Shown here one piece after another: positions 1 to 64,000 of a DNA stretch of 64,000 bases (within the stretch, counting starts at the first letter, position 1; every line of letters begins with the position of its first letter). Below the pieces are notes generated by a model, which did not search any database, had not been told where the DNA came from, and saw only the letters and a program-made list of their open reading frames with translations. The translations under genes and the position numbers were made by a program. Source of the DNA: Paraphysomonas bandaiensis (Eukaryota > Protista > Chrysophyceae). The DNA lies in NCBI GenBank assembly GCA_965644295.1, contig CBFFRP010000394.1, forward strand, positions 1 to 64,000, written 5' to 3'.

Positions 1-16
1 GGTGGGACTCTCGCTG

Positions 17-362
17 AGTACCTATAGGTACGTACCTATAGGTATACCTATAGGTACTTTTATAATTAAAATCGAAGGTACCTATTAGGTACCTCTGTCT
101 ACCTATAGGTACATTTTTGAGCAATAGGTGGTACCTAAAGGTTTTCGAATAGGTACCACCTATAGCTACCCAGTATACCTATAGGTACCCCCTAATACAC
201 GTACCTATTCGTCTCCCTATAGGTGGTACCTATGACCTCTAGATTTCCTACTGATAGGTATCCCTATTTATATTAAAATGTACCTATAGGTACTGCCTAC
301 ATGTATCAATACTACCTATAGGTACTACCTAAAAATATAATACCAATACTACCTATAGGTAC
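17..362. repeat. Left subterminal array of palindromic (GTA)CCTATAGG(TAC)
   Basis: About nine perfect CCTATAGG copies plus variants (CCTATTAGG, GGTACC), counted by eye. Confidence 0.9.
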
Positions 363-623
363 TATAATTAGCAATAATAAACACAGTATAATATATATAT
401 TGCAAAGTAGAAAAAGCAAGCAATGCAGATCTGTAATCATGAATGAGTAGACAAACTATGTATTCAATTAATATAGACGGCATTAACATAGTTCGAAGTA
501 AAAATTAACGGCAATTACTACTTAGAACCTACAAAATACATACCACGACAAATTTGAACCACATCGTAAGCTAGCTCCCAATCACCTGCTAAGAAGTAGA
601 AGCATTGTGCACTTCAGAAGCCT

Positions 624-2176
624 TCACCGCCAATCTGAAGTTAACAGGGAAGTATCGTCATTGTTCAGACTGTCGTCGTCCTTCTTCGACTTCCCCAACG
701 TTTGAACCATACCCCAACGTTTGAACCATACTAACCTTTCATTCTTGAAAAAATTCAAATCACTGTCACTTATCACAAGCTCACGCCGGGAATCCCGAAT
801 AGGATTCATACCGTCGGTCGCTCTGGAGCAAATTTCAGATGTCCATGCTTCTCGTGGAGGACCTAAAAGCATTTGTTGAGCCGTTGACTCAACCATGATG
901 CTAGTCTGGTCCATAAAGGCCTCAGGATCTTCATTTTCATCGAAATCGTAGGCTCCAATCATGATGCATACTGCCTCAATGGCAGTCTGCATATATGACC
1001 CCTTGTTGTCCACTTGATACTTTCGTGGACTAATACCTTTTCAACAGAATTACATCAATTGGCACAATATAATAAATACTTACCATTTTCCAATACTTCG
1101 GCTAATTCCCGTCTAAATGATGCAGTCGCCCACAAAGGCTGTGTGGAGAACAGCTTGGCGTGACAACATCTAATCTTGGTCTTCAAATTACACGACAATT
1201 TGCGAATATACTTCTTGACATACCTGCAATGATATTAGAAAAAAGTAAATAATATGAGCAGTATATACTTGCACGCCGAAAATGCAGACACCACCTCACT
1301 TGCTAACAATTTTTCATCAGCTTGCAAAGCACCTTCTTTATAAGCGAGAGATAATGCCTACTAGTGTGTTATTCACAATAATAATATAATAGTAGCAGAT
1401 GACTGGGCACTGTAAAATGCGATGCGGCACGATATATATATTATGCTGTACTGTATGATATGATATATATATAACGTAATGATACAATAATGAATGGTAT
1501 AAAATATATGTTATACGATATATATCATACGATATCATAATATTTGATATGGTTGTTCAAAAAACACAAGAGGTATCTAATACAATGATAGATATGAAAT
1601 GTATAATATAACGGTGTACGATATGTTAATACATGATAAAAGGAGGATGGTATTTGATGATGTGAGGGTATACAATATATGATGATATGTGATGCTATAT
1701 GATTCAAGATATGTGGCAGAGAAAACAACATGAATAACCTTGTTATGAGGAGCTTGAGTTGCAACCCCCTCCTTTGAAATCACCACCAAAATCAGCTGAA
1801 TCAGTAGGTCGAAGTGCTCTTCCACTGAAACCACATCTCCTGTGTCCAGTTTAACAAAGAGACGTTCATACATCATCTCTTTGTGATAAGCACGGAATCC
1901 TGGAAGAGTGGAGAGTTTTTCGGCGCTCTGGCGTCCAATGCACAGCTCATTCGTTGTGAGAACCGTCGCCAATATCCTGGACTGGACTTTCTTATGCCTG
2001 AAAGTCGTGTACACTGTCGAGTTGGACGAAGAGTTACATGGAGGCATCCTGGCTTCTCGAGGTGAAGCATCTGACTGTTCGGCGGCGAAGTTGTCGTCCA
2101 CGATGGATTGCTGTTGACAAGGCCTTTTCTGTGCCCTCGCAGACACAGCAGATGCAGTTCGTTTTCGCAGGGGCAT
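624..2176 (-). CDS. Transposon accessory ORF2, spliced, unknown function
   Basis: ATG at 2176. Downstream exons ~1335-1269, 1223-1084 and ~1036-624 join in frame through GT-AG introns (..FSACK|YVKK..LENG|ISPRKYQVDNKGSYM..). The first junction, across the low-complexity 1340-1738 region, is not resolved. Confidence 0.65.
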
Positions 2177-2489
2177 CTCAGAGTAAATTGTGGCATTAAG
2201 TCACCATGAATTCACATGTTTGAAATTCAAATATTCGCATACTCTCTGAATATATTCACATACTCACACTTCGCCTCTTTGCTTCTTTCTTTCATATATG
2301 TAGTTATGTGATGCACTTCTTCGAAGTCAACTTCGAGAGAAGTCCAGGAAGTGTGTGCTATAATCGTGCACTCGTTTTTATATACTAGGAATTTCCTACT
2401 GTACGCACAGTACGGAGCAGAGTACAACACTGTAGTATACTGCTGTACCGTATAACAGATAGCAGTAGATACGATCGTAGCAGTATATT

Positions 2490-5400
2490 ATGGACAGCTT
2501 GTGGAAATGCGCAATATGTCAGGGAATATTCAGTTCAAGTCAGAGTCTGGGGAACCATGGAAGATACTGCTCGCCACTGTCTTCAGAATCAGAGATTTGT
2601 ACATCAGAGCAGTATTCTAAGAAACGAAAAGCTGCATATGGACCTCAGGCTTACACTATTCATGATGATTACAATCAAGATGACAGTGGAATTGATGAGT
2701 ACAGTGACTGTGAGGACTCATCAATTCCTATGTACATGTGGCAACATCAGAGACTGGAGGAAGCAAGCCCAACTGGAAATACAGAGTTTCCAATCTGTCA
2801 TCCAGATTATGACGCGGAAGACAAACCACTCTCCACGTATAAGAAGCTCCAGGAAGTGTTTTACGACAAGTCTTATGGCGTGGATGCATTGGGAGCTATG
2901 AATCTTGAAAGCTTTATTGAAGCTGTCAGCACTTCGAGTAATCATAACATGTCAGATATTTTGCTTCTCAAGTTGTATGCATTTGGAAGAAAGTGCAAGT
3001 TAAGCCGATCTACAGGAGATGCACTTCTGGAATTGATTCGCTTATTCAAACCTTGTGAAGAACTTCCAAAATCATGGAAGACAGTTGTGTCGAATTTCAA
3101 AAAGAGAACACAACATTACAGATATGTTGAAAAGTCTATAGGTTGGCCATCTTCGTGGGAAATGGAATCTTGGAAAATTTCTGGACAGAAACCTGACGAA
3201 ATCATTGTTCGAGCACGAGACCCATTGGAAATGCTAAGTTATCTGGCCGTCGACCCGACAATTCAGTTCTCGTGGAAAGAGCACGTTCATTATGATACAT
3301 TTTCCATGACAGATATTAATACTGGTGAGAACTATGTTGGTGATCTCATGTCATCATCCTGGGCGAAGAACACGGAGCGAGTTATACGCCAAGAAAAAAT
3401 CCTGAAGGCAAATTAATGCCATGTCTACTGTATCATGACGGGGTTGCTATGGGGCATGGTGCCAACATCAAGTCTGTGCCAGTCCTGGGGACATGCGGCA
3501 ATTTCAGCGATGAGTTAATTCGGAAAAATATTGCAAAGTTTTGCTTAGGTTTTATTCCTGACATCACAAGCACGATAAGTGTCGAAGCTCTGATTTCTCA
3601 TTTGATGGAACGTGGAATGAGCCGAACCGCAGCAGGGAAGGAAGTCAGGTGGTTTAACTTGCACTTGGAAAAAGAATTCTGGAGTATGGTTACGGCTCCT
3701 CTCAAAGCTGCTTCTTCTAGAGGTGCAGAGATGTATGTGTTAGGAAAGGGTTTAATTACCGTTTATACCTTTCATCCTTTTAGCATTGGAGATGACCCGG
3801 CCATCCATCGACAGTTTGGCTTATACGAAGGAAATTCCCGCTTTGCATGTGTTACATGTGAGTATCCTCTGAGGGCCGGTGTTTTTTATAACCCAGACCT
3901 TCATCCGAGGAGAGATGGCAATGCCATTGCTGAACAGTGCCGAAATGTGAATAGTGGTCAGCTATCAGACAAAGAAGAGAAGTATGTTCGTAAGTTACTT
4001 GATAATAGATGCATCATGCCGTTTGTAAACGCCTTCCATCATGCGTTTATGGGCTACAACAACCATTGCTTCAATAATCCTCAAGACTTATTTCACCTGT
4101 TTTGTGCTGGTATTGCAAAAAGTCTTGTTTTATGGATTCTTAGCGTTGTTGACAGTATTAGCACAACAGTAGACCGAACATTTCGAAATATTAAGGGCGT
4201 GTTGGATGCCAGACTTAAGTTGATGCCTCAGGTTCCTGATATGCCACACGTGAATTGGACAGTCTTCAAGAAAGGCTTGATGCACATTATGAGCAATAAA
4301 AGTAAAAAGGAAAAGGGCCACTCGACTGGTTCCGGAGGTGGATATAGATCAAGTGAATTCATCACGGCACTATTGCAACTTCTGTTTGCGGTATGTTTTT
4401 CTAAATTGTATTCTCTATATTATGTGCTTGACATCACCTTTTTACATTAGATTGGCACGGATGGTCAAGTGCTACCGACAGATACCAACTACAGTTATTG
4501 CAGCAAAAATTCACGGCACCTGCGTTTAGGCAATGTAACAAAGAAAGTGTTACAAGCAATTAAAGCCGTGCTGAACGTCTATTTTGAGTGCAAGAAAAGC
4601 TGTTTTACTGATGGTGACATCCTGAATGTGGACCGTATGTGCCACGATATGGTTGCTAAGGTTTTACTGGTATGGGATTTGAAACAAACACTTCTTGGTA
4701 ACCAGCCATCAAGTCCATTAATGCGCAAACTCCATTCTGTAATGCATCTTTCACTTAATATTTCCATGTTTGGGGCATTATCAAAGTCTGATGCGGGTAC
4801 TTGGGAATCAAGCAATCGCTATTTTACAACCGAAAACTGGCGACGCACAAGCAGGAGGTATACTTCTTCTAATGTGGAGATGCTAACATTAGCAATATGC
4901 CAAGATCATTGTCGAGTACTTGAGTTTATAGCCGCGTGCCACACACACGACACTGAATACATAAACTCTCTGAAGCCAGAAATTCCACCGGAGGTCGTTC
5001 TAGTTTACCCCATGAGAAATGTCAAACATGTGCGGTTATGTGTTGATGCTAACCACTCCTTGTTTATTTGTGAAGAAGAAGGAATAGAATTGGAAGAATT
5101 TATTGGACACAAGGAATTATCTAGTAACTCCCTTACTGATTTTTGTAAACAAGCTCTTGGTGATAAGAACTGGAACTGTTTACAACGTGGTGACATCTCG
5201 TTGAAGTTAATACAGGCCCTCACCTACAATGCCAACAAAGAGAGTGGCATTGGTAAAGGATCTCATCATGCCATGAAAGGGGCAGAGAGTCGAAAACCAC
5301 GCTTTGATTTCATATGCATCCAAATGGAAAGTGGAGACATACAAGTTGCTCAAATAGTATCGATGCTTCAGTTGTCAGCGGCCAACAACACTAAATATCT

Positions 5401-5866
5401 CTATATTGTTCAATACATGGAAAAATGTACGACCACTATTCTTGACCCGTTTTCAAAATATAAGTGGGAGGTACTGCGCTACAACAGGCGACGACAACCT
5501 CAGTTTTTTCAGGATATTATTAATTTTGAAAGTATTATTGACACAGCTTTTATAATACCAGATTCTTCTTGCGATGTCGTCGTGGGTAAGCCTCAAATTT
5601 CAGATCGTTTTTGGTTTATTCCGAGGAAGTTTTTTGATCGTTGTGGGTGGGATGATTTGGATTTTATTAACTGTCATCATATAGAGGGAATGCAACAATA
5701 TATCAGACAAAATAGCTCCGGTGCAATTGTTCTTGAACGTAATGTGCATGGCCACGACAGTCATAACGCAAACAATGAGAGTGGCAGTAGTGACCACTCA
5801 TCAGAATGTGATAGCAATCCCAGTACTGTTTACAGCACCGGTGACTCTTCTGACAATGACACATAA
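2490..5866 (+). CDS. Plavaka-family transposase with N-terminal C2H2-like Zn finger; one frameshift and one intron
   Basis: Motifs LLYHDG..VPVLGTCGNF..CLGFIP, GDDPA..CVTC, PQDLFHLFCAGIAK and KLHSVMH..MFG..DAGTWES match the Plavaka pattern as recalled. N-terminal CAIC..H..C. In-frame intron 4391-4450. One A missing in the A6 run near 3394-3399 splits the ORF. Confidence 0.85.
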
Positions 5867-6030
5867 TTAATGTTGCGCGCTTATTATTGATTATGATCAT
5901 AGAATGCACAGCCATACTTGTTTAGTAATAATAATATATAACAAAAAAAGATATATTATACTATTCACCGCTGTGTTGCTTGCCTATGTACATTGTGAAA
6001 CTTAAAACAACATCTGATGGTTCAAAACTC

Positions 6031-6334
6031 AGGTACCTACAGGTCTTTCGTCTTATACCTATAGGCAACGAGTAGCACTACCTATAGATAGTACCTAATC
6101 CTTCGATACCTATAGGTGGGACTTGAGGTACCTATAGGTAGGTGCCTAACTCTTATCACCTATAGGCAGGGTAGCTAGGTATACCTATAGGTAGTGACAG
6201 CTAGGTACCTACCTATAGGTAGGGTCCTTAGGCATGCCTATAGGTGGGTACCTATTAGGTAGGTACCTATTAGGTACCTGCGATGGACCTATAGGTAGGT
6301 CGAGCGACCTATAGGTACTAAATTCGACCCACCG
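6031..6334. repeat. Right subterminal CCTATAGG array and terminus
   Basis: About nine perfect CCTATAGG copies plus variants, ending in CCCACCG. Confidence 0.9.
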
Positions 6335-6813
6335 ATGATAAAGATATAAAGCAATCATAAAGGAATTTTGCATCCGTGAGCGACATAGGTATGCATTATT
6401 CTTGTTTGACTATAGACCTCTCACACTGTTGTTTAATCATTACTAATAGAGTCGTTACAGTATTTAGAGGAGTGGAAGCAAATGTAAAATATGTATATAC
6501 TGTTCATTACTTACATACCTTAACTTACAGCGGTGGATTAACGCTTAAATTACACCATTTCCATGATAAAAAACGCTACCACACATATCAAATCTGACGT
6601 AGTTACAATATACATATTGAACACGAATATTGTAATATAAATAAAAATAATATAGTCACACGGAAATAGAAATAATAATATCAACGTCGAACACACATGA
6701 GCTAATCGTGAACATGAATGACAGAAGTGTAGCACACATGAATTCGTATATACAATATATCTGTCGGCCTAGAAATCTAGACAAATGCCATCACTGTCCG
6801 CTACGAACACGTT

Positions 6814-7754
6814 TCACTCCGCGGACAGATGGTGAGCGTTCTCGGGGGAGAAATCATTCATACTCTGTGCCTCCGAGAGGCTAATAGCTGAAAAGCTTAT
6901 TCCTAGATCATTTAAGCTTTCCACCACCTGCAAATCATTATGAGCCTCTGCGGAAGTGGTTGAGACAGAGGATAAAGACACCGATCGCACTCTATTTGGG
7001 GAAGACAACAACAGCTGCACCGGCACGGGTTCTCCCTGTGGTAACTGTGGTGATATAATAGGGCTTATAACAAGAGGAACGGGGGTTCCTTCTCCGCCGT
7101 TAACACCCTCTTCAAAGAGGTGCTGTCCTATGCGAACAAATATCTCGTGCGGGATGCGCCCGCTGCTATCCGGAGAGGGGATAGAGGGAAAGCAATCATC
7201 TGTTGCAGACGATGTGGAAGACCCTGCATCCTGTCGGCAGGTCGGACAGACCGAGGTCACCACAGACTCATCCGTTAAAGTCCCCAGGAACCATATATCC
7301 ACACAAGCTCGATGAAAGCAGTGCGAACATTTCAAATTACGGATTTCATCTCCATCAACAAAAGCTTCCAAACAAATAGGACATATAGGAGCATCATCAT
7401 TCGCAGAAGAATTATTCGAGGTAAAAGTAGACATGGGTATTTCATCCAGCGCTTTTCTAGCTATATGTCTATCCGCAAATTTATTCTGTTGAATATCACA
7501 ATTAAACATAAGACAACAGTAACAACGTAAACACACACCTGTCGTGATAACTGTATCTGTGATACAAACTGAGTGTTTCCAGACGTATCGTCCCCAAGTA
7601 TCTCTTTGAGCCCTTGATTATGTGATGGAGAGTGACGGAATGTACCCACATGAGGACTTGAGTTAGGTAAAAATATACGATTCTGTGATGAAGATGCTAG
7701 TCGAAATGTTCCATGAAAGAAACCCACATAAGGATTGTGTGGTAAGTCGCTCAT
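6814..7754 (-). CDS. RING-H2 finger protein (putative E3 ligase)
   Basis: CPICLEAF..CSHCFHRACVDIW..CPTCR. Exons 7754-7539 and 7485-6814 join in frame across the GT-AG intron 7538-7486. Confidence 0.9.
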
Positions 7755-8596
7755 TCTTTATAATTATTATAATTAATAATATAATCATATATATATATAT
7801 AACTACCTGAAATTATGTCCTCTATGATTAGATGAGGACATTATAATACCAGTAACAAGTTGTGTTTAATATCCTCTCACTCAGTGTTATGATAGAGGTC
7901 GAGTAGTAATATAGTGAGATGAGTTCTACTATATCACTCTAGCTACTGTGTATATATACATAAACACATACATTCAAAACGGTTCGGTAATTTTCTATAG
8001 AGAATTCCTTATATAAAATACAGAACAGTATATCCTACTAGTTTCTGTGTGAATGACCCACCCTTCTTTTTGTATATATAAATGGAGATATGAGATATAC
8101 TGTACTGTATATTATAGGCAAAGATATATCATATGGATATTCGTGTAATATGATTGGAATAGAATCCTACATCACCCCTCAATATTCCCTTTTTTTTAAT
8201 TTTTAAAAGTATTGAAAAATTGAGAATATGTGGATTTTTCTGAAAGGACCAGCAGCAGTATCGTAAAGTACGATGGCCAGATCTTCAAGGGCTTAGGATC
8301 GAATTTAGTTTTCAGTTTGTCAGAAGTAAACTCCCTCTCTCTCTGCTATACGATGACTCATGCATATAAGCGATCTGTCCATATGTAGCTATAATCCGAT
8401 CATATACATAGCAGTTCTTCACAATATCATATATATACATTAAATAACCTTCATGAAATAGCCTATCCAGTAACTACCCTTCATACTTTCATCTTACCCC
8501 ATCACCCACACATCTCCTTCCCTCTACATTCATATAATAACAACCACAAGACTCATTCCAGTAGTATGTTCTTAGTAACAGTATATATATAGTAAT

Positions 8597-10513
8597 ATGG
8601 GAGGGGGACACTCTCATATAGAAAAAAACAAGTCTCCCAATAAATCATCTCATGTTAATCAATCAGAAGGACATGAATTGGACACAGTTCAGCCAATTAA
8701 ACCATCTGAACATAATAATACTCTAAATAATGAGATTAGCTCGACATGTGAGATAGAGTGTCCTAGTTTCACTCACTTAAACCCTTCAGACTTCACTATT
8801 CTTAACCATATCCGTGGTGGAAGTATGGGGAAAGTCTACTCAGCCAAACGAAACAGTGACTCGTGTATGGTGGCACTTAAGTTTTTCGGTTACACGAATC
8901 GTGATCCGAGTGCGCGTGATGTGTATTCCGAACTAGGCGTTATGTCTGCGCTGAAAGGTGTTGATGGAGTTGTTAATATGTACGGTGCTTTCTTAGACAC
9001 GGACAGTGGGTTGGTGTCTGGAAAGGTATTCTTGAAGTCTTACCCGGTCATTGTGATGGAATTGCTGCGAGGCGGGGAGCTTTTTGATCGCATGCACGAT
9101 CGAAAGAGTATTTCCGAAAAGGATTTAGCACTGATGTTTAAGAATATAATTCATGCTCTTGATAGTCTTCATAGGCATCACTATGTGCACCGCGATCTGA
9201 AGCTTGAGAACCTCATGTTTGTTGACGACCGTGATGACTCCCCGATTAAGATTGTGGACTTTGGTACAGTTGTTGGTGTCCCTGACAGTGATGACGGGGT
9301 GTATAGAGACTCTAGCGTTGTAGGTACTCCTGGGTATATTGCACCGGAGTCTATCCAGTACTTCGATTATTCCCGCGCCTCTGACATGTGGCAGGCGGGA
9401 TGCACGTTGTACAGCATGCTTAGTGGACTTCCGCCGTTCAACCCGCAAGATATGCAACAGATTACTCACCGCAAGTACTTCAAGATGGAGGGCGTGGGTT
9501 GGGATGAAATATCGGTCAATGCCAAGGATTTGGTATCCCGCCTGTTACGTCGCAGTCCGAAGTACCGACCGACCAGTGAGGAGGTTCTCCAGCACCCTTG
9601 GATAGTGAGCGAGGCTCCAGATGCAGACCTTGGTCCTGCTTACATTAAGAGAATCAAACACTTAGCACTTCGTCAAAAGATGAAGTCTTTTTTCGTCGAA
9701 AACAATATTGAGTTAGGTAATCAAGACCGACGAGAGAAGTTGATTGCTACCCTCCCCTTTTTGCGGGAAAACAGACACTCACCCAAGAAGTCGATGTCGG
9801 AAAACATGGTATTTGAAAAAGGAAGTGCAGGAGGATTTCAAAATGACGATGTCGCAGACGACGACCAGTTCGAGACTAGGCTTAAGCGCTTCTCTGGCAC
9901 ATTGGTGAAGTCTCTTTCTATGCCACAAGAGATGCGAAATAGCTGTACTGTTGACTCAGGGGAGGTGACCGTGGATAGCATTCCCACTGGTCGCGTGGGA
10001 TATGATACATTTTCCTCTGTGCTTGGGAAGTCGGATCTGTGTGAACTCGCTTCTCCCCAGGTGTTTAGTATATTTGACGTGCAAAACACAGGAACTGTTG
10101 ACATGAAGGAGTTCTTGCTCACCATGGTGGCATTGCGGCAGCCACTGGAGGAAGGAGAAGAAGGGGATAGTACCTCATTTCGATTTGACGGTGCTTCTGT
10201 AGATTCAGAGTCAACAGCTACTGCACGTATGTACTTTGACATCTTTGATATAAATGGTTCGGGGTTTATAGATGTTGATGAACTTAAAGTGGCCATCGGG
10301 TGTTTCCTTCAGGATGAGTCGAATCCGCTATATAGAAATGCGGAGCAGTATGTGGAAAGTATGGCCAATATCCAATCCCTGTTCGATGAAATCGACTCCT
10401 CGCGGGATGGAAAAATTGAATTTAGCGAATTTCAAACGTTTTATAAGTCACTCTTAGTCAATTCTACTATGAATGCGGCGCAAATTTCCACAGCTTTGAA
10501 AACGAAGAGTTAG
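8597..10513 (+). CDS. Calcium-dependent protein kinase (CDPK-like)
   Basis: VALK, HRDLKLEN, DFG and GTPGYIAPE kinase motifs. EF-hand loops DVQNTGTVDMKE, DINGSGFIDVDE and DSSRDGKIEFSE. MGGGHS fits an N-myristoylation motif. Confidence 0.93.
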   Translation: MGGGHSHIEKNKSPNKSSHVNQSEGHELDTVQPIKPSEHNNTLNNEISSTCEIECPSFTHLNPSDFTILNHIRGGSMGKVYSAKRNSDSCMVALKFFGYTNRDPSARDVYSELGVMSALKGVDGVVNMYGAFLDTDSGLVSGKVFLKSYPVIVMELLRGGELFDRMHDRKSISEKDLALMFKNIIHALDSLHRHHYVHRDLKLENLMFVDDRDDSPIKIVDFGTVVGVPDSDDGVYRDSSVVGTPGYIAPESIQYFDYSRASDMWQAGCTLYSMLSGLPPFNPQDMQQITHRKYFKMEGVGWDEISVNAKDLVSRLLRRSPKYRPTSEEVLQHPWIVSEAPDADLGPAYIKRIKHLALRQKMKSFFVENNIELGNQDRREKLIATLPFLRENRHSPKKSMSENMVFEKGSAGGFQNDDVADDDQFETRLKRFSGTLVKSLSMPQEMRNSCTVDSGEVTVDSIPTGRVGYDTFSSVLGKSDLCELASPQVFSIFDVQNTGTVDMKEFLLTMVALRQPLEEGEEGDSTSFRFDGASVDSESTATARMYFDIFDINGSGFIDVDELKVAIGCFLQDESNPLYRNAEQYVESMANIQSLFDEIDSSRDGKIEFSEFQTFYKSLLVNSTMNAAQISTALKTKS

Positions 10514-10878
10514 TCATGAATCCAGTTGCAAATAATTATGTGTGATATGTGGTGTTTGTTGCCTATAAATAGTCTCGTGATATGCCCTGCAGTAAATTAC
10601 ATTGTTGACTGTTTCTACTACATTATACTTATTGGAATAGAATGTCCTGACACTGAAAGTCTGTGATGAAAGATAAATATAGAAGAAACTGCTATACTAT
10701 GTTTTATGTGGGGCTAAATAAAGTCGGTTTCTGTTTACATGTTTACTTAGAGGTCATCATTAAAAGCTATATCCCCATTTTACCTGAATTGGGTTCAACA
10801 AACGCTCATATAGACATTCAACTTCAACATCCGGTTCGAACAGAAGCTATCTTTTGTTAAGATTCATTGATTAACGTC

Positions 10879-11203
10879 TACTAGAATATGGATCTTATTC
10901 TAGATTCTAGTATATTCAGTATGTCACTTGAAGACAATGTACGAGAATACAGTGAAATATAGTGATGTACAAATAATGCTATGATGATATTGAGAAACAG
11001 AAATAATTTGATCTTTCAAGATATGTTTAGTAACGAGAGGTTCACATAGAAGGTAGGATGTTCAAGATATGTTTATGCGTGGAACAAAATGAGATTGTGT
11101 TGTTTATCACAATTTTCGTGTAAACGATATTAATTAATCTATCTAGTCTAACGACATATTATTCTCTCTGATATCTATATTTAAGAATGAGAAATTTCCA
11201 ACA
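10879..11203. mobile_element. Degenerate solo LTR, copy 1
   Basis: Ends TACTAG..CCAACA (decayed TGTTAG..AACA). Flanks ACGTC/ACGTA match 4/5 as a TSD. Inverted homolog of 11951-12328. Confidence 0.7.
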
Positions 11204-11950
11204 ACGTATATACCTCTTAACACGTGAATACAACACATGTATACAATGAAATATCAAATAGACTGAAAAATTACAAAACTATATAAGATACGCGACTGTA
11301 CAAGATACGCAAATGTGTGAGGTGCTAACTGTTCAAACGTGATTTGCTATTATACTATTAGGCCTTATTCTTCATGTGAAGGTTATATAATCAATCTTTA
11401 TCTCTGATAATACGATAATACGAAGTGCGAAGTGCATCTTTACTAAATACTAGGACTAGCTATAAAAATATATATTATTCTCTTTTTTACCTTATGCACC
11501 GACTACACGGGCATTTGGTATTTAAGCATTGAGCCTCGCCATGATTGATATAGATTGTTTTAACATTCCTTGTTGCACCTTAGTGCTTGCGGCGAATCAC
11601 AAATAGCGCTAAATAGTAGGATATGAGAATTTGTACTAGTTAGTTACTGGTAGAGGTCGATCTAGCTTGTTGACTAGTCTTCCTTCATCTAACTCCTTAT
11701 TTGGTGTCGGTTCTTGACGTCTACTGCTAATAATAAAACGTTCACCTTTCACATGCCATTCCTGTTGTATATGTACAAAGGTGATAGTGGAAATAGGAAT
11801 GAGCACTAAAAGCTTCTTACAACACTTACCTGAACTCTTATTACTCTCAAAAGCTGCTATATCTGAAAATCCGAATCAATCTACCTAGTTTCTCATAGCT
11901 ATTTACTACTGCTGGAAGCGATTCTCGATGACAAAAGTTGACGTATATTA

Positions 11951-12328
11951 TGTTGGAATTGCTCATTCTTAACTAGATCTCAGAGAGAATAATATATATG
12001 TCGTTAGACTAGATAGATTAATTAATATCGTTTACACGAAAATTGTGATAAACAACACAATCTCATTTTGTTCCACGCATAACCATATCTTGAACCTCCT
12101 ACCTACTGATAGTATAATAATATATTAGTATATATAATAATAATATGATTATTATGTAAACGTTATATGTGAGCCTCTCGTTACTAAACATATCTTGAAA
12201 GATCAAACTATTTCAGTTTCTCAATATCATCACAGAATTATTTGTACATCACTATATTTCACTGTATTCTCGTACATTGTCTTCAAGTGACATACTGAAT
12301 ATACTAGAATAAGATCCATATTCTAATA
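11951..12328. mobile_element. Degenerate solo LTR, copy 2 (opposite orientation)
   Basis: TGTTGG..CTAATA ends. Flanks TATTA/TATTG match 4/5 as a TSD. Carries a ~55-60 bp AT-rich insertion relative to copy 1. Confidence 0.7.
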
Positions 12329-13024
12329 TATTGTTAGAATGGTAAAGGCTTACTTAACTGTATTTACTTAAGTATTGACTGATTTATATTGAGGGAGATA
12401 TAGTGAAATTATGATGTTATAGCACTGTGATTTAGGAACCACGTCATTCACCAACATCAACATTCTGTTCTACAAATCGTATCTTTAACAGCTACTATAT
12501 TTTCATTTTCTTTGTATACTTGTAGTAGCTACTCCTGTATATTCTGTATTTCATTGCTATATAGAATACAAGATAGCTACTAGCGATTGGCTCTACCAAA
12601 CTTCAAGTACGCACGTCGGAATTGGCTGTAGTTCAATAAACTGAACGTAATTTATACTCAATGCTTTAATTAGAAATAATGATCAATCTCATTTATCATT
12701 CATTGTCTTTTGCCAAATTCATGTTACATCTCAACTACCAATCAATTTTCATACGATCTTATACCTTATACACAGTCAATATGTTTCACTACTATTATTC
12801 CTATTATCTCAACCTCATGTAATACAGTTTATCACAACTGTATTCTTGCATGTGCGTAACGGTCATAATTTAATTGCTCTAAAAAAGCAAAACTCAACAC
12901 TTGATGGAGGACCCCTTTTTCTGGCGAGGTTATACTCTTTTAATTTAAACAACACTAGAAATGTCCTGAAAGAAAGAAATTATATGAAAACAGCCATTCT
13001 ATAAAACACTATCACAAACACTTT

Positions 13025-16000
13025 CTAAATACTGTTACTCAATTGTAATACTCCAGAACAATTCAATTGGACAGAGCTACTACCACAGTTCACATAATCT
13101 AAAATTGTTTGGCTCTCACAAGGTTTATCCAATTTCTTCGCGAATCCAACTTTCTTAGGCCATTCGTAAGCATACGTCCAGCCGTGTATACTTGTGCAGC
13201 CCATACAAATATAACTGGAAGTCTGCAGTGCCTTAATATCCTTTTGAGTACGAATGCCGACGCAATCATAGTGATACCATGTCCCGCAGCTATCACATTC
13301 AACCATTGGATACCCATCATCACCACCGCGACACCAACAGTATACCTCTGCACCAGAATTACAAATTTCGTTGCGGTTTTCAGATGACAGTGCAGTGCCT
13401 GCAACCACGATACTCTTTACTTTAGCATGAGCGTACTCATGTGTTACGTCAATATTTATTATACTAAGTTTATCAACCGCACTACATATATCAATTGCAT
13501 CTTCAAGACTGCAGCATTCGCGTGCGCGCTGCAGAACACTCGTTGCTAATTGCGTTCGGGAGGAAAGTGTGTGCATCTCTTCAGATTTTGAACATACACC
13601 TAGTTTTCTTCCAACATTGATATGCTTTTTCAGTTCTAGAAGTGATGCCCGTTTCAACAAGGATTTCTTCAGGCACAGTTTCCATATTTCACGTCGTACC
13701 GATTTAACTTCTTGGGGACATACACACAACATTCTGAGGTCCACATAGGCTACCAGAAGAGATTTCAGCACAGCTACACTCAGACAACTTTCAGAATTTT
13801 CGCAGCCACTGCATTCAATGCATTAGAAGTGAAATATAGGCAAAATTAACACGTACATGCTATTATCATTCTCCGCATTACTAAAATTTATGAGAGGTCG
13901 CACTTTTTCTTTCCACTCTTCTACATAGCGGACGACTAATCGCAGCAGTAACGAAACAGGCGTCTATGAAGCAATTGAGTACTGAGAAATACCTAAGTTC
14001 TATAAATATCTCACCTGCCGAAGTTCCAGAGTTTCCTCTACTAAAAAGAATTCTTGTAATGCCTCGTACGACATCGAAACCATTAATGACATCTCCGAAC
14101 TAATATCGTCCGTAGAGATCGATACTTGTTTCCGTTGTACGTATCTGTGCCACTCGAATTTGTCTATATTACAAAAATTATTCGCGTCGTTTCCTTGAAA
14201 CTGGCACAGTGGACAATTAAACTGTATTTGCTGGGCCCGTGGCAGTCGTGCTCTCTTCTTTTTTCTAAACGTGTAGGCACTAGATGACGCATTAGCGCAC
14301 TGTAAATGGTACCAGCAGAGACACTTGTCGCATTGCACCATTTCAGAATATTCTCCTTGATCATCCGGTAAGCAGCAAAAACAATGCAGTTCAGCTGTAT
14401 CCTTCAGCGAACTAGTTTCTGTTCCTTCAATATAACTATGTTCATTGACCATACTGGAGGATGCCTCCAACATATTTCGCCTGTGAATGTACTGATTAAG
14501 TCTAGCTTCAAGGAGCTCCGTGAGAAAAAAAGCCTCGATATCTACGTCAACTGCATATCTGGATGCCAGTCGCTCTATATTCCTCCACAGTGGGGATAGT
14601 ATACGACCTGACTTTAGAGTCAACGTATCTCGTCTCACCGTCAAAATACATAGCACATTCTTAACCCACACTGTGTACTCCTTTATCGCCAGCAGTAGAC
14701 GCTCACCGACAGAGCACCGAAGTGGAAGTGCATCTATCATCGCCTCTACTACCTTAGTTACTTGACTCCACTCAAGGGCTCTTTTCTTTGTCTTTTCCCT
14801 TCCACCCTCTTCGATGAAGAAACCGCGCAGTGAGGAAGTCACCTTCTCCACTGCTTTAAGTGCACTTTCCGCGCGACCACAAACACTGTCTACCCTCACT
14901 CCTACCGGGGCAGCAGATAGCATAAGTCGTAGCTCACTTTCTTCAAGAAGCACATCGTTAACTGTCAGGGCCTTTTCTATCCCAGCAGCCCACTCACGAC
15001 AGCGGGAGATTGTCTGCACCACAGCCGCATACTCCGCCGTTTCTACAAGCGGACACGCAACTTCTACCCCTTGTGCCTGACTCTTTCTCTTTCGCCTCGC
15101 TCTCGTAGAGCTAGCGCGGGCTGCGGCAGCCGAATTATCTAGATTGTGGGCAAGGGCCACGTGTTCTTCCATAGACTTAAGAGAACGGACTCGTCGCTGC
15201 CCCCTTGGCGCTGAGTCTGCGGCACAAGTAATCAGAACTCGAGCAGTCTCTAACCAGCATTCTCGTGGGTGCAAATCGCGATTCACTCTTCCACCAACAG
15301 TTCCACAGCAAAATGTTGCTCCACAACAGCATTTCTGACGCTTTAAGTTGTGCATTACTACATCCAGTCCGTCTTGATAGTACTGGTAGTTGTATGTAAG
15401 CTCTGTCCCAGATGACACAGGTTTAATCGTCACCAACACTACTCTTGGTTCACCATTCACACTCCATTTTTGGAGGACACAGTTAGGATCACAAGAGTGA
15501 TTCGCAAATCTCGCCTGACTCCCCATGGTGGCAGCATCTAGTATTAATCCCCCCTGCAGGGCGGCAAAATAGAAGCAATCATTTGCTTTGTAGTTTGCCA
15601 TACGCCGATGACACTCAGCCGCAGTGATTACCTCACCGCAGTACTCAATAACGATCTTTCCAGCAGGAATACATTGAACTGCATATAGCCCATAACCACA
15701 CGAATCTGTCTCAAATACCTCTACATCAGGGAAGTCCCCTCTCTGAATAACAGTATTTCTGCAATATTGTTGACCATCTTTAAGAGTTGGGCAACAGTCT
15801 TTTGAACACTCCCTAGCTACATACATTAAACACTGATATATTCATAAAAGGCTCATATATACATATCTATCAGAGTATCACTATACATATAGTGACATGT
15901 ATACATACATATGATCCATATACACATATATGTCGATATACTTACATCAGTAACTGTGCATTATGACAATATTCATCACATCCTTTTTCAATTGTACAAC

Positions 16001-16196
16001 AACATGGTGTTGAAGGTTCTACTGGAAACACTGATCGACTAATAGGGAAGGTGTATTTATTATCTGTGATATGACGATAATTGAATCGTTTAGGCTGGTG
16101 TCTCCAGGACACTGGAAGCTTGAAGTCTTCTTCTTCTTTTTTTAAATTGTTTAGAAGATTCTGAAAGAAGGGGCTATTTGGTTGGGGATCAGACAT
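13025..16196 (-). CDS. Histone-lysine methyltransferase, AWS-SET-postSET (ASH1/NSD/SETD2 class) plus two PHD fingers
   Basis: GYGLYA..IEYCGEVI..ARFANHSCDPNC..ELTYNY; post-SET CCCGATFCCG; PHDs HCFCC..MVQCDKC..WYH..C and YCWCR..CDSC..WYH..C. Intron 15945-15813 is in frame; further introns lie near 13.8-14.0 kb. Confidence 0.9.
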
Positions 16197-16262
16197 GACT
16201 AAGATGTGGATGAGACTGACATTAACCTAACTGACACACATCATATCCATATATGACACACA

Positions 16263-16391
16263 CATACATACATACATACATACATACATACATACATACA
16301 TACATACATACATACATACATACATACATACATACATACATACATACATACATACATACATACATACATACATACATACATACATACATAC

Positions 16392-16422
<31 letters not shown>

Positions 16423-16598
16423 CATACATACATACATACATACATACATACATACATACATACATACATACATACATACATACATACATACATACATACA
16501 TACATACATACATACATACATACATACATACATACATACATACATACATACATACATACATACATACATACATACATGCATACATACATACATACATA
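16263..16598. repeat. (CATA)n microsatellite, ~335 bp
   Basis: Seen directly; starts ~65 bp upstream of the SET gene ATG. Confidence 0.99.
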
Positions 16599-17723
16599 AA
16601 GTGCGAGGCATTTGATGCAAATATCCTGAAAATTGATTTTATAGAGGGGGTTTTCTGGATACTGTATATACTGCTGTATATATATACTCTGCTGATATAG
16701 TATAGATATGATCCAAGTGTGGTCATAAGACCTTGGACACCAACCAGACCAGTACATCAAGGACATAACTGACTAACTTGTTCACACTCTCTGTTCTACT
16801 ACACTCATGAGTTGCTCACAATTCTTCACAATTCATAAGTTGCGGGTAAGATTAACAAACAATATCGAAAGATGGATGTTTTACAGGTATGTTCTTCATT
16901 GCTACTATCCCTTCCTAAATTGTTACACCTCTTATAGACGTATGACCTGAGGTTGGCTGTTCAAGTATTGGACATCATTAAACACTTACCACTTTTCAAT
17001 GGCAAACCTCCCGGCATCAAGAAAGTTCGGGAGCGTATCGCCAACAACATTGGCCTACCTGATGTGAGTGTATCAGAAATCCTCCTCAATCTAGTAGCTG
17101 AGGAACTCTTAGTAAAGATGAACCATGACTTCGTACGTAAAAATAAAGATGGAACAGATTTCTATGTATTCTACGAATCCTACAGCCTCACAGACAAGGG
17201 AATGATACTGTTGTAAGCTAATAAAAATGATTAACTTATCACTCATAACACATATCTGCATGTAGCATTGATACTGTAGTTCCTGCTCCAACAAGGGCTG
17301 CTTCCCCTGTCCCATCCACATTCAAGAGCGCTGATCCTTCCCCTACTTTCGGTCCGGCTCTAGCTGCCCCTGCCCTTGTGAGGGCTGTGACTGCAGTGTG
17401 CTCATTTGATATGTCAGTCACATGTCAAATCTTTGTCACATATCTATTTTACGTGTGATGGATGCATTAATGTAGGGTCGGTGGTGCAGATTGTACAACG
17501 ACTGGTCTTCGCGATGTTATATCTTTACAACGGAATTCTCTGAAGGAGAGGATCGCCAGGTTATATCCTTACTTACATCTGAATCCAATAATAACCTGAT
17601 GATCCTAATAGAAAACCCCCTCTCCTTAATTTTCAAAAACCTGGATATTTGCATCAAATGCCTCGCACTTGGCACCGAGCCGTGAAAACCCCCCAAAAGT
17701 GCCTCACACTCGGCACCGGTCCC
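16599..17723. mobile_element. Non-autonomous TIR element inserted in a (CATA)n array
   Basis: Perfect 28-bp IR (16599-16626 vs 17643-17670) plus a 14-bp IR (16643-16656 vs 17610-17623). The right end has TGCCTCRCACTYGGCACCG twice and ends GGTCCC, after which CATA repeats resume (17724-17745). Confidence 0.75.
16872..17216 (+). CDS. 97-aa putative winged-helix protein inside the TIR element
   Basis: ATG 16872; GT-AG intron 16887-16937 joins MDVLQ|TYDLRLAVQVLDIIK in frame. Pattern VSEILLNLVAEELL..YSLTDKG resembles the wHTH recognition helix and wing. Confidence 0.6.
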
Positions 17724-18782
17724 TACATACATACATACATACATACACACATATATACAAACTGCTGTGGATAATAGCATCAGTTTCGATTGAATAAACA
17801 TGAAACCGGTAGTTGTGACAATGCCGCTTGTGTTGCGCTGTTGGGAAGAATGTGTTCAATGTGCTAGAAAACGGCACTTGGTGCCATTGATCTTAAGGCA
17901 CGAGAGGTATTTTTTGCACAGTGGCTCATTGCGGGAGCTATCTACTAAGCTTTGATGTACCGCTAGCACCTAAAGATCGCTGGCACCAATGCTTTGATTG
18001 TATGAAGGGGTTCCTCTAACGATATATAAGTACATTCGGTGATATGAAGCGGTCAGAGGAGTAAACGGTCATACGCTCTTTGTCATATCATAAGGTTCTA
18101 TTATAGTGTGCTAGAGCACCCTTAAGGTAGCGGCGGAAATAATGCACTAGCAGTATAAGTCAATTCAAAACAGTGTGCAGATGTTATGTATCCATATTTT
18201 CAACATTTTGTTGGTTTAGATTGCTAAAGAAAAATTATGTCGTTAGACAAGATAGATACGATTACTATTGCATACAAAATTGTGCGTTGTGATGTACGAT
18301 ATATCAACAAGATAATTGTATATTTTTTCATGTCAATCGATGATCAACTTCCGTATCTTGAATTGTCATGATACTTTATTTTTATGTTTATAGCTACGTA
18401 TTACAGTTTTTCACATTGAGGTATTCTACAGTTCTATCTTTGAGAAACATGCGTATTCCAACAATCCACATGTTATGGATTAGTCAGAAATTCAACTGAA
18501 AATCTTCGGAGAAGTACACTGTATTAAGCAGTAAGTCGAATACAGTATAATAATACTGGATGCATATGGAACGTAGCAGCGTAAATTGCACAGGTTCTGT
18601 TGATCGAATATTAGTTAGCAGATCATACAAAATCACAATATTTGCCCTTTCAAACACTAATATTGAACATCGAAGTATAAACTAATGATCAAATATCACT
18701 TTTCTAGACAGTAAAATAACATTCTGTACATATAATAAAAAATAGCACAACTAGGCCAAGCCGGCTCTCATTAAACGGTGCA

Positions 18783-21220
18783 TTAATCGCGTGTTTTCGA
18801 TGTCATCAGCAACTTTAGAGTTTTGCCATAGCACATTAAGGTCCGTATTAGTTCTAAATAAGTAATAGAGTTACAAGTGCGCATATTTTGTTCATGGTTA
18901 TACCTGTTGATGGCATTTAGCAGCATAGACAAATTGTCATCAGATACGGTTAACGTAAAAATAGATGAGTTCGATGATATATTTTCACTCGATCTACCGT
19001 TAGAATTACTATGAGAAAATAAGGACAACAATGAAAATGAACTCGACGATGGAGGGTTCATATCTTCAGCTGATATAAGGTCTCCTCCAATTCGTGCATA
19101 TGATCCAAAGGAGTTTTCATGAAGTCGAATATTGGCTTCGGACGTCTGCTGTCGAATCGGTAAAAATAGCGACTCTTGTAGCACCAAGCAGCTCACGCAA
19201 AAACCACGCATGTCCCTTTCGCCCGAAAACAGGGCAGATACTGACGAGTCATGAGAAAATAATTTCGGTGACATGGAGCCTTTTGACACATAAACAGAAT
19301 ACGTGGGTATTAGGGACGAACTGTTGGCCGAGAATACATTTAAATTAAGCAGTCGAAAGAGCCGTTCCATCTGCGGAAAGATATGAACAACATGCAGTCC
19401 AGCTGAGAACCCACCTTCGAAATGTCTATTTGTCCATCTTCCACCCAAGGAGATGATGTTTCCAAAAGTACTATATCTCGTAGTAATACCTGAAACGAGG
19501 GGTCATAACCGGAAAATGTACTCATCACACAAACCTGAATACAAGGAATTCGGGCCTGACCACGAACTGCGCGAAAACTTTTTCTATAATTTGCATAATT
19601 GTCGGCTGGGTCGCAGAGCTGCATATATCTGTAAGTAAAACAGGACACACGCCATTGTTCATGTACACTCACCGCACTATACTCCTCAAACAGGCTCTTC
19701 TTGTGCGCAGAAACTCCGCTCCAGGCAGATGAGAGATGCTTTATTGCCGGTAGGTCTATGCATATAGCATTAAATTAAAAAAAAGATATAATGTATCAAT
19801 ACATACTTAAGGCAGACATAATCTGGAATACCGTATTGAAGTTATTTAGCTTCAGTGCATGTCTGGCTGCTCTCAGAAAATATTCTATGCATGCAGAAAT
19901 AGATCCCTCTAGAGTGCCCCGATGAATGATCTCATCAGCTATCCAAGCAATTCGCTGATTGGTTGACTGAATAAGCCTGTTGAGGTGTGCGCAGCCCCCT
20001 AGATCAGGGTGCACTGGTTTCAATGCCGCCTGTGTCCAACGCATACATACCAGCTCACGCGGCCGCAAGGTGAGGATTCCATCCTCCAGTTCCACAACAG
20101 TCAGCATATCCGCCAGTTCTCTGTATGAGAATTGTTTAGTAATATCTCTGCCGCGACTAGTACCATCGGAATGATCTGAAGGAGGGCGGAAGCTGTGATC
20201 TACAGCGGCAGCTGTACTTACTGAAAGAGTGCGCGTACGAGATCGAGGCGAGACCTCAGGCGGAGGTGGGGCAGTCGATGTAGCACATTTGGTAGGAGGA
20301 GGACCAACGGCACTGGATTCCGATTTTCTTCTAGATGCAGCCTCACTGCATACACACGGTAGTGAATAAATAGGATACATCACTTGAAGCATTTGTCCTG
20401 TGTACCTCAGGCGCACTGTCGCGAGTGAGTGTTCCGACGTCATGTGCTCACTGTAGTTCGCCTTCTCTACCGCAGCAGCGCAGTAACCAGTAGACGAAGT
20501 CTCGACAACAGTTGCAGAGAACCGGGAATCATCACTCACTGACTCAGCAGTGCTACTTAGGACCAAAGCAACACGAGAATCATAGCTGCCTCTCACATCG
20601 TTACCATCGCTGTTCGCTCGCGCCAAATCCTCAACATACCGCTTCAAGCATACTTCAATATTATCCCTTTCTTCCACCAGAATGTCCAATTGCTCCTGCA
20701 TCACAATTACCTCATAGCAATAATATTTCCTTAACAACTCACTTTCACTTTTAATCCGGCTGCTGACAATACAGCGGTTCCACAAGATATGACCTCTTCA
20801 GTTAAAAACACAGAGAGCTTTTCCTGAATAAGGAGTCAGTATAACCAAAAAGAAATAATCATATACACAATACCGATGTTTGTTCTGTACCAAGATCAGC
20901 ATGAGCAAATGTTTCTCGTAGCCAGCATCGTAATATAATAAGTATATTCATTTGACAACTTACTGTTATATATGTCACATGAAACCCATATGTATCTTCA
21001 TGAATACAGTACCTGAACTACAGTGCTTCTTATAAGCGTCTATGAGTTTAGAGAGGAATATCACAGGGGTTGAAAAGGACGGTAGAAATAACAGTACAGG
21101 CATGAGTAGATCATAGTTAAATACAGGGTCACATAACACCAACTCGATGAGATTATCGAGAGATATCATGCGAGGTATTAGACGGGAGCCGATAGATATA
21201 TCAGTAGAATGAGTATGCAT
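18783..21220 (-). CDS. Ras guanine nucleotide exchange factor (REM-like + CDC25 domain), multi-exon
   Basis: LNNFNTVFQIMSAL, NYANYRK, RIPCIQ|VLLRDIVLLETSSPW..GQIDISK; N-terminal SLDNLIELV..FSTPVIFLSKL. Start codon uncertain (21220 or 21169). Confidence 0.85.
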
Positions 21221-21305
21221 GGTTAAGTGTGAAGTGGAATCATGTTAGGAGTGAGAGTGATAGAGTGAATGATATTAACAAGTGAGATGATACACTCTAC
21301 AGTGC

Positions 21306-21439
21306 TGTATGTATGTATGTATGTATGTATGTATGTATGTATGTATGTATGTATGTATGTATGTATGTATGTATGTATGTATGTATGTATGTATGTATGT
21401 ATGTATGTATGTATGTATGTATGTATGTATGTATGTATG

Positions 21440-21471
<32 letters not shown>

Positions 21472-21609
21472 TGTATGTATGTATGTATGTATGTATGTAT
21501 GTATGTATGTATGTATGTATGTATGTATGTATGTATGTATGTATGTATGTATGTATGTATGTATGTATGTATGTATGTATGTATGTATGTATGTATGTAT
21601 GTATGTATG

Positions 21610-21641
<32 letters not shown>

Positions 21642-21783
21642 TGTATGTATGTATGTATGTATGTATGTATGTATGTATGTATGTATGTATGTATGTATGT
21701 ATGTATGTATGTATGTATGTATGCATGTATGTATGTATGTATGTATGTATGTATGTATGTATGTATGTATGTATGTATGTATG

Positions 21784-21815
<32 letters not shown>

Positions 21816-21838
21816 TATGTATGTATGTATGTATGTAT
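21306..21838. repeat. (TATG)n microsatellite, ~530 bp
   Basis: Seen directly; between the divergent RasGEF and Psf2 starts. Confidence 0.99.
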
Positions 21839-21953
21839 AGGTAGGTTGGTAGGTAGATATGTACATATATTTATGCTAGTGTTGTTTGCACAGACAGGCA
21901 TAGCAGTGCAGGCGCATCTCACTATCCTCCACACACCACATTCTCAACTGATA

Positions 21954-22912
21954 ATGTCCTCTGGTTTACAACTCAACCAAATCAGTGTCTCAGAGAATGA
22001 ATTTCTTGCAGAAGAAGAATTAATATGGATATCTCCTCGAGTAAAACACCCTCAGCTCCTCCTCCTATCGGTACATACATACATACATACATACATACAT
22101 ACATACATACAGAGATAACAACAAGTATTAACTATGGTATATTTATATAGGGGAATTTTGGACCTTTTGAACCCTATGTACCTGTTCAAGTCCCTTTATG
22201 GCTAGCTATTACACTGAAGAAGAAGGAGAAGTGTACCATAGTAATCCCTCAGTGGATGTCTGTAGGTAATATATGGGCTTCAGATCAATCCATTGTAGTC
22301 ATGTTATCCTGAACAGAGTCACTGGAGGCGGCTGTGAAAGAAGAACGAACATCTCCTGACTTATGTAACTTACCATTTCACTATGTTGAAATTGCTGCAG
22401 CCTTATTGAAAAAGTAAGTATCAACACTGTGTTTTTCATAGTAACCATATTGTAGTTGTCAGGATGAAATACTTCAACCAGATAAGGTATCAGCTCTATT
22501 ACAGGTAAGTTTGTATGCTTTGAATATGCTGTTTTTATACTTTCTAGGATCTGGAAAATATACGGGCTGACAGATTACGGATGGGCATACTCTCGATAGC
22601 GTCGTCGGCATATACGTACACTGCACAGGTACTGGTGGTTCTAGTTTTTTGTATCACAAATAATAGTACCACTTTGGGTTTGTAGCTGAACAATATTTCA
22701 TCACTCGAGATTCTTTCCATCAAGGGGTTGTTAGTGGAGGTATGAATATGTGTATTGATATCGAAGTGTTGACGTGGTGAATATAGTCCATGGGAATGTT
22801 TGATAACATAGCATCGGCTCGAAAAGAAACAAATGAAAATTCTGGTGGTGATATGTACCATAGAACAGGAGGATTTAATTCCAGGCCTCCCCTCAGACAA
22901 TCAAGAAACTAA
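21954..22912 (+). CDS. PSF2: DNA replication complex GINS subunit Psf2, multi-exon
   Basis: Spliced translation ENEFLAEEELIWISPR..GNFGPFEPYVPVQVPLWLAITLKKKEKCTIVIPQWM..LPFHYVEIA..LLQDLENIRADRL..LNNISSLEI matches Psf2/GINS2. The ORF track misses most of it because of many short introns. Confidence 0.93.
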
Positions 22913-23266
22913 CCTATGTATTGTGTTCTAGTTTTTGACTATTTATATCAGATTATACGTGTTTGTTTTAGTGAAGTTGAGAATAGTTATGTTTTTTCTG
23001 TTTAATAAGCAAGTGCTCTCAAGTTTTAGCGTGTAAAGTATATTCGGCGAGAGTAGGCGTCAGTCGTCCGCTTGAATAGTAGAATCTAGAATCAACATAT
23101 TGCATTATCTGTGTTGTGAAAATATTTCATGAAAACTATTGACACGATTCGTACTAACAATACTATTGCCGCATATCTTTTATTAGTAACTTGCTTATTA
23201 ATGAATGCTGATTGAATTATAATAGACTTGCTATATACTATATAATATATAAACTGTAGATTCTAT

Positions 23267-24071
23267 CAGGGATAGGGAACAATATATTGCAATACTATTG
23301 TTAGGTAGCGTTCCATCAATAGTATTGATGGATTTTTTAAACCGGCCCTACAATACTATTGCAATATATTGCAATATATTGTACAATATATTGCATCATA
23401 TTAGTATGACTAATCAGTAAGTAAACACATCCGTAGTTTTCATTTTTAGTACTTGCCATATTTTATAAGGTCTAAGGTCACTTGATAATCAAACCCACTA
23501 CTCCTAACTAATTAAAAGTTTCCTCATACTCATCCTCTGAGCCATCATCGGTGACATCATCATGACCATATTCATTCAATATTGATTGAAATATGCTTGC
23601 ATTCAATATTGATTGAAATATGCTTGTTCGGGACACCTTCGACCGGACTCCAAAAACAGCGGTAGATGTCCCTACTTTTGTATGCACTCATCATTCAGTT
23701 GTCTCTTCTTATCACTATAGGATATATATACTATATTAAGAGAAGTACTGTACATACATGTGGAGAGGTGTAGAGTGCCGTTCGAGCTGGCGATATATAA
23801 AAAATAGAAAATAACATCAAAAATAGGCTTTTTTTCTTATTTTCCGGATATTTGTATACAGAGGCGTATATTTTGCACCATACAGTTAAGGATCTTCTCT
23901 TATATGACTATCATAATATTGATTGCAATATATTGCAATAGTATTGTGAGCTCTATTAACAGAAACACTATTGATGGAATATTTGACCAGTCCACCAATC
24001 AATATATTTTACAATATATTGCAATATATTGTACAATATATTGCAATACAATATATTGTTCCCTATCCCTG
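23267..24071. mobile_element. hAT-type MITE, 805 bp
   Basis: Perfect TIR CAGGGATAGGGAACAATATATTG; exact 8-bp TSD GATTCTAT (23259-23266 and 24072-24079); subterminal CAATATATTG/TATTGCAATA palindromes; no transposase. Confidence 0.93.
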
Positions 24072-24364
24072 GATTCTATTAAACATGGCATCTACACATG
24101 TCATGTTTGTTAAAATTTAACTTGGAGCACTGGAAATTGTATTTTTTAAATTCATTTTTAAGTAAAACTACTTCCCAAACAGAATAATATATACTGGCAT
24201 ACGACATATAAGTTATAGACATGCATGATATGAATTGCATTGGTACTTCCACGTTCACAGCTATTATACCAGTAGACCAGTGCACGCAATTAATTCACTT
24301 AAAACTAAAAAGCACTGATCCAGAGTGTTCTATTTCAAACTAATTGAAATATGAGATTTCATAT

Positions 24365-27300
24365 TTACACTTGGAAAAAATTTAATATGTTACTACGCGA
24401 CATTTTTTCCTCCAATGCGGAAACTCTTCGCTGCAGTTGTCTATTCTGAGAATGACTCAAGCCTAACTCGTTATTTAGTTCTGCGACTGCCATTTTCGCT
24501 AAAATTAAATCCTACAATTTCGTCACCAGTCAAAAGTAAAAGTGAAAAACACAACATTACCTGAGCTAAGCTTTCAATATCATGCTCCTTAGATCTAGTC
24601 GTATCTCCTTGGTCATCTACACTATTACTTGCGTAGGACCTTCTATATTCCTCAAGTTCAGCCCGAACAGTGTCAAGCGAGGAATTCATCTGTTGTCTAC
24701 ATTCCTCTAGCTCCGATGTTCTGGCTTCAAGTTCCAACCGAAGGTGAGACAGTTCCGCAGAGCTGGCATCAGTAGTACCACTGTGCAAAGACGCTATTTC
24801 AGCTTTCAGTTGTCTATTTTCATCACGAAGTTCGGATACAACTCGATTTGCATCCCGCTCCTTAACACTTAGCTCCTTCTCCAACTTATCTACAGTCTCA
24901 GAATAAGTATCGCATTTCTCTTCCAATTCCGCATTCGCCATACTTAACTCTATTTCCTTCGCGATCCATTCTTTATTCATGCGATCAAGCTCGCTCTTTA
25001 ATGCAGATACAGTGGCGGTAAACTTAATCTCCCGTGCATGGTATTGACCCTCTCTATCTGAGTCATACTTCTCGCAATCCGGCACCTCAAAAACTTTTTT
25101 ACCCAAATCAACTTCATCCTTTAGAGAAGCAATTTCTGCATACGCGACCGCCATTTTACTCGCCGAATCAACTTCTTTACCGTACAGTTCATCTCTCAAA
25201 CTCTTGACGTCTCTCTGAAGAGCTCCAACAGCAGCTTTATATGCAATGACATCTGCATCATAAGTGGCCTTGGCATCAATAAAAGAGGCTTCCTTCGCCT
25301 GCAATGCTGTAGATGCATCCCGAAGCTGCTCATCACGAGAAGATATCTCAGCCCTCAAACTATCCAATTCTGATCGTAAGGATGCCAATTCAGACTCATG
25401 TGCACTCTCACTAGATGATAACTCCGATTGCTTCGCCTGCAATGCTGTAGATGCATCCCGAAGCTGCTCATCACGAGAAGATATCTCAGCCCTCAAACTA
25501 TCCAATTCTGATCGTAAGGATGCCAACTCAGACTCATGTGCACTCTCACTAGATGATAACTCCGATTCCTTCGCCTGCAATGCTGTAGATGCATCCCGAA
25601 GCTGCTCATCACGAGAAGATATCTCAGCCCTCAAACTATCCAATTCTGATCGTAAGGATGCCAACTCAGACTCATGTGCACTCTCACTAGATGATAACTC
25701 CGATTCCTTCGCCTGCAATGCTGTAGATGCATCCCGAAGCTGCTCATCACGAGAAGATATCTCAGCCCTCAAACTATCCAATTCTGATCGTAAGGATGCC
25801 AACTCAGACTCATGTGCACTCTCACTAGATGATAACTCCGATTCCTTCGCCTGCAATGCTGTAGATGCATCCCGAAGCTGCTCATCACGAGAAGATATCT
25901 CAGCCCTCAAACTATCCAATTCTGATCGTAAGGATGCCAACTCAGACTCATGTGCACTCTCACTAGATGATAACTCCGATTCCTTCGCCTGCAATGCTGT
26001 AGATGCATCCCGAAGCTGCTCATCACGAGAAGATATCTCAGCCCTCAAACTATCCAATTCTGATCGTAAGGATGCCAATTCAGACTCATGTGCACTCTCA
26101 CTAGATGATAACTCCGATTCCTTCGCCTGCAATGCTGTAGATGCATCCCGAAGCTGCTCATCACGAGAAGATATCTCAGCCCTCAAACTATCCAATTCTG
26201 ATCGTAAGGATGCCAATTCAGACTCATGTGCACTCTCACTAGATGATAACTCCGATTCCTTCGCCTGCAATGCTGTAGATGCATCCCGAAGCTGCTCATC
26301 ACGAGAAGATATCTCAGCCCTCAAACTATCCAATTCTGATCGTAAGGATGCCAACTCAGACTCTCAGACTCATGTGCACTCTCACTAGATGATAACTCCG
26401 ATTCCTTCGCCTGCAATGCTGTAGATGCATCCCGAAGCTGCTCATCACGAGAAGATATCTCAGCCCTCAAACTATCCAATTCTGATCGTAAGGATGCCAA
26501 CTCAGACTCATGTGCACTCTCACTAGATGATAACTCCGATTCCTTCGCCTGCAATGCTGTAGATGCATCCCGAAGCTGCTCATCACGAGAAGATATCTCA
26601 GCCCTCAAACTATCCAATTCTGATCGTAAGGATGCCAACTCAGACTCATGTGCACTCTCACTAGATGATAACTCCGATTCCTTCGCCTGCAATGCTGTAG
26701 ATGCATCCCGAAGCTGCTCATCACGAGAAGATATCTCAGCCCTCAAACTATCCAATTCTGATCGTAAGGATGCCAACTCAGACTCATGTGCACTCTCACT
26801 AGATGATAACTCCGATTCCTTCGCCTGCAATGCTGTAGATGCATCCCGAAGCTGCTCATCACGAGAAGATATCTCAGCCCTCAAACTATCCAATTCTGAT
26901 CGTAAGGATGCCAACTCAGACTCATGTGCACTCTCACTAGATGATAACTCCGATTCCTTCGCCTGCAATGCTGTAGATGCATCCCGAAGCTGCTCATCAC
27001 GAGAAGATATCTCAGCCCTCAAACTATCCAATTCTGATCGTAAGGATGCCAACTCAGACTCATGTGCACTCTCACTAGATGATAACTCCGATTCCTTCGC
27101 CTGCAATGCTGTAGATGCATCCCGAAGCTGCTCATCACGAGAAGATATCTCAGCCCTCAAACTATCCAATTCTGATCGTAAGGATGCCAACTCAGACTCA
27201 TGTGCACTCTCACTAGATGATAACACCGATTCCTTCGCCTGCAATGCTGTAGATGCATCCCGAAGCTGCTCATCACGAGAAGATATCTCAGCCCTCAAAC

Positions 27301-29596
27301 TATCCAATTCTGATCGTAAGGATGCCAACTCAGACTCATGTGCACTCTCACTAGATGATAACTCCGATTCCTTCGCCTGCAATGCTGTAGATGCATCCCG
27401 AAGCTGCTCATCACGAGAAGATATCTCAGCCCTCAAACTATCCAATTCTGATCGTAAGGATGCCAACTCAGACTCATGTGCACTCTCACTAGATGATAAC
27501 TCCGATTCCTTCGCCTGCAATGCTGTAGATGCATCCCGAAGCTGCTCATCACGAGAAGATATCCCAGCCCTCAAACTATCCAATTCTGATTGTAAACCTG
27601 ATAAGGTTGAGTTCTGGCTTTCTTGTTGAGATTGAAGTTGCAGTTTTAGTGTTTCTATTTCTTTTTTGTGTTCTTCCTCACTCTGCTCTACAGTGGAATA
27701 TAAGTCATTGTAATCGTCCATTTTTGCTGACAAAGCTCGACGTAGTCTTTCACACTCTTTTATTGCTTCTGCATCATACGACTCGCTCTTTATAGCATCT
27801 TTCATCGTATTTCTTAGACACTCTAGTTTGAAGTCATTTTCTTCCTGTTGCACCCGTAACTGGTTGTTGAGATATGTTATTTGTGAAGTATTCAAGTCGA
27901 TGTCTTCTTGCATGAATGATATATCTTGGAGCTTGGCAAATAACTCCGATCTGAGTCGATTGTTTTCTGCTTTGAGTCTTGTATTCTCGGCGAGGACATC
28001 ATCTGATTGGAGTATCAATGACGACACTGTCGTGCCCACACTATCGATATCATCAGTCCAACCTGCGGATTCATCCTGGCCCTACAATTCTGTAGTTAGG
28101 TGGATAAGAAGGGGCTAGAATTACAAGATTTACCGAGTTAACAGACTTCCCATCCGTACTAGACGCCATTCCAGGCCCCACTGCACTGCTTAGTGCGGCA
28201 CTAAGCTTTAACTTCATATCATCACATGTTCCCTCTAGCTTTGACACATGCTGCTGATATTCCACTTCGCGCTGACGCATTTTAGAAATCGCAGCACTCA
28301 GCTTTCCCTTGTAAAGGGCAAGTTGCTGCTGTAAATGCTTCACATAAGGATCATTGCTGTTGTCATCGTTAACAATGGCTTTGCTAACGATGAGTTTCGC
28401 TCGCTCGACATATCGCAGCGTGTTCATAGATTCGCTGTAGGATGCGTCAATAGGACTGATGGTAGCTAGTATAGTGGTTTTACTGTTTCCCCCGAGGCTA
28501 TCTTTCAGTATCCACGTCAGTATGGAATTGCGGTACGGCACAAACTTATCCTCTGATTCAGAACTATCAGAAAGTGCTCTGATGACATCACCCAGTACAG
28601 ATAGAGACCGGTTTATATTGGTGGCCTCCTTAAGTCTGTCGCCGGTTGCTCCAGTTGAGTTAACGCGCTCGCTTCCAGCAAGATCAATTAAGCAGACTTT
28701 GCTCCTCCGCTGGATGGACTTCTTCTCACGCTGAGATAAATCATCTGCGTTGGCCTCTTTCTGACTTGGCACTAAAAGCTCTATATGCTGCTTCACGAAT
28801 ATAGTGAAGATAGCATGCGACCGAGAACTTTCAGCATTCATCGCTGTTTCTGCCACCTGTCTCTTGCTGTGACCTTCTTCCAGTACACTATGCACGTCGT
28901 CGTAGCACTTAACAGTTCGCATAACCAGGCCTTCCACAAAAGCCCCCTCTTTTGGATGTTCGCGCACTTTACAAGTACTGCCAGGCTTATCGGACAACAG
29001 ATCATATATGCGTTCATTGTACACTTCATAGTACCCGACATGGACCTCCGCAGCAACCCTCTTTTCCAGTTCGCTGTCCCCAGAGCTAGCTTCATCTATC
29101 ATCCCCGATGTTGGACTATATATTTCATGAAGTAAGTCTTTACATAGCCTGGGAATAACACCAGCTTCATCGTCATGAATGTTTCCCATCATCGTGTGGG
29201 TCTTTCCACTCCCAGTTTGTCCTATACACATGGTTCAGCATTACATTACAAAAGACAACATATCATACCATATGCAAAAAGAGAACAATTAAGTCCTTTT
29301 AAACAATTCTGAACAATCGGCTTTCCAATCTCATTATATATATCCCGCTGACCACTATAGTGATTATCAGATTTAGAAAGTGACCAAAATGCAAAATCAT
29401 ATGAAAAATCCCTTTCATTTAATGATTTTTCTTTATCTGATTTTCCATTTGTTTGAAAAAACTTGGGATTTAATATAAGTATTTCCTTGTTGTGTTTCCC
29501 TGGAGATACTATGATTTTTCTATGATCGTTAATTTCTTTTGATGAGAGGGGACGTATGCGTACAGCTGTTATGACGCGATTCGTTTCGATGTCCAT
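24365..29596 (-). CDS. Kinesin-3-type N-terminal motor with a very long repetitive coiled-coil tail
   Basis: AVRIRP, FSYDFAFWS, FAYG|QTGSGKT, KVREHP, NAESSRSH, DLAGSER, VPYRNSILTWILKDSLGGNSKT. Introns near 29.25, 28.1 and 24.55 kb; last exon DLILAKMAVAEL..QV* (24511-24365). An 8-bp duplication near 26356-26371 breaks the frame. Confidence 0.9.
25290..27590 (-). repeat. Coding tandem repeat, 138 bp (46 aa) x ~16.6
   Basis: Unit SELASLRSELDSLRAEISSRDEQLRDASTALQAKESELSSSESAHE; copies are nearly identical at the DNA level. Confidence 0.97.
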
Positions 29597-29720
29597 TTTA
29601 GGGTTGAGAGGTATGGAAGGGTGTATGGATAGGAGGGTCAGGACATGTTGACAAAGAGTAGTTAGAGAATAACAAATGCTTCGATTTAAAATAACAAGAT
29701 AGCTAACTGTACTGTACAAA

Positions 29721-30324
29721 CATACATACATACATACATACATACATACATACATACATACATACATACATACATACATACATACATACATACATACATA
29801 CATACATACATACATACATACATACATACATACATACATACATACATACATACATACATACATACATACATACATACATACATACATACATACATACATA
29901 CATACATACATACATACATACATACATACATACATACATACATACATACATACATACATACATACAAACATACACATACATACATATGTACATACATACA
30001 TACATACATACATACATACATACATACATACATACATACATACATACATACATACATACATACATACATACATACATACATACATACATACATACATACA
30101 TACATACATACATACATACATACATACATACATACATACATACATACATACATACACACATACATACATACATACATACATACATACATACATACATACA
30201 TACATACATACATACATACATACATACATACATACATACATACATACATACATACATACATACATACATACATACATACATACATACATACAAACATACA
30301 CATACATACATATGTACATACATA
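29721..30324. repeat. (CATA)n microsatellite, ~600 bp
   Basis: Seen directly; between the divergent kinesin and p101/PACS-like gene starts. Confidence 0.99.
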
Positions 30325-30641
30325 TACTGCTGTATACCATATCCAACTGGTGCAGTATTATGATACACAACACACAACACAACAATGCTGTACGCGTAGA
30401 TGTGTGTGTATACGTGTACAAGTATGTATATTTTGGTAGTGTAGAAGATCATGTTAATGTTACTTGCAACTAACATACATATATACATACAATAACATCA
30501 TACACACCCGCTTATCACTCCTATCATAAAGAAGAATAACATAGGAAGGATAATCCCTTCATCTTTCTATTCTTCATCATGATTTCAAACATATTTCGTT
30601 CAAGTAAGAATATTAATTCAGCGGGTAAAGTAACTAAAATT

Positions 30642-33600
30642 ATGGCCTCTGAAAGTGCAGATGATATCGCTAAAAGTATTATTAAGTAAGTCTATATATA
30701 GAATAGTTTAAATTCTTATTAAACTCTATTAAAATAGTGGGGATATTGTACTGGTCCCAGGGGAATATGCCAGTTTTTGGAGTAGTATAACACGTGAAAG
30801 ATCCACCTGCGCCCGTTATATGGCTCGTATAGTTATCCTTCTTATTAATTTGGAAAAAGATCAAACAAAGACCGAAAAAGCACTTTTAAATCATAAATAC
30901 GGAACGATTGATAACTTTATCACGTTACTATTGAATACTATTCAGTTTCTGGATATATTTGTTGGTTTTGATCCCGCTAATGAGGCATATATATCTGCCA
31001 TGGAGAAATATGATATGGCTAAGAAGGCCACGCCTATATTCAAGAATAAACGAATTGATGATGGTTTAAACGGACTTGCAAGGAGAAGGGCTAATAAGGG
31101 AAAGACTGCGGTAAAAATGCTGGTTGATTGTTCCACGTTGGAGTCTGAGGTACATGCCTGTATATGCCGTTCAGTGTGCTGTACTTGTAAGCAATCCTGC
31201 GTACTAAGTCTATGATTAGGAGGAAATGAGACACTCCGCGATGTCTGATATCACCTGCTCTAGTGTGATGACTATTGATCGGTCCGATGTGGAGTTTAAT
31301 ACAGAGTGCTCATTGGTTGATTTCCCATTCACTTTCACAGCGTTGACTAGGATGACAAGGGCTGATGTTTCCCCCCTAATATTTGATGAAGTTTTGAAAC
31401 AGTTAGAGGGAGCGGTAAGATGAATATATGTCAATATATATAGTACTGTTGTTTTGCATTTATTCGTAGTTACCGTCATGGCTGATTAGATTAGGTTGTT
31501 CTTTTCTTGTTTACATGACTTACCGATGAATACGTGTAGGGCTCAGCATTGTCGTCTATGGCCGCAATGCAAGGCCGCACACTTGCACTTATGTTCATGC
31601 TGAGGGAGTTTCTTACCATCAGTCCTACTGCTGATCAGGTACTACATCTTAAGTTTTGCATATTTTAGAGTAGTGCTCAGTAGATGGTATATTGTCACGA
31701 TATTGTACTGCGATGCATAGGGAAATAGGATCTTTGCAGCCATATTTTAAAATTAATACATGTCTATAAACGTCCAGTTATCTTATCACATTGTATAGGC
31801 ATGGATGCATCGCGCTGGTGAGGTTTTAATTGGATTGTACAAGTGGCCACGACCGTACGGGTTAATTGCTAGAGATCTGCTGGAGTTTATATCTGTAGAA
31901 AAAAGATCACCAGGTGACTGCTATGATCAATGTTGATGTGCTACAAATACAACTTTTATTTACAAATTATACACGCGGTTACGTATATATATAGGGTATC
32001 ATTTACGACAACGAATTTTAGCGGAAAACCCCGACATGCAGCCCTCAGTGATGTGTCATCAGTGTAAAGGTACCCCTCTGGATGCAGCAGTTCCCTACCT
32101 TCAACACATCGATGATCAGTACTACTCCACTACCTCTAGCCACGTTTATCTCTTTCTTGACAAATCTCAGCCACTCTGCTGTACGAACCGCTATTTGCTT
32201 CTCTCAGAATTACGAGACCGCAGTGATACGATTGAATCTAGTTCATCTGGTATGACGGCCATGTCGAAGCATATGTCGACCACGACACATGCACTATCAA
32301 CTGCTGGTCAAGATCGCCTGTTGTCTCTAAGACGTGAGATTTTATTACATATTCTGGATTTAGATTTTTGCATTCGAGATAAACCTCCACCCGGAGTGAA
32401 AAATGCAATCGTGGACTCTTTAGGGCTTGATGGCATGGATGAGTGGCAGGTCGCCGTGTGGTACTGTCGTGCATTGGCTATAGTAGAGAAAGCAAAGGAG
32501 CTCCCGGTGCACTCTACAACCACCGAAAAGGACGGGGTGAATAGGGGTGATGAGTCCACAGGTATTCTTGCACGAACCGTGCACCGTTACACCTCATTGT
32601 GTCACCGTGTAAATGGTTTGAATGAATATGTATATTTATACCCAGCTTTGTGGCTACTGTATGCTAAACCGAATATCAGGTCCCTCAATGCAAGCTATGT
32701 ATGGCTCCATTCCAGGCGGCCTAGCTAAGTTGTACCGCGAGAGCATGTTGGCTGAGCTTCTCCATGAAATTTGTCCCAATAAAACCTTTGCTCCTCGTCG
32801 AAGTGAAAATATAGTGCCTTCTGATAAACGGAAGTCTTATAATCGGCCTCCAAGCTTGTCATTTCCCCTAACGTTAGAAGAAATACAATCTTGCAAGAAA
32901 GGTGAGTACATACCCATGTACAGTACATTGGTGTGAATAGGAAGAATAAGAGTATATGTTTTCATCGGAGTTAGATATCGTTTCCTGTATTCTTGGGAGG
33001 AAATTTAATAGTGTTATATAGATCAAGACGATGTATGCAATGACACATCTGGACCAGCACGAGATAGTTCAGCCGAGGCCACAATGGCGGACGTTTCATC
33101 TGCCACGTCCGAACCGGCCCACCCCAAGCCAGAGCATGCTCTACAACCTCCCGTGGTGTTTGGGCAACAAGCCCCACACCTCCCCGATTTAACCTTTCAA
33201 GTGTATGACATTGAAGTTGTAGGAGGTAAGTGTCGTGTAACCTTAGTGTAGTAAATTTCTTCCATGATTGTGTGGTTGAATATGCTGAACCAGAAAAGTG
33301 CTATTGATAAATATTTGGTTATATATATTGAGATAGCTTTGTCGATAATTTCTAATTTTCTAATGCGTTAAGGAGGGCCTGAGTCAATGGCAGCCGCCCC
33401 ATCCACGAAGACCATCGATGTCAAGAGTGGGTATGGAGAATTGCGGAATACCTACGGATATGTACACATATACCAGGTATAGTATAGGAGAGAAGGTTAC
33501 ATATCCTGTGATAGCACTAGCATATACTACAGTATATATAGAGAATATATATATTAGCCTGACACATCGACGTGTCCGTTCGGTATTGACTTTTTTGCGT

Positions 33601-36100
33601 AGGATTCCGATTGCATAATGAAGATGATCAGTGATGTTCTGACGACGTGGAATGAGCTGTATGGAGACCCGCAATCTGGATCTGTGGAGCCTGCTCAAAA
33701 AATTCTCGTGAAAGTACGTGCTTACATGTTGTGCTATAAATACAAACTGTTTTCTATTGGTATGATATTTTTAAGTTGCACACATGTATTATGCTGTTGA
33801 TGGGATTAGTGACTGCGAATTATACTAATCCCAATCTAATATTTTTTTGTAGGCGGTGCTAATGGGGTGCAACATTGTCATACATCGCTTTCTTTGCGCA
33901 TATGTTGTGTTACTTACTGATCATCCTGATCTGACGAGTAAAATAGACGTAAGTATGTCTGCTTTACTGCTTATTGCAATGTTTTTCGTATGGGTGGAAA
34001 TGAATTGCTATCCGCAGTCATAGTTTCACACACTCTTAAGGAGTTGTATTATATGCATAATTTCTTATTTGCAATATTTTTAGCTTCGCCTTTACCTGGT
34101 CCCTGTGGGAAATAACAAATTGGGAACCTTTCTTGCTCGCTCTGATAAATGGTACAGAAGACACATATATGATTCTTTTAGAGGCCCCTTGGGTATTTGT
34201 CCTCAGGTGAGTTACTATATTTATAGGCTTGTTATTTTTAAAAAAATCGTGTTGGTCGTTACGTGTGTTCTGTTATAGTACCCTTACGACTCAGAGTGCT
34301 CTGTTGAATCACTTGAAGATTCGGGAATTCAAAAGTCATTACCTGTAACTAGCTTACGAAAACTTCTACAAGACTATGTTCGACAAGCCAATAACACCTA
34401 TAACGTGTGTGTTTTTGAAGGTGTGCGACATTGGGGATTCGTATTTAGATAAATTTATGTGTATTCTAGATACTAAAGTTTTTGTAAATGTTGTGTTTAG
34501 CTTGTATATGTGACGAAATCAACTGTCCTAAATACGTCTTTTGCTGCACAGTACTTTGTTGGGCCGCCTCTGAAGAGCCTACGTCCCCTTCGTCCTCATC
34601 CCCTCGTGCCTCTGGTAGCTTCGAATCTGACGACCCATCCACTCTTCTACACTCCCAATCAAGTCCAGATATTGTGATACCGTTTGTAATGCAAATTGAA
34701 ATAGGTTTTAAGGCCCAGCTCGAAAGGTTCAAACATGCACCAATGGAGACATTACATCAGAAGCAGCCATTGAAAACAAGTATGAATTTTACTGCCAAGG
34801 CGACACCGAAGGTATGAATCTATTTGTCTACAGTTGTGAATTTGCATGAGTGCGAGTTATTAGCGGCAATTTGTCAGGTTGCTTGCAATACATATGTAGA
34901 CAGATATATAACCTGAGGTATTTGCTTTTTATATGTATATTCTCACTCACAGGAAATTGTTATGGACCGGGACTCACATATATCACCCATCGAGCTATCG
35001 ATATCCTATATGCCGTGCTCTATGAGTGGCGCCGCAACCAACCGTGGAATGCCCAACAAGGACCAGACTAGTGCCATGAGTAAAATCGACTCCTACGCAA
35101 ACTTAAGTTTCAATAATTTCCCCATGGCTAGGTGAGTTGCTGTGACATTGCGCGTAATACGTACAAGTTTTCAGTTTTATATGTTGTTCATACGTACGCA
35201 TTTACGTGTTCCTTCCACTATACACAATATGTCTGTGTGCGGCTGCTTGTATGTATAGAGATACATTTGCACATGCTGTGTATTTATTTTCATCCTTCTC
35301 TTTTTTTGATATAGTTCCTCCCGAGATGACTACCTTGGTGGCTCTTCTGAAGGAGTCGACCAACAGCTTGTGCCCAATGCCCCTCATGTTAATTTTCTCG
35401 TGATGAACACTCAGCCTTGCAAAGGTATAACTCGTAGCTTACTATTTCGTCTCCTTGTCCATAGCGTATTTCAAACGGTAAATACAACTTCCCTGACATT
35501 TGCTCAGGTCCGCTCTACGATGCATATGTAGCACGAAAGAGAAACCAGCGGTCCGTGGACGAATTTTTTAAAGCACTGAAGGACCCTGAATCGTTTGAAA
35601 GCCCACAGGCAATAGGAGCTGTGGAAGTGGATGTGATAAATACCAAAGACAAGTTTCATAGTAAGAGCTATTACGTTGGGCATGCCATGCTATATGTCAT
35701 GAATTTGTTTGCTTTGCATAAGTTGTGATATTGATGTTCTGTTTTTAGTTTTGGTCGATGGAGCACTCTATGGTCCGTTTAGAAGGATTGTAATCCGTTC
35801 GTGTCAGGTAAATAAACTGTTCCGTGTGTTTTATTTTTTCAATAGGTAGTTGTGTGGGAATATGTTCAGTTTATGTCAGTTGGGATGTATATATGTTGCG
35901 TCGACGGTAATTGTGTATATTACGTTTGTGTATTGCTCTGAGAGGCATGTTTGCTATAACTGATTGAAGGGCAATATGCGCCACTTTCGTGTTGTCTGAT
36001 AATGCTGTGACGGTGCTAACCTTAGGTTGGAGTGGAGGCATCATCAGATCATGGTATTGCTACTGTGCCCATTATGACCCATATGCCAATAGGTTTCTAA
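30642..36100 (+). CDS. Multi-exon protein related to PI3K class IB regulators p101/p84 and the PACS C-terminal region
   Basis: Hand-spliced pieces: LYKWPRPYGLIARDLLEFISVEKRSP|GYHLRQRILAE; VK|AVLMG..HRFLCAY..|LRLYLVPVGNNKLGTFLARSDKWYRRHI; LLQDYVRQANNTYNVCVFE; VIPFVMQIEIG; VLVDGALYGPFRRI; PIMTHMPIGF*. Full exon structure is approximate. Confidence 0.7.
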
Positions 36101-36926
36101 GATGAATGGGACGAGGTGCGTCGTGTTTTCAACAGTTAGTTTGCAATTTGTAAGGGTTAAATGGTGATAATACTAGACATGATGTTGTAGTTGGTAGTAG
36201 GTGTCAATGCTGTAAAACATTGATTATGCAATTGATGCCAATTTTTAATCAATTAGAACTAGTTTTTATTGTCTGAATTTAAACGGTAGCGATTGTAGTA
36301 ATAATTATAAAACTGGGTGGGTTGCTTAAATCGTATTAGGATAGTAGCACATCAGTGTATAGTGTATAGGCGCAAGTATGCGCTCACACATTGCTACAAT
36401 TATTTCATTGAATTTATTTCGTCATTTTTCCCACCTTAGACTACCACATGTGGTTGGACACTTTGGAACCTATTCCTAATTCCCCAAAACTGAGTTTTGC
36501 ATATTATTTCCCTTTGTGTTACAACTTTTTTAATTTTTCTCAGTGGGTGTATAATCGATAATATAAACGAATACAGCCAATCAATAGAGGCGAATAAGTG
36601 TTAATGATTATTTTACGGTATGTGCACCGCCCTGAGATAGTACAAACGCCGCACAAGTAGTTTCTAAATAATACTATATACCGTAAAAAGCAAACAACAA
36701 TATGAACCTTCTATTTGTTCTGTACCACTTCCGAAAATACACACCCTGGCTACGAATTCGAACATATTCATAAATATTTCGAAGGAAATAATATATTTCA
36801 CAGTATTCGAGCCATGATACAACGCGATGACAGTGCCCAGATAAGCTTGACTTCTATATTACCTGTCTCACATGCCATACGCTGAATATCATTGCACGTA
36901 GGAACTTTTGCAAGTTGTTAGGTGTG

Positions 36927-38606
36927 TTAAGTGCGGCTGCTGAAGAGCAGCTGTGCAGCTAACTCGACGTCTCCCTCCGCTTGGGAAAGAGCATTACTGG
37001 CTTCCACAATTGAAAATCCAAGAGAGCATAAGTGGATCACATCACTGTTGACCAAGTGAGCATCAGAACAGGAAGCATCTCCTAATGATCCAGAACGGGA
37101 TACACCGGTCCTATTCGGTGACGAGGGTTCGCCTTCAGAATGAGAACGAGAGCGTTTAGAAACGCTATCCTCTGGAAACTTCTTAGGAATTTCTCCTACA
37201 GAAATGATAAAGGCTAAGAGCACCATATAAAATAATGCTAGACAATGTATCCCATTATGAAAATACTACTGCATAATATGGTAGAGGAAAATGTAACAGT
37301 GTGTAATACGTGTGAAGACATTTATGCTTAAAAAAATTCATACCCTCCGACAAAAATGGAGCTTCTTCAATCCCCCTACTTCCCTCCACCCTCAGTACAT
37401 TGTCTCTCAAATCTATCGCACATCGATGGCGTTTGAGCATATCGAGCCCGAACAAGAAGTCCACGTCGTCGTTTTCCAAAACTGTTAAAGAGATTGGGAA
37501 AAACGACTGACCAAGTTTCATCTGAGCCATATGCACTCGGCCAACTATTTTAGCAGTTCCTACGAAATAACAAGTGGAATGAATGCCATGTGGTTCAAAC
37601 AATATATATTTGTAAATTCTACGACATCGTTGCACATGACATCCAGGCATACACAACTAGTACATAGAGCTACACAAACATAGGAAGTCGCTGTAGCACT
37701 GTAAAAGCAATATACACATGTACTCTATATTGCTTCGCATACTACTACGTAGTTCGATGTTCTTACCAACACCCCTAGCCTGCCCTGACCACCTCGTGTC
37801 TATGAGCCTGGTAACACCACACCTCTCCGCGCAGCCCACAGACATAATCGTGCTTTGCGCTCCACTATCTACAAAGGCCTTGATGGGAGTACCATTCACC
37901 TCTATATTTATGTATAGCATATGCACACTCCCAAAACTTTCTGGCATTTCCTCCATAGCTGTTTCCATGCTAGCCTACAAGCAAAGAGATTACGATATAT
38001 GCATTGTGTTTAAGGCTACAAAGCCAGTCAAAAACCCAAGGCAGAGCGCAACACCACAAGACGCGCGTCATCAATAACACATACCTGGACGTTCTGTTGT
38101 CTAATTCGTTCAGCAATTAAAGCCTGATTCTCTTCGCTAAGAGGATCTGCAAATATCCTGGCCTCCTCCTCCCTCTTATCAAATATCACTTTATGATTAG
38201 CTAATGATCGTTTCATCATAAGCATTCTTAATGGAGCGACATCAGGGGCTTGTAATGCTTCTACCATTTCCATATCACCATTTGATTGCATTTGAGTAAT
38301 CAAATGAGGATTCTCATGAACTAATTGTCGTAATGCATCAGGTGTGATATTATTTGGTATATCATGTAAACTCATCCGTATATTATGATTTTGTTTTTTT
38401 CCTACTGATATAATATCATCATTTTGTAATTTTATAGTATTTAAATGATCTCCAGTAAATTCTTCTCCATAATAAACTATCGTTAAATCATTCATACTGA
38501 TACCTACTTCAGCTGCAATAATTTGTATAATAGTATTATTTGTTTCATTATCTGGAAGTTCAAGTATACTGATATTACCATCTGATGTAACGATAGATAT
38601 TTTCAT
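36927..38606 (-). CDS. DDI1: DNA damage-inducible protein 1 (UBL - retroviral-like aspartyl protease - UBA)
   Basis: [49 protein letters not shown]; N-terminal UBL; C-terminal UBA ([19 protein letters not shown]); several introns. Confidence 0.96.
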
Positions 38607-39231
38607 GATTTGTTTGAGATGTTATTTGTGAGTATGTATGTATATGTTGATATGTTAAGATGATATGATTGTGAGATGTATGTATATGTATGTATGTATG
38701 TGTATGTATGTGTGATGATGTGAGCGATATGTCGTGGGTGTACCTACCTATACGATAGTGATAGGAATATATGGATATTTCCATATGTTCGAAGCATACT
38801 GACGTAGATGTACTGCTATACTCACATTACGTCGTACTTGTATGGTGAGTATATCATATATCTATGTACAGATGTACCTGACAGTCGTACTGGTCGACAG
38901 AATACACTGTAACCCATAATCTTCTAGAAACCTCAGGAAGTTTCCTAGTGACGTCTTCATATAGGTATGTACCTCGACATATGTACCCGGGCGTATGTAC
39001 CTGAGAATATAATACCGCTGTAGTGAAGTACACGATATATGTATATATACACTGCTGATGCTGTATATGTAAGTGTGTGTCATAGGAACTTGCAATGCAT
39101 GAAATGCACGACTCCTAATCTCCACCATTCTCAATCTGTTTGCAACAACAATTGTCATATACAACATACATAATGCATTTTATCCCTTAAGTTATTTGTG
39201 TTTGCATTTCGTGGAGCGTGTATTGAGATTG

Positions 39232-40187
39232 ATGAGTATGGATTCTGAGAGTGCATACAGTGATATAGAGCAGCGCTGGTACACTATATGTTACAATTTC
39301 TTCAGATACGAGGACCAGAAATGTAAGGAGGCCATTCAATGGTTCCAAGACTTTTCATCGTTAAATGGATCTGCTCCGCCAGTGACTCGATTAACATCAG
39401 ACCAACGAGATGAATTTGAAGCTTGCGGAATATTAAGTTTTAAAGATGATGATGCTTGGTATCATTTCGATGATATTCGTAACAAAGCTAGATCTATGGC
39501 TCATGTTGATTCTACTAAGAGCCGTATTCAAGAAGTTATTCACACCGTAACAGTTGTGGATCAAACTAGCTCATGCTCCATAAAAAACAGTACGATTGTG
39601 CAATATATAAATGATGTAGTGAAGTATCAGAACAAATACGATATTGGGGTTGGCCGATTTCTGGAATATATATCTCAATGGGTTGAGGAACAGTTACAAT
39701 GGACTACATGCTGTCTCATTACAATTGAAGTTGCTCTACTCAGTGAGCGTCCGGCGGATTTTGTGTGGATGGCCGTCACTTTACTCTGTAGTCTTGGGAA
39801 GTTTGAAAGCAATATTAACGAAGTAAAGGTAGGAAGCCTTGACTATATGTAGTCTTTGTTATGAATAAGTGCACTTTAAAAAATATTTAAACTAGTTTTG
39901 GTTGGTGCATACCTTGTGGCGAATTGTTTGAATTTTAACACTATTCGTAGGAGTCTGAATTGAAATCTTCGTTAAAGATGTCATGGATAATGCATCCTCA
40001 TTTCTCTGATTCATTTTTAGGTTTGATTATTAGAAAACTTCATTCTAATCGAAGAAGATATAAAATTGGAAATAGGCACACCGCTTCTAACGTCGTTAGG
40101 GAAAGTGTCAGCCCTACGACAGTGACGAGGGTAAATGTACATGGAGGGTTAGAAATGGGGTGGAGAGAATGTATTTGTTGTATATAA
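39232..40187 (+). CDS. Hypothetical protein, two exons, Cys-rich C-terminus
   Basis: ORFs 39196-39852 and 39960-40187 can be joined by a GT-AG intron (~39829-39950); ends ECICCI*. Confidence 0.6.
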
Positions 40188-42366
40188 ATGAGAGTAAGAT
40201 TATAGTTCTATCTACTTGAAGATTTCACTCTTTATAAATATCAGTACCTAGTGGAAACATCACTGTGCAATGTAAGTCATATAGCCTCTATACTCTGTAC
40301 CACAACAACCAACAACGCCACGGTTTGATTTCATGTTGGGGGGTCTAAGTGGCGACCCAAGCCGAAATCAATGAAGGACAACTCCGAGAAACTATGTCAT
40401 TAAACGGCCTGTAGAACTACACTACGAACTTCGAAAGTTTATTAGGAACCAAAACACCATTTTACCTCCTGCGCAATGAAAAATGTACCTTGTATATAAC
40501 TAACCGTCAGAGCTGCTTCAACGATGGAATCTCTAGTGGTTCCAGCAGAAGGAGGTGCTTCATGTTAATTCATCCTCTGGGATATTCCATTCAGGCGATC
40601 GAAGCCACTGAAAAAGCTCTTTATAGTGGAGTTGGTGACAAAGTTAATGAATTTCTTGCTTAGTTCGATCAGTTCACATATTACTGTACTTCGAAAGCAC
40701 TTGATCTCAAGGTGCTTCAAAAGCGTATGAAATATGACGGACTGACACAGATAGAGTAGATTCGCGGAAATGAAGTCCTAAAGTCGGGTCTGGTACTCAC
40801 TTTTTGCATGTGGATGATATCGGTACCGTCGTCTGTAGAATCGACTGCAAGATGAGTGGGCCACCCGTAGCAAATACAATGTATTCACAGTCGTGGATCG
40901 GCGTGACACAGCACCTCCAGCCCAATATACATCTGTAAAAATAATATGTAAGTCGAGGCTTTTCCTAATTTACTGGGGACCCCCTTACTGACAGTGCCCC
41001 TCTGACATATATATATTGTAACAGGTGAGTCATTAAAATGTACATGTAGCCAGGGTTGACTAGCAGCATATGAAAGCGATATATATATATCTGGCCTTTC
41101 AGCAAAGCGTTTTTGTAGAGTTAATGACAACGCGAGTAAATTTATTTCTTGTTAAATTCGATCAGTTCATATTAATTTGTACTCCTTCTCTGAATCTGAT
41201 CTCCAGTTTCTGCATGATTTCTTTTGTTTTATCAGCTCATAGTTCTCGTGATCCAGAGTATTACATAATATTGGTCACTATCTTCAAAATGCTTCAGGTA
41301 CCATCCTTTTGAACTAATTCGTAGATCGCACTATATATATATACTATAAAAGTAGTCTCTATACTCTACATATATACTGGCTTTCGGCAGCAGCAGTGGT
41401 ATTTTAGCGGGAGGGAATAAAGACTTGGACTCTAGCCCTAGCTCAAGCCCTAAATAGTGTCTTCTCCTTCCTCATCAACCACGTCTTCATACGCTTGGTC
41501 GAACTGGCTACTCCAAACTGATGGAATACAAGCACACTCCCTTAGTGTCATCTTTGCTGGAACTACTATACTCGCTACCACGTCAGATTTTGACATTGCT
41601 TAGACTTTTTACCAACTGACTCAACTCAATATTACTGAATTAGCAGATTATAACAAATTATAATACTTTAACCGTGTTGTTTATACTCATCACATAAAGT
41701 CGGGGTAATCTACCAAAACCTGGTGAAATTTTTGATGATGGACGGAAAAGGGTTCAACTCTGCACAATCAGTAAATATGAAGATAAGAACATATTAAAAA
41801 AATTATTTATAATATCCTTTACTACTTTCTTACACATATATTATATTATACAGTTTAAGCAATTCCATCATAAGCATAGAGCTATCCTTTGTATATGACA
41901 CCCCACTACTACGTCGACGTTTTACGATCAAAACTTTGTCAGATGTGAGAGCGCGCCTTGGTCCATTCATTCTGTTGTAGGCTCTGTCACTGTCCCCCAT
42001 TGCTGTTGCTTTTATAGTCATTTTCTTTGACGAAGTTACTATATACATAATACATTATATATAAAACAAACACTACCACACTTAATATTATTCGGTGCGG
42101 TGAACTGCAAGTAGTACCGGCTACATTTGAATCTGAATGGCTACTTCTATTTGCAGCGCAATTCTCTACAGTATCACTTCACACTTCACTAAAACTTTGT
42201 AGCACTGTATTTAACTGTTGTATTCAATATATATTTTAAGTACAAGTGGAGAAGCTGATGTCGCGATAATAGGTAGCCTTCTGTCAATTAATTATATAAT
42301 ATACAATGTCACAAATACATGATAATGAAGTTGTCACATTTCCTCTAAATGTCATGCGCAGCGTTC

Positions 42367-45300
42367 TCACGATAGCTTCTCAAGTATTTCATGACATAAC
42401 TGTCTACATACGGCATCATCGACAGAGGCTCTAGAATATAAATCTGCGATGTTCACCCGAATAACAGATATTCCTAATACATCTTTGAAAAACTCATCCC
42501 TTCTCCTAGAAAAATTAACACTCGACGGAAACCGATGCATAGGGCCATCAACTTCAATATTATATACAGATTTGCATTTTCCATTTTCTGAAGTACGCCG
42601 AAGCAACATGTCACATTCGAAGCCCTCCATATATATGCCTTCATCCATATTATAGCACACTTGATTTTCAGCAAGAATATGCCGCAGAATAACGGCAAAC
42701 CTTGTCTCCAACTTGGACGGCACAGGTGTTGGCGGAAAAAGCGGTGAATTGGACATATTTCTGAATGATTCCATTCGAATTGCATCAATATCATCCAACA
42801 GTTCTAAAGAGAACTCATAACTTTTTCCATAAAACTGTAGCAGGTTCATTGTGGCAACGAAAGTATTTAGAGGGGTTATATCATCCCCCTTAAAACCACT
42901 AGCCACGTTTGCACCAACACATCTAATGATATGGTGTATAGCACTTTCAACAGCAGCCCTGTGGACTAACCAGCTCTTGTCTGAGCAAAGAGATACTAAT
43001 CCAAATAAAGACATTGCAGCCGATAACGGGGAAAACGTGTCACACTTCATCGCCAGGCCACACAACTTTAGTGCAACTTCCCGTACAGGAGGTGCTCTCA
43101 TATCCATTCTCTGCATCCCGTACAATGCCTTCGCCACATCAGCAGAATCCAGCGAGGGTACATGCATTTTCATTTTCGTGGACAGTGCCTGAACAATCTC
43201 ACATACACTTTCTTCATCACTTGTCATTCCTTGTAGCCCATACAGTGATAATGATATATCTAAAAAATTAAATTGACCATGACAACCCGAAACTTTAGAA
43301 GCTAGGCTGCATAGCATCTTCTTGACAGCTGGACAGTCAGATGACTTATTCCGTAAACCATACAGCGCATTAACAACGGCTTCTGAAGAAAAAATATATG
43401 AGGAACGATCCAAATTATCTGCCAGAAAATTAAATATGTCCCTCACGTTCTCGTCTCCAGACCACATCAACTGGAGACCACTTATCGATCTACTAGTATA
43501 TGGTGGTACGAGCAGTTCATCACATGAGAGTACTTTCGGTTTGAGTGCCGCAGTAAGTTTTATAACTTCCAATGAAGAGTTGTTCATCTGTTTGAGACCA
43601 TGCAAAGCTCTTGCCACATCTATTGCTCGGAATTTTCCTTCGCATTGACGGACGGGTTCAATTAAGGCAGATACAAGAGCACGGATAGGAACCGCGTTGG
43701 AATCCATACTCTGCATTCCATAAATGGCAGCAGCCACCTCGTTTGCTTTCCATCCTTCAGGCGAAATTTTGTTACTGAGAGCAATGACCAGTGCGCACAC
43801 TTCTTTGTGACGACTATCCATGAATTTCAGCCCAAACAGTCCATGGCTGATTCTAGATCCAGTAAGAGGATCCGTACACATTTCTACTTTCCGTTGCAAT
43901 ATTCTTAAAAGTTCCTTCACATGATTAACTTCACTGCGCATATTGCGTAATCCACCCAACATAAGACCAATCTCATCGCCACTCAGCGTACCTTTAAACA
44001 AACGGACTTTTTTTAGTAGTGACCACATAAACCACATTACTTCATTGTCAGATGTCATCATGCGCTTCATAGAATTTACAGCAGTCGCGAGAGTGTCGGA
44101 CGTAAAAGGTTCCTGACAATTATCGATAGCGTCAGTCATATGAATCAACACTTTTCGGAAGTCGGGCGAATTGCTATAGATTTCACACAACCCTTTAAGG
44201 GTTTTCCCCAAGTCGGGCTCAGTGAACCTGCCCTTACATTTCGCCAAACCAACCCGAACAATTGGTAGAATCATTTTCATTTCCTCGTCATTGGGGTGCA
44301 TATTCTGCATACCACAAAAAATATTTGAAACTATAACTGGTATCCATGGCTCTTTGGATTTCCCAACTTGAGAAGTTATATAATTAACCACTTTGCGGAA
44401 AGAAGTCGCGCGGTGCGAATAATTTTTCAGCAGGTAGAAACACTTCGACGCTTCAAAGAGTGGAATGTCTTGCGCTGTATCCAAGTTGGCAAAAATTGCA
44501 GACGCAAACTTTTGTACTGAAGGGTGGTGAAGTTGCATATTCTCAAGTCCCTGGAGGACGAGAAGAAGGTACTGAGGGGACAAGCGTTCTTGAACAGACA
44601 CGGTACGAGAAAGGGCGTTGAGCAACTTTACAACTTCAATATTAGAGGAAGTCATTCTTCGCATACCAGAAACTAACTGAGCTATTTGAGAAGGTGGCAG
44701 TGCAGATGAGCGGGCAATCACTGAAGTCAATGCAGCTAGCAGCATTTGAATCTCCTTGTGATCGGTTGACATGTGCATCAAGTTTGCCATGTCGGTGAAT
44801 ATGTCACTTGATGACAAATCTGACTGTACTAATGATCGGTTGCATAATGCAGCAATTAAGTTTCGTACATCAGAGTGTTCACTGGAAAATTCTTTCATAC
44901 CACAGAGTACCCTTACCAACTGGGACGCACTCATCGACCCAGATGCGGTATTCACATGGACTGACAAGGTTCGAAGTACCTCCTGGGTTGGGGGAGACCC
45001 AATGCTTCGTCCACGAAGAGAGTTGATGAGCTCGCATAACGTTTCTGTTTGTACCGTATTACACGATTGAAGGTGTCGACCAAGGGAAAGCACCACCTCA
45101 TCCATCTCTTTGTGACTGCTAGGCATGTTCTTCAGTTCCCTCAAACATAAGACGATGTCCTCAGGTGAGAGAGCTGGACGGTGAGGAAGGCATATATGGC
45201 GATTGAGTGCGCGTTCCAGTAATCTTACTTCACTGGTATACGACGTCCACTGAGAACATATCCGGAAACCAACCGATAAACACTCCGCCGACAGTGGCTC

Positions 45301-45957
45301 TTCACATAAGTCAACCCGATCAGTGACAGCCTTTAAAAGTATAACAGATTCTTTGTGCATGAGGTTCTTATGTGAGAGAGCTCTCAAGCAGTCTTCAATC
45401 ATCACTGAGGTATACGAACCACAACTTGAAGTCATCAATGGAGCGACAATCTTCATTAACGACCGCACAGGTCTTGTTTCACTGCCAACGTGGTGGAATC
45501 CACGCAAGATATGAGATACCATATCCGCTGGGATGCTATCGAAACGCTGATGAGTGAGCTGCAGAACAAGAGAATGGAGAAGTCGGTCCACAGCCTGTGC
45601 ATGTATATGAGCATGCATGGGAGGATATAGGGGTGTTATGTCCCTTGTAATGTCCTTTATGTCCCCCATTATTGTGCACAGCATTTTTGGACTAATAGTT
45701 CTAACAGAGTGTGTGATATGATCACGTAATTCATTAATACCACTTGCATTGACCCTCCCTTGATCATCTCTCAATGAAAACTTACTGGAGAATGACTCAC
45801 TTGAGTTACTGCACTGTGCAATTTGCTGATATATATAAAAAGGGACATCTTTTTTATAGAGACGTGAAATTGCACGATTATGTGTAATAAGATGGTGAGT
45901 AAGGGCTTTAGAAGGGCAGTTGAGTGTTCGGGATAGGTGATGAAGTGTACGAAGCAT
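42367..45957 (-). CDS. Alpha-helical ~40-aa repeat protein with C-terminal RAP domain, probably organelle-targeted
   Basis: About 20 repeats (e.g. FRAIDVARALHGLKQMNNSSLEVIKLTAALKPKVLSCDEL). RAP motif CDMLL..YNIEVDGPMH..RRRDEF..GISVIRV. Basic, acid-free N-terminus MLRTLHHLSRTL.. from the ATG at 45957. Confidence 0.85.
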   Translation of the reverse strand: MLRTLHHLSRTLNCPSKALTHHLITHNRAISRLYKKDVPFYIYQQIAQCSNSSESFSSKFSLRDDQGRVNASGINELRDHITHSVRTISPKMLCTIMGDIKDITRDITPLYPPMHAHIHAQAVDRLLHSLVLQLTHQRFDSIPADMVSHILRGFHHVGSETRPVRSLMKIVAPLMTSSCGSYTSVMIEDCLRALSHKNLMHKESVILLKAVTDRVDLCEEPLSAECLSVGFRICSQWTSYTSEVRLLERALNRHICLPHRPALSPEDIVLCLRELKNMPSSHKEMDEVVLSLGRHLQSCNTVQTETLCELINSLRGRSIGSPPTQEVLRTLSVHVNTASGSMSASQLVRVLCGMKEFSSEHSDVRNLIAALCNRSLVQSDLSSSDIFTDMANLMHMSTDHKEIQMLLAALTSVIARSSALPPSQIAQLVSGMRRMTSSNIEVVKLLNALSRTVSVQERLSPQYLLLVLQGLENMQLHHPSVQKFASAIFANLDTAQDIPLFEASKCFYLLKNYSHRATSFRKVVNYITSQVGKSKEPWIPVIVSNIFCGMQNMHPNDEEMKMILPIVRVGLAKCKGRFTEPDLGKTLKGLCEIYSNSPDFRKVLIHMTDAIDNCQEPFTSDTLATAVNSMKRMMTSDNEVMWFMWSLLKKVRLFKGTLSGDEIGLMLGGLRNMRSEVNHVKELLRILQRKVEMCTDPLTGSRISHGLFGLKFMDSRHKEVCALVIALSNKISPEGWKANEVAAAIYGMQSMDSNAVPIRALVSALIEPVRQCEGKFRAIDVARALHGLKQMNNSSLEVIKLTAALKPKVLSCDELLVPPYTSRSISGLQLMWSGDENVRDIFNFLADNLDRSSYIFSSEAVVNALYGLRNKSSDCPAVKKMLCSLASKVSGCHGQFNFLDISLSLYGLQGMTSDEESVCEIVQALSTKMKMHVPSLDSADVAKALYGMQRMDMRAPPVREVALKLCGLAMKCDTFSPLSAAMSLFGLVSLCSDKSWLVHRAAVESAIHHIIRCVGANVASGFKGDDITPLNTFVATMNLLQFYGKSYEFSLELLDDIDAIRMESFRNMSNSPLFPPTPVPSKLETRFAVILRHILAENQVCYNMDEGIYMEGFECDMLLRRTSENGKCKSVYNIEVDGPMHRFPSSVNFSRRRDEFFKDVLGISVIRVNIADLYSRASVDDAVCRQLCHEILEKLS

Positions 45958-46088
45958 TATGATGCATAATGGAGGAGGAATGTATGTGGTGTTTGTTAAT
46001 GTGGACTGGTTGCACTGAACCATTCATACATATACACACACATCGAGACACTGCCCACGGAATACCTTATACACCACGTATATGTACA

Positions 46089-46487
46089 CATACATACATA
46101 CATACATACATACATACATACATACATACATACATACATACATACATACATACATACATACATACATACATACATACATACATACATACATACATACATA
46201 CATACATACATACATACATACATACATACATACATACATACATACATACATACATACATACATACATACATACATACATACATACATACATACATACATA
46301 CATACATACATACATACATACATACATACATACATACATACATACATACATACATACATACATACATACATACATACATACATACATACATACATACATA
46401 CATACATACATACATACATACATACATACATACATACATACATACATACATACATACATACATACATACATACATACATACATACAT
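46089..46487. repeat. (CATA)n microsatellite, ~400 bp
   Basis: Seen directly; between the divergent RAP-repeat and NTPase starts. Confidence 0.99.
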
Positions 46488-46692
46488 GCCTTTCTACCTG
46501 GACCTACCTACCTTTACATTACATCCAATCATTATCTATCTTTAGTATTTTATTCGTCCCTTACCTAACTACATACGCGTACATTATGCAGGTATGACAT
46601 CATACAAAGACACTCATATATATATCCCCCATACATACACACACATATATCAACACTATCAATCTCATATATCTATACTTACAAACACTAAC

Positions 46693-47595
46693 ATGAAAGT
46701 ACTCCTTACAGCACCACCACAAACTGGTAAAAGTACTCTATTAAAAAAGATATTAGATCAATATCACGGATATAAACGTGGTATATTCTCACGTGAAAAT
46801 CGTAAAGATAATAAACGGATTGGGTTTACAGCCGTATTATCTAATGGAAAAACACGTGATTTTATGATAAAAGAGAATAAAAATATACAAAAATTCAATA
46901 ATTTTCCTAAAGTTGGGAAATATTATGTTGATATTGATTGTATTAATAATTTTATATTACCAGAAATTTATTCTTGTCTTGAAGAATCTCATGATTGTTT
47001 GATATATATTGATGAAATAGGTCGAGCTCAATCATTTTCAACATGTTATATGTCTGCTGTAGAGCAGTTATATAGATCTGATAGACATGTTATTGGTACT
47101 ATTGTTTACGCTGATGAACCTTTTAGTATGGTGTTCAAGAGATCGCCCGACGTGTGGTTAATTGAGGTCACAATCGACAATAGAGACTACCTTCCAGATA
47201 TAATACTAGGGCTGTTTGAAAATGCAGTACTGTTGGAAAGCCTTGCACCGGACATTCAAGCCAGAATTCGAACAAAATTTTTTGAGCTTTTATCGGGAGG
47301 AGAGTTTGTTGCAGCAAAGAAGTTGTTTACTAACACGGTACGCTACTTAGCTGAAAATCGAGTACAGCGAATAGGTGAAGCAGATTATCCTGCTTCTGAC
47401 GAGGTATCGTATCCAAAGACAGATCGATATCGTGTTATAGGTGACACAAACACTCATTGTGTGGTGCGCGATGAGGTATCACAAAGCTACTACTGCGATT
47501 GCCCATTGTTCAAAGGAGAGGGGAAGTTCAAGGGTCAAAACCAAACTTGCTCACATATATTAAGCGTTTTATTTTTTCAGTCAGTGGGAAAATGA
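46693..47595 (+). CDS. NTPase_1 (THEP1/NTPCR-like) fused to a C-terminal SWIM Zn finger
   Basis: VLLTAPPQTGKST, RIGF, KVGKYYVD, IYIDEIG, VIGTI, IEVTIDNRD; C-terminal YYCDC..TCSHIL; intronless. Confidence 0.85.
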   Translation: MKVLLTAPPQTGKSTLLKKILDQYHGYKRGIFSRENRKDNKRIGFTAVLSNGKTRDFMIKENKNIQKFNNFPKVGKYYVDIDCINNFILPEIYSCLEESHDCLIYIDEIGRAQSFSTCYMSAVEQLYRSDRHVIGTIVYADEPFSMVFKRSPDVWLIEVTIDNRDYLPDIILGLFENAVLLESLAPDIQARIRTKFFELLSGGEFVAAKKLFTNTVRYLAENRVQRIGEADYPASDEVSYPKTDRYRVIGDTNTHCVVRDEVSQSYYCDCPLFKGEGKFKGQNQTCSHILSVLFFQSVGK

Positions 47596-47878
47596 TTGGG
47601 AAATTGGTGTGATTTCCTAGTCACACTATGTTTGGTGTAAATACCTAGTCAATGTAATAAATGACTCAACCTAGTCAATTTAGTTATAAACCTAGTCATA
47701 AATTGTACTCGCATATATCAGGTCAAAGGAAAGTTAGAGTATAGAAAAAGAGATATTTTGCTCATAGACAGGACTCCACTCTTCTGCGTTCTCTGAACAG
47801 AATATTCATATATGTCTTCATTTTCCTTCGAACCAAACGTCATGAAATCATGCCGTCTGGGGGGTTCTTAGTGTCACT

Positions 47879-48197
47879 TGTTGAGTTCTGCTATATGAGA
47901 GCAATTGAAAGCTGTAGTTATAAGGTATTTAAATTACTGTATTATACAGTTGTAGTCTTGTTAATCGTATTGTGAGAATGAATGACGATAAGCACATAGC
48001 GGTAAAACGGAATATTGTGACGATGCAAGTTGTAGTGACGATGTAAGATCGTCGTACGAGAAATGAGTGGTAGTGGAGACAACATGATATTGATGAATGA
48101 TAAGAGACATTGATTATAATTTATAATTCTCAGCTTTGAGTATAAGTTACCTTCTGTTGTTAAGTTAATACTTCTCATATAATGTCAAACCTTGACA
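47879..48197 (+). repeat. Copia 5' LTR
   Basis: TGTTGAG..TTGACA; matches 53092-53410. Confidence 0.97.
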
Positions 48198-51100
48198 TGG
48201 TAGCAGACGGTAGTTCCGCAAGTAGTTCGGAATGGAAACACCTTCCGAAGTTCGATCAGTTCGGTGTTGTGAACTGGACGAAGCGATTGAGAGTTTGGCT
48301 TATGAGAAAGAATCGGAACCATCTTGGGTTGGAAGAGCGACCGCATCGACCTGCTGACAATGCGTCCACAGCTGTGAAAAACAAGTATAAGGAAGACCTC
48401 GACAAGTGGTTGGAGAGGAAAGACACCTGCATCAGTTCCATCTTCGAAGCTGTTCAACCTGTGGCGGAGGCGCTTGAGATTGTTGATCAATACTTCCGAG
48501 AGAAGGACATGCTTCCACCTGATGATCCCGATAAGGAGATGTTAGCAAGTGAATTGGTAAATAAATTGGTTATTAGATTTCGTGGGGAAACCCAGTACGA
48601 ATTGGTGGAACTGAATAAACAGTTTGCGTCATTTAGAATTCTACAGGGGGAGCTGGTGTGTACAGCCATTGATCGACTGAACGGAATTGTCCAAAAAATG
48701 ACGGAACTTGGTGAGCCGCCAACTGACGTATCCAAAAAAACGAAGCTGCAGACTGCGCTGGAAACGAGGAAGGATCTGGAGCAGCTGTACACAAACATCT
48801 ACCTGAAAGGTGATATTTCATTTAATGAGATGATCACCATTTGTAGGCGCTTCGACCAGGCAAAGGGTCTACCACAGGAGTCTTCTGCACCGGAAGTACA
48901 TTGGAATTCTTCTGATCAAGAGGTAACATGCTCATACTCTAAATGTGGAAAACGAGGTCACACGCAGAAGAACTGCTGGATGAAGAAGAAAGATCTGAAG
49001 ATCTCCCAAATGAAGCGCAATGGTAAAAACAAGCATCGAAGAGAGCAATCAGAATCCAAAAGAAGTAAGTCAAAAAATGGCGCTGATGATGATGGATGCT
49101 TTGTGTGTGGCGTATCTGGACATCGAGCTCATGAATGCAGACATCGAGCTCAAGTTCGAAAAACAAGGAAAGCGGAGGATTCTGTTAACAAAAAACGACA
49201 TTTTTCCGAAAAAAACGGTACGATGGAAAGGCCCATCAAAAAGAGCTCGGACTGGAATCGTTATCTTCAAAGAGACGAGCAAGAGGATGATTCTGTGCAC
49301 ATGTTGTTATATGATGAATCGAGTAACTTAGAAGTGAATGTTGCAGATGAGGTGCTGCATACTTCTGAAGACATTGTATTTCTAGACAGCTGCGCGTCGA
49401 AACAACTCTTCATCATCAAGAACAGTGATATTCTACAGACATTTGTTGCAGACGAAGGAGCCATTCAGACAACCAAAGCGGGATCCAGCTTACGATATAC
49501 TGGCTCAGGCAACTATGGTGACTGGACAAAATTAAAGGTATGCCCCGACTCAGTCAAGAATATTTGTTCGGGAGGGATGCTTCGTACGCTTGGATATGGA
49601 CTTCAGCTGCTAGAGACCCCAAAAATAGTGCGATTGGATAATGCAGAAGTTGTTCTTGAAGCTAGGTATTCAGATAATGGAATGCCCTTCGTTGATCTAA
49701 AGGACTTGTTGGAGTTACCTGACTTGACGAGTTTAGCTGCAGAAGTACATCTATCGGATAAAACAAATGAAGACCCTCTGGAATTGCTTCACAAACGATG
49801 CGGGCATGTCAGCAAGCGCAAGCTATTAGAAGCTTTCAAACATCGGTTGTTCACAGGGAGTGGCCTTAACAGATCTCATCTGAGTAAGAAGAGTCTTCAG
49901 AAAACCAAGGGTATCTGCAAAGCCTGTGCAAAGTCGAAGATTACCAGAATCTCGTTTCCTGGGAAGAGTGATGAAGAGCTACAGGCGACAAGGTTTCTGG
50001 AAAAAGTAACTGTCGATATAGGAGTATATTTCAATTGTCCATCTCGACAGGGATACCGGTATGTATTAGCGTTGACAGATGTGGCCACCAAGGAATGCTG
50101 GGAGTTTCCGTTGAAAACTCGGACCGCAAGTGAGGTGTTGGAGCACATTAGGAATTGGGTCGAGGTTCTTCTTCCCAAGTATCCAGGAGTTCATCGACTA
50201 TCTGTGTATCATGCCGATGGGGGAGCCGAACTCATTGATAAGTCTATTCAGGAGTATCTTCACAGCAAGTTTGGCACCTCAATTACGTGGAGCTCTACGG
50301 ACTCACCTGAGATGAATGGCGTGTCTGAGAGACGTTTTCGAACCGCGGGAGAGATGACTCTTGCAATGCTGTCAGATGCTGGATTCCCAGTTCCATTCTG
50401 GTGGGATGCCTACGTATATGCATCTGAAATTATTCGCATGATGCCCACTCGGACCTACCGCGGATGGATGTCTCCCATGGAGTGTGTACCTGGAGGTTCT
50501 GTTCCGGATTTATCCAGTTTACGTCGATGGGGGTGTAAAGCTTATGTGAAGACTCCCAGGGGTGATCGTCGAAAAAATTGGCAAGACAAATCGCATATTG
50601 GATATTTCTTAGGTCTCTCCAAAAAGAAGAGGGGATACAGAATATGGCTAGGAGAGTCCGAAGTTGTGTCAATACATGTGTTATTCGACGAGAGCATTCC
50701 CCCCAGAGAGAAGGAGTACTTCGAGGAGCTGGAGGCTGCGTTAGTTAAACATGATCCCCAGGCTCGACAGGTTGAAGAGTTCAACCATTTGATTGGATCT
50801 TACCATACCGATGAGGGTTTCCTGTTTAGGACTACGAGAGTCGTGGTTCGGAAAGGTTTGATCGTGGCTTATAGAGCCTTAGTAACTGCTGGTAGAGAGC
50901 AGTTGGAGGAGAAGACTCCGATACATATAGCTGATGTAGTGAAACTAACTCAGTCGTATAATTTGCGCAGGTGGCACGAAAATCCTGCGACCCGTGACGA
51001 TGGGGCAGGTGGTGAGGAGCGATCGATGCCGGCTGGGGGTGGGACACCCAAACAGTCTACGGCAGATGACTCATCAGGGAGTGAGCAGACTCCATGTGCC

Positions 51101-52948
51101 TTACCCGAGAGAAGCGTGAGCACTTCGTCTAGAGAGACAAGTGTGTGTGTCCCTAGTAGTCAAACTGCTAACCCGCCAGCTGCTATAAGCAAGAGGGTAC
51201 GAACCCAAAGAGTGATGACCAACGTGTCTACTCTGGGTGAAATCAACTTCCTGTGTGGGGAAGATGCCGTTAATATGTGTAAGGCAAGTGATGACTCATT
51301 GATTACTGACCCGTCTGATTATAGGGAGCCTGAGTCATACGAAGAGTCTCTTCAGTGTAGTGATGCAGACAAATGGAAGGAGGCGCGCAGATTAGAACGG
51401 AATGCACTTTTTCAGCGTGAAGTGTTTGAAGTAGTAGAAACTCCGCCTGATGCACGACCTCTTAAATCTCGTTACGTATATAAGCGAAAGTACAATAAGG
51501 ATGGCTCCATCAAGAAGCATAAAGCACGACTTGTAGCACTTGGGTACGGTCAACAATCTGGCGTCGATGTGGACAACACATTTGCCCCTGTAGTCAAGAG
51601 TATATCTGTTCGGTTGATTCTGGCGTTGGCTCTTGTGTTCAGTATGTTTGTGCATCAACTCGATGTCTCCAGTGCGTTCTGTTATGCCGATATTGAAGGC
51701 GACGTTTACATGAATCCTACTCCAGATTTTCAACTTCCACCTGGACATTGTTTTAAATTGAAGAAATCTCTATATGGACTCCGTAGTTCACCACGATCAT
51801 GGTGGAAAACCATAAACAAGTTCATCAAATCCTTGGGATTTCGACCGTGTGTGTTAGAACCTTGCTTGTATCATGCTGTATATAAAGGTCATAAAGTGTA
51901 TCTCACCATATATGTGGATGACATCGTCATCGCATGTGCTGACCTTAATATTATTACAGAAATAAAAGCTAGATTCTGCGAACGATTCGACATGACGGAT
52001 ATGGGAGCCGTTGAACATTTCCTGAATGTTCGTGTCACGCGAGGACAGGACTTCATTCAGCTGGATCAGCAGACATATGCGGAGAAAATTCTTCTCAAAT
52101 TCGCTGATTTCCTCGGTCCCTCATCAAAAATCCGAAAGTCGCCGCTACCCCTCGATGCAATGGACAGAATTAATCAAGCAGACAGCGATCTCACACCTGA
52201 GGAGAAAGAGGGAGTAGATAATTATCCTTATCGCAGCCTACTGGGTGCCATGTTATATCTATCTATGAATACTCGCCCTGATATTGCATATGCAGTTGGT
52301 TTGTTATCTAGATATGCATCTAAACCTACCCGGGCTACATGTTATTTAATGACTTACCTATTGCAGTACGTTAGGGGTACAGTTCGAAAGGGTATTCGGT
52401 TCAGTAGTAAGCACTTCGACATGCACATCTTTACTGATGCAGACTGGGCTGGCGATGTGGTGTCACGCCGATCTACGACTGGATACATAGTACTTGCCGC
52501 CGGTGGACCACTTATCTGGCAGTCCATTTTACAGGCCACCGTCTCAACGTCATCAATGCAAAGTGAGTATCAGGCTATGTATGCTGGCATGCAAGAACTG
52601 GTATGGCTTCGGGGGGTGTTGGACGAATTGGGACTTCGTCTACGCGAACCCACACCATTTTTCTTGGATAGCCAGAGTGCTCGTGACTTAGCATTGAATC
52701 CGGTGTTCCATAAGCGTTCAAAACACATCGAGATCAAATACCATTGGGTTAGGGAACACGTAGATCCAGATGGCCTCTTTAACACTGCCATATTGTACCA
52801 CGTTGGAACAGATGATCAGACAGCAGACATATTCACGAAATCGTTGTGTGGTGTAACTTTCGAGAAACACAGGAAGAGATGCCTAGGAGAGGATCGAAAA
52901 TCATCTGTTGAGGTTATTAGAGAAAAGACGTTTAAACGACGTAAGTGA
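48182..52948 (+). CDS. Copia Gag-Pol polyprotein (Gag with 2 CCHC knuckles, PR, IN, RT, RNase H)
   Basis: CGKRGHTQKNC and CFVCGVSGHRAHEC; LDSCAS; HKRCGH..CKAC with D-D-E integrase; KARLVA, LYGLR, YVDD; DADWAG, KHIEIKYH; IN precedes RT. Confidence 0.98.
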   Translation: MSNLDMVADGSSASSSEWKHLPKFDQFGVVNWTKRLRVWLMRKNRNHLGLEERPHRPADNASTAVKNKYKEDLDKWLERKDTCISSIFEAVQPVAEALEIVDQYFREKDMLPPDDPDKEMLASELVNKLVIRFRGETQYELVELNKQFASFRILQGELVCTAIDRLNGIVQKMTELGEPPTDVSKKTKLQTALETRKDLEQLYTNIYLKGDISFNEMITICRRFDQAKGLPQESSAPEVHWNSSDQEVTCSYSKCGKRGHTQKNCWMKKKDLKISQMKRNGKNKHRREQSESKRSKSKNGADDDGCFVCGVSGHRAHECRHRAQVRKTRKAEDSVNKKRHFSEKNGTMERPIKKSSDWNRYLQRDEQEDDSVHMLLYDESSNLEVNVADEVLHTSEDIVFLDSCASKQLFIIKNSDILQTFVADEGAIQTTKAGSSLRYTGSGNYGDWTKLKVCPDSVKNICSGGMLRTLGYGLQLLETPKIVRLDNAEVVLEARYSDNGMPFVDLKDLLELPDLTSLAAEVHLSDKTNEDPLELLHKRCGHVSKRKLLEAFKHRLFTGSGLNRSHLSKKSLQKTKGICKACAKSKITRISFPGKSDEELQATRFLEKVTVDIGVYFNCPSRQGYRYVLALTDVATKECWEFPLKTRTASEVLEHIRNWVEVLLPKYPGVHRLSVYHADGGAELIDKSIQEYLHSKFGTSITWSSTDSPEMNGVSERRFRTAGEMTLAMLSDAGFPVPFWWDAYVYASEIIRMMPTRTYRGWMSPMECVPGGSVPDLSSLRRWGCKAYVKTPRGDRRKNWQDKSHIGYFLGLSKKKRGYRIWLGESEVVSIHVLFDESIPPREKEYFEELEAALVKHDPQARQVEEFNHLIGSYHTDEGFLFRTTRVVVRKGLIVAYRALVTAGREQLEEKTPIHIADVVKLTQSYNLRRWHENPATRDDGAGGEERSMPAGGGTPKQSTADDSSGSEQTPCALPERSVSTSSRETSVCVPSSQTANPPAAISKRVRTQRVMTNVSTLGEINFLCGEDAVNMCKASDDSLITDPSDYREPESYEESLQCSDADKWKEARRLERNALFQREVFEVVETPPDARPLKSRYVYKRKYNKDGSIKKHKARLVALGYGQQSGVDVDNTFAPVVKSISVRLILALALVFSMFVHQLDVSSAFCYADIEGDVYMNPTPDFQLPPGHCFKLKKSLYGLRSSPRSWWKTINKFIKSLGFRPCVLEPCLYHAVYKGHKVYLTIYVDDIVIACADLNIITEIKARFCERFDMTDMGAVEHFLNVRVTRGQDFIQLDQQTYAEKILLKFADFLGPSSKIRKSPLPLDAMDRINQADSDLTPEEKEGVDNYPYRSLLGAMLYLSMNTRPDIAYAVGLLSRYASKPTRATCYLMTYLLQYVRGTVRKGIRFSSKHFDMHIFTDADWAGDVVSRRSTTGYIVLAAGGPLIWQSILQATVSTSSMQSEYQAMYAGMQELVWLRGVLDELGLRLREPTPFFLDSQSARDLALNPVFHKRSKHIEIKYHWVREHVDPDGLFNTAILYHVGTDDQTADIFTKSLCGVTFEKHRKRCLGEDRKSSVEVIREKTFKRRK
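48198..48207 (+). other. Primer-binding site, probably initiator tRNA-Met
   Basis: TGGTAGCAGA immediately after the LTR-terminal CA. Confidence 0.75.
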
Positions 52949-53091
52949 TCAGTTGACTGTGCTGTGAGACTAGCTGAAATGTCGGAGTCATACGTCCACC
53001 TGTTTGTCCTGTTTGGTTTCGGTGGTTGCGTATCCGTCAGTTATGTCTTGTGATGTGAAGAGTCTATCTACAGCTTTGAATTGAGAGGGAG

Positions 53092-53410
53092 TGTTGAGTT
53101 CTGCTATATGAGAGCAATTGAAAGCTGTAGTTATAAGGTATTTAAATTACTGTATTATACAGTTGTAGTCTTGTTAATCGTATTGTGAGAATGAATGACG
53201 ATAAGCACATAGCGGTAAAACGGAATATTGTGACGATGCAAGTTGTAGTGACGATGTAAGATCGTCGTACGAGAAATGAGTGGTAGTGGAGACAACATGA
53301 TATTGATGAATGATAAGAGACATTGATTATAATTTATAATTCTCAGCTTTGAGTATAAGTTACCTTCTGTTGTTAAGTTAATACTTCTCATATAATGTCA
53401 AACCTTGACA
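53092..53410 (+). repeat. Copia 3' LTR
   Basis: Preceded by the PPT (53083-53091) and followed by TSD TCACT. Confidence 0.97.
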
Positions 53411-54485
53411 TCACTTATGCTAATATTACAATGCACATATATGACGACAACATGCAGCGACCTCGCACACAAAAAATAACATAGTGAAATAGTTATTAGG
53501 TTGAATATAATGGATCCCCATAATGATTCCTTACGAATAATATATACTGTAGTATGTAGTTCTTTATTACGATATACGTATGGAATGAATTCTTCTTACA
53601 GCTTGAGCTCGAAACTATATTTTACTGTATTAATTTACTATATTGTGTATCTATATATTGGTCGCATATATAATATATAACAACTCTTCTATCATCATTT
53701 CAATCTTATGAATTTAGAATTTAGAAAGTACTTCAAATAGCACTACTTTCTTCATATTTTCTTGACCCGCCAATTCTTTTGAGGAATGAAATACTATATC
53801 TCATGAAATATTGTTTCAGGCCGTGCCAGGTGGCAGGTCTGACACGGGCACCTGAAGTGAATAGAAATCTGCACCTGACAGCTACCCCTTTAGCGTATTA
53901 TAGCTATATAGAAAACGAAGTTCTTAGAAATATTATTCTGCCTGTGAAATATAATTATTAGGTATTTATGAAATCAGAATCATAACGTAGTTACATGGAC
54001 AAAATAATCTCGTCGTATTTGTGTTACAATTATTTCTTCAATCCTCTAAGACTTAACATCTGTTTTAATACCGACCCCTCTACTGGATAAGACTAGCACA
54101 AATTTATCATGGCATTTTAAAATGTAGAGTTCAGAAAATGTGTCAACGTACGAAATTTACAGTTCAAAATGTCTTTTGAAGGCAATGGTTTATATGATTC
54201 AAAAAGAGAGGTGCTTATTGCCATGAAAATATGACATTTCTCTAGTCAGACTTTCCTAAATTGCCCCTGTACAGTCATAGCCGTTGCGCCATATGGTTCG
54301 TCATTGTAATATTTCAAAATACTGACTCGAGTAGAAAACATACATATCAGCAATAATAGCTAGGTGTAAGGGTTCAGCAGCGTGTAATAAGACAAATACT
54401 TACAGTATTTAGGCTAACGACACTATTGAATGTAAATTTATGTAAATAACAGCGTACAAGCTCATAATGTATACCGAGGGGTGCT

Positions 54486-57400
54486 TTATGTCCGAGGAGG
54501 GGGCGGTGGTGGACGTGACCTTCTGGTAGGTGTGCTAGCTCCACTACTCTGAGTACTACTCGGCGGAGGGCTCCGAGGGATTGGTGGTGGAACAGACGAA
54601 GCTAACCTAACCTGAGATATGCTCACGCTGGCCCGACGGGAAGCTAGAGGGGCTTTAGACGCCCCACGCAGGGTGCCCCGGTTGTCAGACACGTTTTTGC
54701 TAACAAGGTCACGATAAGGAATATCATCTCCAGATATATTGACTGGGGGGTTTGCTTTCGAATCTTGACTACACATTTGCATGGTGTATGCATTTACCGT
54801 GAATCTTCGCTTATTAGGAACGGCGGTCGCACTTGCTTCTCCACGAATATCCTCATGTTGAGATGTTGACGCTAGATACGACTTACCAGTATATTGGCTA
54901 TGATCCACTGGATTGTCAGTTGGGATATTAACGTACGATTGATCAGATGGCTTGGGAGAAGGTGTTCTGCTCAGTTGTAAAGATGACAACTCTTCTGCCT
55001 GTGATGAAGGTATAGCGGATTGCTCTGTAAGTGGTAAGCTTCTGCTTACTGGAGATGATAAGCAACCTACACTGGTGTTGTTATAAGACTTCGCGTAAAT
55101 GTGTTGCTCTTTTTCATGCGATTTAGCTCCAATCGCTAAACTATCCATATCTTTCGCGTACAATGAATTTAGACTCATTAAATCTGGGGCTCTGAACAAC
55201 TGGTCAACCCCATGTTCGGAAATGCTATTCTCCACATGATAAGAGCTGCTAGGGTCAACACGCTCTTTCGTTGAGGTATTAAGTAGAGACAGAGATGAGT
55301 CACCCCTGCGACCACGATCCATCACGGCAACGCTGCTCCTGCGTACAGATACCCCAGAAGCTGAAGCGCTGATCCGAACTTCAGATGGCTTGAAGCGATT
55401 ATTACCAGCGTTCAATGACATCGCCCAGGACGTTGAGTCGTGGTCTACGGCATGACTCTGGCCAGCATTGGGCCGCGCATTGAAACTCGTGGTGCTTCGG
55501 CGCTTCATCGAATTGGCTGAGTGCTTCACACTTGATTGTGCAGGGGACATGAAATTCAAAGATTTCTCGAGAGGTGGTGACTCAGTACTGCTATCGGTAT
55601 CTTCACTCAATGTGGGCATCAACTTTATACCTGGACTCGAGTGCATAGCTCTGTTATATAGATTGGACATCTGTGACTGGGAACCATATACACGGTTATT
55701 AGACGAATCTACATCATTCTCACTTCGATTCATTTGGTCAGATGCGGCATAACTATCATGGGTCGTTTCAACAACGTCACCTACATCTGTTTTCTCCGCG
55801 TAGGTTGGGAATATCGTTTTCCTTACACCATCTACACTAGGATCCGTTTGGACCGCACCAGTTACCTCATTGCGGCTCCCATTGAGGAATTTATTCACAT
55901 CTATGTCACTCGTCATATTATGGTGACCGATAAAGGCTTCATCTACATCAATTCTGTCATCACCAACATCGTTTATATCGTGGTCATAGTGAATGCCGCC
56001 ATCAATATTATCCACAGCTGCTGCACCATTCACTTCATCAGCAACATCGTTTATATCACGGTCATAGTGAATGCCGCCATCAATATTATCCACAGCAGCC
56101 GTTTCTTCAACATCATCAGCAACATCGTTTATATCGTGGTCATAGTGAATGCCGCCATCAATATTATCCACAGCAGCCGTTTCTTCAACATCAGCAGCAA
56201 AAGCGTTTATATCACGGCTATAGTAAATAGCGCTACCAGCTCTATCCACAGCAGGGGCGTCATCGACTTCAACAGCAGCTTCATTTATATCGCGAGTGGT
56301 TTCGTCATGGTCATTTCCACAACTATTATTGACGGGCTCGTCCATAATAGCTACATCAGTAAATTTCGTGTCATTGTATACACCTCTGATAGATATCTCA
56401 GACAGTTGAGGTACACTCTTCGAATGATTCATTGCTGACAAACTGCTTCTTCTAGTAGAATTGTTTACCCCAACTTCAATATCTCGGTTGCGAAGGCTGT
56501 ATATATCCGCTTCTGATAGGCTGCTTCGTCTAGTAGACTCATTTATATCGCGAGTGGTTTCGTCATGGTCATTTCCACAACTATCATTGATGGGCTCGTC
56601 CATAATAGCTACATCAGTAAATTTCGTGTCATCGTATACACCTCTGATAGATATCTCAGATAGTTGAGGTACACTCTTCGAATGATTCATTGCTGACAAA
56701 CTGCTTCTTCTAGTAGAATTGTTTACCCCAATTTCAATATCTCGGTTGCGAAGACTGTATATGTTCGCTTCTGATAGGCTGCTTCGTCTAGTAGACTTCC
56801 CCTCCGCCGGGCTGCAAATATAACTTAAAATATAGGGAGATAAATAGCATACGTACATTAATTTTCCCATTGTAGAATGACTCTGTTTATCAGAAAGGGC
56901 GCTTTCATCCATTTTTCTTCTCTTATCATCTGCATTCCACGTTGAAATAGGTCGATCTGACACCGCAGCACCGGAGGATGTGCTTGTACTGCTACACTTC
57001 TTATCCTTCATAATTGCATCACATGTTTCATGCTTATCATCAACTGTGGCTACAGTATTAGGAGTACCTATGATATCAGTTTGGCCATCGTGAATTACAC
57101 GATAGGGAGCATCAGCTTCAGTCTCATGAATCTCGTTTCGGCACATATACGGGTCGATAGGATCAGAGGTAACTTGTTGGTCTAAGTCACTTGTATATCT
57201 ATAGTCACTGTCGGATTTGTCTACATATGTACTGTCACTCGTACATGATTCCCACATTCGATTCAGTACACCATTGGAGACTTGACCAACAGCACCATGA
57301 TGCAATACCTCAGTGCAACTAAACTTATCTTTATTATTCTCCTCATTCAGTGAGGCAGCCTCAGCCCGATCAATAAATTCAAATTCGGTAATAGTGCAAG

Positions 57401-58559
57401 CATCAACCCCTCTGGAGGAGTTGGGGTAAATCGGTATATCAGCCGTGTCTGTACTCACGTCTGCTGTGTTGACAAACTGATTTATAAAAGATATATTTCT
57501 AAATTGTTCTTCACCACTAAGCTGTTGTAGCTCCTCTTGTTGATATGAAGTATGACCCTTTGGAGATTGGCTTATACCTGCGGGGTCCGGATGCCTCTCT
57601 GTGTCACTTCTAGGGATTTCAATGGCCTGCAGATCACACCTTGTATCAAACAGATTTGCATCATTAACCTCTGACGAACGTTTCGAAGGACTACAGTGTG
57701 CACACTGATTAGACTTGGTCGATTTAACTGGACTGCTCTGAACCTGATAGAGCCATGATGAGAGGTATGTTTCATTATCATCAGCTCTCTTTTCACCACT
57801 TCCAACACTGCTCGTATTCTCGGCATGGTTTCCAGCGATTTGTCCTTCGTCCACCTGTACAGCACGATTTGCCACAAAGCTTGAGGCGCGGGTAAGGTTT
57901 GGAGATTGAGTTAACGGACTCATCGCTTGCGTTGTAGGTGCCAACGACTGACGGTTCTTTTGACATAATTCTTCCAAAGTTTCCATGAGCGAAGAAGACA
58001 TATGTTTCTCATGCCATGCGCTACTAGATCCACCATTCGACTGACTCCTATACGAACTATCATCGTCTTTAGAATCCTGATATGATATATCACTGGGTGA
58101 TGCAGCACTTAGCCCAGTAGCACGATCTACAGTCCTTCTATACCCACTAGACACTAATCTCCACTTATAGAACGCCCGTAATTTCCAGGAATCATATTTC
58201 CTTCTCATCATACTATAAACAATCCAACAACATGAAGCAGTAGATGTCTCTTTATGTCCTTTACTATCAATCCCCTTCATAGTCCCTTTAATAGTTCCTT
58301 CATTTCGTTTAATAATTTTTGTATGAAATGAACGATTATATCTCATGCCTGATAATCTAAGCATCTTATCTCTACCCGTCCCACTAATACCTCTCAGTAA
58401 TCCTGATAACTCATGATATATATGACCTAAAAACTTATCTATTGTAATCGAATTTCTATGATTAAATATAGAATCATATGAATGAATTAATTCCTCAAGT
58501 GTGTTTAGTGTGAGGTATATACTAGTCTCTAGACGACCTACAGCAGATTCAAGATTCAT
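54486..58559 (-). CDS. Large, mostly disordered Ser/Asp-rich protein with internal repeats and a Pro-rich tail
   Basis: 1357-codon ORF, possibly reading through a short intron near 56812-56856; ends RPPPPPPRT. Confidence 0.75.
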   Translation of the reverse strand: MNLESAVGRLETSIYLTLNTLEELIHSYDSIFNHRNSITIDKFLGHIYHELSGLLRGISGTGRDKMLRLSGMRYNRSFHTKIIKRNEGTIKGTMKGIDSKGHKETSTASCCWIVYSMMRRKYDSWKLRAFYKWRLVSSGYRRTVDRATGLSAASPSDISYQDSKDDDSSYRSQSNGGSSSAWHEKHMSSSLMETLEELCQKNRQSLAPTTQAMSPLTQSPNLTRASSFVANRAVQVDEGQIAGNHAENTSSVGSGEKRADDNETYLSSWLYQVQSSPVKSTKSNQCAHCSPSKRSSEVNDANLFDTRCDLQAIEIPRSDTERHPDPAGISQSPKGHTSYQQEELQQLSGEEQFRNISFINQFVNTADVSTDTADIPIYPNSSRGVDACTITEFEFIDRAEAASLNEENNKDKFSCTEVLHHGAVGQVSNGVLNRMWESCTSDSTYVDKSDSDYRYTSDLDQQVTSDPIDPYMCRNEIHETEADAPYRVIHDGQTDIIGTPNTVATVDDKHETCDAIMKDKKCSSTSTSSGAAVSDRPISTWNADDKRRKMDESALSDKQSHSTMGKLMYVCYLSPYILSYICSPAEGKSTRRSSLSEANIYSLRNRDIEIGVNNSTRRSSLSAMNHSKSVPQLSEISIRGVYDDTKFTDVAIMDEPINDSCGNDHDETTRDINESTRRSSLSEADIYSLRNRDIEVGVNNSTRRSSLSAMNHSKSVPQLSEISIRGVYNDTKFTDVAIMDEPVNNSCGNDHDETTRDINEAAVEVDDAPAVDRAGSAIYYSRDINAFAADVEETAAVDNIDGGIHYDHDINDVADDVEETAAVDNIDGGIHYDRDINDVADEVNGAAAVDNIDGGIHYDHDINDVGDDRIDVDEAFIGHHNMTSDIDVNKFLNGSRNEVTGAVQTDPSVDGVRKTIFPTYAEKTDVGDVVETTHDSYAASDQMNRSENDVDSSNNRVYGSQSQMSNLYNRAMHSSPGIKLMPTLSEDTDSSTESPPLEKSLNFMSPAQSSVKHSANSMKRRSTTSFNARPNAGQSHAVDHDSTSWAMSLNAGNNRFKPSEVRISASASGVSVRRSSVAVMDRGRRGDSSLSLLNTSTKERVDPSSSYHVENSISEHGVDQLFRAPDLMSLNSLYAKDMDSLAIGAKSHEKEQHIYAKSYNNTSVGCLSSPVSRSLPLTEQSAIPSSQAEELSSLQLSRTPSPKPSDQSYVNIPTDNPVDHSQYTGKSYLASTSQHEDIRGEASATAVPNKRRFTVNAYTMQMCSQDSKANPPVNISGDDIPYRDLVSKNVSDNRGTLRGASKAPLASRRASVSISQVRLASSVPPPIPRSPPPSSTQSSGASTPTRRSRPPPPPPRT
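55960..56798 (-). repeat. Coding repeats: 78 bp x ~4 and 258 bp x 2
   Basis: DINDVADDVEETAAVDNIDGGIHYDH-type units (55960-56290); 86-aa duplication (56281-56538 and 56539-56798). Confidence 0.9.
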
Positions 58560-59009
58560 AATATGAATATAGATGAAGATAAAGATGAAGTTGAAGTGAT
58601 ATTTCTATGAAGTCGAAGTGATATATTGAGATAATTGAGTAGATGGACCAATGCATAGATAGATACAGCCAGCTGTGGAGGCAGGTGTATGTATGCTCTG
58701 TACGTATGCCGGCAGTACAGCAGCATTATACGTCGTATAATACGCCCACAAGAGCTTTCGACATTATATACTACTGATAAAATTGGAGGTTTATGAAAAA
58801 GTCACAATTATTCTGAATATTTCACTTATTTATAGTGGAGACAAAAGACAAAACGACAAAAGACTTTTTTTTTTAGCAAAATTGTTTTTTTGTCGGGTGC
58901 AAATGGAGCTGAAGTTATTTAGGAACCTTATCACAATTTCTCATCACAAGCCATCACCCATCAGCCCTGTGACCTGCTGAATAATTAATTGACCTTAACT
59001 ATCACATAT

Positions 59010-59949
59010 ATGGAGACGTTGGATTTATCTCAGAGAGGTTATACTCATGAACATATGGCTCAAATTGAGAGAATTATTACATCTAAAGCCGCTGCTGATA
59101 CAACTGTGACATTGAATGTTGATCTCTCGGGAAACTATTTGAACAAAGAATGCATCACACGCATATGTTCAATTATTGAAAGTTATCCAAACGTGAATAT
59201 TGATTTATCAGTAAATTATCTTGGCTTATCTGATTTTACGAGTATTTCAAAAGATTATCTGAGGTGCGCTTTCACCATATAATATAGCTTAAATAAAGTT
59301 AATTATTAGCATGTTTCACGAAGGTCGGTTGACAGTTGCCCCAACAACACATCACAGAGCAATTGAATTGTTGCTTTCAACCCAACAAAAAACTGAGGAG
59401 GAGCTTCAATCTCTTGTTGCAGTTACTCGCACGTTGGAGTCACGAAAAGATCCTACAGAAAGCGTGAAACAAATGAAGTGCTTTATTGATACTGGTTCTC
59501 AACTTATAGAGGAAGCGGTTTCGTGTGCAGTTGCGAACATATTGGATGAGCCTACTATTCTTCATTCTTCACATTACAGTTATGCTGAAAATATCGGGGA
59601 TGTGGACGGTGTTGTGATCGGAAAATATTTGGACCAAGATGTGATTGTTTTCTGTGAGGCAAAACACAATATGGATTCATCACTTAAAAAAGCCAAGTCA
59701 GAATTGTTCTCAACTTATGATTACTGGCAGAAACTTATTAGTTTGTCTCAAGATGAGATTGAAGAATACCAAAGAGACATTGAAGCCTTGTGTGTCAATT
59801 CTTGCCGACATCGCACCGTGTATTTCGCCTTTGGAGGGGCAAAATTTTCTGATTCAGCAGCAGAAAAACTAAAAGGGGTTAAAACACCTTGGTTTCGTGT
59901 TTCAACCGACCCAAATGGACGTTTTCGAGCACAGCTTGCAAATTATTAG
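59010..59949 (+). CDS. LRR-like N-terminus + coiled coil + PD-(D/E)xK nuclease-like domain
   Basis: Intron 59264-59309 joins in frame (DYLS|MFHE). LDLSQRG, VDLSGNYL and IDLSVNYL; then IEEAV..GDVDGVVIG..IVFCEAKH. Confidence 0.65.
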
Positions 59950-62466
59950 CAATCTAAGTCAGTAAGACAACAGCATCACTTGATCCAGGCTTGATAAATG
60001 ATAGCATGAAAGCGCCAATCACGATTATAATATGATGAACACCCCTTACGTGATTGGTCATGATAGTTTCAGTATATAGTAAGCACTAACAAGTTGGTTC
60101 AGATGAGGTTCAACGGACGCATAAAGAATAAAAATTTCATTGAAACATGGGAGCATACTCTAGCCATCGATTGATAAATGTAGATATTGTATACATGCTA
60201 TACATAACATTATAACGTTGCATTCCAATGAGAATTGGACAGTTTCTCGTGACTATGTCCGGTGCAATTCTATATAGCCGCCACTAATATCTTGTGTGGT
60301 GTGAGATGGTATCTTAGACAGTCGCAGTGTGTAATCAATGGATATGAGAACGACTAGGTTGAATACCAAAGTTGACTAGGTTGAGTCATTTGTTGATGCA
60401 GGACGAAACAATACCGTCAGGCGTGCAGATGAGAGAGTTGCTCGTCAAGACGGTGGAGCTCTCCTGGAATCGTAAAGAAGCTGAAAGGATAAGAAGAGAG
60501 CTGGCACAACTCTCGAAGGCGTGGACAATGATACGAACAGCAACGCCAACCAATGGTAATTATCTTGGTCCGATTGATTTTCTGTTATCCATGCAAGTTC
60601 TATTTGTTTTATACATATGCTGTTACTATATTATACACGGTAGTTATAATGACGTTTGTCAGTGTCAGTTTTAAATTCACAACTTGTTTATTACAATTGA
60701 CTAATAGTCTAATAATTATCACATGATCTAACTGTAAGATGCATTTAGTCTTGCATGCAATCACAGATATATTGAATGGGATCTAACTACACAAACAACT
60801 GAAATGTAGTGTGTGTTGTACACATAACATATTGGCAACATATTGTAATAAACTAAATATACACATTCAACTTCAATATTGGGTTAACAGAAACTCACTT
60901 CTATCTTAATTATCAATTATGATATTGGCAGTCATATGTATAGATATCGTTATATTACACAATTATAGAGAAACCACAATGATGAGTCAACTATCAAAAG
61001 GAGGTTCATCAAACACTCCAAGTCATCGTCAATCTTTCGTCTGATGTGGAAGATAATAATGATGTTAGTGCATGCGATCTATCTTCATAACCTGGACTTC
61101 AAAACAAGTTCAAGAATATTACAGGAGAGTTTAAGTGCCATATCGGATGCTGTATAGGAAGTTAAGGGCAGTAAAACCCAGCTCTTTTAGCCCAGCTCTT
61201 TCAAGGTGTCCGTCACCACGTCGTGCGTATCAGGATTGTGCGCCTCATCTTACTATCATTCAAATCAGGTGCACTCGCAGAGGTTGAGCGTGTTTATATA
61301 AATGTGATGATGATGCTAATCAAAGCAATAAAAAGCATCGTGCTTGAAACCATTGATACGTAATTCGAAAACGCGTTCTGAATTGCTTGCCTGATGCAGT
61401 GTGACATGGTATATAATACGATACCAAAAGTCATACCTTCACAAGTTGTGGGATCTCTTATCCTTGTATTCCTCAGCAGGAGCCCCCATGGTGTGTTTTA
61501 TCGTAGCCAATCCGTTCGTAGACATTTCTTCTTGCAAAGATACGATCCTAACTGGACGCTGGAGATTACTTCATGAGCTGTTTGACAGACAACTTTCGGG
61601 ACAATGCACCCACACATGAAATATCATGCTATCAACTTTACACAGTCACTTGTGACTTGTGTCGATGCTTAATGCATTGCTTCGCAGTATATTCAGTGAA
61701 TCAAGCGAGCAGAGAATGAGCAGAATTCGCTCAAAATTCTAAAAAAAATCCCTGTTTTGTCTTTTGTCTCATAACTTCAGCTCCATTTGCACCCTACAGG
61801 TCCGAGATTAGATTCCATTAAGTTATAGTATATTATCTTCTACCCTCAGAAGACGTATGGAGAGCAAACCATTGCGCTCTTCACTGTAGATATTACAGGT
61901 AGGTGTCTATATCCTGTCATTGCGTGTGAATATAAAATATATTATTCAATAAGTGCTGCTTCTTTGTGTAGCTTATTGTCCCATTGTTCGTAATATTCCA
62001 CAGACGATACAGATTAAGACGCGTCTTTCTAATTTGTGATACTAAGTGACACAAGATAAGATGGAGTACTAAAATGCTTTGTAGTATAAGAGCTATGTGA
62101 AATTAGAATGTCACATTTCAAATATTTCAACTGTCAAAATGAGTATTGTTACTGCCACTACTAGGATTACCAAATGCACATCATTAACTTAAATCGATTC
62201 TTTTCTATATACATTATCATCAACAAACGGAATATACAACCTAAAAAATTCAACTAATATAAAACACAGTGTCATACATAGATCTATAGGTAGACAGAGC
62301 CCACAAAGTTGTAACACTCTGGCTGCTATATTCTGACAACTATATATGTGTTTTTTCAAGTGCCTGCCGCCTAAGCAATAGGGAGATAAGCCTATTACAA
62401 CTATAGAATTCCTTTTAACAATTCAACCTCAAATCCACGGGGATCCATTTGTAAAACTGCACTCGG

Positions 62467-64000
62467 CTACACTGATTCACTACGGCTCTTCATTTTCCTT
62501 TTACGTTCTGCAGCGCTATGTTCATTATTACGTCTGTGGACAATTATTTCGGACATAATCTGACAACTAAATTTGAGCAACAGCCGCGATTATACGTTCT
62601 AAGGATCTTACCTTTTTGCATATGTCTTTTTTCTGCTCAAGGCTGCGCTCTGGTACAATATTCATCACCAGACCTTGCTCCATGGTGATTTCCTTTCTCG
62701 TATCTCTTACAGATGCCAAAAATGGGTGCGTGAGTGCCTCGTCTACAGTCACACGCTTCGATTTGTCAAACACCAGCATTGAACGCAGCAAGTCAATGGC
62801 ATCGGGCGGTGCATCAGGAAGAAGACCATCAAGCGTCTACAGTGGCATTGCAAATTTGTTAGTTAACCATGTCATGTGCAACACAACTATAACATTACCT
62901 GAGAGTGTGGTAGGTTCTGAAATTGCCGAAGGTACTCTCTTTGCACAGGATTGCACACACTTTCAATATCCTTCTCAGACGGAGGTCCAATGACCTGAAA
63001 TATAACACCGAGTTGATTCTTGTCAGTTTCTCCAGATGTGCGCTCTTGACTAAGAGGAGCAACGGCTCCCCCAGGGAATAACGGCCGCCCTTGTCCCAGT
63101 AGATCCCCCAGCACACATCCGATAGACCAAACATCCACAGCATGGTCATACTCCTCCAAAAGAATAATTTCAGGAGCACGATACCAGCGAGATACTACAT
63201 GTTGGGTAAGGTGACGGGACATGGAAGGTGGTGGTGGAGCGGGTAGATCCTCCTGTTGTACAGCAACTGTTTCTGACGTGTGTTCTCCTGCTATATCGGC
63301 GGCACCTGAAATTAATCCAGATACACCAGATATGACACCAGCAACACTGGTAAGGATACCGGGAGTGGTTGCCGGAACACCTGGGATTCCAGCTGGTAGA
63401 CAGGGGGCTATCGGAATTTGTGGAGGTTGAAGCATACACTCTCTGACAATATCACATGTTACAAAAGCACTCAAAAAGTAATACCATCTCAGCATAACTA
63501 GAAAACAAATAGCACTAAATAAAGTAGCTCGCGGTGTGGCTTACCTCCGCTCTACAATTCTTGCTAGACCGAAGTCCGTCAGCTTCACAGTAAGATCGTC
63601 TTCCCACAACAGTAAGTTTTCAGGCTTAATATCTACAACCACATGAGCACATCAACTGCAGCAGGAGTTAGTCAGTCATAGTACGTACCCCTATGTATAA
63701 TGTTCGCTGAATGTACATACTTAATTGCTAGCAGCAATTGGTATAGAATTTTTTTGGTCTCTTCGATAGTCACTTTCTTTCTCTTACGTCTTCTAAGTCG
63801 AATAAACTTGTCCAGATCATAATCAGCACACTCAAATACTAGTTGAAGAGTATCAAGAGAACCATCTTGACCACCTGCCTCAACCTGCCTTTCATCTTTA
63901 GGATTGAAGTTAGGAGCTCGTACATCGAGGAGAGTAATAACATTCGGGTGGTTCAACTTCCTGAAAACAAGAAAATATTTATGTAAGCAGGTATAATACA
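62467..64000 (-). CDS. Atypical MAP kinase (CMGC) with TQH activation motif; 5' end beyond the window
   Basis: HPNVITLLDV, YQLLLAIKYVHSANIIHR|DIKPENLL, KLTDFGLAR, LTQHVVSRWYRAPEIIL, DVWSIGC, FDKSKRVTVDEALTHPF; stop at 62467. Confidence 0.9.

Follow-up and report, generated by a model that had tools for sequence, protein, structure and literature searches.

Positions 30642-36100 on the + strand of the window, the 64,000-nucleotide contig stretch analyzed here, contain a gene of the marine flagellate Paraphysomonas (a chrysophyte, hence a stramenopile). The gene is expressed, has 19 exons separated by introns that are all of the GT..AG type, and encodes 1089 aa in a coding sequence of 3270 nt (Table 1). 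The interval given in the original prediction is exactly the ATG-to-stop span of this model. If the ATG at 30579 is taken as the start, the product has 1110 aa instead; the open reading frame 30579..30689 continues through the ATG at 30642, and the MMETSP peptide P0020 (1110 aa, ‘type:complete’) starts at the upstream position.

Gene model and transcripts

Transcript contigs 3501 and 3533 nt in length, from independent studies, each cover all 19 exons. The model agrees exon by exon with the Paraphysomonas MMETSP1103 protein P0017, with 1066 of 1072 residues identical. One exon, absent from the contig pieces listed, was placed by frame and length after exon joining.

Table 1. Features of the 19-exon gene, with positions in the window
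Feature	Positions	Strand	Residues (aa)	Content	Basis
5' UTR	30482..30641	+		In-frame upstream ATG 30579	Starts where transcript contigs X1 and X4 begin
Exon 1	30642..30685	+	1-14	CDS start	GT..AG joint 30685/30738 in X1, X2, X4; equals P0017 1-14
Exon 2	30738..31149	+	16-152	Helical N-terminal extension; single copy in genome	136/137 identical to P0017
Exon 3	31220..31414	+	153-217		Transcripts, P0017 comparison
Exon 4	31540..31638	+	218-250		Sole GT..AG open-frame solution at transcript-required length; 33/33 equal to P0017
Start of p101 match (exon 4)	31582	+	232		Pfam
Exon 5	31799..31913	+	251-288	Helix-turn-helix YKWPRPYG..LLEFISVEKRSPG, core of p101/p84-like motif	
Exon 6	31995..32561	+	290-477	p101-like match ends (aa 300, base 32029); low-complexity linker, then conserved helices	
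Exon 7	32680..32901	+	479-551	Conserved block PGGLAKLYRE..PRR	
Exon 8	33022..33225	+	553-619	Linker, mostly disordered	
Exon 9	33373..33476	+	621-654		Transcripts
Exon 10	33603..33713	+	655-691	Pacs-1-like stretch from aa 687 (base 33699)	
Exon 11	33853..33948	+	692-723	First beta-alpha unit of C-terminal domain	
Exon 12	34084..34206	+	724-764	LYLVPVG..LARSDKWYRRH, best-conserved C-terminal block	
Exon 13	34279..34420	+	765-811	LRKLLQDYVRQA	
Exon 14	34552..34811	+	813-898	IPFVMQIEIG; Pacs-1-like stretch ends at aa 814	
Exon 15	34953..35131	+	899-957	Low conservation	
Exon 16	35315..35424	+	959-994		Transcripts
Exon 17	35508..35660	+	996-1045		Transcripts
Exon 18	35749..35807	+	1047-1065	(I)LVDGALYGPFRR	Transcripts
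Exon 19, coding part	36026..36100	+	1066-1089	Conserved tail P-I/V-M-T-x-M-P; stop 36098-36100	
3' UTR	to at least 36268	+			Transcripts

The motifs quoted in the original prediction all occur in + strand reading frames, one of them in corrected form: WPRPYG..LLEFI..EKRSPG is encoded by exon 5, LYLVPVG..LGTFLARSDKWY by exon 12, QDYVRQA by exon 13, IPFVMQIEIG by exon 14 and PIMTH by exon 19. The string ‘VLVDG’ was an artefact of reading across an intron, and the spliced protein has ILVDG at the junction of exons 17 and 18.

Two separate genes had been named beforehand as an outcome that would count against the prediction; because single transcript contigs span all exons, the interval is one gene. 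It is extremely improbable, in our view, that the interval nevertheless comprises two genes or that assembly errors created the long protein. All 19 exons lie on single contigs of independent studies, full-length peptides of 1074-1177 aa with an identical layout are present in other data sets, and a subgroup at 28% identity has both protein ends on one contig.

Protein family and its matches to p101/p84 and PACS

Full-length searches were run with P0017 as the database equivalent of the window protein, and the exons in the window were searched individually. The family profile set has 17 members, which share just 28-41% identity pairwise, and its most conserved stretch is the hairpin block at aa 221-301. 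A representative search with exon 6 returned 10 relatives, none of them an animal protein. Word-based searches found nothing beyond family members, whether the query was the family alignment, a C-terminal alignment or the C-terminal region of P0017. Distant subgroups of the family come from metagenome contigs. We considered recent transfer from an animal, which is unlikely given the 18 GT..AG introns of the gene and the low identity among members.

The Pfam entry PI3K_1B_p101 (PF10486) matches P0017 with a whole-protein score of 27.0 bits (E 1.3e-6), above its curated cut-off of 23 bits. The match joins aa 232-300 to only profile positions 77-144 (68 of 861), with a range across the family of up to 73-155; the match does not extend over the rest of the model, which spans a helical solenoid, an alpha/beta barrel and a beta-sandwich GBD. 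Sixteen of the 17 members match PF10486 at E up to 0.1, the best with 31.4 bits, and a few fall below the 23-bit cut-off (P0014, for example, at 21.4 bits); the Pfam E-value for the family reaches 6e-8. A 45-aa open frame containing exon 5 (31799-31933) matches on its own (E 2.9e-5, 22.5 bits, profile 99-138). It is the sole PF10486 match in a six-frame search of the genome, and its best PDB sequence match is p101 (7mez_B). When the family profile was compared with all PDB sequences, p101 was the sole match below E 0.5 (E 2.7e-4).

Structural comparison gave the same relatives. Foldseek and VIA-align both placed p84 and p101 as top matches, with a query model of mediocre quality, and in superposition the helical N-terminal region covers p101 11-275 and p84 3-261. 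With a Pfam score above cut-off and these structural matches, the expected resemblance of the N-terminal part to p101/p84 stands. Two p101 strings cited in the prediction, WPVPYC..LLTFIDAELKAPG and LGMLDPWY, do occur in the p101 chain of PDB 7MEZ. At the level of sequence, the p101 link has statistical support over a short span, and the resemblance is beyond chance.

For the C-terminal half (aa 600-1089), the best Pfam family is Pacs-1 (PF10254), seen in 11 of the 17 members at 15.6-21.8 bits (E 1.1e-4 to 0.015) over profile positions 59-239 of 413; the curated cut-off of 25 bits is not reached. A six-frame genome search with PF10254 gave no match because the exons are too short. Language-model features of this half place it nearest to p101/p84 clusters, with PACS clusters next. 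The exon 12 block shows a weak match to p101 605-624 that is colinear with the N-terminal match. The p101 profile was not detected in the C-terminal half, and the C-terminal family profile had no match among PDB sequences at E up to 10. A PACS-type N-terminal FBR (a C2-like beta sandwich) is absent: the first 520 residues are predicted to be helical or disordered, and their sole Pfam match is p101. The DAG kinase/YegS/sphingosine kinase fold, which combines an alpha/beta domain with a beta sandwich, is a lead only, with no DAGK-type match in Pfam, Foldseek or VIA-align. AF2 reached a pLDDT of 40 for the full protein (17 sequences) and of about 46 for aa 600-1089 (36 sequences).

The original prediction described a protein bridging p101/p84 and PACS. 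Its N-terminal side is upheld by a significant p101 match; its C-terminal side has Pacs-1 as the best Pfam family but stays under the cut-off, so that the PACS link, judged from profile scores, is below threshold but consistent. In view of the pLDDT of the C-terminal half, we put the p101-PACS superfamily forward as a hypothesis. Given the sub-cut-off Pacs-1 scores, the 68 matched p101 positions and the quality of the C-terminal model, a common ancestor and a role as PI3K regulator are what we infer.

Candidate partners and competing interpretations

A class I PI3K had been proposed as the partner, and the genome does contain a class I-like enzyme: its only RBD-C2-PIK-kinase PI3K, on contig C395, which begins with a WW domain and from which the ABD is absent. 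Several G-alpha genes are present. In p101 the C-terminal domain binds G-beta-gamma. An exon-wise scan found no G-gamma match in this genome or in the control genomes, which is no evidence of absence. A complex prediction of the C2/helical part of the PI3K with aa 120-520 scored 0.00; it was run without alignments and with an uncertain partner fold, and speaks neither for nor against binding. A (TACA)n array lying 5' of both the gene and the PI3K gene was rejected as a shared regulatory feature, as the window alone has four such arrays.

In p101/p84, N-terminal helices and loops form the main contact to the C2 domain of p110-gamma and its flanking linkers, and the conserved hairpin is probably their counterpart. 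If this equivalence holds, the protein is predicted to dock on the C395 PI3K, and its C-terminal domain would link that kinase to membrane or G-protein signalling. A single origin may also underlie the C-terminal domains of p101/p84 and PACS, with the chrysophyte family as a sequence intermediate. Taken jointly, we lean, by a modest degree, toward an expressed 19-exon gene for a cytosolic, deep-branching p101/p84 homologue that probably docks on a PI3K and shares the origin of its C-terminal part with PACS.

The main competitor, which we think unlikely but take seriously, is a true p101/PACS relative that does not bind PI3K and works as a trafficking or scaffold adaptor like PACS, with the hairpin as a structural element. 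HMMER puts the C-terminal half closer to Pacs-1 than to p101, the candidate PI3K has the WW domain in front and no ABD, and the C2 features specific to p110-gamma are reportedly missing in other class I PI3Ks; PI3K binding is itself a prediction. Against this, conservation in the family peaks in the hairpin block, the part that it shares with p101/p84, the N-terminus is helical rather than a PACS-type FBR domain, and language-model features rank p101/p84 above PACS even for the C-terminal half. It is more doubtful still, and in our view improbable, that short motifs arose by chance or convergence on a lineage-specific scaffold of unrelated origin: different methods and protein halves converge on the same two families (the Pfam E-value of the family, p101 in the PDB, p84/p101 in Foldseek), the language-model neighbours come from a non-overlapping region and agree, and the order of the weak matches follows that in p101.

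A PI3K-docking p101/p84 homologue would bear on the history of these subunits. According to a phylogenetic study, which also asked what regulates class IB-type catalytic subunits in other lineages, the subunits p101 and p87 ‘appeared very recently (in Vertebrata)’ (PMC4617754); the chrysophyte family suggests a much older, shared origin instead of a vertebrate invention. More tentatively, and with rather more doubt than confidence, we propose that p101/p84-type adaptors are an ancient eukaryotic superfamily that was also the source of the PACS C-terminal region (CTR), and that the chrysophyte family, retaining both signatures, would serve a class I-like PI3K outside animals as its adaptor. The p101 structure paper names p84 as the sole homologue of p101 in the human proteome (PMC8397274), and none of the literature consulted links p101/p87 to PACS.

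What is gained is a candidate PI3K adaptor outside animals, the hypothesis that the C-terminal domains of p101/p84 and of PACS belong to a single domain family, and a small set of conserved residues for mutation, located in the WPxPY hairpin and in the block LARSDKWYRRH. If the superfamily reading is true, it would explain the regulation of p85-less class I PI3Ks outside vertebrates. It would also provide a fold, and a function open to testing, for the orphan PACS CTR, which makes up half of a disease protein and, according to a recent PACS1 structure paper, lacks both a solved structure and a defined function (bioRxiv 10.1101/2025.11.05.686565). If the link is a short shared motif only, the finding reduces to an unannotated lineage-specific scaffold.

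Comparison with p101, p84 and PACS proteins

The closest known systems are p101 (PIK3R5) and p84/p87 (PIK3R6), regulatory subunits of class IB PI3K-gamma, an enzyme of immune cells, which have the helix-turn-helix W-P-x-P-Y .. L-L-x-F-I .. P-G in common with the chrysophyte protein. Their size is similar, as is their organization: the N-terminus is helical, the linkers are long and disordered, and the conserved alpha/beta part at the C-terminal end carries a colinear L-x-x-x-D-x-W-Y motif. The chrysophyte protein differs from p101 in an N-terminal region that extends beyond the part superposed on it (p101 residue 11 aligns to model residue ~134 in VIA-align), and from both subunits in its stramenopile host, set against their vertebrate dating (PMC4617754). 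A further difference is that its candidate catalytic partner carries a WW domain but lacks an ABD. The likeness to the CTR of the sorting proteins PACS-1 and PACS-2 (PF10254) lies in the top Pacs-1 match of aa 600-1089 and in the PACS clusters being next-nearest after p101/p84; in place of the FBR (C2-like) domain, atrophin-like region and middle region of PACS, the protein carries a p101-like N-terminus.

Gene model and neighbourhood

The coding sequence of the p101-like gene comprises 19 exons (3270 nt) and encodes 1089 amino acids. As originally predicted, a map of open frames barely shows it: the region lacks a long ORF and holds many short plus-strand frames bearing the motifs quoted in that prediction. 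Public transcript assemblies placed on 30400-36399 gave a list of 15 GT..AG joints, and each joint of the gene was set to its GT..AG position. Transcript contigs X2 (3501 nt) and X4 (3533 nt) each span the locus singly, from 30482/30499 to past the stop codon, and polyA metatranscriptome contigs have joints identical to those of the other transcript assemblies. One exon missing from the listed contig pieces is the sole GT..AG open-frame solution of the needed length.

Exons were searched one at a time, with exon joining serving frame and length checks and the database protein P0017 as the full-length reference. This 1089-aa peptide from MMETSP1103, labelled Paraphysomonas (taxid 36769, Chrysophyceae), accommodates all exons in register with 1066/1072 residues identical, and is an independent confirmation of the 19-exon model. 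The true start codon may be at either 30579 or 30642, because the in-frame ATG at 30579 sits within the transcript and one MMETSP peptide call (1110 aa) begins there, while another does not; the upstream start would lengthen the protein by 21 residues (MISNIF...).

Runs X1 and X2 differ from the window by one base (C>T at 32464). X4, labelled as another organism or strain, and the marine metatranscriptomes X5 show about 20 single-base differences over 3.5 kb (30517-36150), and therefore represent a population sampled in the sea, at ~0.6% divergence.

Four (TACA)n arrays lie within the window. One is directly upstream of the p101-like gene and another is upstream of a PI3K gene on contig C395; a regulatory element common to both genes was rejected, since the high array density suggests a genome-wide habit. 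The 138-bp-repeat ORFs adjoin a kinesin-motor-like ORF, and the two may form a kinesin with a very regular tail of 46-residue repeats. The kinesin-motor-like ORF and the p101-like gene are head-to-head.

Coordinates of the features discussed (window positions unless another stretch is named)
Feature	Position	Strand	Remark
p101-like CDS	30642-36100	+	19 exons
Possible upstream extension	30579-30641	+	
Exon missing from contig pieces	31540-31638	+	
(TACA)n microsatellites, 340-610 bp	29715-30324, 16258-16598, 21306-21838, 46088-46487; L010 8346-8950		
138-bp unit x16.7	25290-27595		98% identity; inside long minus-strand ORFs 24471-28039
Kinesin-motor-like ORF	28071-30421		translation has RVITAVRIRPLSSKEINDHRK..SLFAYG
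C395 PI3K, two frames	L010 8045-4809	-	L010 = G000:C395:179000-188999
Stop between the frames	L010 7236-7238	-	
Second PI3K-like gene	L003 (G000:C125:175112-178603)	-	

The N-terminal part and p101/p84

The protist protein is probably homologous to p101/p84, the proof lying in a short part of it. The 45-aa open frame around exon 5 alone matched PI3K_1B_p101 (PF10486; E 2.9e-5, 22.5 bits, profile 99-138), uniquely in the 62.6-Mb genome, and had p101 as its best match among PDB sequences; a genome search for a paralogue of exon 2 found none. Full-length P0017 scored 27.0 bits (cut-off 23; E 1.3e-6, aa 232-300 on profile 77-144). The same profile was matched by 16 of 17 relatives (top E 6.1e-8, 31.4 bits), and a subgroup at only ~28% identity keeps the motif and still matches.

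Against 177,635 distinct PDB sequences, the family profile found only p101 below E 0.5 (E 2.7e-4, p101 100-152), the next two rows being at chance level (E 0.6 and 1.8); a second, colinear and non-significant stretch paired LARSDKWYRRH with p101 605-624. The full-length AF2 model is poor (pLDDT 40 overall, 60-80 in the N-terminal helices), and a Foldseek search of 350,542 chains with it returned p84 (8aj8_B, E 3e-3) and p101 (8so9_B) as its first two. The Pfam, PDB and Foldseek results thus bear out the N-terminal resemblance that had been proposed.

Relatives are few, with 10 at E up to 1e-3 in a representative search and ~40 further fragments from word-based searches. Those with names are Paraphysomonas MMETSP1103 and P. 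imperforata MMETSP0103 (mutual identity 41%); the remainder come from marine assemblies. Philippon et al. (2015; PMC4617754) dated p101/p87 (p87 being p84) to Vertebrata and found PF10486 there only, and p84 is the sole protein of the human proteome more than 20% identical to p101 (Rathinaswamy et al., 2021; PMC8397274). Our limited literature collection yielded no paper on a p101-PACS link or a non-vertebrate p101, an absence that holds for that collection only.

The C-terminal half and PACS

HMMER detected no p101 match in the C-terminal half. The best Pfam family there is Pacs-1 (PF10254), covering the PACS C-terminal region, which is without defined function or structure (bioRxiv 10.1101/2025.11.05.686565, a 2025 preprint). 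Below the 25-bit cut-off, it was matched by P0017 (687-814 on profile 74-183, E 0.0087), by its isolated C-terminal half (E 1.4e-3) and by that of the relative P0018 (E 1.1e-4, 21.8 bits, profile 59-239 of 413). The match recurs in 11 of 17 members, among them all with a complete C-terminal half.

Language-model features of aa 640-1089, outside the conserved hairpin, were closest to three p101/p84 clusters (0.91, 0.90, 0.90; 15/30 hits) and then to a Pacs-1 cluster (0.86). With p101 clusters left out, the top three named clusters were all Pacs-1 (0.87, 0.83, 0.83). On the tool's own calibration, all of these scores count as leads, not proof.

The observation at this locus is confirmed. The description that suits the gene best is that of a divergent p101/p84 family member or variant that branches deeply and whose C-terminal half resembles PACS. 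The original interpretation gains partial support; the bridge that it proposed between p101/p84 and PACS would fit all the data, its basis being sub-threshold Pfam matches and language-model features.

Possible PI3K partners and the shared hairpin

The proposed genome check for a class I PI3K revealed one RBD-bearing, class I-like enzyme on contig C395. Its domains run in the order WW - RBD - C2 - PIK - kinase; it has no ABD, and the WW domain stands where the adaptor-binding domain would be. The enzyme reads as a pair of open frames that share one reading frame, of 269 aa (WW, RBD) and 809 aa (C2, PIK, kinase), parted by a single stop that would be explained by a tiny intron, an error in the assembly or a site of read-through. 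Several G-alpha genes are present in the genome. Directly upstream of a second PI3K-like gene (C2 - PIK - kinase; 181 bits for its PIK domain), and on the same strand, lies an ORF that carries a GAF domain (E 1e-12); the locus may be a GAF-PI3K fusion.

We predict, with slightly better than even confidence, that the p101-like protein acts as a PI3K adaptor, the most likely mechanism; its main rival, a scaffold with a non-PI3K role, is less likely. The hairpin stretch is the most conserved block of the protist family, and the matched p101 residues 100-152 (helix - TWPVPY - helix) fall within residues 25-175, which in the mammalian protein are enough for binding (PMC8397274). Judged by residue numbers, not coordinates, the matched stretch would be the alpha5-alpha6 hairpin itself; the contact made by p84 and p101 alike runs through the alpha3-alpha4 and alpha5-alpha6 loops and involves conserved aromatics (PMC10068899).

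Follow-up and report, generated by a model that had tools for sequence, protein, structure and literature searches.

Of the organellar RNA-binding solenoids, those of the OPR, HPR and FASTK types are, to our knowledge, understood least well, with poorly defined motifs and no accepted recognition code. The OPR repeat of green algae has been defined as a pair of antiparallel helices of 38–40 residues (PMC8635915, PMC6212722); arranged in tandem, such pairs form the solenoids of organelle-targeted proteins (e.g., OPR-RAP/NCL and the mitoribosomal mL113 and mL115–118), which often carry RAP at the C-terminus and have undergone lineage-specific expansions. The OPR motif is missing from Pfam (PMC13126933), and its PPPEW signature is lacking in about one quarter of the Chlamydomonas OPR motifs (PMC12691811). 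The HPR proteins of Apicomplexa and other myzozoans are built of mitochondrial helix-pair repeats without PPPEW, frequently followed by RAP; their unit is 37 residues long and weakly conserved, and their mitochondrion harbors highly fragmented rRNA.

In the human FASTK proteins (e.g., FASTKD4, 9gek, and the nuclease FASTKD5), a mitochondrial presequence and a helical region precede a FAST1–FAST2–RAP module with a Vsr-like cavity. The RAP domain itself displays a Vsr-like fold, and FASTKD4, harboring Asn where Vsr has His69, was judged inactive (PMC11879112). Trypanosome RESC4, RESC6 (deposited as a ‘RAP domain-containing protein’) and RESC8 also possess mitochondrial helical repeats, albeit irregular ones, and belong to the guide-RNA editing machinery. 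We know of no such machinery outside kinetoplastids. Bacterial endonucleases of the Vsr, DUF559 and MTES_1575 families share the core fold and the D…ExDGxxH…RD…R motif with the protein described below, but these are small DNA enzymes, stand-alone or helicase-fused, with neither a helical-repeat array nor organelle targeting.

The gene analyzed here resides on the minus strand, as do all its features, of a 64,000-nucleotide stretch of the Paraphysomonas bandaiensis genome (hereafter, the window). A single open frame at window positions 42367–46023 encodes 1218 amino acids, counted from the first ATG (46023). The gene is expressed and lacks introns. A discrete transcript-like contig of 3.7 kb, present in two runs of the organism (X1 and X2), is colinear with the genome over 42276–45982, running without a joint and differing at a single base; the runs are taken for RNA by guess only, and the contig ends cannot define the start or the end of the transcript. 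In a poly(A) marine metatranscriptome, four contigs match the gene with at least 99% identity, and contig X4 covers 42332–42790. Since the first in-frame ATG lies outside the contigs ending at 45982, translation likely starts from M23 (MLRTLHH…; ATG 45957–45955), which coincides with the gene end given in the original prediction. The resulting intron-free coding sequence (42367..45957, stop codon 42369–42367) specifies 1196 amino acids; the 22 in-frame codons upstream (45958..46023) are probably untranslated, and the 91 nt at 42276..42366, delimited by the ends of the 3.7-kb contigs, probably represent the 3′ untranslated region.

Most of the protein is occupied by an array of about 22 helix–loop–helix repeats of 38–41, mostly 40, residues (residues 164/165–1036; 42916..45531), delineated by autocorrelation, HMM search and AlphaFold modeling. 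The autocorrelation of residues 150–1000 (BLOSUM62, z relative to shuffles) peaked at lags of 40 (z = 10.1), 80 (z = 8.6) and 120 (z = 7.0). Within residues 164–1036, the repeat HMM recognized 20 units, leaving two gaps of 79–80 residues with one degenerate unit in each, hence the total of about 22. The units are spaced by 38–41 residues, with exactly 40 in 9 of the 17 single-unit spacings, and are composed, in the AlphaFold model, of helix A (9–10 residues), a loop of about 9 residues, helix B (15–16 residues) and a loop of about 6 residues. Thus, the roughly 20 tandem repeats initially proposed, many of exactly 40 residues, were borne out, and the consensus drawn at that time proved essentially right relative to the family one, L-[ST]-x-Q-x-I-G-N-A-L-Y-G-L-Q-x-M-S-S-x-H-x-E-V-R-x-L-L-x-A-L-x-x-K-I-x-x-[SC]-x-x-x, the family logo being built from 1,306 exact-40 repeats.

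The register is kept throughout the family: exactly 40 residues separate the units in 177/285 spacings of the paralogs from the same genome (37 residues in 7/285) and in 1077/1762 spacings of the external relatives (37 in 3/1762). The repeats of the present gene are more degenerate than the family consensus and the repeats of its paralogs. With a pI of 8.5 and a net charge of +10, the array is only mildly basic, and the median pI of the family is about 7. As a side observation, helix-A positions 2/5 and 4/8 covary (mutual information, MI, of 0.44 bits vs. a null maximum of 0.21), a hint only toward a candidate base-recognition code.

Compared with OPR, the repeats share the tandem 38–40-residue helix pairs and the solenoid geometry, but their period of 40 is strict, their consensus is much sharper, and the host is a stramenopile-type protist instead of a green alga. 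The PPPEW motif is absent from the logo of the 1,306 exact-40 repeats, whose loop reads M-S-S-x-H-x-E-V (M-S-S-x-H, passing into helix B with E-V-R-x-L-L-x-A-L-x-x-K-I). The modal spacing of 40 and the strong conservation depart likewise from the 37-residue, weakly conserved HPR unit. The Pfam PPR models gave no hit on this protein, on nine paralogs or on 42 relatives, and the period of 40 is not the 35 of PPR, although true PPR genes are present at about ten loci elsewhere in the genome. None of the FAST_1, FAST_2 and RESC models of Pfam matched at E ≤ 1, be it in this protein, in its paralogs or in the 42 relatives; a further FAST_1 search gave no match either, but neither did its controls. 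As the OPR motif is not in Pfam, a blank from this database is to be expected for such repeats.

The gene belongs, as a divergent member, to a large, lineage-expanded and unannotated sub-family represented in marine and other metagenomes. Counting the paralogs and relatives, as had been suggested at the outset, gave 106 matches at about 30 loci of the genome (at least 30 paralog loci) and 3,623 external clusters (50% identity) in public metagenome data at E ≤ 1e-3, 862 of them at ≤ 1e-30. At least nine paralog loci, with open frames of 819–1435 aa, encode the same C-terminal domain. All external members checked come from metagenomes and are unnamed or ‘hypothetical’; no domain is listed for the 18 that have Pfam records, two members from JGI are annotated as ‘very-short-patch-repair endonuclease’, and one member sits on a eukaryote-like contig of 272 kb.

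The fold of the array was modeled with AlphaFold for residues 560–957 (pLDDT 94.9, pTM 0.92). In VIA-align, the closest neighbor was the chain 7pkt_Q of the Chlamydomonas mitoribosome LSU (Z 16.4, 375 of 398 residues), followed by RESC6 (Z 15.2), Polytomella mitoribosome 8a22_Xd (Z 14.5), ASA2 (Z 12.5), the T. gondii mitoribosome (Z 11.9) and 7pkq_P (Z 10.3), with generic ARM/importin (ARM/HEAT-type) proteins appearing after a gap (Z ≤ 7.7); Z-scores are inherently non-specific for helical repeats. Chain 7pkt_Q and similar chains are presumed to be OPR-type from PMC8660880, at the level of the protein class and not of the individual chain; in that study, the Chlamydomonas ‘ASA2-like/OPR’ proteins accommodate single-stranded rRNA along the inner groove. 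Foldseek was concordant, with RESC6 (E 9e-6), RESC8 and RESC4 as the top matches and designed PPR–RNA complexes among the others. Still, ASA2, one of these close neighbors, has a structural role in ATP synthase, and RNA binding does not necessarily follow from the fold.

Searches by other means arrived in the same neighborhood. The repeat profile yielded weak hits in PDB sequences, the natural ones being mitochondrial (mL104, E 0.005; RESC4, 0.01; RESC6, 0.09), and the language-model features of both the whole protein and the repeats alone were nearest to RAP/RESC6/FAST_1 clusters (0.93–0.96). The family HMM aligned, weakly, in the helix-A register to the OPR repeat printed in PMC12691811: the family Q-x-I-G-N-A-L-Y-G-L resembles Q-x-V-S-N-x-x-W-S-L of that repeat, the common pattern being Q-x-[IV]-[GS]-N-x-x-[YW]-[GS]-L.

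The array is followed by a non-repeat helical linker (residues 1037–1100; 42724..42915), which packs on the C-terminal domain and is the equivalent of the helices in the FAST1/FAST2 module. The domain itself (residues 1101–1218; 42370..42723), recognized from AlphaFold, alignments and conservation, is of the Vsr/DUF559/RAP-like PD-(D/E)xK kind and has the secondary structure alpha-beta-beta-beta-alpha-beta-alpha (core alpha-beta-beta-beta-alpha-beta); the model of residues 958–1218 has a pLDDT of 92.9. Over its full length, this module matched the LSU chains of the T. gondii mitoribosome (Z 12.7 and 11.4), a structure containing RAP and HPR proteins and matched by the array as well, FAST1–FAST2–RAP of FASTKD4 (9gek; Z 11.2, rmsd 4.6, 222 residues over model residues 1–261), ASA2 (Z 10.7) and Tetrahymena mL104 (Z 9.5). 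The matches to Vsr (1cw0, Z 9.6), I-Bth0305I (3r3p, Z 9.9) and the DUF559 protein NGO0050 (3hrl, Z 8.5) were limited to the core (about 95–103 residues aligned, 18–20% identity). The best full-length hit of the ESM-Atlas shape search belonged to a cluster with RAP at 90%, RESC6 at 81% and FAST_1 at 73% (TM 0.62, 222 residues).

The conserved residues of the domain are E1106, D1138, E1157-x-D1159-G-x-x-H1163, R1175-D1176 and R1189; among the 42 relatives, D1138, E1157, D1176 and R1189 never vary, and D1159, G1160, H1163 and R1175 are kept in at least 39. The full Vsr/DUF559-type set D…ExDGxxH…RD…R is intact in the present protein, including the Asp…His pair lost in FASTKD4, and the domain may cut the bound RNA. 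By sequence, the domain is nearer to the bacterial DNA-endonuclease families MTES_1575 and DUF559, found below the Pfam gathering thresholds in 13/42 and 10/42 relatives, respectively, than to Pfam RAP. The latter model gave no match at E ≤ 1–10, whether in this protein, in its isolated C-terminus, in the C-termini of 14 paralogs or in the 42 relatives; a six-frame RAP search of the whole genome, a first look that yielded no candidates, also returned no match and is not proof of absence. Profile searches of the module in PDB sequences brought nothing significant. The RAP assignment made in the original prediction therefore holds for the FAST2/RAP-like, Vsr-type PD-(D/E)xK fold (FASTKD4 Z 11.2, Vsr Z 9.6), but not for the Pfam RAP model.

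The presequence-like N-terminus proposed earlier (ORF residues 23–60; 45844..45957) finds support in composition: it is basic and Ser/Thr/His-rich, with seven R/K and one D/E (at position 37, the first acidic residue) among the first 40 residues from M23, and shows no signal-peptide-like hydrophobic core. Basic, acid-poor N-termini are also encountered in 18 of 20 paralog ORFs (the exceptions are L046 and L057). The protein is probably mitochondrial, the targeting being judged from composition. As the plastid of Paraphysomonas has been reported to be devoid of a genome (PMC11528492), the only organellar target left would be the mitochondrion. One contig of the genome assembly is mitochondrial and carries cox1 and an SSU rRNA in one intact piece.

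Collectively, the gene is best viewed, with a probability of about 0.68, as encoding a mitochondrion-targeted alpha-solenoid of the OPR/HPR/FASTK-RAP superfamily, a nucleus-encoded factor bearing a Vsr-type domain. The mitochondrial location, a ligand that is RNA rather than DNA or protein, and the nuclease activity are what we infer here, and so is the organellar RNA-processing role put forward originally, with which the nearest neighbors in sequence, features and structure, almost all of them mitochondrial and RNA-binding or RNA-associated, are in keeping. In such a protein, running from the presequence through the superhelix of about 22 helix-pair repeats and the helical linker to the RAP-like domain, the groove would most likely hold a stretch of single-stranded mitochondrial RNA. 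Like members of the OPR, PPR and FASTK families, the protein would probably recognize a single mitochondrial transcript or a few specific ones and control how their ends are formed, how stable they are or how they are translated; the RAP-like domain, to judge from its residues, may itself cut the bound RNA. A bolder extension, which we consider doubtful, regards the sub-family as programmable mitochondrial RNA/nucleic-acid cutters, i.e., modular readers with one repeat per nucleotide fused to a catalytically intact Vsr-type endonuclease; their specificity would reside at the covarying helix-A positions (2/5, beside the conserved Q4/N8), and the code would be distinct from those of PPR and PUF.

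A repeat class independent of OPR, HPR and FAST, with a base code of its own and a solenoid plus nuclease fold reached by convergence, would account for the strict 40-residue period, the missing PPPEW, the silence of the Pfam FAST_1, RAP and PPR models, the helix-A covariation (MI 0.44 vs. 0.21 at most in the null) and a consensus far sharper than the published OPR and HPR logos; a 2025 review also describes repeats outside 34–38 residues as ‘apparently missing’ (PMC12691811). This explanation is improbable, as the primary literature already gives OPR a span of 38–40 residues (PMC8635915, PMC6212722), the OPR repeat printed in PMC12691811 has the helix-A motif and register in common, and the complete order of presequence, solenoid, linker and Vsr-like domain is that of OPR-RAP, HPR-RAP and FASTK proteins, so that the independent emergence of both modules in the same order would be unparsimonious. 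Moreover, the best structural matches of both parts belong to OPR/HPR/FASTK-type families, well above generic repeats, and the feature and shape searches reach RAP/RESC6/FAST_1 clusters. Whether the repeats are just ordinary OPR, HPR or FAST motifs, a finding that would undercut the original prediction of a new class, gets a divided answer: Pfam FAST_1 and PPR do not match, yet the structure is nearest to the presumed OPR-type chain 7pkt_Q and to RESC6. In our reading, the proteins form a distinct branch within the known OPR/HPR/FASTK-RAP group that binds RNA in organelles and do not make up a wholly new class; the 40-residue register, the lack of PPPEW and the invisibility to the RAP and FAST_1 models set it apart as separate and unannotated.

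The nearest solved neighbors are largely subunits of complexes (Toxoplasma, Chlamydomonas, Polytomella and Tetrahymena mitoribosomes, ASA2, RESC), suggestive of a structural or scaffold component of a mitoribosome, ATP synthase or assembly factor, its solenoid making protein–protein or non-specific rRNA contacts, with no sequence-specific RNA recognition and an inert nuclease fold. The inactive Vsr-like site reported for FASTKD4 (PMC11879112), the near-neutral pI of the family and the degenerate repeats of this gene, as expected of an old gene with a fixed function, conform to this possibility. Nevertheless, stable complexes are over-represented among solved structures, many such subunits still bind RNA in the groove (PMC8660880), the mitochondrial SSU rRNA is one intact piece with no fragments to hold together, the 30 or more paralogs with varying repeat numbers look target-diversified rather than stoichiometric, and the catalytic-type residues show little or no variation across the relatives, rendering a scaffold unlikely. 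Even less probable is a repeat-guided endonuclease acting on mitochondrial or nuclear DNA in repair, recombination or homing-like cleavage, in spite of the proximity of the domain sequence to MTES_1575 and DUF559, the core matches to Vsr and the homing endonuclease I-Bth0305I, the retention of all DUF559-type catalytic residues and the very-short-patch-repair label of some metagenome members. Similarity of this kind is expected for RAP, itself Vsr-like (PMC11879112); the full-length module, not only the core, matches FASTKD4 and mitoribosomal RAP-type proteins, and wherever the ligand of a helix-pair solenoid of this geometry has been solved, it is single-stranded RNA (PMC8660880; designed PPR–RNA complexes).

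Taken by itself, the window yields a modest result, a single divergent member of the family. At the level of the sub-family, much of the organellar gene-expression toolkit of heterotrophic marine stramenopiles appears to escape current annotation, the members checked being unnamed, ‘hypothetical’ or mislabeled as a DNA-repair endonuclease. With its 3,623 clusters, 40-residue modules far more regular than the published OPR or HPR repeats and an apparently intact Vsr-type active site, as opposed to the inactive one of FASTKD4, the best-studied human member, the sub-family could be a tractable system for learning how the superfamily reads RNA and whether RAP-type domains cut it. If the modular-reader interpretation were true, the regular 40-residue modules would be well suited to engineering.

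The gene studied is a single long open reading frame (ORF) on the minus strand (42367-46023, 1218 aa; residues are numbered from its first ATG). Contigs of X1 and X2, two small runs of the organism, cover 42276-45982 colinearly with 0 joints and one base difference, and four contigs from the poly(A) marine metatranscriptome X4 match the gene at ≥99% identity; hence, it is taken as expressed and intron-free. Both X1 and X2 are presumed, by guess, to be RNA, and their contig ends cannot prove transcript ends; judged from these ends, the 3' UTR is taken as ~91 nt long. The downstream intergenic stretch is uncovered in the X1/X2 contigs and continuous in X11, a DNA-like run. Because the contigs stop at 45982, short of the first in-frame ATG (46023), translation probably starts at Met23, i.e., at the ATG at 45957 (MLRTLHHLSRTL...), which matches the end coordinate of the original prediction. 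Should the transcript start near 45982, as the contigs indicate, another ATG at 45967, out of frame and 10 nt before this probable start, would open a 19-codon uORF (45910-45967, minus strand) that overlaps the start of the main ORF. The single A>G change relative to the window at 45533, common to X1, X2 and X11, reflects the strain or the assembly rather than RNA editing, since the DNA-like run also carries it.

Most of the gap between the gene (minus strand, ATG 45957) and the divergent gene at 46594 is occupied by a perfect (ACAT)x100 microsatellite (46088-46487, 400 bp, 100% matches). The divergent ORF (46594-47595, plus strand) encodes a 333-aa P-loop protein of the NTPase_1 type (PF03266, E 3e-28) with a weak SWIM zinc-finger-like motif at its C-terminus (E 0.17). 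A far deeper X1/X2 contig (41500-41814; word depth ~860 vs. ~50 for the studied gene), featuring small length variants at a short repeat near 41711-41753, ends just downstream of the gene and probably represents the 3' end of a neighbour with high expression.

The tandem repeats of ~40 residues and the presequence-like N-terminus, both claimed in the original prediction, are borne out. BLOSUM62 autocorrelation over residues 150-1000 shows maxima at lags 40, 80 and 120 (z = 10.1, 8.6 and 7.0 vs. shuffles), and the repeat HMM finds 20 units in residues 164-1036 at spacings of 38-41; two double-length gaps hold one degenerate unit apiece, bringing the array to ~22 units. From Met23, the N-terminus is basic and hydroxyl-rich in composition, with 36 positions free of acidic residues and no hydrophobic signal-peptide core; N-termini of the same kind were found in 18/20 paralog ORFs. 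Charge analysis gave no strong signal. Repeat-summed Pfam matches (DUF6094, Hemerythrin, Spectrin and others) in the protein, its C-terminus and nine full-length paralogs were spurious (0 stretches), and a weak match to the 37-position Pfam model DUF1601 was rejected as chance.

Counting relatives, as had been suggested, uncovered a large family. When searched against the 62.5-Mb assembly of the organism, the repeat region gave 106 matches at ~30 loci, all in long stop-free ORFs, and the C-terminal 210 residues as a query gave at least nine other loci. In the 20 paralogs fetched for analysis, the repeats are more regular than in the studied gene, reaching up to 28 units, with 177/285 spacings of exactly 40. 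Across the family, the consensus reads L-[ST]-x-Q-x-I-G-N-A-L-Y-G-L-Q-x-M-S-S-x-H-x-E-V-R-x-L-L-x-A-L-x-x-K-I-x-x-[SC]-x-x-x. The studied gene shares 22-27% identity with its relatives, and its helix-A positions are far less conserved than in the paralogs, so it is a divergent member. Two adjacent divergent paralogs on contig C90 (L043:2041-4524, plus strand, 13 repeats; L044:2698-6993, minus strand, 28 repeats) share an identical stretch of ~100 residues inside the C-terminal nuclease-like domain and differ at their extreme C-termini, which suggests either a recent duplication with a change in repeat number or gene conversion.

Outside the genome, the single protein retrieved nothing from a word-index protein search; the family alignments A2 and A3 retrieved only unannotated metagenome proteins and no bridge sequence annotated with Pfam RAP. 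Because of the blank single-protein search, and because the claim of novelty rests on relatives, an exhaustive profile search was run, yielding 3,623 clusters (50% identity) at E≤1e-3, with 862 of them at ≤1e-30. Spacing is exactly 40 in 1077 of 1762 cases among the 161 best external proteins. Those external members that were inspected stem from ENA, JGI, Logan and MGnify assemblies, one of them from a 272-kb eukaryote-like contig; their names are absent, “hypothetical protein” or, in two cases, “very-short-patch-repair endonuclease”, and none of the 18 with Pfam records carries a Pfam domain.

Structure prediction upheld the proposed helical nature of the array. The AlphaFold2 model of residues 560-957 (44-sequence alignment; pLDDT 94.9, pTM 0.92) is a confident helix-pair solenoid of ten units, each of which joins a short helix A to a longer helix B through a 9-residue loop and closes with a 6-residue loop, and its nearest structures are almost all mitochondrial repeat proteins. 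The top natural Foldseek matches are RESC6 (E 9e-6), RESC8 and RESC4 of the trypanosome RNA-editing substrate-binding complex, along with designed PPR-RNA complexes, a T. brucei mt-SSU assembly factor and mitoribosomal proteins of Polytomella, Chlamydomonas and Toxoplasma. VIA-align ranks a Chlamydomonas mitoribosome LSU chain on top (Z 16.4, 375/398 residues), followed by RESC6 (15.2, 14.8), Polytomella Xd (14.5), ASA2 (12.5), T. gondii Xd (11.9), RESC8 (10.4) and a Chlamydomonas SSU chain (10.3), with a subsequent drop to ARM/importin folds (≤7.7). The large helical mitoribosomal proteins of Chlamydomonas have been named “ASA2-like/OPR” and hold single-stranded rRNA in a positively charged inner groove (PMC8660880). 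In PDB sequences, the single protein found no matches and the repeat profile found weak ones, the natural ones being mitochondrial (mL104, E 0.005; RESC4, 0.01; RESC6, 0.09); the designed helical repeat DHR14 at the top of the latter search was put down to convergence between idealised helix pairs rather than to homology. By language-model features, the repeats alone lie nearest to RESC6/FAST_1 clusters (0.93-0.94).

The RAP domain claimed to follow the repeats stands at the level of the fold, but not in Pfam. The Pfam models RAP, FAST_1 and FAST_2 gave 0 matches in the protein, its C-terminus, 14 paralog C-termini and 42 relatives, and a six-frame genome search with RAP and FAST_1 was blank, without prefilter candidates, which is not proof of absence. 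The recurrent Pfam matches among the 42 relatives, all sub-threshold, were MTES_1575 (13), DUF559 (10) and DUF2726 (3), all three being Vsr-like PD-(D/E)xK families. Searches of C-terminal profiles against the PDB returned only matches to CYP51 and designed proteins, judged spurious. The AlphaFold2 model of residues 958-1218 (42-sequence alignment; pLDDT 92.9, pTM 0.89) comprises two repeats, three longer helices and an alpha-beta-beta-beta-alpha-beta-alpha module. At full length, its VIA-align matches include T. gondii mitoribosome LSU chains (Z 12.7 and 11.4), the human FASTKD4 FAST1-FAST2-RAP crystal structure (Z 11.2, 222 residues), Polytomella ASA2 (10.7) and Tetrahymena mL104 (9.5); the T. 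gondii mitoribosome structure includes RAP and HPR proteins (PMC11652630). The top full-length match in the Atlas shape search is a RAP+RESC6+FAST_1 cluster (TM 0.62). Matches of the helical part to glycoside hydrolases and (alpha/alpha)-barrels (Z 7-10) were discarded as partial and generic. For model residues 144-261 taken by themselves, the matches are I-Bth0305I (9.9), Vsr (9.6) and a DUF559 protein (8.5). FASTKD4 has exactly such a Vsr/I-Bth0305I-like cavity, where Asn570 replaces Vsr His69 opposite Asp51, and appears catalytically inactive (PMC11879112). Across the 42 family sequences, D1138, E1157, D1176 and R1189 are invariant, and N1155, D1159, G1160, H1163 and R1175 are kept in at least 39; all nine are intact in the studied protein. 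Based on the structural matches and these conserved residues, the modelled domain resembles RAP in fold and context and DUF559 in motif; plausibly, it is an active nuclease.

The proposal of a new class was not supported: OPR repeats already span 38-40 residues, HPR repeats being 37 by definition (PMC6212722, PMC8635915), and both folds match members of the OPR/HPR/FASTK-RAP group. Domain databases lack an OPR model, and therefore most OPR proteins are unannotated (PMC13126933). The family motif x-Q-x-I-G-N-A-L-Y-G-L-Q-x-M parallels the start of one printed Chlamydomonas OPR repeat, P-Q-D-V-S-N-V-C-W-S-L-A-A-L (PMC12691811); the family HMM aligns with this repeat in the same register with a weak score (4.1 bits; 7/1,000 shuffles as good), which is only suggestive. 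The family differs in lacking PPPEW, in its strict 40-residue register, in a much sharper consensus and in a C-terminal domain unseen by the Pfam RAP model. An independent origin as a new repeat class is unlikely. From these likenesses and differences, the protein is filed as working like, and belonging to, the OPR/HPR/FASTK-RAP superfamily, and its family as a distinct, unnamed sub-family.

As to function, a structural subunit devoid of specific RNA recognition is somewhat less improbable than a new class; ASA2 demonstrates that the fold can be purely structural. A DNA-directed endonuclease is the most doubtful of the three. The strongest covariation links helix-A positions 2/5 and 4/8 (0.44 bits vs. 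a null maximum of 0.21, with repeat kinship not controlled). These pairs have i, i+3/4 spacing on one helical face; Q4 and N8 form a conserved pair, and variability is very high at positions 2 and 5. Such positions may possibly determine specificity, which offers a lead but does not amount to evidence for a code.

The mitochondrial contig C669 (>58 kb) carries cox1 (49607-50944) and a full-length, unfragmented, bacterial-type SSU rRNA (57077-58663, 934 bits); therefore, the family is not needed for assembling fragmented rRNA. Elsewhere in the assembly, the bacterial SSU rRNA model also matches a 1.5-kb stretch (G000:C68:176251-177771) at 469 bits, less than the 565 bits of the presumed nuclear 18S copies and far less than the mitochondrial SSU rRNA; this stretch may be a divergent rDNA copy, an organelle-derived insert or a contaminant. 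The genus Paraphysomonas has been reported to possess a plastid without a genome (PMC11528492), and only ~10 PPR loci were found in the assembly. Given the reported lack of a plastid genome, the intact mitochondrial SSU rRNA and the few PPR loci, the protein would most likely act on mitochondrial transcripts in a sequence-specific manner, in their end formation, stabilisation or translation, rather than stitch rRNA fragments together.
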